Part shown: positions 1 through 64,000 of the stretch, piece by piece
How the letters are laid out: each line of letters begins with the position of its first letter
How positions within the stretch are numbered: position 1 is the stretch's first letter
NCBI RefSeq assembly: GCF_000143415.4
Contig: NW_003314270.1
Coordinates: 1,419,048 to 1,483,047 of the forward strand
Length of the DNA: 64,000 bases
Source: Selaginella moellendorffii
Lineage: Eukaryota; Plantae; Lycopodiophyta
Direction: 5' to 3'
Translations under genes and position numbers: made by a program
The notes under the pieces: generated by a model
What the model saw: the letters and a program-made list of their open reading frames with translations, nothing else
What the model was told of the DNA's origin: nothing
Database searches by the model: none

Positions 1-175
1 CACGCTCTCTGGAAAGGTGTGGAATTCTCCTTGTTCTCATCGCAAGATTTACTACACTCGCTAACTCACTGCCCTCGGCTTTGTTCTCCAAGCACCATGA
101 AAGTTTTTTTGCTGTCATGCATTCTAATATTTGGATCCAATTAATAAAGGGCCAGCCCTAACCCTAAAAATTTCC
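1..175 (+). pseudogene. Degenerate partial copy of the CREG-like gene 3' region (and downstream telobox)
   Basis: 1-102 (cacgctctctggaaaggt...gcctcggctttgttctccaagcaccatgaaa) matches 4124-4268 with internal deletions; cctaaccctaaaa at ~157 mirrors 4501. Confidence 0.8.
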
Positions 176-847
176 TGTTATTGAGTAACTTAACCCGTGC
201 AAAATGATTAATTGTGTTCTTAACCGCTTTCGGTAAAAGCTGACCTATTCATCTTACATTGACAATATCTCCTGGAAAAGACTGGTAACAATTTCCCGTT
301 CCATCGTTTTCTCTAACTCGTTCATCAGAGCCCAATTCCTGGGAACACACACACACGGGATGAAAAACACACCTCCCTGCCCACGCATCGCATTGATAAG
401 TAGAGTAGCCTTCCCAAGTGCCCTTGGAAAGTAAGGACATTGTTAGGATTAAATCGTCAGCAGCACCCAAATCTAAGGGCTCCCCTTCGGGAGGGGTAAT
501 TTGTTTTCTAGATTATCTTGGCAATTGACAAATTAAATTTTGAAATACCTTCTTATTAGCGGGTCCAAATGAATATACATTTAGAGCTCCTTCCTAAGCT
601 TGCTTGCATTACCAAACAATGCTATGCCGCCATGCCCAAAATTTGCGATTGGGCAGGATTTGGACATGTGTATGTAACAAGTATATGGTGGTCACAAGCA
701 CTTAATCTTTCAAGCCTTTTATATATACATGGAGTATAATACATATATATATATATAAAGTGGCCTGACCACAATTCATTTAACAGTGGCTTAAATCTCA
801 CGTTCGATGCGATGTCCCCACCAGCATACTGGATCTACCAAAGACCA

Positions 848-1290
848 GGATAGAATTTGAGGAGAAGAAGCTAGAAGTGATGAGACATTGCCAATCGTCA
901 ATCGATCTCAAGAGGAGTGAGACCAATCTCAAGATTGTCAAGTGTACTATTCATAGTTATATGTCAGAAGAGCTTTAGTATTTAAGAGCTTCTCACTACT
1001 TTCATCTCTACAATCATGTACCTTGACAAAATGTCACTTCCAACATGTCCTTTTGCCATACATTGGAGATAGATGTTTGCAGCCTCATCAAATCACCAAC
1101 ATCATCATTCTTACGTTGAATTGAATCATATGAATAATTACTAAAGTATTACTCTCCCTAGTATCCATCCAGCAAGAACCTTCCAAGTGTAGCAGCAGTC
1201 CAAGCATGTTCTTATGCGAGATTTATTTGCTCCACAGTGGGATTGACCTGAGCAACCTCGTAACATTTGAAATGAGCTGCCTGATAAATA
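848..1290 (+). pseudogene. Degenerate copy of the trihelix gene 3' end plus downstream sequence
   Basis: aggatagaatttgaggagaagaagctaga...tgctccacagtgggattgac...gagcaacctcgtaacattt aligns by eye with ~5322-5775, with indels and C>T changes. Confidence 0.85.
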
Positions 1291-2720
1291 AAAAAGCTCC
1301 CAGTATACCAAAGAAATAAAAAAATTCAATGTTCATTTGTGAGATTTTTAAAGGCTTTTTCATTGGAATGATTAAAAAATGCTATATGTGTTCAAAGCTT
1401 TTTCTATTTTACTAGAAACTATGTAAACATTTCGTGACTAGTTTATTCCAAATCTTGTGCAAGTGTGAAATGCAAGTACTCCCAGGATAGATAAAGGTTT
1501 TGTGATTCGCAACGTGAAGTTGCAACCTCCTGCCCAACAACTTTGAAGGCGGATAAGCTCTTGTGGGCCTGGAAGCAACAGCCTTGTGAGATTGATGAAC
1601 AAGCAGACCAGGCCATCAGGAAAAGAACGCGTCAGAGTTACACTGCTGCGGATTATGTCAAGGCTGTGGCTACGAATGGAAACACTCAGAAAGTCTGTTC
1701 CCGTGTTTCAGGACTTGCTGAATTGTTTCACAAGGTGTGGAAAGAGACGGGTGTTTGATCGCCTCTGTTCTCATATCCCGCTAAAAGATCAGGCGAAGTG
1801 GCTGCATTTGCAGTAGCTCCCGGACAAGGAGATAGCCTGCTTGTCTTTCGTCCTCGACTTCTCAAATACTTCCTTCTGCTGGGCAGATTACATTGAAAAG
1901 AAGGCAGCGAGGAAGGGTCTGGCGAAATTGTTTCTGCACACCACACGCGGTAAGATCTTTCGAAAAAACTAAAAAAGATTTAGAGAGCGCTAAGTTCTTA
2001 GCATGTTTGTTCATCGCGGATGCTACTGAGCCTGATATCCTCCGTCCTGTCCCCGAATGCAACTGGCTTCGGTGGCGAGCAACCTTGACGAACAAAGACG
2101 AAGAGTGAGCAGCAGCAGCAAGAGCAGTCCCATGACTCATAAAAATCCTGTGTTTAGCTTCTCATTCTTCTTCTTCTTCGATGGAAAGAAAAGTTTCACC
2201 CGGAAAATCACCCCCTTCCAACTGATCCCCAACTGTCTTCACTTTCACACCAAGAATGTGAGCACCAAGTTGCCTAGCCATGCAATCGACGGGCCGGGAG
2301 GGAGCAAATTTGCGGAAGCGAGACTCTCACGATGGTCCAGACGCCATCCGCTGAGTGGTGAAGACGACGAAAAGGTGGCCTAAGTTTTCTAGTGATCACT
2401 GGAACATTGTTGGACAGCTATATTGATGAAACCAGGACCAACCGGCACCGCTCATCTGCTAGTACGTTTTCCACAATGTGAAATCCGCTGGCAAAAAAAT
2501 GAAAGAAAGAAAAGAAAATTGTTACTGTCTCGTCCCAGCGACAGGCCCACTCACCTGTGACCCAGGCGCTTTTGGTACCATCGCTCCAAACGAATTTGGT
2601 TGTCTTTCTGTGGAGTAGTACGTTAGTTGTGCACTGCAAAAGGGAAAGAGGTCAGGGAGCCAGAGAATTCTCTATGCGAAAGGAGCCAATGTGATGATCG
2701 TTCAATTATAAACCTGGGAG

Positions 2721-3581
2721 TTAAGAAGAAGAATTGTGATTGTTCTCGTCGCCAGGCTTGCGAGAATCGAGCTGCAGCGTCACTGGTCCATCATTAACCA
2801 AATGAACCTGTCAACAATCCAGAAACCAGGAAAAAAAAAAGATAAAGTTTTCATCACGTCAATTTTAAGATCATACTTGCATCAGTGCGCCAAATATACC
2901 ATCTGTCAAGCTCGCACTGCTTAGCTTTTGGAGGGATTCATGGAGATCACACAATGCTTGCCTTTAACTTTGTCCTTAGAGTAGGAGTGAGCGACAGCCT
3001 TGACGAAATTGGAGTAGAAATCCTTAGCCTGGAGTGGTGGCATGGCCAAGTGGAAGTCCGGTTGTTCCCCTTGAGAAATCCATAAAGCGTGAACTGGCTC
3101 ACTAGACAGTGGAAGAAAAAAAAAACAGATTAATGTTGCATTACATTCACACAATACCGAGCAAAACGTCGAAGTTCTTTTGCATGACCTGTTCGAGAAA
3201 GAGAAAAAAACTTTTTTTTCTGAGTATCTCGAGAGTGGGAAATAGAAAAAGAAGCAATTTCTTACATTCTGATCCCATGCTTTGCCGGTTTTGTCATTCA
3301 CAAATAAGCGCATGTTTAGAATTTTCCTGCAGCTGCGAAGAACACACAAGAATACTTCGATCGATCAAGCGTTTCAAAAAAAGAGGAAAAAGAATAAACG
3401 CACAGAAAATCTGCATCTTCTTTGGTGTCGGATTCCGAAATGCCGACGAGCACAAGCAAGCCTTGTCCGATCTGTGACACAACTTGGCCATCGACCTGAT
3501 CGACAGAAGAGATCAGAGCGCGAAAGAGAAGGAGCTTACTTCAACTCTGCCCGACAAGACTCGCTGCACCACCGCACGCAT
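2721..3581 (-). CDS. DTD1: D-aminoacyl-tRNA deacylase (D-Tyr-tRNA deacylase), multi-exon
   Basis: Spliced reading MRAVVQRV..VE|VDGQVVSQIGQGLLVLVGI..D|..ILNMRLF..GKAWDQNV|..VSQFTLYG..KGNKPDFHLAMPP..|..VHLVNDGPVTLQLDS; SQFTL and NDGPVT are DTD signature motifs. Confidence 0.93.
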
Positions 3582-3618
3582 TGCCCTAAGGAATCGATTT
3601 TTAGGGTTCTTGCTGGAA
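3582..3618. promoter_or_regulatory. 37-bp bidirectional intergenic region with telobox-like motifs
   Basis: Between DTD1 ATG (3581, -) and CREG ATG (3619, +); ccctaa at 3584 and tttagggtt at ~3600. Confidence 0.6.
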
Positions 3619-4476
3619 ATGGCGCTACGACACTGGCATTGGGCATTTGGATGCGCTCTCGTTCTTCTGGTGGTATCGATTCATGGCAGCAGGAGGCCAG
3701 ATCCCTCAGAATCCGCGGCGTTCGCGAGATGGCTCGTCGCCAGCGGCTTGTGGGGCGTTGTAAGGTGAGGAGAAAATAGAAATTTCTCTACATTTCTATA
3801 ATCTAAGTCCTGATCCCTACATGCAGCACAGTGTCGATTCATCTCAAGGGTGTTCCTTTCGGGTATGGTTTCCAGAATTTCACTGGAGAATTTTCTTTCG
3901 AGGACTCATTCTTCTTTCTCTGGATTGGTTCTTGCAGGAACATTGTCTCTTTCAGCGATGGCCCCGCGTTTAATTCCACTGGCACTCCATACTTCTACTT
4001 GACCGAGCTGGATCCAACAGCGAGAGACTTGGCCGCGGACGAGCGCTGCTCGTTCACGATCAGCGAGGCCTCGCTGGGAACTTGCGGCAAAGCGGACGCG
4101 GAGAGTCCAATTTGCTCCAAGATCACGCTCTCTGGAAAGGTATGGAATTCTCCTCTCTTTGATCTTCATGGGAATGCTCACTCGCTACTCACTCGCAGAT
4201 GGTGAAACTGGTGAGCGATGACGAGAAACGTTTCGCGGCCTCGGCTTTGTTCTCCAAGCACCATGAAATGCCCAGTGAGTTCTTTCCTATGATTTTAACA
4301 ATGAGTTCTCATCTTGGAGATTTCTAGATTGGCCAAAGAGTCACAACTTCTATTTCTACAAACTGGAAATCTTAGACATCTTTCTCATCGATTTCTTTGG
4401 TGGCCCAAAACCATTGACGATAGAAGACTATTACGCGCATGTTGTTCATAAATCCAATGGTCGCAATTATCAATGA
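3619..4476 (+). CDS. CREG-like secreted protein (pyridoxamine-oxidase-like split barrel), 5 exons
   Basis: Signal peptide, RPDP..AA.FARWLV..WGV|STVSIHLKGVPFG|NIVSFSDG..STGTPYFYLTELDPT..C.KITLSGK|..LFSKHHEMP|NWPKSHNFYFYKLEI.DIFLIDFFGGPKPL. Confidence 0.9.
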
Positions 4477-4541
4477 AGAAAGAAAGGAAAAAGCTCGCGA
4501 CCTAACCCTAAAATTCCATGTAGAATCTAGGGCTCGCGGAG

Positions 4542-5447
4542 ATGGAGGGCGCGAGCAAGGAATGTGGGGTGTGGAGCGAGGATGCGGTGCGCATTCTCAT
4601 CGACAGCTACACCGCCAAGTTCGTGGAGCTCCAGAGGAGCAATCTGCGGCAGAAGGATTGGCAGGACATTCTCGCGCGCCTCTCGTCCTCGTGCGGCGAG
4701 GGCTACAGCTACGCGCGCTGCCGCAACAAGCTGGACGCGCTCAAGAAGAAATTCAAGGTCATCAAGAGCAAGAGGGAGTTGGGCAGCGGCAGCAAAGGGG
4801 GAACGGGCGCAAAATGGAAGTGGTACGATCACATGGAGAAGCTCATGGATCGGAGCAGCGGCAGCGGCGGCGCCAAAGGGATCCCGGGAGGAATCACGAG
4901 CGGGGAGAAGCTGGGGCCACTGGCAGCGGCGGACGATGCCACCGACGACGATGTTGAGGTGGGCGCTGCCAATTCCGGGGATGAAGAAGAAGTAGATGAA
5001 GGAGAAGAAGAAGAAGATGATGATGATGATGAAGAAGCTGAGGAAGCTCAAGAGGAAGACGAGGGAATGCCTCCTTCCAGCTTCCTGTTCGATCTTAGGC
5101 CGGGATTTCTCGACAGCGGCTTGAATCTCACGCTCAATGGGATCTGCGCCGCTGCCGCCACTGCTGCTGCTGGATCTGCCGACTTTCGATCGCCGCCCAG
5201 CCTGCCAAAGTTCTCGGACAAGACGATCAGGAAGCAGCACCACAGGGCATCGCCACTGAATCGACATGCGACAGAGGTGGTGGCGATGTTGATCCAGGCG
5301 GTGGAGAGGATCGAGAAGAACAGGCTAGAATTCGAGGAGAAGAAGCTAGAGCTGATGAGGGACATTGATCTCAAGAGGAACGAGACCAACCTTGAGATTG
5401 CCAAGTGCATCATTGATAGTTGCATGTCCAAGAGCTTTAGTTTCTAA
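4542..5447 (+). CDS. Trihelix / Myb-SANT-like DNA-binding protein with acidic tract and C-terminal coiled coil
   Basis: WSEDAVRILIDSY..LRQKDWQDI..CRNKLDALKKKFK..WKWYDHMEKL; E/D-rich tract; IERIEKNRLEFEEKKLELMR. Confidence 0.88.
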   Translation: MEGASKECGVWSEDAVRILIDSYTAKFVELQRSNLRQKDWQDILARLSSSCGEGYSYARCRNKLDALKKKFKVIKSKRELGSGSKGGTGAKWKWYDHMEKLMDRSSGSGGAKGIPGGITSGEKLGPLAAADDATDDDVEVGAANSGDEEEVDEGEEEEDDDDDEEAEEAQEEDEGMPPSSFLFDLRPGFLDSGLNLTLNGICAAAATAAAGSADFRSPPSLPKFSDKTIRKQHHRASPLNRHATEVVAMLIQAVERIEKNRLEFEEKKLELMRDIDLKRNETNLEIAKCIIDSCMSKSFSF

Positions 5448-5849
5448 GAGGAGGTCATTCCCTCACTACTTTCCATCTCTACAATCATGTATAAGGGTAA
5501 CTCAAACCAAATGTAACCCCCAACATGTCCTCTTGCCATACATTGGAGATAGATGTTGGTTACAGCCTCATCAAAATCGCTGAGCATGATAACATCATCG
5601 TCCTTACGTTGAAACATATGAATGTTAATTAAGATGTGGCCCTCCCTACCAAAGTATCCACCTGGCAAGAACCTTCCATTTGTAGCAGCATTCCAAGCAC
5701 TTTCTCTTGCGAGATTTATTTGCTCCACAGTGGGATTGACTTGAGCAACCTCGTAACATTTGGAATGAGCTTGATGAGAATATGATTCCGCACATAAGAA
5801 TAAGTAGTATATCAAGTAAATGATAAACTCAATTTTGAATGATGCCATT

Positions 5850-8800
5850 GTATTGATTGTGCCAAAGCTGATGAGGTTTTTAAAGGAATTTAGGATCCAA
5901 TAATTGAAAATGATTAATGTTTTCTATTCAATTATTGATTTGATTTTATACCTTTTTTTAAAAAAATCTTCACTTATTGAGATAAAATAAATATTCTAAT
6001 ACATCCTTTAGTTTAATACCAATTTTAAATATACTATTAGTACATGTTTAAAAGTATAACATTAAACCCAATTATATAATACAGTGTAATTATATTTGTT
6101 CAAGTATTAGTAAACTTGGTTTAGCATCTGCACTTAACTAGATAAGCATAATCTTATGTATTTCTTGTTTCTATTTACTATTTATGGAAAGTGTCTAGAT
6201 TTGTTAATGAAGCATATTTATGGAATGTAGAAATTGTTTTGAATATAATGGTGTTAAATTTGCAATTTAACATTATTCTATATTTAGTAAGTTTTTATGA
6301 TTATCCGAAAGACTAACTTCTAGAACTTAGGTGAAAGCCCAAAGTGTGCATTGGTTGTGAGGGGTTTTTAATGTATAATAAAGATAATGGGTAGGTAGAG
6401 TATAGTGAACCAATTTAAAAAATAGGTTAGCCCCTTGCTTACATATATCTCCTTGTTTTGCAACCTAAGCCCATATTATACTAGTTAGTTAAGTACTTAT
6501 ATTCTCGCATTAAACCATTAGTATGCCAAAACAATACAAAATTCTATTTGGCTCCATTTGACATATTAGTCTTGGCATTGGAATGAAAAATGCTTTAAAA
6601 CTATTCTAATGTCACTTTGTACTCTTGTCTTTTCACTCTTAATGATGTAAATTTATAAATCATTTTGTATTTTGGTTTTTTCACTCTTTGTCTATATACT
6701 TGAGAGTTTGGCTTTATTCTTTCATTTAATGACCTAAAGCTTTATTCCGCTTTGTTGCCTTTGGCCCACATATCCAAGGGTTTAGATTCCACTCCATAAT
6801 TATCTTATATATAGGGTAAAAGGTGAAATCACATAATCTGTGGCATAAGGATTGGATATTTATGAAATATCCTATGCCTGATGCTATATAATTTTACCTT
6901 ACTTATATGTTAGTTACTCCAAAACTAGGGCTATTACACCAGGAATAAAAGTTTAATAATAATGCTCTAATTGTTATTCTTGCAATTGATTGTCATATTG
7001 AACAACAATATCAATAATAATTGTGAGAGATGTTAGATTTAAATGAGAAAGCATGACATCTTTAACATTATTATAAAGCCGAGGTGAAAATATTCCTTAA
7101 AAGTTGCATCATCCTATAAAATATTAGTTGTGACTATCTAGAACTCTAATGCATAGGCAGATGCAAATTTGGAGCTTTGACACAATCACTATAATTTATT
7201 GATAGTTGCATTTGATGAAATATTGAGCAAAAAGATCAAATCCCAAAAAACATGATCACTCTTTTTAAAAAGGGTAAAGAACTAGAAAAAATGTGTCACA
7301 ATAATAAGATATCTAATCAGTCCAATACAAAAAGTTGAAGTAGAAAATCAATTAAGTTGCATGATGATTCAAAGTTTTGTTGAGGAAACCATGGAACTAC
7401 CTATGTGCCATCAAACTTTGCTAATATACTAATTTTTGGCTCTAAATTAAAAAGCCACTATTAATTTGCTAAAGATCTGAGTGAAGTGTTATATTAGAGT
7501 GTTCCAATGTTTAATATAACTTTCATAGAGTATTAAGATCTGATTGAAGTTGAAGAAAAGGATATGAGGAAGCCATTAATATCAGAGTGTTCAAACTGTT
7601 AGAGAAAATGAAAGATGATGAAACAATTAATAAAATACTAAAACATTAGAGAAGAAAATATGGATTTATGTTAAAAACTTTAAATAAAATCCCTCAAAAC
7701 CATATTTTTGAAGGGGTAATGGAATAAATCACATAACAAATATTAAGTTATATCCTATGAGTAAAGGTTTAAGGTTTGATTCCCACCATAGATAGTAACA
7801 TATTTATGGAAAACAATTTATGAATTGACACAAAAAGGATTGATATATGACAAGTGTCAAGATTGAATCTAAGATGGAGTTCAAGAAGCTAGAGTGAACA
7901 TGAATAGACCAATAAAGTAGCTTGGTGAAATGTTTAAAAATCAACTTTAGAACTTCCAAAAGATCAAATGGTCAATACTCCCAATCCAAGTGTAGGTGGC
8001 ATTACTTACTTAGATACCTGGTATGGCTCATTAAAACCTCATTTTAACCGCATGGCTAGGGCACTCAAAGACAAAAGGTGAGGAAGTACCTACAAGACTT
8101 GTGTTGAACCACAATGTTTCGATGTTTTAGATTGTGGAAAGGAAGAGGAGCAATCCTCTTATATAGTGACTAAAGATATAGTTATGTGGTAAGGAAGTCC
8201 CAGTGGTCAATAAGACTTAGTGGTCAAGCTTTCGAGCTCTGACTTAGCAATGGTGTTGGCAAGCATAGTTGTGGACAACGAGGGATTTGGTGGGGACTGA
8301 AGAAGGGATATTAGGGAAGGGCATTCCTTATGTTTCTAGGCATCCTAAAAATACAAATGTGTGGTTATATGATAACCACTCATAAATAAATAGCTCAATA
8401 TTTGGGAGACAGGATTATAGCACAAGTTATCATGGATTACTAATGAGACAAAAGTGAATAGACATAGCTTTAGCATAACAGGCTGAAGTGCTAGTGGTAC
8501 CTTTAGGTGTTTATAGTGGGATCAAACACGTGGAACATTTGGATTTAGTGCAAGGTATAGAAATCATTTACGGGGTTAGTAAGTCTTTAAGTTGATAATA
8601 AAACTTATGGAGGTTGTGAATAAAACTCCTCTAAGTGGTCAAATATGGGGTTATAAAATGGAAAAATTAATAAGGAGAAGTGAGAAGAAGAAGTGAGCGA
8701 CCTTACTTTTGAAAAAGTGAATGAGTGTATATTTTTGTTATTTATGAATCAACCTTAAATTTTTTCTTCTAGATTGAGCTATAGTAAACTATGTTAGGCA

Positions 8801-11740
8801 AAACTCACTATAGCTATAATGCACCTGCAACTCAACCAATTGAGTGAGCTTACTTATGAGGCCATAAGCATAGCAAACATTTTCCTGCAAATGCAATAAT
8901 GAAATGGCGACCATATATGGAGCAATAGTTCCTATAATCCTAGACAACAAGGATGTTCAAGATTTTATGCATGATAATGAAGTTTAATTTCTTCTTAGAC
9001 CACATTGCAAAGGAATGCATTCTTTAAAGTTTAGGGGAAATGACAATAAAGGCAACGCAAAAATGCTAAGGAACAAAATCCTCTAGTGATACATTTAGGT
9101 ACTTTTGCTTTTTAGTGTAGCTTTGATTGATTATAAGTTTTTATAGATGCATAGGAAATGATTAAATAGTTTTGAAGTATCCTAGATGTTGGCAAAGAAG
9201 GTGTTTAAAAGGTGGTGAAGGACAAGGTCATCAATCATAATAGTATCTAAGGTCAAGCCATCACTACCACTTTTGGACGAGTGAAGAAGAGGATAACAAA
9301 ATAGCATTAGTTGATAAAGGTGTTGAGTCAGATACTAGATAACATTTACATCACAATAATGGTTAACAAGCTAATGAAAATATTTAAACATTTATCACCA
9401 TGTTTGCAGGGAGCCAAGCTTTGGTGAAGGAATGGTCACAAGGACTTGTGAAGAAGGTAGGCCACCTAAAAGAGCTCCAAAAAGCCAAAGACTGAGGTGA
9501 GCAAGTTAGAATGGATGCATCCAAGGATAATATGGCAAAGAAAGTGGCTGGCATGGAGGCTAAGTTGGCTTAAACTTCAACATGAGAGGAGACAATTGAA
9601 TAGAAGATAAATATAATTTGTGATCAACCACTAATGTTTATAGACACCTTAACACAAGTTAATGCCACTAACCTTGCCAAGGATCAGAAGATTGAAAAAT
9701 TTACATTAGACAAAGCTCTTCCAATGGATAATATTGCCACCACCTATACACCTGTACCTTTTGTAAGAGATCCTAGACTTGGAAGTGATCATCATGAGTA
9801 TCCTAGACATATCTACTCAAGAAAATACAATGAGCTGCAACTCTTTGACACAACACAGTGCTTAACACATTATGCTTCATTTACAACTAAGATTTTGATA
9901 AATGAGTGTCTACTTGTATGGCTATAGGCATGTGATCCTTCTATTGTGCTTCATCACAATTCTAAAAAATGAACATAGTAAGTGCTCTATCTATGACTAT
10001 GTCTTCTACAACCATGTTTACATGGTCTTTGGGCTCATATTAGACTCACTAGGTATAGTATGGAGATCTGATGGTACACAAGATAAATGAGCAAGTTCAT
10101 ATAGTCCCTACTACCTAAGACCGTCTCATATACAAGCTATATGCAATGCATAGAGGTGGTGAAGATGTCCATGCTCATTTTCACAAACTATCTACACAAG
10201 TTAGAATATAATGTAGATGTTATAGTTTATAAGATCATATTCATGACCACTTCATTTGATGAAATTCTATGCCAAACAACCACTACATGAGCTATGCATT
10301 AGACAAGCACTTAGGTATCATAAAGAAATAGTTGGTGAAGTTGAGCTTACATAGCTTTAGGTTCTCCATGATTTTTAGAATAAAGATCAATTGGGATGGG
10401 ATAACTTAAACAACTTGGACAACAAATTTGGATGTATATGACAAAGTAAATGTTCCTTCATTTTGGTATATTGGGAATCATCTTCATATATATTTTTTTT
10501 TCTTATAGCAACCCCTTGGTAGTGATTGAGATCTCAAATTACTAGGAGGTGTAATTTCAATCCCATGCATTTTTGCATATCACATAGAAGTAGTTCATGT
10601 ATTAACGATATTATTTTTGGTTGATTAGACTTTTTTTCATAATTATTTTCTAATGTATAATCTTCTCTCTTCTATTATAGAATATCTTTTTGCTCATGTT
10701 AGAAACACTTATTTTTCATTGGGAAGTGCTAAACATATATTTATGGGAGGGTCCTCATTTATGTGGTAAGTGATTTTTTTGGTCTCTTTTAGTGCTTTTA
10801 TGTTTGTTTTTGCCAAAGCTCTTGCTATACTTGCTTGGTGATTGTGATTAGTTTCATAAGTGTTTTGCTTTGATTCCCTTGCCTGAAGAGTCCATTATAT
10901 ACTAATTGCATATGGACAAAGTTTTTATTAAGGCACTAGATTTATAAAAATAAAATAAAATAACCTTTTTTTGTATATTTAAGGAAAATCAAATAATACA
11001 TTTCAACCTACTTGGGAAGTAGTCCCTAAAGGAAAAATATATCAGTTGGGAACTATTTTTTTCTTACAAGCAAAAAAACTTATCACTAATGTAAAGATAA
11101 ATTTTCTATAAGTTTATCCCATAAAGAGAATTAATTTTCTGAATGAAGATTCTTTCTTTTATCCTATAGGAATTTAAGGGTTTCTATAAAAAATTAATTT
11201 CCTTTTGGAAATTATTTCTGCCATTGGAAAAAATTCTGATTTTTAGGAATAATATTTTCCCAGAGGGAAAAAATACCCAAGAAGAATAAAATTTCCATTG
11301 ATTCTTCACATTATCAAAATTTGTCACTAATGTGGCAGGTTAGACGAATGTTTTTGTCAAAACAATTTTCATTACCCTTTAGAAAATTCTGATCCATTAG
11401 ATAAAAATATTTGTTAAATTTCAAAACTTGTTCAGATGGTAGAATAATAACACTAACGACTTATAGTCCGTGCATAATATGGTTGAATGTGTATGAAATG
11501 GCCATCCATATTAAATGCAAATACCATATAAAAGTCATACTTGATGAACCATTTAAAAGCCATAGAAGTGTTGGGTTCCAAATTGCCATAGACAAGTGTT
11601 ACTAATTGCTCAATTGTATCACCCTAACTAATAAGTAAAATACCACATCAAACTAAATAAGTGATAAAGACTAAGAAAATTATCAAGTGATCCATCATTT
11701 CTATTATCCTAGTGTAAGACAATCAGAGTGAATTCCACAT
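5850..11740. mobile_element. AT-rich, CpG-depleted, ORF-less block; probable heavily decayed transposable-element relic
   Basis: ~6 kb with almost no CG dinucleotides and only short ORFs, in sharp contrast to flanking genes; no LTR/TIR or diagnostic domain could be identified. Confidence 0.4.
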
Positions 11741-11747
11741 GCCATGG

Positions 11748-11930
11748 AAAACTTTCAAAGTCCAACATAACTAGAAGAACCAAAAGCAAGCAAAACTTTG
11801 ACTAAGTTTGTTCTATTTGCTTTTAGTTCTTCTAAAGACTTTGAAAGTGTCCACGCTACACTAGACTTTGAAAGTTTTCAGTCCGCTTGCTTTTAGTTCT
11901 TCTAGCTACACTGGACTTTGAAAGTTTTCA
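11748..11930. repeat. Imperfect inverted repeat with internal direct repeats
   Basis: aaaactttcaaagtccaacataactagaagaaccaaaagcaagc (11748-11791) is the near reverse complement of gcttgcttttagttcttctagctacactggactttgaaagtttt (~11885-11928); gactttgaaag occurs 3 times. Confidence 0.8.
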
Positions 11931-12000
11931 GTGGTTGTAGCTTGAAGGATTGATCGAGCTTGCCCAAGAAATCAATTGATCACTGGGGCACTGGGAAGAG

Positions 12001-13145
12001 ATGGTCACCAATCGCCCGGATTCTACTATAGATTACATCCTCCTAGGCTTTGGCATTGCCGCCACAATACCCTTCACCATAGCAAATGGCTCTTTGTCCA
12101 TCGCCAGCGCTCCTACTTTCTTGCCCAGGTGGGATTTACTTCATACTTATTAGCTCCGTGGCTGGGCTGGCTTGGATAGCAACGGTGTTTGTTAACAATG
12201 GGCACTTCAGCACAGTCGGGCCATTGCAAAGCTGCAAGCTCTGGCTGTTTTGGCTGCAAGGATTCAGCTTCTGCTTCTGGTTCATGTTCACCGCCTTTCG
12301 GCTCCGCCGCATGTACGAGCTCAGCCACCACGTCAAGAGATGGCGCTGGGAGTACTACGCTTTTGCGGGCATCTGTCTTGTTCCCATCGTGGGCATGTCA
12401 ACCGTTGCCATCTTCAGTAACTTCAATATGGAGAATGGAGGGTAAGCAAAAGCTTTTCTTGTTTCAGACTCTCCGACTTAACGCTTGTTGATTGAATTTG
12501 GAATATCTGGCTATAGCATACACTACTGTAGGATCAACAGGAACTGCAGATCGTCAGATTTTTGGTTTACCTTCCATATTGGCTCTTTGCCACCGTCGTC
12601 ATGTGGAGGTTGCAACACCAACAGGATCCATTGCTGGCTGCTGAGTACATGGACACCTTCGACTATCTGGCCTTGTTCATCGCCATACTCGTGATATATG
12701 TCTTTTCGTATCTGACGAGTGTGAGCCGTCTTGTTTCTGGCAGATGCCTCTTGACGGTCTCACAGGTCTGCCTCGTCTTCTTCCCCTTTTGGACGCGATT
12801 CGCATGGCCCGTCTATCTGTGCCTCTTGAGGCCCAAGGAGGAGATGGACGCGTTCGAGCAGCAGCTGACCAGCGCCGGTGCGCGAGCCCTGCCCATATCT
12901 CAAAGCCAGAGAGTCCACTTCCCTTCGTCCGAGGAAGCTGTGTGGGAGGCATTTGTAGAAGCGAACGAGGAGCTGGAGAAGTACAAGGTCAGATCAAGTT
13001 TTGGATTGCATTCTTGGAGAATATAAGGTTGTCGCTGCAGGATGAGATCCAGAAGCTCGAAGCCCAGAAGCTGCTTCTCCAGGAGAAGATCCATGATCTA
13101 CAAGACCAGGCAAAGTTCCAAGACAAAGAGGTGATAAAGAAGTAA
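12001..13145 (+). pseudogene. Multi-TM (probably 7TM) membrane protein with C-terminal coiled coil; three apparent frameshifts (pseudogene or assembly error)
   Basis: Stitching frames gives MVTNRPDSTIDYILLGFGIAATIPFTIA/WLFVHRQRSYFLAQ/GGIYFILISSVAGLAWIA..SCKLWLFWLQGFSFCFWFMFTAFRLRRMY..|IHYCRINRN/QIVRFLVYLPYWLF..WTRFAWPVYLCLL..|DEIQKLEAQKLLLQEKIHDLQ. Confidence 0.65.
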
Positions 13146-15040
13146 TAACCCCGCTTTGAGAAAGTCAAGAGCGAGGGCTGGAAGAATAGATAGATCGAGT
13201 GAGTTTCCCTCGTCATGAGCCTTTTTTTACAAAGTAGTTAGTTTCCGGTGGCCGGCCGGTCGGTGGTGGCGGCGTGGTGGGCGGCATGGGAGGCGGTACA
13301 GTTCGGTGCTGGGTGGGCGTGCAGTGGTGAGCCGGCGGTGCACTGAAGAAAAAAAACGAAGTGTAAAGAACTGGTGATACTTGACAGAAAATTTACAGTG
13401 ATAGTGTGTCCAGCAAGACAAAATGGAACACAGTGACACCAAGAGAGCCAGAGATCTTTGGAGTAGCAATTCACTCCAATGAGACCAACCGGTGAGTTTT
13501 CATGAAAATCCTACCAGTCCAGCTTTGAAAGAAAAATTCTCTTTGAAAGGAAACTCTCTTGATCTAGTTCGTTTCACTTGAGATCATCCCTGACAAATGC
13601 TTACTCTGGCTAGAGACTTGAATTCTGTGGGAATGTAAAATGTAGGACCATCCTTGTTAGCTTTGGTGCTACAATGTTGTATCATCTGTACGGACAAAAG
13701 AAGTAAAGAAATGAGAGTTTCTTTCGAGCTGGAGCTTACATGAAGAAGAAACTCCTATGGGATGGCAGCCACAAATGGTGCTTTAGTACTTGTTCGGACT
13801 CAATGATGTTCATGCCACAGTGCCTTGATGGACTTGTAAATGGGGCTCACTTTTTGTCACCCAAACCTGTGAGAAGGATAGATTGATGTACCATATAAGC
13901 CTGAAAAGGATAGATTGAAGCATGAAAAGAGACTTATTGTGATCCTTAGTGAAGGAGATAGAGAAGAAGTTTGAGGGATTGTGGAGGTACTTTACAAGCA
14001 AGTGTAATCATCTGGATTTCAGCTCTTTGACTTTTTCTTTTTGAGCCTTTCACTGCCGCTTGTCTCAACTAACGTGGCATTGACGGCCTCTCAACTCGTC
14101 TCTTTGCAGAAGAAGAGATTTCTACACTAGATATCCAAGCTGCAAAGAGTGATTTAAAACATGAAAGAAGGTTGTGGCTTGCTTACCAAAATGCCAAGAA
14201 CCATGAAGGCTTCCATCAAAGAGACTAGCGTGATGTCTTGGATATGTACATTGGTGCTCCATGTTTTGCCTGTGTGAAAGAGAAGAAAGATGATAAACTT
14301 CTCAGAACATTTCGAGAGAACTCATGTGTTTTTGCTCACCTCATAGCATTTAATCTCAAGCATCGCCTGCAAGAAAAAAAAAGCAGTATGAAAAGAGCAT
14401 CACCTCAGCTAGTTCACATAAATTAGAACAAAATGGTTTCAAAACGATGAAAGGACATAGACTTGATTTTCAAGCTTTGTGTCTTTGCTGTGCTTTACTT
14501 TCAGCATGGCATTCTCGTTGGAGATCTTACATTCAATGCTACTGTAGCTGCTCCTCCGCCTTGGCAAACAAGATGCCGTTGTCGAGAATGGGAATTGGAA
14601 ATACAAACCGCGATTTCCAGGTTACTCTTGACGCACGCTTATTCTTCGAGCGATCAAGGGACAAAGACTCGAAATATCACCTGCCGTGAGCTTGAGATGC
14701 GTCATCCAGTGCCCCGCGATCGGCTTGCTAGCGCTCTCACGGCTCCATGACTCTAACCCTAGAAGAAATGTCTTCCTCCAACTGCCTATGCTCCTCCCGC
14801 CGCCTGCTGGGTAGATTGCTAAGGTAGCGTGGCTAGAGGAAGAAGGTATGTCTGTTATCTTTGGAGTCGAGGATGTAAAATGTGTGTGATGATCTTTTGT
14901 TTGAGATCACCATTCTAGTTTAATTATAAAAATTTATGGTGAGGGAGAATATGTCGTCGTTTATTATTTCCTGACTGCATCGGAAAATCGAGGATAAAAG
15001 TAGAAATACCTGAAATTTCAGCCATAGGGTTAGGGAGGGT

Positions 15041-17017
15041 ATGTATAAGCTGAGAGGTGACAGAGACAGGGTTTCGCGGCACAGAGAAGAGCAACGTCAT
15101 CATGGAAGTGTGTCGCGGCACAGAGAAGATCATCGTCATTCCGGGCACAGCCGTTCTCGCGGTGATCAGTATGGCGACGATTACGAGCATACACGCTATG
15201 GAAGTAGCAGTAGAAGTACAGAAGGTTTTAGACCCCAGCATTCTCTTAAGAGAGAGAGGGCAGGTTCAGAAGAAGATTTCAGTAGAGAGCTCAAGAGGAC
15301 GCTGCCTAAGGGGACAAAATCGTTTGCTCCCGCAAATGGCTGTGACGAGATTCTCAATTACTATGTCAAGCCTGACGTGAGCACACTTGCCATCGATCTA
15401 GAGCAAGGCAAGTACTGTGTTCTCACCGGCGTGAGGCAGAGTGGAAAAACAACAACGGCTCTTTATGTACGGCGCCTTCTAGAAGAGAAGTTCTGCAGCA
15501 TCTACGTGAGTTTTCCGCGGCAGATTGTAGATCCACAGCTTACTGATCGCGATCGCTGGGACATGGTTGTGGAGTTTCTGCGTTCGAGTGGGGACCTTGA
15601 GCCGGATCCAACTATGGCTTTTGGCTCCAGTAAGTTTATGAGCATGTTCAGAAAGGGTAAAGGGAAAGACGACAGGCCGGTGATTCTCATCTTTGACGAG
15701 TTGAACGTTTTTTCGAAGCTGTCTGAAGATTTCAAGCAATCGTTTCTCGCCACAGTGCGGAACTTGAAGCAGGACCGGTACAAGAATCGGCTGCTCTCGG
15801 TCTTAGCTATTGGCACAGATTCGTTGCTGTTGGAGCTGAAACTTGCTCGTCGAAAGAGAATCCAAGGGGCTCCTCCCGGTTTCTATCTTCCCTCGCTGGG
15901 CGCTGAAAACTCTCCGTTTTCGGACGAGTTCCGAATGGCTTCCACCGGCTTTACACTGTCAGACATAGAGTCGTTGCTGTGGCAGTACGAGAAGGATACA
16001 TTCATCTCAGTTGACAGGGAAGCTATAGCTGCATCGATGCTGGAATTGACGTCGGGACACAAGGGACTGGTAGGCGCATGCTGTGACTTGCTGCACCGAG
16101 AGTTCATCGACAAGAGCACGAGGACTCTTGAAATGTGGTTGCAACTGCGCAAGGACAAACTCATTGGCAAGATTTTCGTCAAGGCTACGTACTATGCTAT
16201 TATCTCCACCTGCAAGGCTCTTGAGCCCCGTGGAAAGGAGCTGCTCTTGTTGCTATTGAGAGCCGGTGGCAACGTCAAAGTCCCCTACGATGAAACTGTG
16301 GAACTTCTGCTGTCTGAAGGTGTGGTGGTTGATACGAATCCGGATGGCGTGCTATGTGACTTGAAGTTCTCGTCTCTGCTGCTCATGTCGACTCTACTCT
16401 ATGGTCTTTATGTTCGTCTAAGCCATAGCGTGGAAGCAGGTCCACGTCCACCAAGGTTGGATCACGCTTGGGTGATCAGCAGGACCATTGAAAGGCTGGA
16501 CCGGAGCATTTTTGAAAGAGCGGAGTCACAGAATGAGGATTCGCTTGCTTCGGAGTACAGTATCCAGATCGAAATGTTGGTCAAGCTGAAGGCAGTTTTG
16601 TTGGGAGCGTATCCCCATCAGAACTGGATTGTGATACCAGAGCCAAAAACGAAAGACGATAAGAGGAGTCGCTTGGATATATTTGTCAAAGACGGTGTCG
16701 GGAACAGATGGTTTGCGTTAGAGCTTCTGAGGCAAGGGACTCTAAAAAGCTTGGAAGAGCACTGGGAGAAATCCGAGATGTATGCGAAGATGCACTCCTG
16801 TGTGGTCTACATGCTCAACTTTATCCTGGACGGACGGCCTGCTGTCAAGGACTTCAAACCGTCGCATCCGAAGGAGGAAGTCATCTTCTACAATGTGTGG
16901 TTGTCCTCGGACGAGGCAAAGATGGTCGGAAATTATGCTTGCGATGGTTGGCAGGACAGCCGGTCGCTGAACCTGACGGAGGGAGTGAACAGGAGTGAGC
17001 TCCTTTTCTCTCCATAA
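15041..17017 (+). CDS. Intronless P-loop NTPase (AAA+/STAND-like) fused to a C-terminal PD-(D/E)xK-like restriction-endonuclease-fold domain (Crinkler-type NTPase-REase architecture)
   Basis: 658-aa ORF; Walker A GVRQSGKT (15428-15451), Walker B VILIFDE (~15680-15700), post-ATPase LTSGHKGLV; C-terminal EYSIQ..EP..RLDIFV..FALELL..LEEHWEK..YA; R/H/S-rich repetitive N-terminus. Confidence 0.8.
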   Translation: MYKLRGDRDRVSRHREEQRHHGSVSRHREDHRHSGHSRSRGDQYGDDYEHTRYGSSSRSTEGFRPQHSLKRERAGSEEDFSRELKRTLPKGTKSFAPANGCDEILNYYVKPDVSTLAIDLEQGKYCVLTGVRQSGKTTTALYVRRLLEEKFCSIYVSFPRQIVDPQLTDRDRWDMVVEFLRSSGDLEPDPTMAFGSSKFMSMFRKGKGKDDRPVILIFDELNVFSKLSEDFKQSFLATVRNLKQDRYKNRLLSVLAIGTDSLLLELKLARRKRIQGAPPGFYLPSLGAENSPFSDEFRMASTGFTLSDIESLLWQYEKDTFISVDREAIAASMLELTSGHKGLVGACCDLLHREFIDKSTRTLEMWLQLRKDKLIGKIFVKATYYAIISTCKALEPRGKELLLLLLRAGGNVKVPYDETVELLLSEGVVVDTNPDGVLCDLKFSSLLLMSTLLYGLYVRLSHSVEAGPRPPRLDHAWVISRTIERLDRSIFERAESQNEDSLASEYSIQIEMLVKLKAVLLGAYPHQNWIVIPEPKTKDDKRSRLDIFVKDGVGNRWFALELLRQGTLKSLEEHWEKSEMYAKMHSCVVYMLNFILDGRPAVKDFKPSHPKEEVIFYNVWLSSDEAKMVGNYACDGWQDSRSLNLTEGVNRSELLFSP

Positions 17018-17309
17018 ATCTGGCCGGGGAAGTTGGTGTCGCGGCGGCGTTGGAGCTCGACTCGGAACCGCGACAGCGTCGTCTTGGCGGCGAATACTGC
17101 GCTATCGTGGGAGCTGGCATTTGCGAGGACGTATGGCGATGCCCGGGGCTTCATTGGAGCCTCTTTCTCCTCTTTTTCTTTTCCTCGATCAAGTACTCTC
17201 GTTTGGTCTCTAGTGAATACGGTTCTCGACAGGATCCTGTTCCACTGCCTCGCAAACCTATCTTGAGAAACAAAAGCTCCAGGAGCGGAGATTTCGATGC
17301 GCAGAAGCG

Positions 17310-18105
17310 ATGACACACCATACAACCGTAGATAGTGCTCTTCAAACAAACGACTGCTCCCAGTTTGTCTCGTCGTGTGCTAGATCACTCAGCAGCTTGT
17401 TTGCACTTGTCGCAGCTTCATCCCGGACAGCCTGTGACATCTCGGCCCAGCTCGTCGAGAGAATGACCTGCCAGAGACATGCTGGATTCGTGCGCCACTT
17501 CGCGACCGGCAACAGGAGAGTGCGTGGATCAGCCTGGAAGCCGGAGAAAGGCTCCCAACGAAGCTAGTGATGTTGTCGACGCAGCTCGATCGCCCTGCCA
17601 CTCCTCGAAGGAAGAAAACGTGGTCAACGATACGCTGACCAGGTCAAGCCCCGGCGGACGAGAGTCAACAGTGGTTCCAGCGACCTCTGGAAGGTACTGT
17701 AGCGCGAGATATCGGAAGAACTGGCCCGAACCTCCCCAGGAAGCTCGGCTCGTTCTTGGCGGTGATGTTGTACACCGCCGAGAGGAAGCTCGGGATGGGT
17801 CTTGAGCGTCGCCGCCACCACCACTCCTCCCCGGCCGCCCCGGAGTGCCCAGAAGAGATCCCGGCACTCGTTCGCGGCCGCGAGCTCTACCTCGTACTAG
17901 AGAAAGTTGTCCGCCGAGAGGCCGAAAGCCGGAGAGATTGGGCTGCGCCCCGCGGCTTGGGTGTATCCTCTAGCAGTTCCCACGGAGGAGGCCTTCCGCT
18001 CGAAGGTCTGAAGGTCTGCGAGTAGAGCTCCTCGAGGCATCGATCTGGAACGAAGCTGTCGTGGATGTTCTTGAGGTGGCTGTAGGCCCACTACAGCAAA
18101 CAAGC
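17310..18105 (-). pseudogene. FAD-linked oxidoreductase (FAD_binding_4 + BBE), decayed
   Basis: Fragments HLKNIHDSFVP..C, SSVGTARGYTQ, SPAFGLSADNFL*YEV, RDLFWALRGGRGGVVVAATLKTHPELP, NPA.LWQVILSTSW, DETNWEQSF..HYLRL; in-frame stop at 17897 and deletions. Confidence 0.75.
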
Positions 18106-18149
18106 CTGCAAGCAAGCGCAAGAGAAATGGAGCACTGCCTGCCACGAAC

Positions 18150-19782
18150 TGGGAAGCAAGCGGAACCAGCGACCGCTGCTTGATCACCTCCCTGCTCGCA
18201 AGGCGCCGTTCCAATCCCAACCACGAGAGGATTTGCAGCTTGCAAACCCTGGGCCATTCCAACCGTGCTCGCCACCGGAGGTAAGCCACTTGGCATACTA
18301 GCTGGTTGCATCATCCCCGCAGGAGCATTCGACGGCAGAATGCTGCTAGTATTTGCGTTTCCTTGTACTGGTCCCAGGCTTGCACTACCTGCATCGCCAC
18401 TAAGTCCGTGTGCCATGCTGGCTGGCTGACTAACTGGTCGTGTGATCCCCATACCAACTTGTCCCACTGCTAAAGATCTAGCAGAGAGAATGCTTGATAC
18501 CGCTGCTGAGCCTGCTCCCTGCCTGATTTGATTCAGCACGCTCGCAGCAGGAACCGGACGATGCGATTGCAAAGGATTAGTGTTGATGCTCTTAAAGTCC
18601 TGAATACCATAGGCGGCGGCGGACCAGAGGTCGAGACGTGTTCCTGCACCTCATATGTAAGAAACGAAACATAGAAAAAAATTCTTACAATTTTTACAGT
18701 TGACGTGATTGCCTTCCAGAGGTTGTAGGCACTGCGAGACAAAAGAAAGAAGTTAGCCAAGCCTTCACGAAATTAAAATTAAGGAGGTCTGTGCCGGTGG
18801 ACACTGATGACACCGCAGTTGCAGGTACTTTAAGACAAGGTGCTGCGTGTGCTTGGCAATCTCATTCGAAGGGTCAGAAGCTCGAGGATTTTGCTTGGCC
18901 TGATCTCAAAAGCCTTAAGGAAAGACATATAAGAATTAGCAATAGCATACCACTGCCGCGGACAAACAACTGAAAGACTGAAAGAGATATATGGCACTGA
19001 AGGAAAACACGATGTGAGAAAACAATCGTCTATGAGAAAATGCATAAAGAAACCTGAGAGAATGCCCTTGAAACGGTTTCAGCATCCGCAAGCCACCAAT
19101 GGCCCGGCTTCGCGTCCGCGCCACGGATGAGGGATTGAAGCCTGTGAGGATTTGAAGCTGCCACCAAAATACAATGTCTCTGGCTTGCCTGGTTACTTGG
19201 CGGCTGAGTCGGCAAGGCTCAAAATCCTCAGCTTCACTATTCAAAGTGAAACTTATATATGCTTACCACAAGAGCTTCCGCTAATCCCTCCGCCACAGCA
19301 ACTTCACCAAATCCACCACCCGAGAAATCGATGGACGATAGCCATAGCTGGAACAGCTCCAAGCTCGGCGTCCGGCCACTTCTCTGGAGCAGGCAGCCTG
19401 TGATAGATGGATAAAGCTCTCTAAAGTCTTTGCCTACCACTGTAGGAATCATGGCCGCGAAAGACCACGAGCGCCATCTCCAGAGTAGCGCCCATTGTCC
19501 TTCTAGAAAGCCACGACCGTGAGAGAACCACCGAAAGAGAAAAAATAAATTCTCACCGGACATTCCCATCTTGACCATAGAACGCTCTAAAATACCGATC
19601 AGGAACGAGAATCCTCGCCAACAAGCAAGAAATTACCTGGCGATCTTGTCGAGATACTCGGATCGCAGCAGCGGCCACGACGGGCCTAGCGCCGCCGCCT
19701 CGACCGCGAGCACCAGATACTGCGCCTGCGGCTGTTGCGCGGTCACGCCAGAGCCGCTGCTGCTCGTCCAGAAACCGAGCAT
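18150..19782 (-). pseudogene. MED25: Mediator subunit 25 (MED25/PFT1)-like 5' fragment (vWA domain + G/M-rich linker; ACID domain and Q tail absent)
   Basis: QYLVLAVEAAALGPSWPLLRSEYLDKIAR|..GCLLQRSGRTPSLELFQLWLSSIDFSGGGFGEVAVAEGLAEAL|..RHCILVAASNP..LADAETV..VVCPRQ matches the PFT1 vWA domain. Confidence 0.8.
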
Positions 19783-20507
19783 TTGAAAGCCCAACGGCCT
19801 GGATGGGGCCAGTTGGCAACGCTTCAGCCGTCGGATGAGGGAGTCGTGTGTTGATCCTTTTCCCTGGAAGTGGTAAAGGTGACGAAACTTGCCCTTCAAG
19901 AACAAAGGCTACATCCAACATTTAAAGGGCATAAGTAAATGCCTGAGTAATGACTATCAAAATGAAAAAATTATCACTACATCGTCAGCTTTTATATTAT
20001 TGCATGTCTTTTCAGTCCAATAGCACCTCGAATATAATAGATTTAATTCTAGTGTTCTGTGACACTGAGATCAATTTTGCTGATGATACGAGCTCATGTT
20101 TACAATCAAGATGGCATGAGATCGTGGCATTTGGGATTGACGTGACCGGGTGACGATCGCCAACATGCTTGGTCATTTCGTTGTCTTGAATGAAATTTTA
20201 CACAGGTGCAGAATCAACCTTGGAATAGGGTTCAAAAAAACATCGCAAGGAAGTCATAACAACCACAAACTCCTCAATTTGTCAAGCCCCACGGACTTGA
20301 ACACTTATAATTCCTGTATGGATAATGCTCATTCCCCGCACCATGCGGCCCAACTTGCAATTATAATTAGTGCGTAAAGCCGTATTCGACTTGCACTCCC
20401 TTACGTGGTCGTAGGTCCCATGCTCACACAAATGGACTGTAAACACCATCTTATTTCGACTATAAGAACTTGCTATGGACTCCATCAAGACGAAGAAGCA
20501 AGCAACC

Positions 20508-21808
20508 ATGAAGAACATCAGGGTCTTTGTGGGGTTCTTGGTTCTGATGAACGTTCTTGTTGCGGCAATCGCCCAGCAATGCGGTCCCAACGATCCATGC
20601 CCGGACAATATGTGCTGCAGCCAGTTCGGACGGTGCGGGTGCGATTCGGCTTGCGGAGCTGGATGCCAGGGCCAATGCAACTGGTGCCAAGGAGGAGGGG
20701 GTGGCGGCGACGGAGGAGCAAATGGTAGAAAGAACTTTCATCTTCTCTGAAGTTGGTTTGATCGCTGATGTTTGTTTCTTGTTCTTGCCAAGATATTGGG
20801 GTCAACTATGGGAGAGTTGCGAACAATCTTCCGCAGCCGGATCAAGTGGTGAATCTCATCAAGTCCCTGCAGTTCAAGAGGGTGAAGATCTTCGACACGG
20901 ACCGAACAGTTTTGCGGGCTTTTGCGAATTCGGGGATCCGGCTCACAGTCGCGGTGACCAACCAGGAGTTCAGCTCCATCGCCAGGAGCTCCAACGCGGC
21001 GTCGGACTGGGTCAGGAATAGAATCGCGCCGATTTACCCCGCAACGAACGTCGAATTCATCGCGGTGGGGAACGAAGTCCTTTCGGATCCCGGGCTCCCC
21101 TGGCCCGATCTAGTCCCTTCAATGTGGAATCTCAGAAACGCGCTGAACTCGCTTGGCTTCAACCAGATCAAGGTCACGACGCCAATCGCAACGGACATCC
21201 TGAAAGAATCATTCCCGCCATCCGCGGGAGAATTCAGATCGGACAACGGAAGGGACTCAGTCGTGAATTCGCTGCTGGGCTTCCTGTCCTCCACGAACTC
21301 GGTGTTCATGGCCAATGTGTACACCTTCTTCGCCTGGCAGGGGAATCCCCGCGACATAAGCCTGGAATACGCCCTCTTCCAAAGCAACGACGTCAAGGTC
21401 TGGGACGGCGGCAAGGGCTACACGAATCTTTTCGATGCCATGGTGGATGCGATCTACTCGGCCATGGAGAGGAAGGGCTACGGGAACCTGCCGCTGGCAA
21501 TTGGGGAATCCGGCTGGCCCAGCGGGGGAGCGCCAGGCGCCACCGTGGAGAATGCCAAGGCGTTCAACAGCAGATTGATTCGACGCACCAGGAGCGGAGT
21601 CGGGACGCCCAGGAAGCCGGGAGGGCTCGCCGCTTGGGTGTTCGCTCTGTTCAACGAGAATCAGAAGGGCGGGCCTGAGCTGGAGAGGCACTTCGGGCTG
21701 CTCTATCCTAACGGATCCCCAGTCTACCCGCTGCAGCGGCCGCGCCATCCGATTGTCAGGGAAGATGCGGGCAATAATTCATCATCCCTTCTCCACTCGG
21801 CAGCATGA
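20508..21808 (+). CDS. Secreted hevein (CBM18) chitin-binding domain fused to GH17 beta-1,3-glucanase, 2 exons
   Basis: Signal peptide + QQCG..CPDNMCCSQFGRCG..ACGAGCQGQC + Gly linker; phase-1 intron 20725-20792 joins in frame to DIGVNYG; catalytic VGNE and IGESGWPS present, FALFNENQK, ERHFGL. Confidence 0.9.
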
Positions 21809-22150
21809 AACTTGTGAACAAGAGTGAGAGAACCCTAAGCTCCAGAGAAGAGCAGAGATACTGTATTTTGGCATGCCAGAGATTCTTGTCTCGATCGCAA
21901 TCCTGAATGCGAGGGATCTTTTCTCGACGCAGTGCGAGGTCTCAGTTTGATCTGATCGGGTCAATGATATTTGACTTTCTTTGGATCCACGTGGCAGAGG
22001 GAATGTTAGGTTTAATCGGGGCGAAGCAATATTATTAGATTTTTGTTTTTCGAAATTTCACTGCTGCCGGTTCCAGAGTGGATCGCTCATGGTACCCGGA
22101 CGCTGCTTACAAGTCGTCCCCTACGTGTGATAGGTGTGGTACGCCGTTGC

Positions 22151-24795
22151 TTAGGGATTAATGTTCTTCAATATCTTGAATCGATCGGCTTTTGCTCCAT
22201 CCTTCGCTATTATATACTGGAAGAACAGGTTTGCTAGGTTTTAGGAATGTTTGCAACTATGGTACCTCGAACAGGAGCTCGCTTTTGTTGGCTGAGATCC
22301 GGCTATACCCAAATTCAGAGACTCGAACCATGCTCCATGAACTCCACTGAAGCAGCATATAGTTTCGAAGTTATGAACTATTGAAAACTTACGTTCGCTG
22401 GGAAGAGATCGAGGCTGAATCCAGCCATGCCAACCACGGCGTGAATTGGAGCTGATCCATTACTGACGTAAACATCGACCCCAGTATCATCTTTGGCTGG
22501 GACCTGGACGCAGCGGCTTTGATTCACAGCACAGGTGCGCTCGTAGTTGTGAACATGTCCCCACAATGCCAAATCAACCTAGAGAGAAGAATTGAAAAGC
22601 TTGCCAGACATCTATATATATTATATTTACCTTGCTACTCACTAGAAGAGGCTCTACAGCTTCTACAAAATCAGGATCGATTGCGGGTAAAATTTTGGAG
22701 AGAAGCCCGCCTTGCGTAGAGTACATTGGGCGATGCCTAATAATATGAAAATAATTAGAAATAATTTAGAAATAAATGGTGAGTTATGTACCCGACAAAT
22801 ACCAGCCATGGTGTGTGAGTTCTGTTTACAGAAGCAAGATTGTGTTCCATCCAAGAATACTATAGGAATGATACTATACCTAACTTAAAGCAAAACGGAA
22901 TTTTCTTTTACCTGTTCACTGTTTGGAGTCCAGTCGTGCTCCGTGGAGATTACTGTGAGATGCACGGGACCAAGTTCTATAGAGTACCATGGTTTGTCGA
23001 TGCCTTGGGCAGGCATCGGGAAGTAAGATCGATATGGAACTCCACACTCGCCTCCCGAGTCTGTGGAGTTGTATTTGGATCCTGAGCCAGGATGATCCCT
23101 GGGCGATCATAGTAAATCAAGAACTTGGAGCAAATGATATAGATTTCGGTACCTCTCGTGGTTTCCAATGGCCGTCATGTAAGGGATCCTGGAAGCCACA
23201 GGCTCAATCATCTCAAGGAAGTGATCCCATTCCGCGAGAAAGCCAGTGGCATAACTTATATCGCCTATGTGGAATATGGTGTCCACAGTCTGGTTGGCAA
23301 GAGAATCTATCACTTGTAACGCTCCAGGCTGCAATATATACTTGCTAAGGTAGAATTTTCAAGAAGTCTATATTACTTGTATGTAGTGTTCTAAGCTGTT
23401 GTCTCGTTCAGCCTTCCCCATGTCTCCAAAAACAATGAAGCTTGCACTGTTTGATCCATCCCCTGGAGGAGTGGTAAAATTCTTGAGTTTGCTCCAGCCA
23501 ACTTTCTCACTATGGATTTAACCAAACGTAGGCTAATGTTGCTGAAACCCACATAGTTTTCTTACCTTCCATATCTGTAAGAAAAACTCTTGCCAGGAGA
23601 AAGACTTGTCATTGTTGCATGATGCATATATCCAGGAGTGTGCCATCCAAAATCTGTAGCTGGCGAACCTAAAAGAATTACCCAAAATAAAGTTAAAAAA
23701 AAAAAATGTTAACTTTTACCACACATATCTTCTTTTTGGAAAGTTGTGATTTCGCTTGTGGAGCTCCGACCATCATACTCGACGTTCTGAGTGGCATTAT
23801 CGTTGCTGATCCAAGTTACCACCATCTTGAGTTAAAGAAATTAGTAGAGTAAAGTTGTGAAAAGATTTAAAAGCTTACAGAGGTGCCAGAAGAGTCCTTG
23901 AGAGACAAATGCCCGTATAAAGGGGCCCCAGGCCTCGCAAACGAAAGCGGTGGGGCGATCTTGAGAATGCAGGGAGTTACAAGCCCGCCGCCAAAGAACA
24001 CAAAGGTGACGGCGGTTCTTATGTTGACAAGACGGAAAGCAAGTGATCCAGAGCAAGTCCTCACGCTACATGAATCAGTGACACACGTCTTGTTGGAGCA
24101 GTTAATGTAGCCAGGATCATCGCTGAGGAACTTGAACTGGAAGAAATCAAAATCGATCAAGAGCCAAGTTAAGATCAAGATCATTAGAGCTATCTTTCTT
24201 GCTTTTGTAGAACAACCTTGAGGGGATAGTCGCAAAGCAAAGGCAGGCTGGAAAAGTCTCCTGTCTGCAGATAAAGTGCTTTGTTTGCAAGGCAGTCAGA
24301 GTAGCTGTAGAACGAAAACGACCGATGTGAAGTGCGGGTTTTCGGAGCTTCCGCATTGAAGAATCACCAGATATCAAATGGAGCAAGCAGACAAACTAAT
24401 ATGGAGCAAGAGGGAATAAGGGAGAAAGAAGAATGGACAGAAGAAAATGGAAGAGAAAGATGGTTATTCGGAAAATTGGGAGCTTACTTGTGAGTTGCTT
24501 CCGAGAACACTCCAATCCAATCTCTGGAACTCGGCCGAAGAACACCACTCACGGTCGTCACCACTGTCTGGACACTGGCGAGAGGGCCTGCGGTGTCAAG
24601 CATCAAGTTGAGGTATGGATTTGGATCCCGGCATTCCAGCAATGCCCGCCTTGTGATGGAACCAAAAGAAGACCTCCCCGAGACCCTCAAATTCGCACCG
24701 GTAGCATCACCAGCTCCAGCACAAGCACCAGCTTGTAAAATTGCGAGCAGAACCAGTTCCAGGATAATCACCCGCGGAACTGGAATTCCAGCCAT
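22151..24795 (-). CDS. Purple acid phosphatase (nucleotide pyrophosphatase/PAP27-like), multi-exon
   Basis: Signal peptide, DWIGVFS, FRLVNIR, FGDMGK, HIGDISYATG, TAIGNHERD, WGHVHNYERTC, EFGYSRI. Confidence 0.92.
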
Positions 24796-25229
24796 TTGCA
24801 AAGGTCTCTGCTCAAGCCATTCGTGACTAAAATTGTGCGTAACAGCCGAGGTGTCTGGGCTGGCCGGAAAGAACGATGAGACGTGGTGCCACACAACCTC
24901 TCGAGGATATGCCCAAAAGAAGCTTCCACTCTCCCCATGGCTTTCAAAACGCTAAAGTCTAAAATCTTCAAAGAATTTTTTTTACACAGACGGGTCATAC
25001 AACCCAACAAGTTAACAAATAATTAAATAAAAGTATTCCATCAAGTGTTTGAGCCAAACTACCTCTTCCCTTAAAGGACGGATTTAGGGCAAGTATAATT
25101 GACACATGATTCACACTATAATGCATGAGAACCATGATTTAACTACACAGGTAGCGCGTGACATGACGAGGGTATACAAGCGCACTTCCCTCTTGGTTTC
25201 TCTCGGCTTTGGCCATGACTTTGTTGTGG

Positions 25230-26849
25230 ATGATGGTTTCTCTTTTCTCGTTCGCCCCGGCACTTTCGGTTCCTTCTCTGGATGCGAATCCCCTCGACGA
25301 GGACACGGCTCAGCATGTCCAGATAACGTATCTTGGAAACATGGCGCAGTCGTCTGGAGCTGGTAATTATACATGTTCCCGATTCTTGGTTGAAACTACT
25401 TTCAAGATGCCTTGCAGTGTGCTTAGATGGGAGCGTTCCTGCTTACCATCTCCAGCAAGGAGATCCAAGCTCGTGGCACATTTCATTCGAGGTACAAGAA
25501 GAGAACAAACTGTGAACTGTATGAGAAATGCAGGGTGGCGGATGGTGCCAATCGCTGGAAGCTTGCGCTAACCGAGCCCAGAGCTTCTTTGGAAGCTCCA
25601 AGTACATGAAGCCCTTTGTAAAGTTTGATGGCCTGCTTAGCAGCTCGGTCCAAGTGAATCCCGAATTTTTCAACTGGACTCATGTTCTAGTGAGGTACTG
25701 CGACGGGGCATCCTTTAGCGCCAATGTTAGCGACACACTCGCAGTTCCTTCTGGAAAGGTGTTCCTCAAGTGGCATTTATGTTAATCCCACCATCTTTTT
25801 CTCTTCCTCGAGCACGCAGGTTTTGTATTTTAGAGGGAAGAGGATCTTCGAGGCTGTGATTGAGGAACTCAAATTATATAGAGGGTTGAGCGACGCTAAC
25901 CAGGTATTTATACATAAGTTCAGATTCTCACAATCTGCTGATTTCTCGTTGTAAATGTTATCAGGTTCTTCTGTCCGGTTGTTCTGCCGGAGGGCTGGCC
26001 GCGATCCATCGATGCAACGACATGGCAAGCTTTCTTGATCATGGTGTCAAGCTGAAATGCCTGAGTGATGGAGGCTTCTTCGTCAATGCGTGAGTAATCT
26101 ATAAGTTGGATCTTAATGTTATCTTGGAGCTCAAAATGAAAAAAATTATCAGCTCGGACATCCAGGGAAGCAATTCCATATTGAAATTTTACACAAACAT
26201 CGTCAGCTTTCATAAGTTGCACGAGACACTTGACAAATCTTGTGTGTCCGATTCAAGCAACAATGGTACAGAGGTACTAATAGTAGATTTTATTCGGTGT
26301 TTCAGCTGGCACTTGTGTTCTGTGTAGTGTTATTTTCCACAAGTCATGAAAGATTACGTCAAGCCTCCGCTCTTCATTCTCAATGCTGCTTACGACTTCT
26401 GGCAAGTACGTAGATCTTCTTTATGCTGTCAAACAAAGTTAACTATTGCAGCTAGAGCATGTCAAGAAGCTGTCGAGAGAGATCTACAAACCTTGCATCA
26501 TGACCAACTCATCATGCCCACCCATTCGAATACTTCAGCAGCTGCGGATGAGTATGATCGATGCGCTTCGAGTTGGATCGCTGTCTAACAGGGAATCCCT
26601 GAGCGTCTTCATAGACTCTTGCTTCACTCACTGCCACACTCGAAGCGATGATCAATGGACCATCCCAAAGATCAAGAGCAAAGCAAGTAGATTATAATCT
26701 CTGGAAGTGCACTAACCAAGTTGATGCTGCTGCAGTCCCCAGCTCAGGCCGTGGGCGATTGGTACTTTCAGAGAAATGGTGAAGCTGGGCAACAAGCCAT
26801 AGATTGCGCCTATCCTTGCAATCCAACTTGCGTATCTATCTTTGATTAG
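25230..26849 (+). CDS. Pectin acetylesterase, copy 1
   Basis: [80 protein letters not shown]. Confidence 0.92.
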
Positions 26850-27077
26850 CAGAATAAATAGATCTTTACGCAATTGAGAAACAATGGATCCCCTGCTAGT
26901 GGAGCTCTGAGTGCATGGCTGTTTCCATCAAACGTGTGGCCCGTGCCTGTGAAAAGCACCGCGAAAAAACAATCCAACATAAGTTACTCCAGTGGACAGA
27001 TCTTTTTAGCGGAGAAAACTGATCACGGGTCATCCTGACACACTTTGTCTCATAATTGAGCAGCTCCCTCATTTCCA

Positions 27078-28706
27078 ATGTTCTTCCAAGTTCTCTCGCT
27101 TCTTGCGTTTCCAGTTATTGTACATGCCGTTCTGGTTCCAATAACTTATCTAGCTGCGTCCAATTCGTCAGGAGCGGGTAGGCCATTTGCGATCTAGATC
27201 CATGTTCTAAATTGTGTGTGACAATGCTATATAGTTTGCCTGGATGGAAGCGTTCCGGCTTATCATCTTCTACCGGGAGCCTCAAACTCATGGCATATTT
27301 CTTTGGAGGTAAAGATCGATTGCTCGATCAAGTTATAGGATGATGATCCATAGCTTTGGTTTCTGGGAAATGCAAGGGTGGAGGATGGTGTGACTCCGTG
27401 GTATCCTGTGCTAACCGCGCCAAAGGTCACTGGGGAAGCTCCATTTACATGCAAAGCCCGACTGGATTCGGAGGCTCGCTCAGCAACGACGCTTCCGTAA
27501 ACCCGAACTTTTTCAACTGGACACAAGTGTTCGTCAGGTACTGCGATGGAGCTTCTTTCACTGCTGATGTCGAGGAGCCCCTCGTTTCATCCTCCGGCCA
27601 GGTAAGAAACGCGGCAAAAAGCTGTGAGATCAATCGCGATATCGATCATTTATTTGTTCTTCCTGGAGTCCTCCAGGTTTTGTACTTTCGAGGGAAGAGG
27701 ATTCTCAGAGCAGTCATTGATGACTTGAGAAGCAAAGGATTGAGCAACGCGACACAGGTTTGTCGAAAAGAAAGGCTACTCTAGAACTTACCTCTCGAAT
27801 TTTTGATCAGGTTCTTCTATCGGGCTGCTCGGCTGGAGGGCTTTCGACTATACTCCATTGCAACGATGTCCAGAGCCTCCTCGATCCAGGCGTGACACTG
27901 AAATGCTTGAGTGATGCTGGGTTCTTCATAAACACGTAAGAACTTGCAAAGAATTTTTTAGACCGTTTAGAAATCTGGCTGGAGTACAGTTCCGATCCTG
28001 GTGGTCACTACCTCATGTCAAAGCTTTACAAGGACGTGGTCAGCTTACACAAGCTCGAAAACACGCTGGATCAATCCTGCATTGGTGACTCAAACGGTGA
28101 TGCTACGAAGGTACTCTCGAAAAGAAGCGCTTTCTTTTGCTTGATTTGTTCTTTGTTTTTGCCAGTGTTTCTTTCCTGAGATCATGAAAGCTTACGTCAA
28201 ACCACCATTGTTCTTGTTGAATGCTGCTTACGATTCCTGGCAAGTAAGCGCTCGTCTTCGTAGTTTACAAACTCAGAATTTCGTGCTTTTGATAATTTAC
28301 ACAGCTCGAGCACGGCCTTAATCTCTCGAGGGACTCATACAACTCTTGCATCAGCTACTCGTCATGCCCACCAGTTGAACTCCTCCAAGGATTTCGAGCA
28401 AGCATGCTAGATGCTCTTTCAGGTGGATGGAGCTCGCTGGCTCTTTACATCAACGCATGCTTCACGCACTGCCAAGCAACCTGGGATGCGACTTGGAACA
28501 TCCCCAAAATCAATGGCAAGGCAAGTCTCCCCTGTCGCGTGACAAGATCTCCTCGAGTTTGGAGTTTACTGATGAGATCGACTTCCGAGTTTTTGCAGTC
28601 TCCAGCGCAAAGTGTTGGCGACTGGTACTTCGAGAGGACTGCCCAGCCGGAACAAGCTATTGATTGTGCGTATCCCTGTAATCCAACTTGCATCCAGCAA
28701 GCTTAA
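27078..28706 (+). CDS. Pectin acetylesterase, copy 2 (tandem paralog)
   Basis: Same motifs and exon structure as copy 1: [61 protein letters not shown]. Confidence 0.92.
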
Positions 28707-28735
28707 CCAAGGTGGTCGTGAAAGATCTTGTCCGA

Positions 28736-30673
28736 TCATCTGCTAGATGCGTAGATGTTGGAGAGCAAAACGTGAGAGGCCGAGCCGCCGAAGTCTAGTT
28801 TGGAAGAACCGAGGAGCTTAGCAACAGCAGACTTTGCACTGGGAGATATAGACCTGCGGTGGAACTGGCCGCTACCGAGCAACACGGTCCACGCGACGCT
28901 ATCGGGCACGAATGGCATTGTGTCGATCAGCTCCTGGGCATCTTTCGCCTGTCCCGACCTCGCGAGAAGATCCACCATGGAGCAGTAGTGCTGCATCGTT
29001 CGCTCCAGTTTGTAATCAAGCTCCAAGCTGACAAACAGTCTCCGTCCCTCTCGGAAGAACGATCCGGCGTGGCTGTGCGCGCAGGCAACGAGAACGCACA
29101 AGACCGAGACGTCTGTGGGAGTGAGACCCTCCAAGAGCATCGCCCGGAAGAGATCTAGAAGGTCTTGGCAGTGGCCGAGCCGACAGTAGCCAGCAGCGAG
29201 GGTGTTCCAGGTAACAACATCTCGCGCCAGTACCCGATCAAACAGCTCTTTGGCCTCCACCAGCTTGTCATTTTGAGCGTAGGCCCCGATGATGGTCGAC
29301 CACGATGTCGTGTTACGCTCCGGCATGGAATCAAACGCGAACTTTGCCGCTTCCAGCTCACGGTTTCGAGCGTAAGCTTGAACCATGGCGCTCCAAGTTA
29401 CCACGGTTCGTTGAGGCATCCCGTGATCGAACAAGCTCTTCGCTGATGCGAGTTCGTTGTTCTCGGCGTAGGCCTGTAGCATTGTGTTCCAGATAACGTC
29501 GTCCCGTTCGTCCCGAGGAACGGAGTCGAAGAGATGCTTCGCAGCCTCAAGATGCCCGGAGTGGGAATATGCAGCCACCATTGAGGTGATTGCCACTAAA
29601 TTCCACTCGGGCATTCTCTCATAAAATGACTTGGCATTGTCAATGCTGCAAAGTTCCGCATAGACTTTGAGCATGGCAGTCCAGGCCACTAGATTCCTTT
29701 CGTGCATTTCATCAAAGAGAGCCTTGGCTTTGTCAATTTGCCACGCTTCGGCATATGCCACGACCATGACAGTCCAGGACACAATATTCCTACAGGGCAT
29801 AGTATCAAAGAGATTCCGGGCATCCTCAAGGCATCCGTGCTGTAAGTACGCTTGTAACATAGCGGTCACCACAACCACATTGGGAGACTCCAGGCGATGG
29901 AAGATTCTCTTGGCCATATCAAGATGCCCAAAATGAGCATATGCCGAGATAATCGTACTCTGCGAAAAATTGTTCTTTACAGGCGTTGCATCGTACAAGC
30001 TCTTGGCCTCCTCAAGATACCCGCACTGCGCAAAAGCTTGCATCATGACCGTCCATGCCACCTCGCTCTTAACTGGAATTAGGTCAAAAAGTTCTTTAGC
30101 TTGCTCAAGATGCCCATTTGCGGCATATGCCGAGAGCATGGCGCTCCACGTCACGGCATTCTTGACGGGCATCTGGCGGAAGCAATGCTCCGCTTTGCCG
30201 ACATTGCCGCTCCGCCCATACGCCGCCAGCATCGTCGTCCACGACACAACGTTTCGATCGGCCATTCTATCGAAGAGCTCCTCCGCCTCGTCCAGATGCC
30301 CATTCTCGGCAAGAACCTGGACCATGATCGTGTGCGTGACGACGTTGGGTTGCGGGACGCGATCGAACAGCCGCCTGGCGTGATCGACGAGACCGTTCTG
30401 GGCGTACACCGAGATCATGAAATTCCAGGAGAAGACATTTGGATCGATGAGCTGCGCGAACACATCGGCCGCGTCGCTCGCGCTGCCGCATTTGCCGTAG
30501 GCCTGGATCAAGAGATTGGCAAGGTATCTGTCCTGCGATGCGAGAACTCGCGCGTGGAGCTGCCGCGTCGAGGAAAGATCGCCCGCACTGGCGCAGGATT
30601 GGATGAGGCACGCTAGCTGAGATCGAGACAGGAATCTCTCCTCCTGGCTTAGGGCTTGAGGAAGAAGAAGCAT
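28736..30673 (-). CDS. PLS-class PPR protein with E domain, no DYW
   Basis: 645-aa intronless ORF of ~31-aa repeats (A..LFD.MP.RN.V.W..M..AYA..G); ends QHYCSMVDLLARSG..MPFVPDSVAWTVLLG..HVLLSNIYA. Confidence 0.93.
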   Translation of the reverse strand: MLLLPQALSQEERFLSRSQLACLIQSCASAGDLSSTRQLHARVLASQDRYLANLLIQAYGKCGSASDAADVFAQLIDPNVFSWNFMISVYAQNGLVDHARRLFDRVPQPNVVTHTIMVQVLAENGHLDEAEELFDRMADRNVVSWTTMLAAYGRSGNVGKAEHCFRQMPVKNAVTWSAMLSAYAANGHLEQAKELFDLIPVKSEVAWTVMMQAFAQCGYLEEAKSLYDATPVKNNFSQSTIISAYAHFGHLDMAKRIFHRLESPNVVVVTAMLQAYLQHGCLEDARNLFDTMPCRNIVSWTVMVVAYAEAWQIDKAKALFDEMHERNLVAWTAMLKVYAELCSIDNAKSFYERMPEWNLVAITSMVAAYSHSGHLEAAKHLFDSVPRDERDDVIWNTMLQAYAENNELASAKSLFDHGMPQRTVVTWSAMVQAYARNRELEAAKFAFDSMPERNTTSWSTIIGAYAQNDKLVEAKELFDRVLARDVVTWNTLAAGYCRLGHCQDLLDLFRAMLLEGLTPTDVSVLCVLVACAHSHAGSFFREGRRLFVSLELDYKLERTMQHYCSMVDLLARSGQAKDAQELIDTMPFVPDSVAWTVLLGSGQFHRRSISPSAKSAVAKLLGSSKLDFGGSASHVLLSNIYASSR

Positions 30674-30712
30674 GAACCCTAATATGGGTTTCTAGGAGAG
30701 CGCGAAAGCGCT
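30674..30712. promoter_or_regulatory. 39-bp bidirectional intergenic region with telobox-like motif
   Basis: aaccctaa at 30675-30682 between PPR ATG (30673, -) and THOC7 ATG (30713, +). Confidence 0.6.
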
Positions 30713-31762
30713 ATGGCGACAGAGCCGGCAGGCAAGTAGCTCCCATCCTTCTTCTTTATCATCGTAGCTAGGCGCTACTGGAATCTCTCGCTAGATCTCT
30801 CGCATTCTTCGCTCACGGGTGATCTTCTCACAGGAGCTAGGACGGGGACGAAGGTGAAGAAGGTAGCTGGGAAGCGCGAAGAAGTGACCGGGCATTTCGC
30901 GTTTGGGCCTGCCGAGGACGATGCGATCATCCGGCAGCGGCTGCTCACTCGGACCACCACGACCCGGGGCGAGCCGCCACTCAAGAAGTTGCTCAAGAAG
31001 TTCGTCGCTTTCGTGGCCGAGGTGGATAAGAGCTCCGACAATGTGGTGGAGTGCGAGAAGCTCTACAAATCCTTGCTGCAGGAGCTCAGCACTTTCGAGC
31101 TCCCGCTGCTCAAGACGAGGGCCGTGATCGATGCCAACAAGCGCGAGCAGCAGAGTTTCAAGGATTTGCAGCAGCAGCTCGACCAGCAAACCATCCAGGT
31201 ATTCGATCGAGTTCGTGTTTTCTTTTGTTCTCCTCGAGCTCACTTTCGCACTGAGGCTGAAAGAACCTTTTTTTTTTTTTCCTTTCTTTCAAAGACTAGG
31301 AATGACATCGAAGATTTGAAGATCCAACTCGAGCAAAGCAAGATCGAGAGGCAGCACAAAGAGGAGTGCGAAGCCATTCGTCGGCTGATAGCCGCTCAAC
31401 CTCCGCGATCAGAGACCCAGAACGTGATCACCGAGCTCGAGAAAGAGATCGCGACGCTCGAGGCCGAGAACATGACCGCCACTCGGACACTGGAGCTCCG
31501 GAAGAAACAATTCGCCCTCTTGCTACACGCCGTAAGCTCCATTACATCCATCCATCCTTTCATTTTTTTTTTGTCGCGATTAAACCTCCTAGTTGTTCTA
31601 ACTTGGCCTTGTGTTTCACTCCAGGTTGATTCGCTACAGACCACGCTCGAGGACGAGCAGCAGAGCAGCGCGATCGAGCAGGACACGAGCGGCAGCGGCG
31701 CTTTTGTCTCGATGGAAGCTCCAGTGGCGGCTGCCGAGCCCATGGCCGTGGATCCTGTGTGA
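30713..31762 (+). CDS. THOC7: THO complex subunit 7
   Basis: [83 protein letters not shown]; first intron probably GC-AG (30732-30833). Confidence 0.92.
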
Positions 31763-31887
31763 GCAGCGCCGACAATCAAACCAGACAGGCAAACATTCTT
31801 TTCTTTTGCTCCTTGTTTCCAGTTAACTCGCGAACAAACCGAGAATCGAATGTCTCAAGCTTCGCTGACAAACTAAAATCCAATCAA

Positions 31888-33207
31888 TCAGTACGGTGGA
31901 GGTGGCGGTAATTCGTAGTGGTATGAAGGTGGCGGCGGTGATTCGTAGTGGTACTCGGGTGGCGGCGGCGGCGGCGGCGGCGGCGGTGACGGTGGCGGCG
32001 GTGATGGTGGCGGCGGCGATGGAGGCGGCGGTGGTAGCACGGGCGGCGCCATTACCAGCGGCTCTGGTTGGCAGCTCGTCGGCTGCGAGAGGAAGTCCGC
32101 ACATTGGTCGTGGGGTCTCTGGTTGGGCTGGTACGGAATACAGTTCCGGTCCGTGTCCACGATCGTCCCGTTGGACGCGGGCAGCGCGAGGCACTGGTGG
32201 GCGATGTCCGTGAGGAAGTTATCCTCGAGCGTGAGGTTCTGGAGCTTGGGCAGCTCGCAGATCCCCTCGGGCAGCGGCCCCGAGAGGAGATTCCCCGCGA
32301 GGTTGAGCTGCTCGAGCGATTTCATGGCGGCGATGGCGTCCGGGACGTAGCCGCCGAGCTGGTTGCCGCTGAGGTCGAGCACGGTGACCTGCGTGAGGTT
32401 GGCGATGGAGTCGGGGATGCAGCCCGTGAGCATGTTGCCCAGGAGGATGATCTCCTCCACGCTGCCGTTGAGCGCGCCGATGGAGCTCGGGATCTCGCCC
32501 TGGATCATGTTGTTGGCGAGGACGAGCACCGAGGCGGTGGAGTTTGCGAGCGTGGCCGGGGCGGCGCACTGGAAATCGTTGTCGTTGACGAAGATGGCGT
32601 CGAGGCCGCGATCGAAGAGGCGGGAAGGGATGGCGCCCCGGAAGCGGTTGAAGCGCACGTCCAGGTAGCGGAGGCTGGGGAGGTCGAGCGTGACGTTGGG
32701 GAAGGGGCCGGAGAAGCGATTGTTGGAGAGGTCGAGCTCGTAGAGGTGGGCGAGCTTGCAGAAGGAGGGCGGGACGGTGCCCCAGAAGAAATTGGTGTTG
32801 ATGTGGAAGAGGACGAGGTAGGAGAGGAGGCCCAGCTCGTCGACGAGCTTGCCGCTGAGGTAGGCGTGGTTGAGATCGATGCCGGTGACCACCCTCTCGC
32901 AGGAATCGTCCGGGGCGGCCGAGCAGAAGACGCCCTTGTAGCTGCAAACCTCGTCGCCGATCCACGTCGCGGTGATGTTGAGTGGATCCTTGGTGATTGC
33001 CGCCTTCCACGCCTGGAGCGCCGTGTAGGCGTCCCACAGGCTCCGGATCGATGCCTCGGACGCGCCCTCGAGCCGGCGCTGGCGCTGGAACCTCATGTGC
33101 GTGTGTGAATGCGCTGCGGCAGCATTGATCCTGCTGCTCGATGCCTGCTGGATCGCCGCAGCGATTATCAGCGAGAGAGAGAGGAGGAATCTGGAAATCC
33201 CGCGCAT
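31888..33207 (-). CDS. Leucine-rich-repeat extensin-like protein (short Ser-Pro4 tail)
   Basis: Signal peptide, AYTALQAWKAAI..DP..W.G..VCSYKGVFC, GIDLNHA.L.G, FHINTNFF.G, LRRs, SPPPP repeats and YHYESPPPP. Confidence 0.92.
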   Translation of the reverse strand: MRGISRFLLSLSLIIAAAIQQASSSRINAAAAHSHTHMRFQRQRRLEGASEASIRSLWDAYTALQAWKAAITKDPLNITATWIGDEVCSYKGVFCSAAPDDSCERVVTGIDLNHAYLSGKLVDELGLLSYLVLFHINTNFFWGTVPPSFCKLAHLYELDLSNNRFSGPFPNVTLDLPSLRYLDVRFNRFRGAIPSRLFDRGLDAIFVNDNDFQCAAPATLANSTASVLVLANNMIQGEIPSSIGALNGSVEEIILLGNMLTGCIPDSIANLTQVTVLDLSGNQLGGYVPDAIAAMKSLEQLNLAGNLLSGPLPEGICELPKLQNLTLEDNFLTDIAHQCLALPASNGTIVDTDRNCIPYQPNQRPHDQCADFLSQPTSCQPEPLVMAPPVLPPPPPSPPPPSPPPPSPPPPPPPPPPEYHYESPPPPSYHYELPPPPPY

Positions 33208-34777
33208 GATTGCTCGCTTCTTATCGAAATTCCCCGGCCAAGAACAACCAAGAACAAGAGAGAGAAAGAGACAGAGAGACGAAAAAAGAGGGCAATTGCG
33301 AAGCCGATCGATGGATGGATTGCCCGCGCGCGCGCGCGCTACCGAATTCCCAATGCGGCTGCCAGATCCTGTGACTGGCGTGATGAATCCGCGGCCACTT
33401 TGGAGGAGATCGCAAGCAAAGTAGAAATGTAGTACCGCCTCCTCGGCGCGCACGGGACACGAAGAAGATCTCTGCCTTGCGACGAGGAAAGGCGCGCGCG
33501 CTGGGAAGGAATCCTGTGAGCGCAGATTTTCATGCCATTCTCCTCCTCCTCCTCGCCCTCCTCCTCCTCCTCTCTAGCTTTCCAAACGAAATATAAAAAC
33601 ACACAGCCGCCCACACAGGAGAAAGAACTCGTCAGTGGCAGCCGTTCGATGGGGCGCATCTACGGCGGAAATAGAAACTTCAAACTGTAGCCGTTGGATG
33701 GGGGCTAGGGCGGCCGCGTGGCGCCATCCCAGCCGCTGTCCAGTTCGCGGGCGGATGTCTTTGAAAAAATGGCTTCCGATCGTGGCACGACGTTTGTTCG
33801 TGTTTACTACGCTCTCAGGCTGTGGTCCATGACTTTGCTTGCTTGTTTTCTCGTGAGGATTGCGGCTTCTTATCTCTCGTCAGAGCTCCTCTCTAGACAT
33901 GGGCACCACTCTTTGGTCCCAGCGTGTTGGTCGCCAGCGTTCCAAAAATCCTGTTGCGGGGGACGAATTCACTCCTGCTGGGATGATCATACATGACAGC
34001 GGCGGGGCTCCAAATCATGCTGGAAGAGGAGAAAACACGCTTAGATCCTCGTCCGGGTCGAGAGAAAAACCACGCACTTACTCGTTTGTTGCGTTGCGAG
34101 ATACAGTCTTGCAGCACGGATGCTTGGAGCGACTCGAGACAGTTGCGAGAGCTGGTGCTTGTTACCGGGACGCTTTCGTTGTGCAGGGAAGAATCGTTGT
34201 TAGCCACAGCCATCGACAGTTCGGTCCCACGCCAAGTGGGATTTTCTTTTCGGCTTGGAAAGAGGCGGCTTCTTCTCGCTTCTTATCTTCGCTTTCTTTG
34301 CAGAAGACCGATTGATTGGAACTGCACAGGAACCAAGAAAAACTAGAGAGGTTAGTCCCTTTGTTTTTTCTTGGGACGGGTACAATGTCTAAATCTTACT
34401 GCGGAGTGACCTCTGCCACTTTGCCTGCTGCACGGTCGAAGAATAATTTTGTTTTCTCTGCAGATAAAATACCAACGTTAGGTGCTGCATCAGCGTACCG
34501 ATGGAGAAGAGAGAAAAACGAAACAAAAAAGAGAAAAGCCGCCTTACAATACAGCCTACGGGTCGCAAGGCACCATGAGCTTTGGCGAGAGCTAAAAGAT
34601 GATCCAAAGACCACGAGATGGAGATTCTTCGCCTTCCCTTGAATATTTTACGAGTTTTCAACACGTAATCCCGTTGACGTCAGGCTCGTCCGACAAAAAT
34701 CGCACTGCAGCATAAACAAAACAAAGAAGTTACGAGTAAGAAAGCGAAGCAAGAACTCACCAGTGTGATTGACTGAG

Positions 34778-37700
34778 TTACAACTCGTCCACTATAGCCG
34801 GACGCGGCTTCTCTTGATCCTGGCTGTTATATACACTCCAGACTTCATCATCGCTTTCCTCACCAGTGCTGTAAGCCGATTCCTCCTCGGCCTTCCTGTA
34901 GCTGTAGTTGGGAGCCGAGTTATCTGCATGATCCCTTCCAAAGTCAGCCTCGCCGCTGCAGAAGTCAGCTTCATCGCTGTAATCCTCTTCAGAGCTCTCG
35001 TCGTCACTACTAGATTCAGGCTCGGAAACTTCCCCTGCAGTCTCATCTCCACTATCATTTGCCAAGTCGCCTTCCATGTCCGTGTTTGATTCTTCGCGAC
35101 TTTCATCCGCAAAAGCATAATCCGTTCCGTCTTCTTCTTTAACCGCTGCGACCAGATCGGCGGACAGATCCTCGTCCATGTACGCTGGGTGCTTCGTTCC
35201 TTCGGGCCACCCACGATAGAATATCAATTTATGCTTCTCTTGGCATACAAAGGCTGCTCCCGTACCATCCTGCAGAAAAAAGAAGTGCTTAAAGATTGGC
35301 ACAAGGACAAAGTTGTGGCTAGTTACCTCGATAAGCTTTACCAGCTCTTGGACAGATGTTCCTAAAGCACGACCTTTCATCCCAATCTTTACCAGCGCAC
35401 GTTTCTTTAGGAAAATCCTGATTGATGTTATAAGGCCGCCAACGAGATTACACTTCCCTGTATCACGAAATTAATAAACCAAAGCGTAGCTTTCAACGAC
35501 CGTCCTTACCAATATGAAAATGCGAAGGCTTTCCCATCAGTAGCGCCCGCTTCCGCAGTATCAACCTCTCTCTGTTAGAGAGAGGTTCCGCCCGAAGAAT
35601 CGGACCAAGATCAAGATGCCTCGACCTTTGGTATCGTTTTAATGGCGGCGCGACAGGCATTTCAGCCTGAGTGGCGCCTTTCGTCGACAAAAGCTGAACT
35701 GCCTTGTCATCACTGTTGTCGTCTTGGACGTCGGCGTCACTTGCATCTTCATCAGACCCAGCATCTTCATCAGACTCGCTTTCGTCAGCTTTAGCCTTTT
35801 CCTGTGAATGAAGCCATCGGTGACAACACTTTGAGAGAAGCTAGATCATACCAGAATATAACCCAGTGATCGAATGTCATGCTCCAAGCTTAAAATGTAG
35901 CGAGACAAAGACTGTCGCAGTTACAAGAAAATCAAGATTGGCAAGCCAGTATAGCAGTTGACAACAAACCTCTCGTCGTTGAGTTTCCGTATATCTTGCT
36001 AAGGCCTTTCTTTTCGTCAGAAGATTGTGCGGCCTAAGCTCCTCTGGCCGTCTGTAATTTTTCCCACGATAGTACAAAAACACCTGTCCTTTGGAGACTG
36101 GATATATGCCAATAAGAATGCCTCCACTTTCGCATTCGATCATTTTCGCGGTATCCTCAATGTCCATTCTGTCCTTTCCCTTGTACACCACTTTCACGAG
36201 TTCTCTGTATTTCCAATGCAGATGCATGTTCTCAATAATGCCAGAGTAGACTCCTCGCCGTCCTGTTTACGCACTGAATCAGCGAACACAGAAGATAATT
36301 CCAGAAGACTTACCTAGCAAAAGAAATGCTTTCATCTTAAGCCCGACTCTTTGCAGGGTGTAGCGTTCTTCTTCCGTAATCGTTTCGCGGTCTTCTGAAG
36401 GCTCACGCGGCTTCATAAGCTTCTCAACTTTAGACAGTGCTTCCTCTGCCTTTTCCTTCTTACGAATGGCCTACAACAAATACCGCACTATGACCAAAGA
36501 ACATAAAGAAAACGAAGCTACTTACAATGTCGAGCCGCCTCTCTATCCGTCTTGCTCTGGCTGCTCTGGCAGCTTTCATAACGATCGCTCTGCGTTTCTC
36601 CTCTTCTTGGTTCTTAATCCACTCCTTGAGCTTAATATCTGCTTCTGTTTCCTGTGGCCTTTGTTCAACGTGGACTATCTTCTCGGTAACTTTTCCCGTA
36701 GGCAGCATTCTTGCTTTGTCTTCAACGTCTTTGTTTGCAAAAGACATGGCTTCTCGCTCTTCAAATGCAGCAGCAATTGGAGCAGGAAGAAAATCTTTTC
36801 CTCTGTAAAATATCATGTGGGTTTTCTCTCTTCCAAGAAGTACACACCCTGTAAGCCGCTGCATCAACCAAAAAAAAAAGTGTAAGATGAGACTTCAGGA
36901 ACTCTACCGTGCTGACTTACAAAAGCGAATTGACAACCTTAAGTTCGTCAGCCATTTTTGCGTTGTCTGTACTTTGAACGCTTTGCTTGATCGCAACCTT
37001 GGTGATTTCTGTCTTTTCCCACAACTTCACCATTGCCTTGGCCAGACCCTGGAGCCCCTTATTTCTTGCTACAAAAACGAAAAAAAAAAACCATCAGAGA
37101 GAGGGAGAGAAAAAGAAGAAAACAAAAGAGCTTACAAATAACAAACTGCGGTGGCATTTGTCTTGCAAGCCGCACCAGATTCGTAAACTCCTTATCGCTA
37201 AGCTTGGGTTCCATCCCATATGGCAAAAGTCGATATGGTGACTTGAAGTTATGATCGATTGCAGGCAACTTATCCCCATCAACTGGCACGGGTCTATCAC
37301 CTTTCCAGTCTGCATATCTCGGACCAAGCTCGGCCAACAATCGATCCATCTGCATCTCGTACTCCGCCTCGATGAACGGAATGTGGTTCACGAACTCCTT
37401 GAACTGTGTATCGATGCCTAGCAACTCTCCCGATACGTGTGACTTTTCTGGTTTCTCCACACTTTCTTTCGGTTTCGACACGCTTTCGGTTGGAATCCAT
37501 CGTTCCTTGGGAGGACCAGCGTAGTCTTTCCCACGATAGATCACGAGCGCAGTTCCAGCTCGCCAGATTACCAAGCCTCCTGTTCTTTTCTGTAATAAAG
37601 GAAAAACAAATCAGGCCAATTGTGAGGATAAAAGAAAGGTACTTACCTCCAACTCCTCATGTACTTTCCTCATGTTCATGGCCACCTCTTGGTCACACTT

Positions 37701-38688
37701 CAGCTTGACAATCTCACTGGTTCTCCATTTCTGGTGAATCGCTTGCACAACGTTGCGGGTGATGCCGAGCTTCTTCACTTTAATCCGCTCCTTTGTGTGG
37801 ATAATCATCGTTCTCAACCTCCTAAGCTCGGCATCCGGAAGCACGAGCTCGGCAAGCGATGGTGGTCTCACTCTTCGCTGCGGCTGTTCTTCTTCTCCAG
37901 ACAGAGCCTTCGAAAAATCCTCCATTTCCCACGGAAACTTTGGAGCAGGCTTTGGCGGCTCCTCCAAAACCATTGCTGGCAAGTTGGCGTTCCATGTCTG
38001 TGATGGAAACGTAGACAACATGGAGCTTTCGCCAGGAGGAGTGATTGCTGGACCAACTAGCCGGTTCACTAGATTCCCAATCCTGGATTCGTTCCTCTGG
38101 GGAACGATGTCTCTCTGGGGAGCTTTTATCCTGCGTAAGTTGTCAGCGATCTGCGACACTGCGGAAGAGTCTCTCGTGGATTCGGCTACCTCGTGCTGTT
38201 GAAACTGCTCGTAAGAAGTTATTAGCGGGGGATTCGTGCTGGTTTGGTTGTATCCAAGCGGATACCCAGAGATCGTCGAGAGAACCGGATCCTTCCTCCG
38301 CCAGGTTCTCTCGTCCACTCGCGGCTGCTGCTCATCGGCATGCGTCCATGGAGCCTTGTACTTGAGAGGATTCCACGATGCATCAATTCGGTCCTTCTCA
38401 TCCTTCCTCCTGTCATAGCTGCCCTGCTGCTCCTCCTCGTATTCCAGACCATCTAGGGCGGCTATCCAAGCGGATTCTTGCGAGCTATCAGCTACATTGC
38501 TCCCGTTTTGCAATGCCGCGATGCAAGAACTCGATCCTGCGAGCCTGCTGAATCGTCAGGAAATGCCGGTCAGAGCCGAGAGAATTCTACCTCGCACAGT
38601 GCTGGCAGCTCACGCCCGACGATCGCCGCGGCCTGGGGCGTCCAATGCGGCATGGATTCGGCGCCAGCCCCCACGACAGTGTCGCCAT
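34778..38688 (-). CDS. Organellar group II intron splicing factor with four CRM domains (CFM2-like)
   Basis: [32 protein letters not shown]; VIWRAG..YRGKDY; [19 protein letters not shown]; [28 protein letters not shown]; [23 protein letters not shown]; acidic tail. Confidence 0.88.
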
Positions 38689-39307
38689 AGTGGATAAACC
38701 CTAAAATATCACAGAGTCCCTTCTGCCCTAATTTTCTGGGCGATGGCGTCGTGATCCACCGGGCAAAGATGTTCTCGGCGCTCAAGATGTTTCGGCTGGC
38801 TCGATTTGGATCCGCCCATCTCCTAATGCGCGGCCGTAGCTTGTTCTTGGGCTTGGACAGGCAGAGCCTCTTGTCGTGGATTCACTCCTTCGTCAGGGTA
38901 TGTTGCCTGGGGATTGTTTGTATGAATCCAGCGTCTGCCTCGCTGCTGAGCCAGTGAAGAACACGCAAGAACAAGATCATTTGTAAATAGGGAGGGATAG
39001 AATGGCAAAATGGGGGCACAAATGGATGCCGTCACAAAGATTTTGCGTTGCCGATCGTCCCGCATTGTAATTTGATCCTCAATCACCCCATAAGTTTCTT
39101 CTTTCATTTCTCTCTCGTTTCAAGCTCTTGCAAGAAGAAAATCGAATAGAAAGATTCGCGCTAAGATTCTCGTTTTGACTGGCTGGTCAACCTGGTAGTG
39201 CCGCCTGCGGTTTCCTTGTACGGAGAATATTTCCCAAGTGAGAAAGGAAAGTTTTATTACTCAAATAGAACACGACATTCTTTCACCCCTGTTTTTAGGG
39301 TTTTAGA

Positions 39308-42300
39308 ATGCGCGCTCTTGTATTGCCGCCTTCTCAGGGGCCATCGCCATTCTTTCCCTCGACACGGCGCGCCGATCGCATTGGCGATGGAAGGCTGTCA
39401 TGCGCCAGAATCGGATTCTCGGAGTACGCCGACAAGGTAATCTTCTCGCGTTCTTTGGAATTTCACGCGTGGATCAACGCCTCGCCAGGAGGAATGCAAG
39501 CTGCCTGGCGAGCTCGTGGCGCAGCTCAAAGCGGAGCGAGCGGAAACTCTCAATGGTGCTTCGCTTCCAAGGTACTCCGGGTAAATGGATTGATCTGGTA
39601 GTGACGATTATGATGGCAGGAACTTTAAAGCGACAGAAGGCGTTTTTCAGCAAGGACGTCCACAGGAACCGGATAACAAATTATCACGGTCGCTTAGAAC
39701 TTTGATACTAGACAACTACGATAGCTACACTTACAATCTCTTTCAGTTGCTTTCGATAGTGAACGGAGGTAAGAACTTGGAACTTGAAAGTGCTCTCATT
39801 CACGAAAGATTGTCTATCTTTGCAGTGGCTCCCGTCGTGCTGAAAAACGATGAGTTAACATTCCGTGAGCTCCAGCGCGTCCTATACGAGTTTGACAACG
39901 TTGTCATATCACCTGGTCCTGGATCGCCGGATCGTTCTTCTGATATAGGTTCTTTTGTTTTGTGACTTTCTTGCTCGGCTTTAGCTTTCTTATGGTCCAG
40001 GTGTTTGTGTGCGGCTTTTGCAAGAATGTCATGACATTCCCATTTTGGGAGTTTGCATGGGACATCAGGTTTTTATTATTTCTTCTGCTGGTTTCGCTCT
40101 CTTGGTAAACAGACTTATCTTCAGGCTTTGGGATATGCACACGGAATGAGAATTATACACGCACCAGAGCCAGTTCATGGGCGTTTGAGGTTTTTCTTAT
40201 TCATTTATAGAGTTTCGGTATCGTTATTTGTTTGGCTTGCTTTGTAGTGCTATTCAACATACACACCATCCACTTTTCAGAAACATTCCTTCCGGTTCCG
40301 GTTTTAAGGTAGCTCGCGAAGTTTTCTGCGTTTTTATGTTGTACAGTCCTCTGGCAGGTCGTAAGGTACCATTCGTTGATATTAGAGAGTGCTTCTCTTC
40401 CTTCGAGTTTGATCCCTACTGCGTGGACATTGTCTGAGAAGCCTGTTCCGTGTGGCCGAACAGTAGAGGAACGTAGGAGCTTGTTGGAAACAGATGAAAC
40501 TTTTGAGGCTACTTATCACTCAAATAGTTTGCTGATGGGCGTTTCACATAAAAAATGGCCGCATCATGGAGTCCAGGTAAATTTTATTATCCTGTTCTCT
40601 TTATTGACCACATTGTTGTTTTAGTTCCATCCAGAGAGTATTGCTACTATACATGGAAGGCAACTTTTGGAGAACTTCGCTGAAATCACACGCTGCTTTT
40701 TGAGAGCAAATTCACGGGTATGTGTTTGTGTTTCTAGACGAGCTTAATTCGGTTCAAGTGGCAGACTTTTTGTGTAGGTTCGAGCAACCACCGGTGCCTT
40801 GGGAAGGATCGCGGAGACGTTCAAGCCTGTTGCGCGTGTCCCTTTAAGGCTTTGTTTTAAAAAACTTCGAAGCCTTGAAACTGCTGTTGGCGGATCCGAG
40901 AATATCTTTCGTGTAGTTTATGGCCGGAACTCAGTTGAGAACACTTTCTGGCTGGACAGCGCCACTGCGGACAAGGTTGCTTATGGTTCGACGTCTTTCT
41001 TCCACTAAAAGACTCTTTTATCATTCCAGAATAGATGCAGATTTTCTTACATGGGCGGGAAGGGTGGTTGTTTGTGGCAAAAGATCACATATTGCCTGTC
41101 AAACGACTCGTAAGTTTCTTACTTTTTAACTGCATGAATTTTTCATGGTGTGTTTACAGAAGCCGAGGTGTTCTACGAGTTGAAGATGTAAATGGTGATG
41201 TGTTTCAGAAAGCGCTGTGCGACGGCTTCTTTGAGTTTATGAACAAGGTGTGACGATTTCTATGTATAACTTCATCTCTCTTTTTTTTTCTCTCCAGGAA
41301 ACACAACGCTACAGCTGCAGAAAAGAGGATTACCAGCAGCTGCCTTTTGAATTTGTTGGTGGTTTCGTTGGCTATCTTGGGTAAGCAAAATATTCTTCTT
41401 TCCATTTCGAAAACATTACATAGGCCTTCAACAGATACGAGTTGAAATGTGAATGTGGTCCGTTATCCAATCGTCACAAATCCTCTGTTCCGGATGCTGC
41501 ATTTTTTAAGGCCGATCGTTTCATTTCTATAGACCACTTGACTGGCGATGTTTATACAGTTGCTGTACATGAAGAAACCAGAGAATCCACTGAAGCTGCG
41601 GTATCTTGGGTCGAACAAACAGCCGAGAAAATTGCTGGTCTAAGTTCCATAAGAGATAACTCGAAGTGTGAGAAAAAATATCCGGAGCACTCGAACAACC
41701 TAACAATCACAGAAAACTTCACTCTGTCGAGAACGAAAGACGAGTACATGGACGACGTTGAAAGGTGTCTCAAGTACATTGCCGATGGGGAAAGCTACGA
41801 GGTTTGCTTGACGGCGCAAATGAAGAGAAGAGCACTCTTCCGAGATCCACTCGAGCTGTACTCCGTGTTACGCAGAACAAATCCGGCACCTTATGCTTCG
41901 TGGCTACACTTTGGCGACGAAGGCCCGTGTGTTTGCTCGTCATCGCCGGAGAGGTTCCTCCAACTCGACAGGACTGGGACTCTAGAAGCAAAGCCGATCA
42001 AAGGAACAGTTCCTCGCGGGAAGTCATCTCTGGAAGACGAGATGCTACGATCGCAACTCCGAGAAAGGTACATACTCTTTGACGATCTCTACGTGAACTT
42101 TGGGTCGTTGTGCAGCGAGAAGGACCAGGCCGAGAATCTCATGATCGTGGACCTCCTACGCAATGATCTCGGTCGCGTTTGCACCGCGGGCTCGGTCCAC
42201 GTCCCACATCTGATGGCGGTGGAAACATACTCCACGGTTCACACCCTCGTGAGCACCGTGCGAGGCAAGAAGAGGGCCGACGTGACACCGATCGACTGCG

Positions 42301-42614
42301 TAAAGGCTGCGTTTCCAGGCGGCTCCATGACGGGAGCCCCGAAACTGAGAACGATGGAGATCCTGGACGCCGTGGAGACTTGCCCGAGGGGAGTTTACTC
42401 GGGCGCCATTGGGTTCTTCTCGTTCAGCTCCTCGTTTGATCTCAGCATTGTCATCCGGACGCTGGTGATCCAGGGGGGAGAGATCTCTCTGGGCGCTGGA
42501 GGAGCCATCGTCGCGCTCTCGGATCCGGAGAGCGAGTACGAGGAGATGCTGCTCAAGGCGAGAGCGCCCACCAGAGCAGTGGAGATCGCGAGCGAGGGAA
42601 TGGGAGAAAATTGA
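39308..42614 (+). CDS. ADCS: Aminodeoxychorismate synthase (PabA-PabB fusion), start codon uncertain
   Basis: [100 protein letters not shown]. Confidence 0.95.
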
Positions 42615-42690
42615 ATTTGAATTTATTCCTGGATATAGGGTGAATCTAATCTGATTCTTTGTAAGATTCCTTTTTCTAGGGCTTTAGGCA

Positions 42691-45313
42691 ATGGCGTACG
42701 AGCTCCTGGCGCAGGCTCGCGGCGACGTCGAGGATGCGCTCGCTAGGATGCTGCACGCCAAGAAAGCCGGCACGGCAAGAGTGGAGCTTCCGGAGCTCAC
42801 GACGGCGGCATCGATTCTCCTGCTCAACTTGCGCCAGGTGAGAATTTGCCTTCTCCTTCTCTTGATAAGTCGCAATGTGGATTCTTGTAGATAAATCGAG
42901 TGATTCTTCAAGAGGAGGACAGAGTCAAGGTCGAGACCGAGGCCGCCAAGAGTCCGCTGGATCGGACTACGCTCCAGCTCCATAATCTGCTCTACGAGAA
43001 GAACCATTACCTCAAGGCGATTAAGACCTGTAAGGATTTCAAGTCGAAATATCCCGACATAGAGCTCGTGCCCGAGGAAGAGTTCTTCCGGGATGCGCCG
43101 GAGGAGCTCCTGTCTGATCCTGCCATCAAGAATGATCCACACAAGCTTATGCTGCAGCGTCTCAACTTTGAGATGCATCAGGTAAGGAAGTTTTCGCATT
43201 GTTTTCTTTCTCTTAACTTGGTTCTCTTTTCAGAGAAAGCAACTATGCAAGCAGCGGGAACTACTAGAAGCTCGCAAGAAAATGCTGCAAGAGAACATTG
43301 CAAACCGGAAGAAATTCCTCTCGAGCTTGCCATCCCAACTCAAGGCTCTCAAAAAGGCTTCTTTGCCTGTCCAACAACACCTTGGGATCTTGCATACCAA
43401 GCGCCTGAAGCAGCATCAGCTTGCGGACTTGCTTCCTTCTCCTCTTTATATACTTTACGTGCAGCTCATGTCGTATAAAGAGGCCTTTGGAGAGCCGATT
43501 GACGTCGAGATCATGGGAAGCGCTAAAGAAGCTCAAGCATTCTTGAAGCAAAGTACAAACCGAGAATCAGGTTATTTTTAACATCTTTTGTTTTCTTTCA
43601 GAAGCTAATGACTTGTAACTACAGGTCCTGGGTCTTTCGATGAGCAACACAAAGCAGACGATGAAGTACTGGATGATGATGACGAGTCTCAACGCCGGAG
43701 GAAAAGAACTAAGAGAACGCATGATGTGGAAGCTGCTGCTGATGCGGGCGTACTGCACGCCCATCCCCTGTCAGTCATTCTCCAGATCTATGACGATGAC
43801 GATCGAGGAGGGGAGAAAGCCGCTAAGCTACTTACTCTCAAATTCGAGTATCTCCCCAGGTTAAACGTCGTTTGTGCTGGAGTTGAAGGACATCAAGATA
43901 GTGATGTTCATCTCCTTGCCAACCTTTTCCCCGACGATGCAGGAGTCACCTTGCCGAACCAGGTAGAAGTTTTGTTTTGGTAAGTTTATTCTGGCTGACC
44001 ATTGCACTTTCTCTCAGGCCGGAAAAATTCTTGCTGAAAATAAGCTGGTGGAGGACCCAAAACGAACATCAAGATGGTATAAGTGGGCTCAACATTTGGC
44101 AGGCATTGACTTCCTCTCTGAGACGCCACAATATCTATGTCATCAGGAGACAGCAGAGGTTATCAAGACGTCCATATCCTCTGGGCTAGCCGTCTACAGG
44201 CAACAGCATCGCGTGCAAACTGTTTTGCAGCAACTTCGGAACAGAAAGAAGTCCCAGCTGGCCTTAAAGTGAGTTCTAGAAGGTGTGTGTCGCGTTTTCT
44301 TTTGTGATCTCTAGAACTCTTTGTTTGTATGCAGGGGCCAACTTGACTCGTTGGAAAAATTGGCTATTCCGCCTCTCAAGTTCAAGGCCGTGCATTGGGC
44401 AACTCATGTACCAAAATGCCTGCTCAAGCGCTGGACGCAAGCGTCCGTCGTGGAGACACTGGCACTGGAAAGTGAAGCTGGTAGAGAGGATGGCGAGCTT
44501 CCTCCAGCCGCTATATCGAAGCCGGCGTCTTCAAACGAAAAAGGAGCCAGCTCAAAGAAGAGCGCTCGCTTTGAGGCTCCGGAAGCTCAGCTCGCGGCCC
44601 CAAGGCAAGATGCACTACAACCACGGCAAATCGATCTCGAGCTGTCGATCTATTCTTCGGCCGAGTTTGCGGACGAAGAAATGGAGGAGTGTGAGCCGAA
44701 TGTCCCGGAAGAAAAGGAGGTAGATCTGAGCTGCTCCAAGCAGAACTGGAAGGATTATGGCTCTCGTGCTTTCAATGCTGTACTAAGGAGAGACGACGAT
44801 GCTTCAGGACGGGCGTTTGAGCTCGAAGCACAGGTAGACGTTTTTCCTTTTGTTTCGTTTCTTTCTTATGACAATGGTTGTTTTTTCCCTTAGGTGACGA
44901 TAGCTATGGACTACCCCGCGCGTCCTCCACTTTTCCAGCTGCGGCTCTTGTCCGGAAGCACTCAATGCTTTCATCATCCTCCTTCCGCAGGGGTATTGGA
45001 CGTGACGGAAGCACGCATTCAAGGCTCGGACTGGTTCAATGAGCTACGCGCAATGGAAGGCAAGGTAGCTCTCGTTTTCTTTTCTTGCTCCATCGCCAAT
45101 GTGATCCCTGGATTTGTTTCGCAGATAAACTGCCAGGTTTTGGAGAAGCTCCCAGAATGGGAAGAAGACAGCGTCCTAGCGCATCAAATGGCGCTCTTGG
45201 CCTATCTCTTTGACACCGAGGTTGATGGAGAGCTGGCGAGCAGCCTAAGAAGGATGGATAGCACGACGCGATTGCATCGAGGTAGAGACAGGAGAATCGA
45301 TCTCAATCTGTAA
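42691..45313 (+). CDS. THOC5: THO complex subunit 5
   Basis: LQLHNLLYEKNHYLKAIKTCKDFKSKYPDIELVPEEEFF..PHKLMLQRLNFE..LPSQLKALKKASLPVQ..LPSPLYILY..LANLFPDD.G..YKWAQHLAGIDFL..RGRDRR. Confidence 0.93.
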
Positions 45314-45849
45314 TCCAACAACAACAGCTATTTGCTCGAGGGTGGCAAGGAGCTCATCGCGGAGGTTTGTCGTTGCGATGAGGTACACGCAAAGTCGTAA
45401 ATTGCTGGAGAAAGAGCTGAAAGCGCATTTTGCTCAAATCTTTGCCAAGAAGAATCGACAGTATTGTCAAGTCAAAAACTATTCACAATTATTTAACGTA
45501 GATTGGGTTTGTTTAATTCAAGGTAATGGAGTTAAAGCTCATGGCTGACAATTTTTACTTGGAGCTGAGGAGAGAGATGTGAAGGTGAAAGTGAGGTGAT
45601 GGGTAATAGATCTAAAGTGGTGATTGGTGCTTGAGAAGGTACTCAAACTTTTGGTGATTGAGATGGTGATTATTTGAGTTACTGGACTCCGTAGTCCCGA
45701 GGATAAACCTCATGCGAATGAGGCAAATGAGAAGCAGTGAAGCCATAGATGGAATGAAATCACTCGTTGGAGGCTTGGCAAGATCACTGGGAATGGAAAC
45801 CAGCTCGCTTCCTTTTTCTGAATGGGTTTCTAGCTCTTTAGCTCACGTA

Positions 45850-46070
45850 CCTGAAAATCCAAACGCGGTCTCCACGTTGCACGGGGCTTTTTTGTAACCT
45901 TTGGTAGCGATGTTCGTTTCATTACCCTGACCATCCTGCAACAACCAGGAAACGGGTGAAAGCTTTGTGACCTCTCATCTGGTACTCGGGAAAATTATCC
46001 AGCCAACCGAGAAGCCAACTTAGCGTGTTCAATGAGGTAAGCTCTAGTTGCCTGTTATCCTGTGCGTGAC
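45850..46070 (-). pseudogene. Serine carboxypeptidase-like fragments
   Basis: WLLGWLDNFPEY and RVWIF followed by a splice donor; two motifs normally far apart are juxtaposed. Confidence 0.45.
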
Positions 46071-46799
46071 TTGGACCTTCAATGGGCTCTCCCTGGCTTA
46101 AACTGGCTTTTCTCTGCGAAGTAGTAGATGCCGGCGCGCCACAACACGATGGACAAGCACGCATCCGAGACATTTGAGATAAGCAAGGCAAAGTTAAGGT
46201 AAACACGAGAACGACGACGACGACTGGACCAAGCTTGGGAAGGACACTCTGAATGGATTGGAATGAGTGAATGAATGAGCTAGCGCGCACGCAGAGAGAC
46301 AGGACAATCAATCACCCGATTTCACGAACTTCGTGTGCATGGGCTGTAGAAAATCACTGCTGATGCTGCCGCTTCTTTGCCACATCTCTCCTCTGTATGG
46401 TATTTAGATCCTGTGCCTCCGAGAGCACAATGCACATTCCCGGACACGCAAAAGGTAAATAGATGATTTGTACCAGGGTTTAGGGTTTTTCGGTGGCCCA
46501 TTTTTCAGGGTGTCTAAATTGTGAGTGAAAGTGGAGCACTCGAGCAAAGTGGTTCTTCATGTTTCTCTCTAGAAACGATCGCAAGGGCAGGCCGATCTAT
46601 CTGCGGAATCGCCACAACTCCGGATCGGCTCAAGCTGGTTTACAACAGCGACACCACCTCACTGGTGCTCTTTTGTGATTCTTTTGTGATGCCTGCTACA
46701 TGGGGGAGTTCAGTTCTAGCAATGACGTGTTGGACAACTTCGGCCATCAACTTACGATGGCTCACAACTACACTTGCAGTGAGCGCCGTCGCAAACATA

Positions 46800-48295
46800 T
46801 GGATGCCCTCGGAAGAAATTCCTCTGAAGCTTGCCAATCAAGGCTCTGAGAAAAGCTTCTTTGCCTTTGGGATCTTGCATGCCAAGCGCTTGAAGCAGCA
46901 TCAGCTTGCGGACTTGCTTTTTTCTCCTCTTTATATACTTTATGTGCAGCGAGAGCCGACTAAAAAAGCTCACTCATTCTTCATTCTTGAAGTAAAGTAC
47001 CGAAAATCAGGTGAGTTTTCATTCATAAGGTCCGAAGCAGACGATGAAGTACTGGATAGGGATCAACGCCAGAGGAAAAGAACCATGATGTGGAAGCTAC
47101 TGCTCCAATCCCATGTCCGTCATTACAGATTTTACGTGAGTTGACCAAAGCATGCTTTTGAACTCCAATTTTCCCAACAAGGCTCAAATCAATCTTGAAT
47201 TGTTGATCTTTAGGACGTAGATCAAGGATTTTGGCTGCTGATGCTTCAGGGCTGGGAGCATGACAAATGCACAATCCAGCACCCCCTTCTCTTACATGCC
47301 ATCCTCATTCCCGTGGTGCCATCGCAGCCGTTGGTTGAAACGGTGACGATGCGGGCTTGGGTTTATCCAATAGCCGTAATGATGATATAAATGATAAAAA
47401 CAACTATTTTTATTAGTAAATGTTGTTAACAGGTATAATTCCTCTTTGTATACTTTAGGGATCAGAAGCTCGAAGGCTGTGTCTTCAAAACGAGAAACGA
47501 GCCAAGTGCTCACTTTGAGACTCCAGAAGCTCAACCCTGGGCTACGTCCGGCTCACACCCCTCCATTTCTTCGTCCGCAAACTCGGCTGAAGAAAAGATC
47601 GACAGCTCGAGATCGACTTGCCGTGGCTGTAGTGCATCTACTAAGGAGAGACGATGTTTGAGCTGGAAGCACCTTTCCTTATGTTTCGTTTTTCCTTTAC
47701 AATGATTTGTTTTTTTCCCTTAGGTATCAGGCTCTTGTCCAAAAGCACTGAATGGTTTCATCCTCCTTCCGCAGGAGTAGTGGACGTGACGCAGGCACGC
47801 ATTTAAGGCTCGGACACTCTACCTCCTTCTACTGTATGCCGACGAGGTGAACTTGGAAAAGACTTAGTCTTTGGATCAACTCACCACCTTTCCCGATGAT
47901 AAAGGTCATGAAGTACAAATACCTGGGAGTTCAGCTCCACCATCAGCCCACGTGGATGGACCCAAAGGCATCGCAACCGCAATCGAGCCCATGCAGACTT
48001 GGCGCATTTTCCAACGTCCGATCGCAGCATCCGACGGCTGAGAGCCGCCCATTGGCCTTGTGGCTGGTATCCATGGGACCCAAACATGTGGCGCGTGTTT
48101 GCGCACAAAAATCTTACCATGCTATGCTCATCCTTTTATCAATGGGACGTCATTACTTGATGCGGATCTCCACAGTCCATCTTGATATCTCCTTGACACC
48201 GAGGTTTGGCGAGCAGCCTAAAAAGGATGCTTTGCACGACGTGATTTCATTGCTAGAGACAGAAGAATCGATCTCAATCAATCTTTGCCAGGCAT
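46800..48295 (+). pseudogene. Shredded tandem copy of THOC5 with unrelated filler
   Basis: 46810-47100 matches ~43307-43740; ~47630-47815 matches ~44775-45030; ~48190-48285 matches ~45205-45310; many deletions. Confidence 0.88.
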
Positions 48296-49250
48296 GAATC
48301 TACAATAATTAAAAAATAATGTTCTTGAGTAGATTGGGCTGGTTGGCGAGGAGGAGTTTTGACAGGTGCAAGACGCGCTGCTGAGAAACGAGGCTTACTT
48401 TCACTAGCCCTCAATATATCACCGTCGCCTTCCAAAAGAACTGTTTCGCCGACCTGTAGTGAGAAGACTGATAAGAAAAATGACATAATTTAGTATGGTT
48501 TGCATCTGTTCCGGACTGTGCCTCAGGCGTAGATGGCTGTGGGCGAGAGTGATGGACGAGCCTCAGTGCAGACGCTGCGATAGAATCAATCAGTCAAGAA
48601 AAATCGTCAGCACCAAAGTTTTCTAGCCAACCAAGATCTTCCAGGAATGCATACTGTCAGATTCCAATGGACGCAATGGCGAATTAGATGCTGGCAAGGT
48701 GATGCGGCAAGTGATAAAGGTAGATTAGCATTTGTGCTTCAACATATGGAACTTGGCTAGAAGGAGGTACTTCAGAAGGAAGGTGCCTTCAAAAACACCA
48801 AGTGCTTTAAAGGACCTTGCATGGGTGAGAGAGTGAAGGTCCTTTAGCCAAGGCAATGGAAAAGGTATGGATGATGGTGAGGATGCTATCAATGAAGGTT
48901 CTAATGGAGATGATGGATTTGGAGGGGTGTTTATGGTGGTGGCAAAACTTTTATTTCATCTGGAAATTGATATAAAAGACTTATACTCAATATAAAATGT
49001 TTACAATCACATGTCAAGCACTTCAATAAAATTATAGCCTTTTATACCCAGCCAAGCCTCAGTCTCTCTCCCTGGCAATGATGTGATCTCCTCTTCCACT
49101 GTATATTTGATTCCATTACCATGTTCTTTTGGTTGGTTCTCCACATTGCTGCCAACACACCATCAAGGCCGCGATCTCATCTTGTAGATACAATTTTAAA
49201 CGGTTTAGGGCAAAGTTTATATTAAACCAAAAAACAAGCATATTCCTCTG

Positions 49251-50744
49251 TTACACGCTTCGTTTCTTGAGCGACTTGAGGTGCACATTGAGCTCGGTGG
49301 TGTTGATGAACGAATCCTTGGTGATCTCGAACGAATCGTACCTGAGGAACATCTCCGCCACGAACTGCATCGTGATGAGCTCCGCGACATCCTTGGCGGG
49401 GCACTGCTTGTTGCTGGAGGCCGGCGATTCGGTCTCCCGCCCGTTGGACCAGACGAGGTACGGCAACACCGCCTTGCCGCGCTCCCCCAGGAACCTATCG
49501 GCCACGAACTTGTGCGGCTCCTCGAAGACCTCTGGATCGCGCATCACGAAGTACTGGTGCCCGCCCAGGAGCTCGCCCTTCTTGATCTGGAACGCGGCGT
49601 CGTGGGACTCGATCACCATGTCCTCGCGCGCGCGGCCATACATGTAGAAGATCGAGGGCGTGAGCCGCAGGGTCTCGAGCACGGTGGATCGCAGCAGCGG
49701 CATCTCCAGGAGCGCCTGGGTGGTGATATTCACGCCCTCTTCTCCCTGGGCGCGGTTCTTGTGCACAGCCGATCGCACCTCCGCAGCGATCTTGGCCTGG
49801 AAATCCTCGCCCAGCAAGCCCAGGTAGTAGATGAGCGCCGGGATCATCTTGTGCAGGCCGAGGCGCGCATTGATCCCCAGGATGAGGATGAGCTGGTGGA
49901 CAGTCTCCTCGCGATCCAGCCCATACTTCTTCTCCGCGAGATCCAGCGCCTCGGTGGCGTGCGTCCGGTAGAAATTCGCGAGCGCCTTGTACTGCTTCTT
50001 CACGAGAAACGGTGGCAGCCGGAAGGTGTGGAACAGCAGCTCCTCCAAGAAGTGTGGAAGCGGTGTGTGAGCGATCCCGGCGAAGTTTACCCCCGTCCAT
50101 AGCTGGTATGTGTCCCGGAACTTCGGTCCCAGGCTCGCCGGCCCCGGCTCCGCGGGATCTTTGTGGACGATGGTGCGCAGCAAGAACCTGGTGATCATCG
50201 CGTCCGACGAGGCGAACACCTCCGCTTTGCCCGACTTGGCGATGCGCTCCTCCCAGGATCCGGCGGTCTCGGCGAAGACTTTGTTATACTCCGGGATGAT
50301 CCGCGAGGAGTTTACGTGGAGGAGCTCGAAGATGAGGTCCTTGTAGGCGGTGTGCTTGGCCTCGGAGGTGTCCAGGTATGGGAGGACCCGGTAGCCGCCG
50401 GTGAAGGCCAGGTTGGGGATGTAGGGGCCGAGCAGGGTGTCCGACTTGTCCACCTTGGAGTTGTCCAGGAGGACCGAGAAGCTCTTCTGGTCGAGCAGGA
50501 TGATCCCGCGGGAGTCCGGGTAGCCAGGAGGCCCCGGGGAGTAGTTCACGCGGAAGACGGTGCTCTTGTGCTGCTCCATCCGGATGCGGAAGAACTCGGT
50601 GTCTCCCTGGAACCAGTAGAAGTCGAGGCGGTCCTTGACGGCTCCCAGGACCGGCAAGCCATAGCTTCCAGGTACTTCTTTCAGTGGCTTGCTTGGCTTC
50701 GATGGATCTGATGGCGCTGCTGCTGCTGGCTTAGACATCGACAT
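49251..50744 (-). CDS. CYP74: CYP74 fatty-acid hydroperoxide-metabolising P450 (non-AOS type: DES/EAS/HPL-like)
   Basis: VPGSYGLP, DRLDFYWFQG, STVFRVN, FTGGYRVLPYLD, ETLR, WSNGRET, NKQCPAKD (heme Cys); intronless. Confidence 0.93.
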   Translation of the reverse strand: MSMSKPAAAAPSDPSKPSKPLKEVPGSYGLPVLGAVKDRLDFYWFQGDTEFFRIRMEQHKSTVFRVNYSPGPPGYPDSRGIILLDQKSFSVLLDNSKVDKSDTLLGPYIPNLAFTGGYRVLPYLDTSEAKHTAYKDLIFELLHVNSSRIIPEYNKVFAETAGSWEERIAKSGKAEVFASSDAMITRFLLRTIVHKDPAEPGPASLGPKFRDTYQLWTGVNFAGIAHTPLPHFLEELLFHTFRLPPFLVKKQYKALANFYRTHATEALDLAEKKYGLDREETVHQLILILGINARLGLHKMIPALIYYLGLLGEDFQAKIAAEVRSAVHKNRAQGEEGVNITTQALLEMPLLRSTVLETLRLTPSIFYMYGRAREDMVIESHDAAFQIKKGELLGGHQYFVMRDPEVFEEPHKFVADRFLGERGKAVLPYLVWSNGRETESPASSNKQCPAKDVAELITMQFVAEMFLRYDSFEITKDSFINTTELNVHLKSLKKRSV

Positions 50745-50972
50745 TGGTAGCGGGGAGACCGAGCAGAGGTTGCTGCAATGCATTTTTTCGCTTGTCAACC
50801 GAAGTGGATCGAGAGATCTAAAGAGATTAAGCGCTTACCTGTGGAGGCGATATTTTTTGGGGCGAAATCAAGGTAGTGGAGTGATTTAATATATAGTCGT
50901 CTTTCTTGACTTTAGCCTGTAGCTCTTATGGCACAGTAGTGGCCAACTTCAAGTTTACCTCCTCGCAATTGT

Positions 50973-53378
50973 TTAACAAGCCACTGTTTCCTCGGGAAGC
51001 GAACAGACAATCTTACAGTGAGGAGTTAACTTCTTGTTTTGTCGCAAGTTTTGTACTAACAAGAGTGCTGCCGATTTTCCAGGATCCAGATCCAGCAGCC
51101 GTGCCGCCGCCGCTCGTCCTCTTTGCGCGTCTCCGTAGCTCACCCAAGCACCCAGCAAGTACGTCCAGTCCACAACGTCGGCCGCGAAAGGCATGGTTTC
51201 CACGAGCTCTTGGCAGGAATCGAGGTAGCCGGACCGGGCGAGCGCGTCCACCATGCAGGAGTAGTGCTGCTTCGACGCTCCCAGGCCAAAGTCGGCTCTC
51301 ATCGAGACGAAGTGATGCCTCCCCTCGGCGGGCTTGCCGTGGTGGCTGCAAGCGATCAGGACCGACACGAAACAAGCGGGGTCTGGTTTCAGAGCCGCTG
51401 CCTTCATGGCGTCGAATGTTTGGAAAGGTAACGAGCTTCGGGGGTCGTCGTTGCTGCTGCAGCTGTTGTGGGCGGCGAGCATTGCGCTCCAGAGCACTAG
51501 ATCTTGATCTGGGCTCGTGTCAAACATCTTCTTGGATCGCCTGAAATCTCCTTTCTGGGCAAACGCCGCAAGCATTACGGTCCGTGAGACGACGTCGTGC
51601 TCTGGCATTCCTTTGTAGAAAGTGTTGGCCATGGCTGAAAGAGACTGGGATTTTTGCGCCGCTAACAACGATGTCCACGAGACGAGATCCCTCTCAGGCA
51701 TATTATCAAACGTTTGTTTGGCATCCTCCACATGCCCATCTTGGGCATACAGAGAAAGCATAGAGTTCCAAGTTAGGAGATTCTTCGATGGCATCTCCTC
51801 GTAAATCTGTCGAGCTCTTTGCGTAAACCTGTGCCTTGTAAAAGCTGATATCATGGTATTACAAGTGATGAGATCTAACTCTGGAATAGAATCAAACAAC
51901 TTCGTTGCATCGTTAATATGCCCCAACTGGTTGTATACTCCTAAGAGTGTGTTCCATGACACCAGATCACACACGGGCATGTTGTTGAGAATGGTTTGAG
52001 CGTATTCGAGATTCCCTGCTTCTACACAAGCCGAAAGCATTGCGTTACATGAGCAAAGATTCCTTTGAGGCATGCTATCAAACAAAACTCGGGCTTCTCT
52101 GAAATCACCAGCTTGGGCATATGCAGTGAGCATCAGAGAGTACGTGACTAGATCCCATTCAGGCATACGCAAAAGAATTCTGTTGATTTCTGTCACAAGA
52201 AAATGACTCGAAATTCCGTTTAAGAAAGCATTCCAGACCGTGATAGTTCTCTCCGGCATGCTCTCGAATGCGTGCATGGCCTTTGCAATGTACCGAGCTT
52301 TGGCATATCCAGACACAAGTGATGTCCACGAGAGAAGATTCCACTCGGGCATCCCATAGAACATACGCTCTGCTTCGACAACATTTCCTGATTCTATTAA
52401 CATTTCAACCATGACAGCCGAAGAATCCAAGTCTAATGCCGGCATGCTCTCCAGCATTTGTTTTGCCTCTAAAATATGCCCTGATTGGGCATATGCTACT
52501 AAAACAGCAGATGCCAGTTTTAGATCTACGTGAGACACATTTTCAAGCAACGTTTGAGCGTCCTCAAACAGATCTACTTGAAACAGCATTGTGATCATAA
52601 CCGTGTACAAAACGAGGTTGTGCTCCGGCACCATATTAAAAATCTTCTTTGCACCTTCGACATGCCGGGCTTGAGCATATGCTGTTAAGATTGACATCCA
52701 AGAGAACAAATCCCTCTCTGGCATAGCATAAAACGCGTCTTTAGCACATTCAAGAGAGGCAGAACATACACACACGCCAAGAAAAATGTTGTAAGACAAC
52801 CAGTTCCGCTGCGGCATTTCTAGGAAAAACTCTCTTGCGAGCTGTAAGTCCCCGGCACGCGCGATGGCGGTAAGTGCTGTAGTCCAAGACAGCAAATCCC
52901 TTTCCGGCATCTCGTTGAAAAGAAGCATAAACCCATCAAGGGGAGTGTTTTGAGCAAAAGCAGCGAGCGCGGAGTTCCAGCAAACGAGATCTCGGAGTGG
53001 CACGCCATCAAACATTACTTTCGCTTGATCCAAATCCCTCCTTTTGGCAAATGCCGTGATCATCCTCGTCCACAGCACGAGATCCGGCTCAGGATGTTTG
53101 TCAAAAAGTGCCTTGGCATGATCGGTGTGGCCTGATTGAGTGTAGGCGTTGATCATGAAATCCCACGTAAAGATCGAACACCTCGAGTGAATCGTGTCGA
53201 AAATCTCTCGCGCGGCATCGATGCCGCCACAATTGACGTACATTTCCACAAGCTTTTCCTGCAAGAAGACGTCGTTGGCTGCCGCAGCTGGCGATCGGAG
53301 ACTCCGGTCGATGATCTTCGCCTCAGAGTAGCTTGTGCATCGAGAAATCGTCTCCAGCCACTGCCCTCTACTGATCAT
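50973..53378 (-). CDS. PLS-class PPR protein with E domain, no DYW
   Basis: ~800-aa intronless ORF of PPR repeats; QHYSCMVDALARSG..MPFAADVVDWTYLLGA.. Confidence 0.92.
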   Translation of the reverse strand: MISRGQWLETISRCTSYSEAKIIDRSLRSPAAAANDVFLQEKLVEMYVNCGGIDAAREIFDTIHSRCSIFTWDFMINAYTQSGHTDHAKALFDKHPEPDLVLWTRMITAFAKRRDLDQAKVMFDGVPLRDLVCWNSALAAFAQNTPLDGFMLLFNEMPERDLLSWTTALTAIARAGDLQLAREFFLEMPQRNWLSYNIFLGVCVCSASLECAKDAFYAMPERDLFSWMSILTAYAQARHVEGAKKIFNMVPEHNLVLYTVMITMLFQVDLFEDAQTLLENVSHVDLKLASAVLVAYAQSGHILEAKQMLESMPALDLDSSAVMVEMLIESGNVVEAERMFYGMPEWNLLSWTSLVSGYAKARYIAKAMHAFESMPERTITVWNAFLNGISSHFLVTEINRILLRMPEWDLVTYSLMLTAYAQAGDFREARVLFDSMPQRNLCSCNAMLSACVEAGNLEYAQTILNNMPVCDLVSWNTLLGVYNQLGHINDATKLFDSIPELDLITCNTMISAFTRHRFTQRARQIYEEMPSKNLLTWNSMLSLYAQDGHVEDAKQTFDNMPERDLVSWTSLLAAQKSQSLSAMANTFYKGMPEHDVVSRTVMLAAFAQKGDFRRSKKMFDTSPDQDLVLWSAMLAAHNSCSSNDDPRSSLPFQTFDAMKAAALKPDPACFVSVLIACSHHGKPAEGRHHFVSMRADFGLGASKQHYSCMVDALARSGYLDSCQELVETMPFAADVVDWTYLLGAWVSYGDAQRGRAAAARLLDLDPGKSAALLLVQNLRQNKKLTPHCKIVCSLPEETVAC

Positions 53379-53434
53379 CAATCAATCAAAATGCCCAAGA
53401 AATACTTCGATTAGGTCAAAGTATTTGGGACAAA

Positions 53435-55317
53435 ATGTTTACTCTCAGGGTTTTCCTGGAGGGAGAGGAGAAGCCGCGCTGCGATGGCGAGGAGGAGATC
53501 GAGCAGCGCGTAGCAATCTTTCGAGGCGCTGTGCATCTCTTTCGCGATGTTTTCGAGAGACCTGGCATTTCCTTTGGCAGCCTGCCGGTACGCTCCTATC
53601 TTGTGTTCCCTGGCTTAAAAATCCCCCTAGTTCGTGTGGCAGGACGAGCGCAGCGAGAATCTGTGCGTCCTTGGCGTCCCCAGCGCGATCGAGCCCGCTG
53701 AATTCTTCCAGATTGCGAGCTCTTTCTCGGACAAGATCGAAAAACTCCAATGCATCAGGTTTGAGGGAAAATGAATGCCTTCTTTGCGTTTACCTTTGTG
53801 AAGTTTAGTGTTTCCAATCTTCCAGGAATGATACAAGCCAGACTATGGTGCTCCAATTCGACTCTCAAAGCTCCGCTGATGCGTTCTACCATTCTTTCGA
53901 TGTGGATCTTCTTCCATTGAAGGTGATACATGTAGTTTGCTTGAGTTCACGCTTGCTGACCTTTCCTCCTTGTTTGATAGAATGCCATTTGCCACGTACT
54001 ATACACAACGGATGTCTACTTCACGAATTCCTTACAAGACGCATGCGAAGCTCCTCCTGGATTGACAGAAATCCCGACTTGCACATTTTGTCTCCGTGAG
54101 TGTTTCAAAAACTAGAAAGAATTTGACACTGTTTTGCTTGCAGAGCGGCTTGACGAGCACATAAGCGGCGTTCCTGCGAGAAAAGTTGACTCTTTTGATC
54201 CGCGAAACTCCTCTTGCTTAGTTCGTATGCTACTCGTTTTCACTGTGTGCTTATACACCGCTAAGTTCTTGGCAGGTCTGCTGGTACAGTCTTCAATCGG
54301 AGAATACGACGTGCTCCGTTTGTCCCACGAGTGAGAACCTTTGGGTCTGTGTGATATGCGGTTTCGTAGGCTGCGGAAGGTATTCGATCATACGCTTCAA
54401 ACCAATGACTCTCTTTTTTTTCGTTCTTCCTTTCACTAGGTACAAGGAAGGCCACGCTATAAGGCACTGGAAGGAGACCAGGCACTGCTGTTCGCTAGAG
54501 CTCGAGAGCCAGAGAGTGTGGGACTACGTGGGGGACAACTACGTACACCGCTTTATCCTGTCTAAAACAGATGGAAACTTGATGGAGCTAATGGCTCCCT
54601 CGAGCGATGAATGCAGCGGCTGTGAGTGTAGCGGTGGTTCTGACGCGTTTGAACGTTCGTGCGACACCAAGCTCGACAGTGTACGTCATGTTTCGTTTCG
54701 TGTTTTGCTCGTCATGTGAAAACGCAACCGGTTGACTTGCAGCTAAAGAAGGAATACGAAATCCTCCAGGCCAAACAGTTGGAAAGCCAGAGCAAAGTAA
54801 GTGTTCTCGCAGAATCTTAAAAAGCTAGCGCATTTTTTCTTCCAGTACTATGAGGGACGACTCGTCCAGATTGTGGAGGAGCAAGAATATGAAATAGCCT
54901 CCGCGATTGAGAGGCAAGCGTCGGCTCGGCTGCACAAGCTCCAGCTGAGGCTGGATAAAGCGGAAAAGGAGAAGAACTTCCTTACTCAGGTTACGTTTTG
55001 TCATACCACACTCCGCCTTGATCTTAACACTCGCCGTGTGCTACAGCTGAACCAGTGCCTCGCTGATAACCAAAAGAAATGGGAGAACAAGTGCCATGAC
55101 TTGGAGGAAAGGTGAGTTTTTATTTCCATGTTCCAGCAAGCTATAATCCAGGGACACCCTCGCAGGGGATCGGCAACATTGAAACTTAAGGATCAAAGAA
55201 TTGCAGAGCTTGAGGAACAGGTCGGTAGCTCTTGTGAAAATGTGGTAAAAAAAAAAAAATCGCGTTAATCAACTCTTGTTCCTGCAGATGCAAAGCCTGA
55301 TAAAGCAATTGGAGTAG
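53435..55317 (+). CDS. BRAP2/BRIZ-like protein (BRAP2 domain, degenerate RING, ZnF-UBP, coiled coil)
   Basis: GAVHLFR; CSVCPTSENLWVCVICGFVGCGR|YKEGHAIRHWKETRHCCSLELESQRVWDYVGDNYVHR; QYYE..LNQCL..NQKKW..KDQRIAELEEQ. Confidence 0.88.
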
Positions 55318-55501
55318 CATGCTTTGTTAATCAATGTATAAACGTTCCAAGGATTAAGATAATAGTAGATTCGTGCTATTATCTTTAAACATGACCTAGA
55401 CTAAGTTTATCTACAAAAACTTTTACTTTGGTTGTCCCGGGCATGACGACAAAGTTTTTGGTATTTCTTTTTTTCTAGGCTAAGGCAATACATTCGCGGC
55501 G

Positions 55502-58280
55502 ATGGAAGGAAATGGGGGCGAGATGAATGCCAAGCCCGTGGAGGTGATCCAGCTATGGACGGGGCCGAGATCGCTGAGTACAAGCCTCATGTACTCCTTC
55601 GCGCAGGTGGAGATCTAGATTTCTTGAGCTTGCTTTGCTCCCGTGAGTAATTTCGCGATATTTATCATCGCTGTGATGCCAGCGAGACGATACCGAGGTG
55701 CTGGATGAGCCGCTCTATGCGCATTACCTGCGCGTCAGCGGCGCGGAGAGGCCATATCGGGACGAGCTCTTGACGGAAATGGTGAGAAGTTCGCCTCTTC
55801 TTTCTTCTTGGAGCCCCTTATTTCGAAGTTTGGTGTGAGTAGGAGTCGGATGGGAGCAAAGTCGTGGAGGCGATCTTCGGTCCATGCAAGATGAAGTATC
55901 GCTTCTGCAAGGTACGAGAAAGCTCACTCCTTGTGAGCATCCACCGATCCAATTCGCTCGAGTTTCTTGCAGCAAATGGCCAAATTCCGGACACCTTGTC
56001 TCACAGATGACATTCTCAAGGGGAAGCATGTCATTCTTATCAGAGATCCGCTGGCGATTCTCGTAAGTTCCTCGTACAATGAATGTTTGAGGTCGGTGTC
56101 TCACGCTTCGTGTTTGTGTACAGCCTTCTTTCGATGATGTTGTTCCCGCGACTCTCAAGGATCTCCAATGGTCGTCGCTTCTCAGTATGTACAGTGACCT
56201 CCAAAGCATTGGAGAAAGTCCACCCGTGATTGACGCGTCAGACCTTCAAAAGGATCCCGAGGTATGACTTCCACGTTTCTCACAGATTATCATTGGTGCT
56301 CTCTTTTTCTTTTCTATCTTCCACGCTTCTCACAGATTACTATTGGTGCTCTCTTTTGCTTTTCTATCTACAGGGCGTTCTACGAGCTTTGTGCGCGGCA
56401 CTTGGCATGGACTTCCAACATGCCATGCTCAAGTAACTTGGATCTTTCTTTTCTCTAGTTTTTTCTTTTGGTTGACTCAAACTGTGAAACTTTTAGGTGG
56501 AATGCTGGTCCCAAACCAGAGGATGGGATGTGGGCAAAGTGGTGGTATAGCTCTGTTCACAGGTCTACGGAATTCTCGCCATTGCCGCTCCATCCACGAA
56601 AGGTCTGTATTTACCTTTGAGAGATCCTGTCTAAGTATACTGGATATTTCTTCGTTCTTTTGCAGCCTTTCCCAAAGGCTTTATATACACTCTTGGAGGA
56701 ATGCCGACCAATTTATAAGATGCTTAAGCGGCATGCTTTGCAGCCACAGGCACCCGAGGCTCCACCATTGCCGGTGCCGTCCAACAAGAATATCTTTGCC
56801 TGGGTCGGAGACGAGATAGTTCCCCGAGATGACGCTAAGGTACAAACCTCTTTTCTAACCTGGAGCTTCTTTTGTTTAGATTCTCGTCCTATCAGGTTTC
56901 TGTGTTTGATTCTATCGTGCAAGGTGGAGACGGTGTCTGGGAAGGGCTCCGCATTTACAAAGGGAAGGTTTTCAAGCTGGGGGAGCATTTAGACAGGTTA
57001 GAGAATTTCTTTTTCTTTCGAATTTGACATCCATGCTTGAACAGGTTGTTTGATTCGGCCAAGGCGATGGCATTCACAAACCTTCCGAGCCGTGACTTTG
57101 TAAGAAACCTTGTTCGAGACTCGGATTACTAACGCGTGAGTTTGCAGGTGAAACGAGCCTTGTTTTCGACATTGATTATAAACGGGATGTTTGACAACGC
57201 TCACGTTCGTCTCACACTGACAAGAGGAATGAAGGTTTTTTTTCTTGCTTTTGAAATATTAGGAGGCTGTAAACACGTACGCAGTGCTTTTGTATAGGTT
57301 ACGTCTGGAATGAGTCCTGCATTCAACTTGTATGGCTGCACACTTCTAGGTACGAATTTTCTCGACATACAAATACTTAATTGACAGGAGATTCTTCCAG
57401 TTGTCGCTGAATGGAAGCCACCGGTGTATGACAATAGTGGAGGCATTCGATTAATCACTGCTTCAACCCGTAGAAACTCTCCAAACGTAAGTAAGGTCGT
57501 CGGGTTTTGGTTTTTTTAACTTCTGTTGCGTCCCTTGTTGTAAACAGTGCCTAGATTCGAAGATTCACCATAACAATCTCATCAACAACATACTTGCGAA
57601 GGTCTGTTTCTCTGTGATGTCCTTTTCGAAGATTCACGCATAGCGTTTTTCATAGGTGGAGGGAAACACTGCTGGTGTGGACGATGCTATAATGCTCGAC
57701 TGCGACGGCTTTGTGTCTGAAACAAATGCTACAAACATAGTTAAGCTGGGAAAACGATTTGCGATTCTAGATTCTTATCGTTTCTGTTTGACAGTTCATG
57801 GTGAAAAAGGGACGTGTTTTGACGCCCTCGGTGGATTACTGCTTACCAGGAATCACACGAGAAACCGTAACAACTTTCCAACTGAGCTTCCCATCTCATT
57901 AACTCGTTGACTCTCCTTGTCCAGGTTATTGAGCTCGTGAAACAAGAAAAAATCGCAATGATCGAGAGAAGGATTTCATTGACAGAGTTTCACACAGCAG
58001 ACGAGGTAGCTTTAGTAAACCCGTCATCATCTAGATGGACTTAAGAGTTGTGTTCTTCCAACGCTATAGGTGTGGACAACAGGAACAATGGGAGAGATCA
58101 CACCGGTATTTTGCTAGCTTTCCATATCCTTTCATGTGTGAATTTGCAAAACTCCTGATGATCCAGGTCATAGAGATCGATGGCCGACAAATTGGAAGCT
58201 CACGTCGCATTACCTCGAGGATCCAAGCCGCTTATAAAGCTCTCACAGACAAAGAAGGCGAGCCCATCCCTTGCAAGTGA
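55502..58280 (+). CDS. Sulfotransferase-like domain + class IV (BCAT-like) aminotransferase fusion
   Basis: [36 protein letters not shown]; [68 protein letters not shown]. Confidence 0.9.
56268..56369. repeat. Two-copy 50-bp tandem duplication within an intron
   Basis: cttccacg(t/c)ttctcacagatta..attggtgctctctttt..tttctat repeated with period 50. Confidence 0.9.
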
Positions 58281-58404
58281 GAGATAGCCAAGTACCATGT
58301 ATTTCTTTTCTCAAGCCACCTTCTCGGTGACTTTAGTCTCGCTTCTCACCGTCTGAAAAGGCCACTTCCTCAGTGGCTTTGGTTTGTTAATCTAAGCTTA
58401 AACT

Positions 58405-59130
58405 GTGGGTTTAATTGCCTTTTCTTGTTCCATATAAATAGACCTTTTAAGCCTCGACTGAAAAGATTGGCAGCGATGGAGAGCGTGCCCAAGAAGGCTA
58501 AAGGTAACAGTAACGTGATCAAGAAGGGAAAGAACACGAAGAGGCAGTGAGAGGAGGAGGGACAAGCAGGAAGTAATGGCCATCCCAAAGAAAAGTCTGA
58601 GCAGCAAGGTAGCATGTAAAATTGATGAGTTAGATATCACTTAGCATCAAGATTTCTATAACTTCTGGCCGCGACCGACATCCAAGCTATTGATACGGGA
58701 CTACCTCCACTGCGCTAGAGCTCAAGAGCTTTACAGGCTCACCCAAGAGCTCTACTGCATCCAGGAAAGAATAAATTGCTACGATCATGATGAGAGGAAC
58801 GCCCAGCTCTTGGTGGTGATTGGCAAGACAAAATGCCACATGATAAGGTAACTCAAGGACTTTTGCAGCTCTAGAAGATGCACGGGAGACAAGGTCTGAT
58901 ATAGGGTTCAAGTCAAAGAAGGCAAAAACTTTTGCATTCTATTCAAGTACAAGTTTGATAAGACGAGAGTGAGCACGATCTGGGAGATGTCCAAGGAGAT
59001 CCATGCCCAAAATTGCATGAGGAAGACAAATAACATGATTCAAGAGACCCTCTCCTATATATCACTGGGAATGGTTACTTCTCTCCAATCCTTCTGAAGA
59101 GCAATCACTATTGATCTAAATTAGTGTATT
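58405..59130 (+). pseudogene. Decayed copy of the orphan ORF at 61004-61747
   Basis: Collinear with ~61005-61765 (e.g. gactacctccactgcgct, aggaacgcccagctcttggtggt, ctattcaagtacaagtttgat, ggaatggttacttctctccaatcc) with stops and indels. Confidence 0.88.
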
Positions 59131-60494
59131 TATTGATTGTAAGAACATTAGAACCTTTGTAATACAAACCTTTCAATGTATCAAAATGGAGAGTATGAAA
59201 TTTCCTCATCTCTATCTTTCTGTGTTTTGCTTTTTAATCTTACCTTCAACTAAAAGGACCATGCTATAACAAATGGCTCCTTTGAGCAATGTAAGTAGTT
59301 TCCTGCTTTGTCATTAATTAAAAGTTATAATTGTTTCTAATTAGCTAGTGTAGCTAATTGATCCTTTTGGTCAAAATAGACATTTAGTCTAGTGCTATGA
59401 TTCTTGCTTTAGTTGCCAGAGGTTACAAGTTTGATTCTTTGGAGTTCCCCTATCTTCTATTCTAAAATGATGTGATCCTCTTGCATGCCCAAATGAAAAG
59501 AAAATATGAAGTTTCTTACGTCAAAAGTGAAAGCTAGTGAATGCCAATCCATTGTAAGGAAAGGGTCCCTAGATTAAAGCTAGATTAAAATATGGAAAAA
59601 AAACTCACCTAATCTCACCTCTATTTTCCCATTTATTCTGTTCTTCCTGGCTAAGTCGAACAGTTACAAAGGTAAGATTGTCAAGTGTATAGATTTTGCT
59701 AGAGCTCATTTTAGATATCTTTGTATAGGAGCTCAAACTTGAAACTCTGTCTGTCAGTAATGGATAATTGATAATGAGCTTTCTGTGCATGGCACCTTTG
59801 TAAATGGTCTGGTAATTATAATACCTTTATAATGTCAATGAAATCTGGTTTGCTGTGGAAGGCACTAATCAATTTGGTATGATCAGGTGTTCCAGGCAAA
59901 TAAACAATTGGTAAACAAATTGAGTATAATTGGCAACCTTCTCAAAAAAGTGATTACTTTGAACTTTATAAAAAAAATTCATGGATAATTAAAAATTTAT
60001 TTATTTTAATGAGAATATATTATATTATTATTTTATATAATACCGTTTTATAATTAATTGAAAAAATGATAAATTTTTTAAAGAGAAAATTTGTAATTTT
60101 TATAGAAGTTATTCTTGCCTACCCAATGTTAGTATCAATATGAACTCTAGCAAGGGATCCATTGGGATTAAAGCAAGTTGAAAGGGTGTCACTTAAGAAT
60201 GTAATGTCCAAAGTTGGGTTGGTTGATATAGTAATTAAGTATTCCAAGAGTGTTTACCATTGATTATAAGAACACAACAATCCTATAATTGAAACTAACA
60301 TAACAGAATGTATCAAAATGGAGAATAAAAAATAGTGTGAATGACAAAAGATATTTTTAGTTGCTGAATGGTTCAGAAACTAATAAAGGGTTAAACAATA
60401 TTGATCTTTTGCCATTGTGACAGTAAAAAAAGAATATCTAAAAAAAAAATTATATACAATTAACTTTTGATACCCATAATCACATTTGTGTAAT

Positions 60495-60960
60495 TTTTGG
60501 TTTTTTAACTTATATTGTGTCCCTTGTTATAAACAATGAATAGATTTGAAGATTCACCATAACAATCTCATAAACAAGATACTTCAGAAACTTAAGCAAA
60601 GCTGTTTTCTCTGTGATGTCCTTTTCAATGATTTGTCTTTCAGCATAGCAGACTCAAGGGCTGCCAAAGTGGCAAAGAAAGACCAAGGCAAGGAAGGACA
60701 AAGAGATCGCACAGAAAAATGCTACAAAAATATTTAAGATGGCAAACCGATTTGTGAATCTAGATTTACATCATTTCTCCTGTTTGACAGTTCATGGTGA
60801 AAAAGGGACGTGTTTTGACACCCTCGCCAGATTACTGCTGACCATAACATCTTCATTAACAGAGTTTCACACAGCAGATGACGTATCATCTAGATGGAAC
60901 ATTCTTCCAATGCTATAGGTGTGGACAACGGGAACAATGGGAGAGCTCACACTGGTTCTT
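60495..60960 (+). pseudogene. Decayed copy of the BCAT-like gene 3' exons
   Basis: gaagattcaccataacaatctcat, gttcatggtgaaaa.gggacgtgttttgac, acagagtttcacacagcaga, ggtgtggacaac.ggaacaatgggagag match 57505-58105. Confidence 0.88.
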
Positions 60961-61003
60961 GGTGAGTTTTGCCATCACATAATTTCTTGAAAAGGCTTAA
61001 ACC

Positions 61004-61747
61004 ATGGGTTCCGTGAATTGCCTTTTCTTGCTTTATCTAAATAGACCCTTTAGGTTTGACGAAAAGGATTATCAGCTGGACAAGAAGGCCAAAGCTCATA
61101 GCGTGGCAGCGATGGAGAGCGCCAAAGGTAACAGCGACGCGATCAAGAAGGTAAAGAACACGAAGAGGCAGCGAGAGGAGGAAGGACAAGCGGCCAGGGC
61201 CCCAAAGAGAAAGCGCCTTGGGATCCCAAAGAAAAATCAGGTAGCATGTAACATTGATGGGTTAGATATCACTTGGCATCAAGATTTCCATGACTTCTGG
61301 CCGCGACCAACGTCCAAGCTACTGACACCGGACTACCTCCACTGCGCTGGAGCTCAAGAGCTTTACAGGCTCCTCACCCAGGAGCTCTACTGCATCCAGG
61401 AGAGAAGAGATTGCAACGATCATGACAAGAGGAACGCCCAGCTCTTGGTGGTAATTGGCGGGACGAAATGCCACATGATGAGGCGACTTGAGGACCTGTG
61501 TAACTCTAAAAGATGCAGGGAAGAAAAGGTCTGGTATGGGGTTCAAATCAAAGAAGGTGGAAACTTTTGCACGCTATTCAAGTACAAGTTTGATGGGATG
61601 AGAGCGAGAATGATCCGGGAGATGTCCAAGGAAATCCATGCCCAAAACTGCGTGAAGAAGACAAACAACACAATCCAAGAGATCCTGTCCCATATCACGG
61701 GGAATGGTTACTTCTCTCCAATCCGTGTGGAAAGCGTCCACCATTGA
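61004..61747 (+). CDS. Hypothetical protein with basic NLS-like N-terminus and possible degenerate PD-(D/E)xK fold
   Basis: Open 247-aa ORF whose paralog at 58.4 kb is disrupted; PKRKR; TPDY..LVVIGGTK..VWYGVQ. Confidence 0.5.
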   Translation: MGSVNCLFLLYLNRPFRFDEKDYQLDKKAKAHSVAAMESAKGNSDAIKKVKNTKRQREEEGQAARAPKRKRLGIPKKNQVACNIDGLDITWHQDFHDFWPRPTSKLLTPDYLHCAGAQELYRLLTQELYCIQERRDCNDHDKRNAQLLVVIGGTKCHMMRRLEDLCNSKRCREEKVWYGVQIKEGGNFCTLFKYKFDGMRARMIREMSKEIHAQNCVKKTNNTIQEILSHITGNGYFSPIRVESVHH

Positions 61748-61838
61748 TCTAAAACAGTGTATTTAATGACTATCAAAATGGAGAACAAAAAATAGTGTGT
61801 TATTTCTCGTCTCTCTCTCTCTCGATCGATCGACATTG

Positions 61839-62708
<870 letters not shown>

Positions 62709-63283
62709 AAAGAAAGTATACTCAGAACTTAGAAAAGATAAACTTTCAAAGTTATATCTAGAGCACTCCAAGCTCTAGAGAAGAAACTTAGAAGTCCTAG
62801 AGAATAAAACTTAGAGCTTTAAGTCAATCATAGCACCATACAAAACATTTTGCTTTACAGCCCCCTGTGTGTGGGTGGTCCTTGCTACGCATTTCATGAT
62901 CGACCATTCAAAGCTTGTGGTGGTCTAGAGAAGATTTGTAAAATCTCTTTACAGCCTTTAAAAATCTCTCGCTCACAGAGATTTCCTCACAGTCCAGCGC
63001 CAACAAAGAGGCCAGAGAGCTCAGGAGTAGTAGAATAGCAGTAGAGCAAGAGCATCCCCAGCCCCAGCCCCAGCTCAAGGGCCAGGCAGCCAACAAAGCT
63101 CTGTGGCCTCTTTGGACACTGTGAAGGCCATGGTTTTAATTGCAAGTTTGTCCTTCTTGGAAGAAAGAAAAAAAAGGAGAAAAAAAAGAAGAAGAAGAAG
63201 AAGAAGCAAAGATCTCCCCAGCCAGCAGTAGTGGAGGAGTGATTTGAGTGAGTGTAGTGAATGGTGGTTGCTTTCTTCTCCAA

Positions 63284-64000
63284 TTTGACACGAGCCCAGA
63301 TCAAGATCTAGTGCTCTGGAGCGCAATGCTCGCCGCCCACAACAGCTGCAGCAGCAACGACGACCCCCGGAGCTCGTTACCTTTCCAAAAATTCGACGAT
63401 CCCACCCGGAGAGGCACACTGCTTCAACCCGTAGAAACTCTCCAAACGTAAGTAAGGACATCACAGAAAAACAGACCTTCGCAAGTATGTTGTTGATGAG
63501 ATTGTTATGGTGAATCTTCGAATCTAGGCACTGTTTACAACAAAGGGACGCAACATAAGTTAAAAAGTTAAGCTGGGAAAACGATTTGCGATTCTAGATT
63601 CTTATCGTTTCTTCTGTTTGACAGTTCATGGTGAAAAAGGGACGTGTTTTGACGCCCTCGGCGGATTACTGCTTACCAGGAATCACACGAGAAACCGTAA
63701 CAACTTTCCAACTGAGCTTCTCATCTCACTAACTCCTTGACTCTCCTTGTCCAGGTTATTGAGCTCGTGAAACAAGAAAAAATCGCAATGATCGAGAGAA
63801 GGATTTCATTGACAGAGTTTCACACAGCAGACGAGGTAGCTTTAGTAAACCCGTCATCATCTAGATTGACTTAAGAGTTGTGTTCTTCCAACGCTATAGG
63901 TGTGGACAACGGGAACAATGGGAGAGCTCACACTGGTATTTACTAGCTTTCCATATCCTTTCATGTGTGAATTTGCAAAACTCCTGATGATCTAGGTCAT
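63284..64000. pseudogene. Mosaic of captured fragments: inverted PPR piece, BCAT-like pieces in both orientations
   Basis: ~63284-63389 = revcomp of ~51419-51524; ~63417-63457 = 57457-57496; ~63454-63566 = revcomp of ~57512-57625; ~63566-64000 = 57739-58170. Confidence 0.9.

What the first reader, a model, noticed from the sequence alone, without database searches (positions are those of the whole stretch)
20508..21808. Hevein chitin-binding domain fused to a GH17 beta-1,3-glucanase
Seen: signal peptide, an 8-9-Cys hevein domain (CCSQFGRCG) and a Gly hinge, joined through a 68-nt phase-1 GT-AG intron (20725-20792) precisely in frame to DIGVNYG of a GH17 with both catalytic glutamates. Established: plant hevein domains normally head GH19 chitinases (class I/IV) or barwin proteins, whereas GH17s carry C-terminal X8/CBM43 or nothing. 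Inference: exon shuffling created a PR-2/PR-3 hybrid that anchors on fungal chitin and cuts adjacent glucan. One aromatic of the hevein motif (SxFGW/YCG) is Arg here, so binding may be altered.
Basis: partly seen in the sequence, partly recalled or inferred. Interest (0 to 1): 0.78.

Follow-up and report, generated by a model that had tools for sequence, protein, structure and literature searches.

The report
Hevein-like module fused to spikemoss glucanase
A real, spliced and transcribed gene of the spikemoss Selaginella moellendorffii joins a chitin-lectin-type (hevein) cysteine knot to a beta-1,3-glucanase. Plant surveys do not list this pairing, it recurs only in some mosses and Riccia liverworts, and the spikemoss copy has lost most of the residues that normally grip chitin.

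Summary
Exon 1 (20508-20724) encodes a signal peptide, a 10-Cys hevein-type module and a Gly hinge. A 68-nt phase-1 GT-AG intron (20725-20792) joins it in frame to a complete GH17 domain with both catalytic Glu (20793-21808).

Assembled transcripts from four studies carry exactly this junction, and none covers the intron. NCBI already holds the same 410-aa model (P0001), labelled only as a glucanase.

The architecture is rare but not unique. Riccia liverworts and an unnamed moss group have hevein+GH17 proteins. A profile search of 1.84 billion cluster representatives found only those two clusters. Published plant CAZyme and lectin surveys list no hevein/GH17.

- **Chitin binding.** Two of three chitin-stacking aromatics are gone (Trp23→Arg, Tyr30 deleted). 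Allelic changes in exon 1 are mostly non-synonymous, while the GH17 domain is under purifying selection. Chitin anchoring is therefore doubtful.
- **Origin.** The intron is the ordinary GH17 signal-peptide/mature-domain intron, also present in the hevein-less sister paralog. The module therefore arrived with, or inside, exon 1.

Whether the spikemoss and moss fusions share one origin is unresolved. The scan noted the same thing on another piece of this genome (s1-419417), probably the second haplotype.

Verdict: a new variant of a known kind, of moderate interest.

The parts
20461..20466 (+). TATAAG box, about 30-40 nt upstream of the 5' ends of the assembled transcripts
   Evidence: Sequence read. 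Contig 5' ends lie at 20496-20516. The in-frame upstream ATG at 20475 lies outside all contigs.
20508..20573 (+). Signal peptide, residues 1-22 (MKNIRVFVGFLVLMNVLVAAIA). Cleavage after AIA is inferred.
   Evidence: Translation. The segment is hydrophobic and modelled as helix 2-22. No signal-peptide predictor was available.
20574..20690 (+). Hevein-type (CBM18-like) 10-Cys module, residues 23-61. Ser38 and Phe40 are kept, Arg42 stands in place of Trp23, and the Tyr30 position is deleted.
   Evidence: Pfam PF00187 E=3e-4, below cut-off. PDB sequence hits: pokeweed lectin-C at 4e-13, WGA, hevein. Alignments. Domain model pLDDT 79.6, and all 23 Foldseek hits are hevein domains.
20691..20724 (+). 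Gly-rich hinge (GGGGGGDGGAN) and the first base of the split codon D73; end of exon 1
   Evidence: Modelled as disordered, pLDDT below 50.
20725..20792 (+). 68-nt phase-1 GT-AG intron
   Evidence: A contig of run X2 skips exactly these 68 nt. Contigs of X1, X3 and X4 that end at 20724 or start at 20792 carry the other exon's letters as loose ends. No contig covers the intron. The same phase and nearly the same position occur in hevein-less P0004.
20793..21733 (+). GH17 catalytic domain, residues 73-386. The acid/base Glu167 is at 21074-21076 (GNE) and the nucleophile Glu311 at 21506-21508 (GESGWPS).
   Evidence: Pfam PF00332 at 301.6 bits. PDB 6jms E=5e-85. AF2 pLDDT above 90, and Foldseek TM 0.94-0.97 to plant endo-1,3-beta-glucanases. 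Both Glu are nearly invariant in alignment A2.
21734..21808 (+). 24-residue C-terminal extension (QRPRHPIVREDAGNNSSSLLHSAA) with N-x-S sequons, then the stop codon. A possible vacuolar-sorting propeptide (inferred).
   Evidence: Translation; pLDDT below 50. The tail is not hydrophobic, so a GPI signal is unlikely. The comparison with C-terminal propeptides of class I glucanases rests on general knowledge and was not tested.
21809..21891 (+). 3' UTR up to the common 3' end of the assembled transcripts
   Evidence: Contigs of X1 and X3 end at 21891.

Best explanation
This is a two-exon, transcribed gene of Selaginella moellendorffii. It encodes a secretory-pathway endo-beta-1,3-glucanase (GH17) that carries an N-terminal hevein-derived, five-disulfide-type (10-Cys) module on a glycine hinge.

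The GH17 part has every hallmark of an active enzyme and evolves under purifying selection. It most likely cleaves beta-1,3-glucan, either fungal/oomycete wall glucan or callose.

The hevein part keeps the fold-defining cysteines, Ser19 and one aromatic. It has lost two of the three aromatic residues that stack on GlcNAc, and it tolerates amino-acid polymorphism. In this species it is more likely a weakened or re-purposed module than an efficient chitin anchor.

The gene belongs to a rare hevein-hinge-GH17 layout also found in a moss group and in Riccia liverworts, and not reported from seed plants. The module sits wholly inside exon 1, upstream of the ancestral phase-1 GH17 intron. It was therefore gained by replacement or extension of the 5' exon.

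Shown here: gene structure, splicing, transcription, domain identities, residue losses and relatives. Inferred: enzyme activity, weak chitin binding, defence role and route of origin.
For: Splicing and transcription:
- One search shows the junction in 4 runs from 4 studies and no contig over the intron.
- The same model is a public protein.

GH17 domain:
- Pfam, PDB sequence match, AF2 model and Foldseek all agree.
- Both catalytic Glu are present.

Hevein identity:
- Sequence and fold evidence.

Loss of binding residues:
- Arg stands where 80 of 87 hevein domains have an aromatic, and the Tyr column is deleted.
- The Pfam score is below the cut-off.

Polymorphism:
- Exon 1 has 4 non-synonymous and 1 synonymous variant (M14T, A48G, G55S, G62R).
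- Exon 2 has 2 non-synonymous and 7 synonymous variants.

Relatives with the same layout:
- P0007, P0031, P0077 and P0126, which sit in a moss GH17 clade, and Riccia P0147 and P0156.
- Only these two clusters match a hevein+GH17-N-terminus profile in one stretch among 1.84e9 cluster representatives.

Intron homology.

Literature:
- The tables list CBM18-GH19, CBM18-EXPN, CBM43-GH17, hevein/GH18, hevein/GH19, hevein/Barwin, hevein/RlpA, hevein/kinase and hevein/NodB.
- No hevein/GH17 appears, although S. moellendorffii, P. patens, S. fallax and Marchantia were surveyed.
Against: - No biochemical data exist. Some hevein-type domains bind chitin with fewer aromatics, and Phe40 plus Ser38 remain, so residual binding cannot be excluded.
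- The polymorphism contrast rests on 14 variants read from assembled contigs, and its significance was not computed here.
- The hevein region is not confidently modelled in the full-length prediction. The domain-only model leans on a hevein alignment, so the fold match is partly circular.
- The run type ('RNA') is a guess of the index. RNA origin is inferred from the missing intron and flanks.
- The 50%-identity representative library can hide further fusions. P0001 itself was not listed as a representative.
Confidence: 0.7

Rival explanations
1. One reading: a fully functional PR-2/PR-3 hybrid. The hevein module anchors the enzyme on fungal chitin so that the GH17 domain cuts neighbouring beta-1,3-glucan.
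For: The signal peptide - hevein - hinge - catalytic domain layout copies class I chitinases. All cysteines, Ser38, Gly41 and one aromatic (Phe40) are kept. The moss and R. fluitans relatives keep the full aromatic set, so the model probably fits them.
Against: Arg42 replaces Trp23 and the Tyr30 position is deleted. The Pfam score is below the cut-off. The second allele changes A48G and G55S inside the module. No pathogen-response evidence was found, and W-boxes are not enriched upstream.
Confidence: 0.22
2. Pro-protein model: the Gly hinge is a processing site. The precursor is cut into a free hevein-like cysteine-rich peptide (antimicrobial or signalling) and a free glucanase, as pro-hevein is cut into hevein and a barwin domain.
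For: The flexible Gly-rich linker is modelled as disordered. The module has the size and 10-Cys content of hevein-like antimicrobial peptides; 2lb7, a 10-Cys hevein-type peptide, is among the fold hits. Precursor processing of hevein is established knowledge.
Against: No evidence here for cleavage. The 10-Cys pattern differs from known 10-Cys peptides. Class I chitinases keep their hevein domain on similar hinges.
Confidence: 0.06
3. Gene-model artefact: two separate genes or a retained intron, with a short hevein peptide ending at the stop at 20748-20750 and a separate glucanase starting at the ATG at 20768.
For: ORFs 20475-20750 and 20768-21808 exist when the DNA is read without splicing.
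Against: Every contig that reaches 20724 or 20792 continues into the other exon, and none enters the intron. A glucanase starting at 20768 would lack a signal peptide.
Confidence: 0.02
4. Question of origin, independent of the function models above, so its confidence is not meant to sum with theirs. One ancient fusion in early land plants, inherited by mosses and lycophytes and lost many times (all seed plants, P0004, P. patens), as opposed to separate fusions in Selaginella, mosses and Riccia.
For: It has a 5-residue first loop, an extra Cys right after Cys5-Gly, and an extra C-x2-C tail. The moss modules are the most similar to the Selaginella one, at 53-58% identity. Moss paralogs show the module decaying (P0060, P0012, P0021), so losses do happen.
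Against: On the GH17 tree P0001 is sister to hevein-less Selaginella P0004 (99*). It lies in another well-supported clade than the moss group, and Riccia lies in a third. Holding P0001+P0004 with the moss clade costs 31 lnL units, p-AU 0.046. At least 4-5 gains or losses are needed. The moss gene has no intron. Riccia has an ordinary 8-Cys hevein, so at least Riccia looks independent.
Confidence: 0.4

Closest known systems
Class I plant chitinases (CBM18 - hinge - GH19, PR-3)
   Same: Signal peptide, one N-terminal hevein domain, Gly/Pro-rich hinge, then a wall-polysaccharide hydrolase. The best fold matches of the module are the hevein domains of class I chitinases 6lnr and 2dkv.
   Different: The catalytic domain is GH17 (beta-1,3-glucanase), not GH19. 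The module has 10 Cys and lacks Trp23 and Tyr30.
Plant GH17 endo-1,3-beta-glucanases (PR-2; e.g. CJP38 6jms, banana 2cyg, barley 1ghs, Hev b 2 4hpg)
   Same: 42-47% identity in Foldseek's structure alignments to 6jms, 4hpg, 1ghs, 1ghr and 2cyg (38% to the potato enzyme), TM 0.94-0.97, both catalytic Glu, and a single phase-1 intron just before the mature N-terminus.
   Different: Known GH17s carry nothing or a C-terminal X8/CBM43. This one has an N-terminal hevein-type module and no X8.
Uncharacterised hevein+GH17 proteins of mosses (P0007, P0031, P0077, P0126) and Riccia (P0147, P0156; UniProt 'Chitin-binding type-1 domain-containing protein')
   Same: Same domain order and Gly/Ser hinge. The moss proteins share the 10-Cys pattern. 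The Riccia genes share a phase-1 intron in the hinge.
   Different: The GH17 domains are 37-48% identical over the full-length alignment A2 (BLASTP local 49-51% to the three moss proteins) and do not form one clade. The moss proteins and R. fluitans keep all binding aromatics. The moss gene is intronless. Riccia has the canonical 8-Cys hevein. R. sorocarpa P0156 lacks both catalytic Glu.
Pro-hevein / PR-4 (hevein + barwin) and hevein + RlpA-like DPBB proteins
   Same: An N-terminal hevein module on a linker ahead of an unrelated defence-type domain. This is the common pattern of hevein 'heading' other domains, frequent in bryophytes and Selaginella.
   Different: The partner domain is different. 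Processing is known for pro-hevein and unknown here.
Marchantia GH17/GNA proteins (PMC6362431, Table S3)
   Same: A bryophyte GH17 joined to a lectin module, so GH17-lectin chimeras exist outside seed plants.
   Different: The lectin is GNA-type, is listed after GH17, and has a different sugar specificity.

Membership tests
GH17 (Pfam PF00332, plant endo-1,3-beta-glucanases) | Sequence match above the curated threshold over the whole domain | tested here: met
   301.6 bits against a cut-off of 28.2, profile positions 1-304 of 306. PDB 6jms E=5e-85.
GH17 (Pfam PF00332, plant endo-1,3-beta-glucanases) | Catalytic acid/base Glu (GNE motif) and nucleophile Glu (E-[ST]-G-W-P motif) | tested here: met
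   E167 in VGNEV and E311 in GESGWPS. Both columns are nearly invariant in 40 sequences and aligned to 6jms. The assignment of roles rests on general knowledge of GH17.
GH17 (Pfam PF00332, plant endo-1,3-beta-glucanases) | (beta/alpha)8 barrel fold | tested here: met
   AF2 pLDDT above 90 for residues ~73-390. Foldseek TMt 0.94-0.97 and rmsd 1.2-1.5 A to 6jms, 1ghs and 2cyg.
GH17 (Pfam PF00332, plant endo-1,3-beta-glucanases) | Hydrolysis of beta-1,3-glucan | not testable with these tools
   Needs an enzyme assay.
CBM18 / hevein domain (Pfam PF00187) | Pfam match above the gathering score | tested here: not met
   21.4 bits against 27.8, E=3e-4. The precomputed Pfam list for P0001 shows PF00332 only.
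CBM18 / hevein domain (Pfam PF00187) | Eight cysteines in hevein spacing (C-Xn-C-X4-5-CC-X5-C-X6-C-X3-C-X3-C) | tested here: met
   All eight align with the invariant Cys columns of 87 hevein domains, plus two extra Cys.
CBM18 / hevein domain (Pfam PF00187) | Similarity to solved hevein-type structures in sequence and fold | tested here: met
   phmmer against PDB: 1ulk at 4e-13, WGA at 3e-12, hevein and Ac-AMP2 also listed. The domain model matches only hevein domains, best 6lnr with TMq 0.76 and rmsd 0.9 A. The model was built on a hevein alignment, so this is partly circular.
CBM18 / hevein domain (Pfam PF00187) | Chitin-binding site: Ser19 plus aromatics at positions 21, 23 and 30 (hevein numbering) | tested here: not met
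   Ser38 and Phe40 are present. Arg42 stands at position 23, where 80 of 87 domains are aromatic. The Tyr30 column is a gap, next to Ala48, which is Gly in the other allele.
CBM18 / hevein domain (Pfam PF00187) | Binding of chitin or chitooligosaccharides | not testable with these tools
   Needs a pull-down, ITC or NMR titration.
Hevein-hinge-GH17 fusion proteins of non-seed plants (moss group, Riccia) | Same order: signal peptide, single hevein module, Gly/Ser hinge, GH17 | tested here: met
   Alignment A1; Pfam on P0007, P0147 and P0156.
Hevein-hinge-GH17 fusion proteins of non-seed plants (moss group, Riccia) | Common descent of the fused gene (GH17 domains forming one clade) | tested here: not met
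   The fusions sit in three separate, well-supported places on the tree. The constrained tree has p-AU 0.046. The shared 10-Cys variant with mosses points the other way, so descent of the module itself is inconclusive.
Class I (vacuolar) PR-2 glucanases | C-terminal glycosylated propeptide for vacuolar sorting | tested here: inconclusive
   A 24-residue non-conserved tail with NNS/NSS sequons is present. No sorting predictor or experiment was available.

The most novel reading that the evidence does not exclude
Hevein-GH17 is an old land-plant defence enzyme class, a chitin-targeted glucanase that seed plants lost and that survives in mosses, Riccia and Selaginella. In Selaginella the lectin module has been re-tuned (Trp->Arg, Tyr deleted, fifth disulfide) to another ligand, or is released as a cysteine-rich peptide. 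That would give a natural series from binding-competent to re-purposed modules on one enzyme scaffold.
Probability: 0.25. Interest if true: 0.65.

Novelty: new variant of a known kind. Interest (0 to 1): 0.5.

Why it matters
Chitinases and beta-1,3-glucanases are the textbook synergistic pair of plant antifungal enzymes. In seed plants only the chitinase carries the chitin-binding hevein domain.

A natural glucanase with that domain shows that early-diverging land plants tried the other combination, possibly more than once. The full-site moss and R. fluitans proteins and the degraded Selaginella protein form a ready-made comparison. It can be used to ask what wall-targeting adds to a glucanase.

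The case also shows that threshold-based domain annotation hid the architecture. NCBI and Pfam label this protein as GH17 only. A 2019 lectin survey that covered this genome, P. patens, S. fallax and Marchantia lists no hevein/GH17.

Tried and rejected
- **Donor search.** A word-based search with the hevein region of P0001 (residues 21-72) found only P0001 itself. No donor gene in Selaginella was identified. This is a weak negative, because the region is short and E-values are computed for 5.8e9 sequences.
- **ESM Atlas.** A look-up with the moss N-terminus gave nothing.
- **Moss species.** The species behind P0007, P0031 and P0077 could not be named, since the sources are metagenome and Logan contigs only. 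'Moss' rests on their place in a GH17 clade with Physcomitrium and Ceratodon.
- **Full-length AF2.** It gave no usable model of the hevein part, pLDDT below 50. This was rescued only with a domain alignment.
- **Local copies.** tblastn found no second hevein or GH17 copy in the window.
- **W-boxes.** The upstream kilobase has 1, against 0.66 per kb in the window, so this gives no support for pathogen-responsive regulation.
- **P. patens relic.** An upstream hevein relic at P. patens P0128 was looked for and not found.
- **Literature.** Searches for CBM18+GH17, PF00187+PF00332 and hevein+glucanase+Selaginella or moss returned only papers that list the families separately.
- **Joined sequence.** Exons were searched by reference, and the database's own record P0001 was used where a full-length protein was needed. 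The exons were concatenated only inside one script, to number codons for the variants.

Full report
**What is there.**
- The window is Selaginella moellendorffii. [quoted passage not shown]
- The sequence of P0001 equals exon 1 (20508-20724) plus exon 2 (20793-21808) exactly.
- Exon 1 is 217 nt, so the 68-nt GT..AG intron (20725-20792) is phase 1. It splits codon D73, directly before IGVNYG.
- The protein reads, in order:
  - signal peptide, residues 1-22;
  - a Cys-rich module, residues 23-61;
  - a Gly hinge, residues 62-72;
  - GH17, residues 73-386;
  - a 24-residue tail with N-x-S sequons.

**Is it spliced and expressed?**
- I laid contigs of four runs from four different studies on 20200-22300.
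- One 1159-nt contig (X2) runs 20504-20723 and 20792-21730, skipping the 68 nt with GT..AG ends.
- In the three other runs, contigs that stop at 20724 continue with ATATTGGGGTCAAC, the start of exon 2. Contigs that start at 20792 are preceded by GACGGAGGAGCAAAT, the end of exon 1.
- Nothing covers the intron or 20342-20483, so these assemblies derive from mRNA, although the index only guesses 'RNA'.
- The 5' ends lie at 20496-20516, downstream of a TATAAG at 20461-20466. ATG 20508 is therefore the start, and the in-frame ATG at 20475 is not in the transcripts. The 3' ends lie at about 21891.
Contigs cannot exclude a rare retained-intron form.

**Domain identities.**
- *Exon 2.*
  - It is a full GH17: Pfam 301.6 bits and PDB 6jms E=5e-85.
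  - The AF2 model has pLDDT above 90. Foldseek gives TM 0.94-0.97 to plant endo-1,3-beta-glucanases.
  - The acid/base Glu167 (GNE) and the nucleophile Glu311 (GESGWPS) lie in nearly invariant columns.
- *Exon 1.*
  - It scores only 21.4 bits on Pfam Chitin_bind_1, against a cut-off of 27.8. That is why databases show GH17 alone.
  - It matches solved hevein-type lectins: pokeweed lectin-C at 4e-13, WGA, hevein and Ac-AMP2.
  - All eight canonical cysteines align with 86 other hevein domains.
  - A domain-only AF2 model (pLDDT 79.6) matches only hevein domains. The best is the hevein domain of chitinase 6lnr, TMq 0.76 and rmsd 0.9 A. This is partly circular, because the alignment consisted of hevein domains.

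**What is unusual inside the module.**
- It has 10 cysteines. One extra Cys lies right after Cys5-Gly (C-G-C), and one lies in a C-x2-C tail.
- Of the chitin-binding residues (Ser19, Trp21, Trp23 and Tyr30 in hevein; general knowledge), Ser38 and Phe40 remain.
- Position 23 is Arg42. In 87 hevein domains this position is aromatic 80 times and Arg 4 times.
- The Tyr30 column is deleted.
- Transcript contigs show a second allele with A48G, G55S and G62R, plus M14T in the signal peptide.
- Exon 1 has 4 non-synonymous and 1 synonymous variant. Exon 2 has 2 non-synonymous and 7 synonymous variants.
- The numbers are small, but they fit a constrained enzyme carrying a relaxed module.

**Relatives.**
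- *Moss group.*
  - Searches with exon 2 and then with a relative found hevein+GH17 proteins P0007, P0031, P0077 and P0126. They come from metagenomes and Logan assemblies.
  - In the GH17 tree they lie inside a clade whose named members are Physcomitrium and Ceratodon.
  - These moss proteins keep W/Y-G-Y and the Tyr, and they share the same 10-Cys pattern and short first loop as Selaginella.
  - Moss paralogs show the module partly deleted (P0060), scrambled (P0012, P0021) or absent (P0041, P0018, P. patens P0128).
- *Riccia.* P0147 (Riccia fluitans) and P0156 (R. sorocarpa) are also hevein+GH17. They have an ordinary 8-Cys hevein.
- *Rarity.*
  - I searched a profile of the hevein-hinge-GH17 N-terminus against 1.84 billion cluster representatives.
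  - Only two matched in one stretch, P0007 and P0156.
  - The other multi-stretch hits are tandem GH17 or multi-hevein lectins.
  - Clustering at 50% identity can hide members, as it hides P0001, so this count is a lower bound.

**Origin.**
- On GH17 trees (FastTree with 196 rows, IQ-TREE with 83 rows) P0001 is sister to Selaginella P0004, a 338-aa GH17 without hevein (99*). The pair lies in a clade with other Selaginella and seed-plant GH17s.
- The moss fusions lie in a moss clade (97*). Riccia lies elsewhere.
- Forcing P0001+P0004 together with the moss clade costs 31 log-likelihood units, p-AU 0.046, which is borderline.
- At least 4-5 gains or losses of the module are needed on the tree.
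- Intron mapping gives:

| Gene | Intron | Position relative to IGV |
|---|---|---|
| P0001 | 68 nt, phase 1 | split codon 1 before IGV |
| P0004 (no hevein) | single 65-nt intron, phase 1 | split codon 2 before IGV, between signal peptide and mature enzyme |
| Riccia P0147 | 485 nt, phase 1 | in the hinge, 6 codons before IGV |
| Riccia P0156 | 619 nt, phase 1 | in the hinge, 6 codons before IGV |
| Moss P0031 | none, one uninterrupted ORF in a 19-kb DNA contig | not applicable |

- The Selaginella intron is therefore the family's ordinary intron. The hevein+hinge block lies within exon 1, and no intron separates it from the signal peptide.
- This fits replacement of the 5' exon by one from a hevein-headed gene, or an insertion into exon 1. 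It does not fit a cassette exon flanked by two introns.
- No donor was found.
- It stays open whether Selaginella and the mosses inherited one fusion (shared 10-Cys variant) or made it separately (GH17 tree). Riccia looks independent.

**Literature.**
- Angiosperm CAZyme surveys list CBM18-GH19, CBM18-EXPN and CBM43-GH17 only (PMC4440533, PMC6852159).
- The lectin-architecture survey of Van Holle and Van Damme (PMC6362431, Table S3) covers Marchantia, Sphagnum fallax, P. patens and S. moellendorffii. It lists hevein with GH18, GH19, Barwin, RlpA-like, kinase and NodB, and GH17/GNA in Marchantia. It lists no hevein/GH17.
- Five further full-text searches found no report of the combination.
- The library is not exhaustive, and CAZy and InterPro could not be queried.

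**Mechanism.**
- Most likely (0.7) this is an active secretory-pathway beta-1,3-glucanase whose hevein-derived head is a weakened or re-purposed module.
- A pro-protein that releases a Cys-rich peptide is a minor alternative.
- An annotation artefact is excluded by the transcripts.

**Other scan notes.**
- Another piece of this genome carries a finding with the same title and length (s1-419417). It is probably the second haplotype, which would match the two alleles seen in RNA.
- Further notes describe hevein modules joined to jacalin, GH18 or EG45-like domains, to a membrane anchor, or standing alone in this genome. I did not test these. They suggest that hevein heads are unusually mobile in Selaginella.

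- No self-joined spliced sequence was sent to any search tool.
- Exons were searched by reference, and the public record P0001 served as the full-length protein.

**Verdict.**
- This is a new variant of a known kind, with interest 0.5.

Noticed in passing
P0156 (Riccia sorocarpa), locus L013:1501-3361: This hevein+GH17 protein lacks both catalytic glutamates (VAVGNQV and IISSTGWPS, against GNE and SETGWPS in R. fluitans). It also has Arg at the Trp23 position. It could be a catalytically dead, lectin-like derivative or a decaying gene.
   Followed up: partly
P0060, P0012, P0021, P0041, P0018 (moss-clade GH17 proteins): Close paralogs of the moss fusion show the hevein module internally deleted (P0060), turned into a scrambled Cys-rich stretch with no Pfam hit (P0012, P0021), or gone (P0041, P0018). 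This is a visible decay series of the module.
   Followed up: partly
L002:725-1108 and L003:505-888 (minus strand), about 2 kb upstream of the moss hevein-GH17 gene: A thaumatin-family (PR-5-type) ORF lies next to the moss fusion gene, hinting at a small cluster of defence-type genes.
   Followed up: no
L012:2501-3538 (Physcomitrium patens P0128): The annotated intronless GH17 gene starts without a signal peptide (MGSVEVGSDVPDLHYGGGKGSEKHRDRCPTTVGICYG). A 'GGG...C' stretch may be a remnant of the hinge. No hevein relic was found upstream. The model may be truncated or the gene degenerate.
   Followed up: partly
window 22017-22572, minus strand: A neighbouring transcribed gene on the minus strand has a 49-nt intron at 22217-22265 (CT..AC on the plus strand) seen in two runs. 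The ORF 22378-22572 contains GHVHNYER, which from memory resembles purple acid phosphatases. Pfam gave no hit on this short piece.
   Followed up: partly
window 21954 and 21984 (3' UTR / intergenic): In run X4, labelled as a different organism, the contig continues past 21891 to 22222 with 4-nt and 30-nt deletions and 14 substitutions. It is a close relative or another accession with a longer or read-through 3' end.
   Followed up: no
window 6001-12000: An AT-rich block (GC 0.29-0.36, against about 0.45-0.55 elsewhere). It was not examined and is possibly repeat or transposon sequence.
   Followed up: no
PMC6362431, Supplementary Table 3: Marchantia polymorpha is listed with nine GH17/GNA-lectin chimeras, another GH17-lectin pairing confined to a bryophyte.
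   Followed up: no
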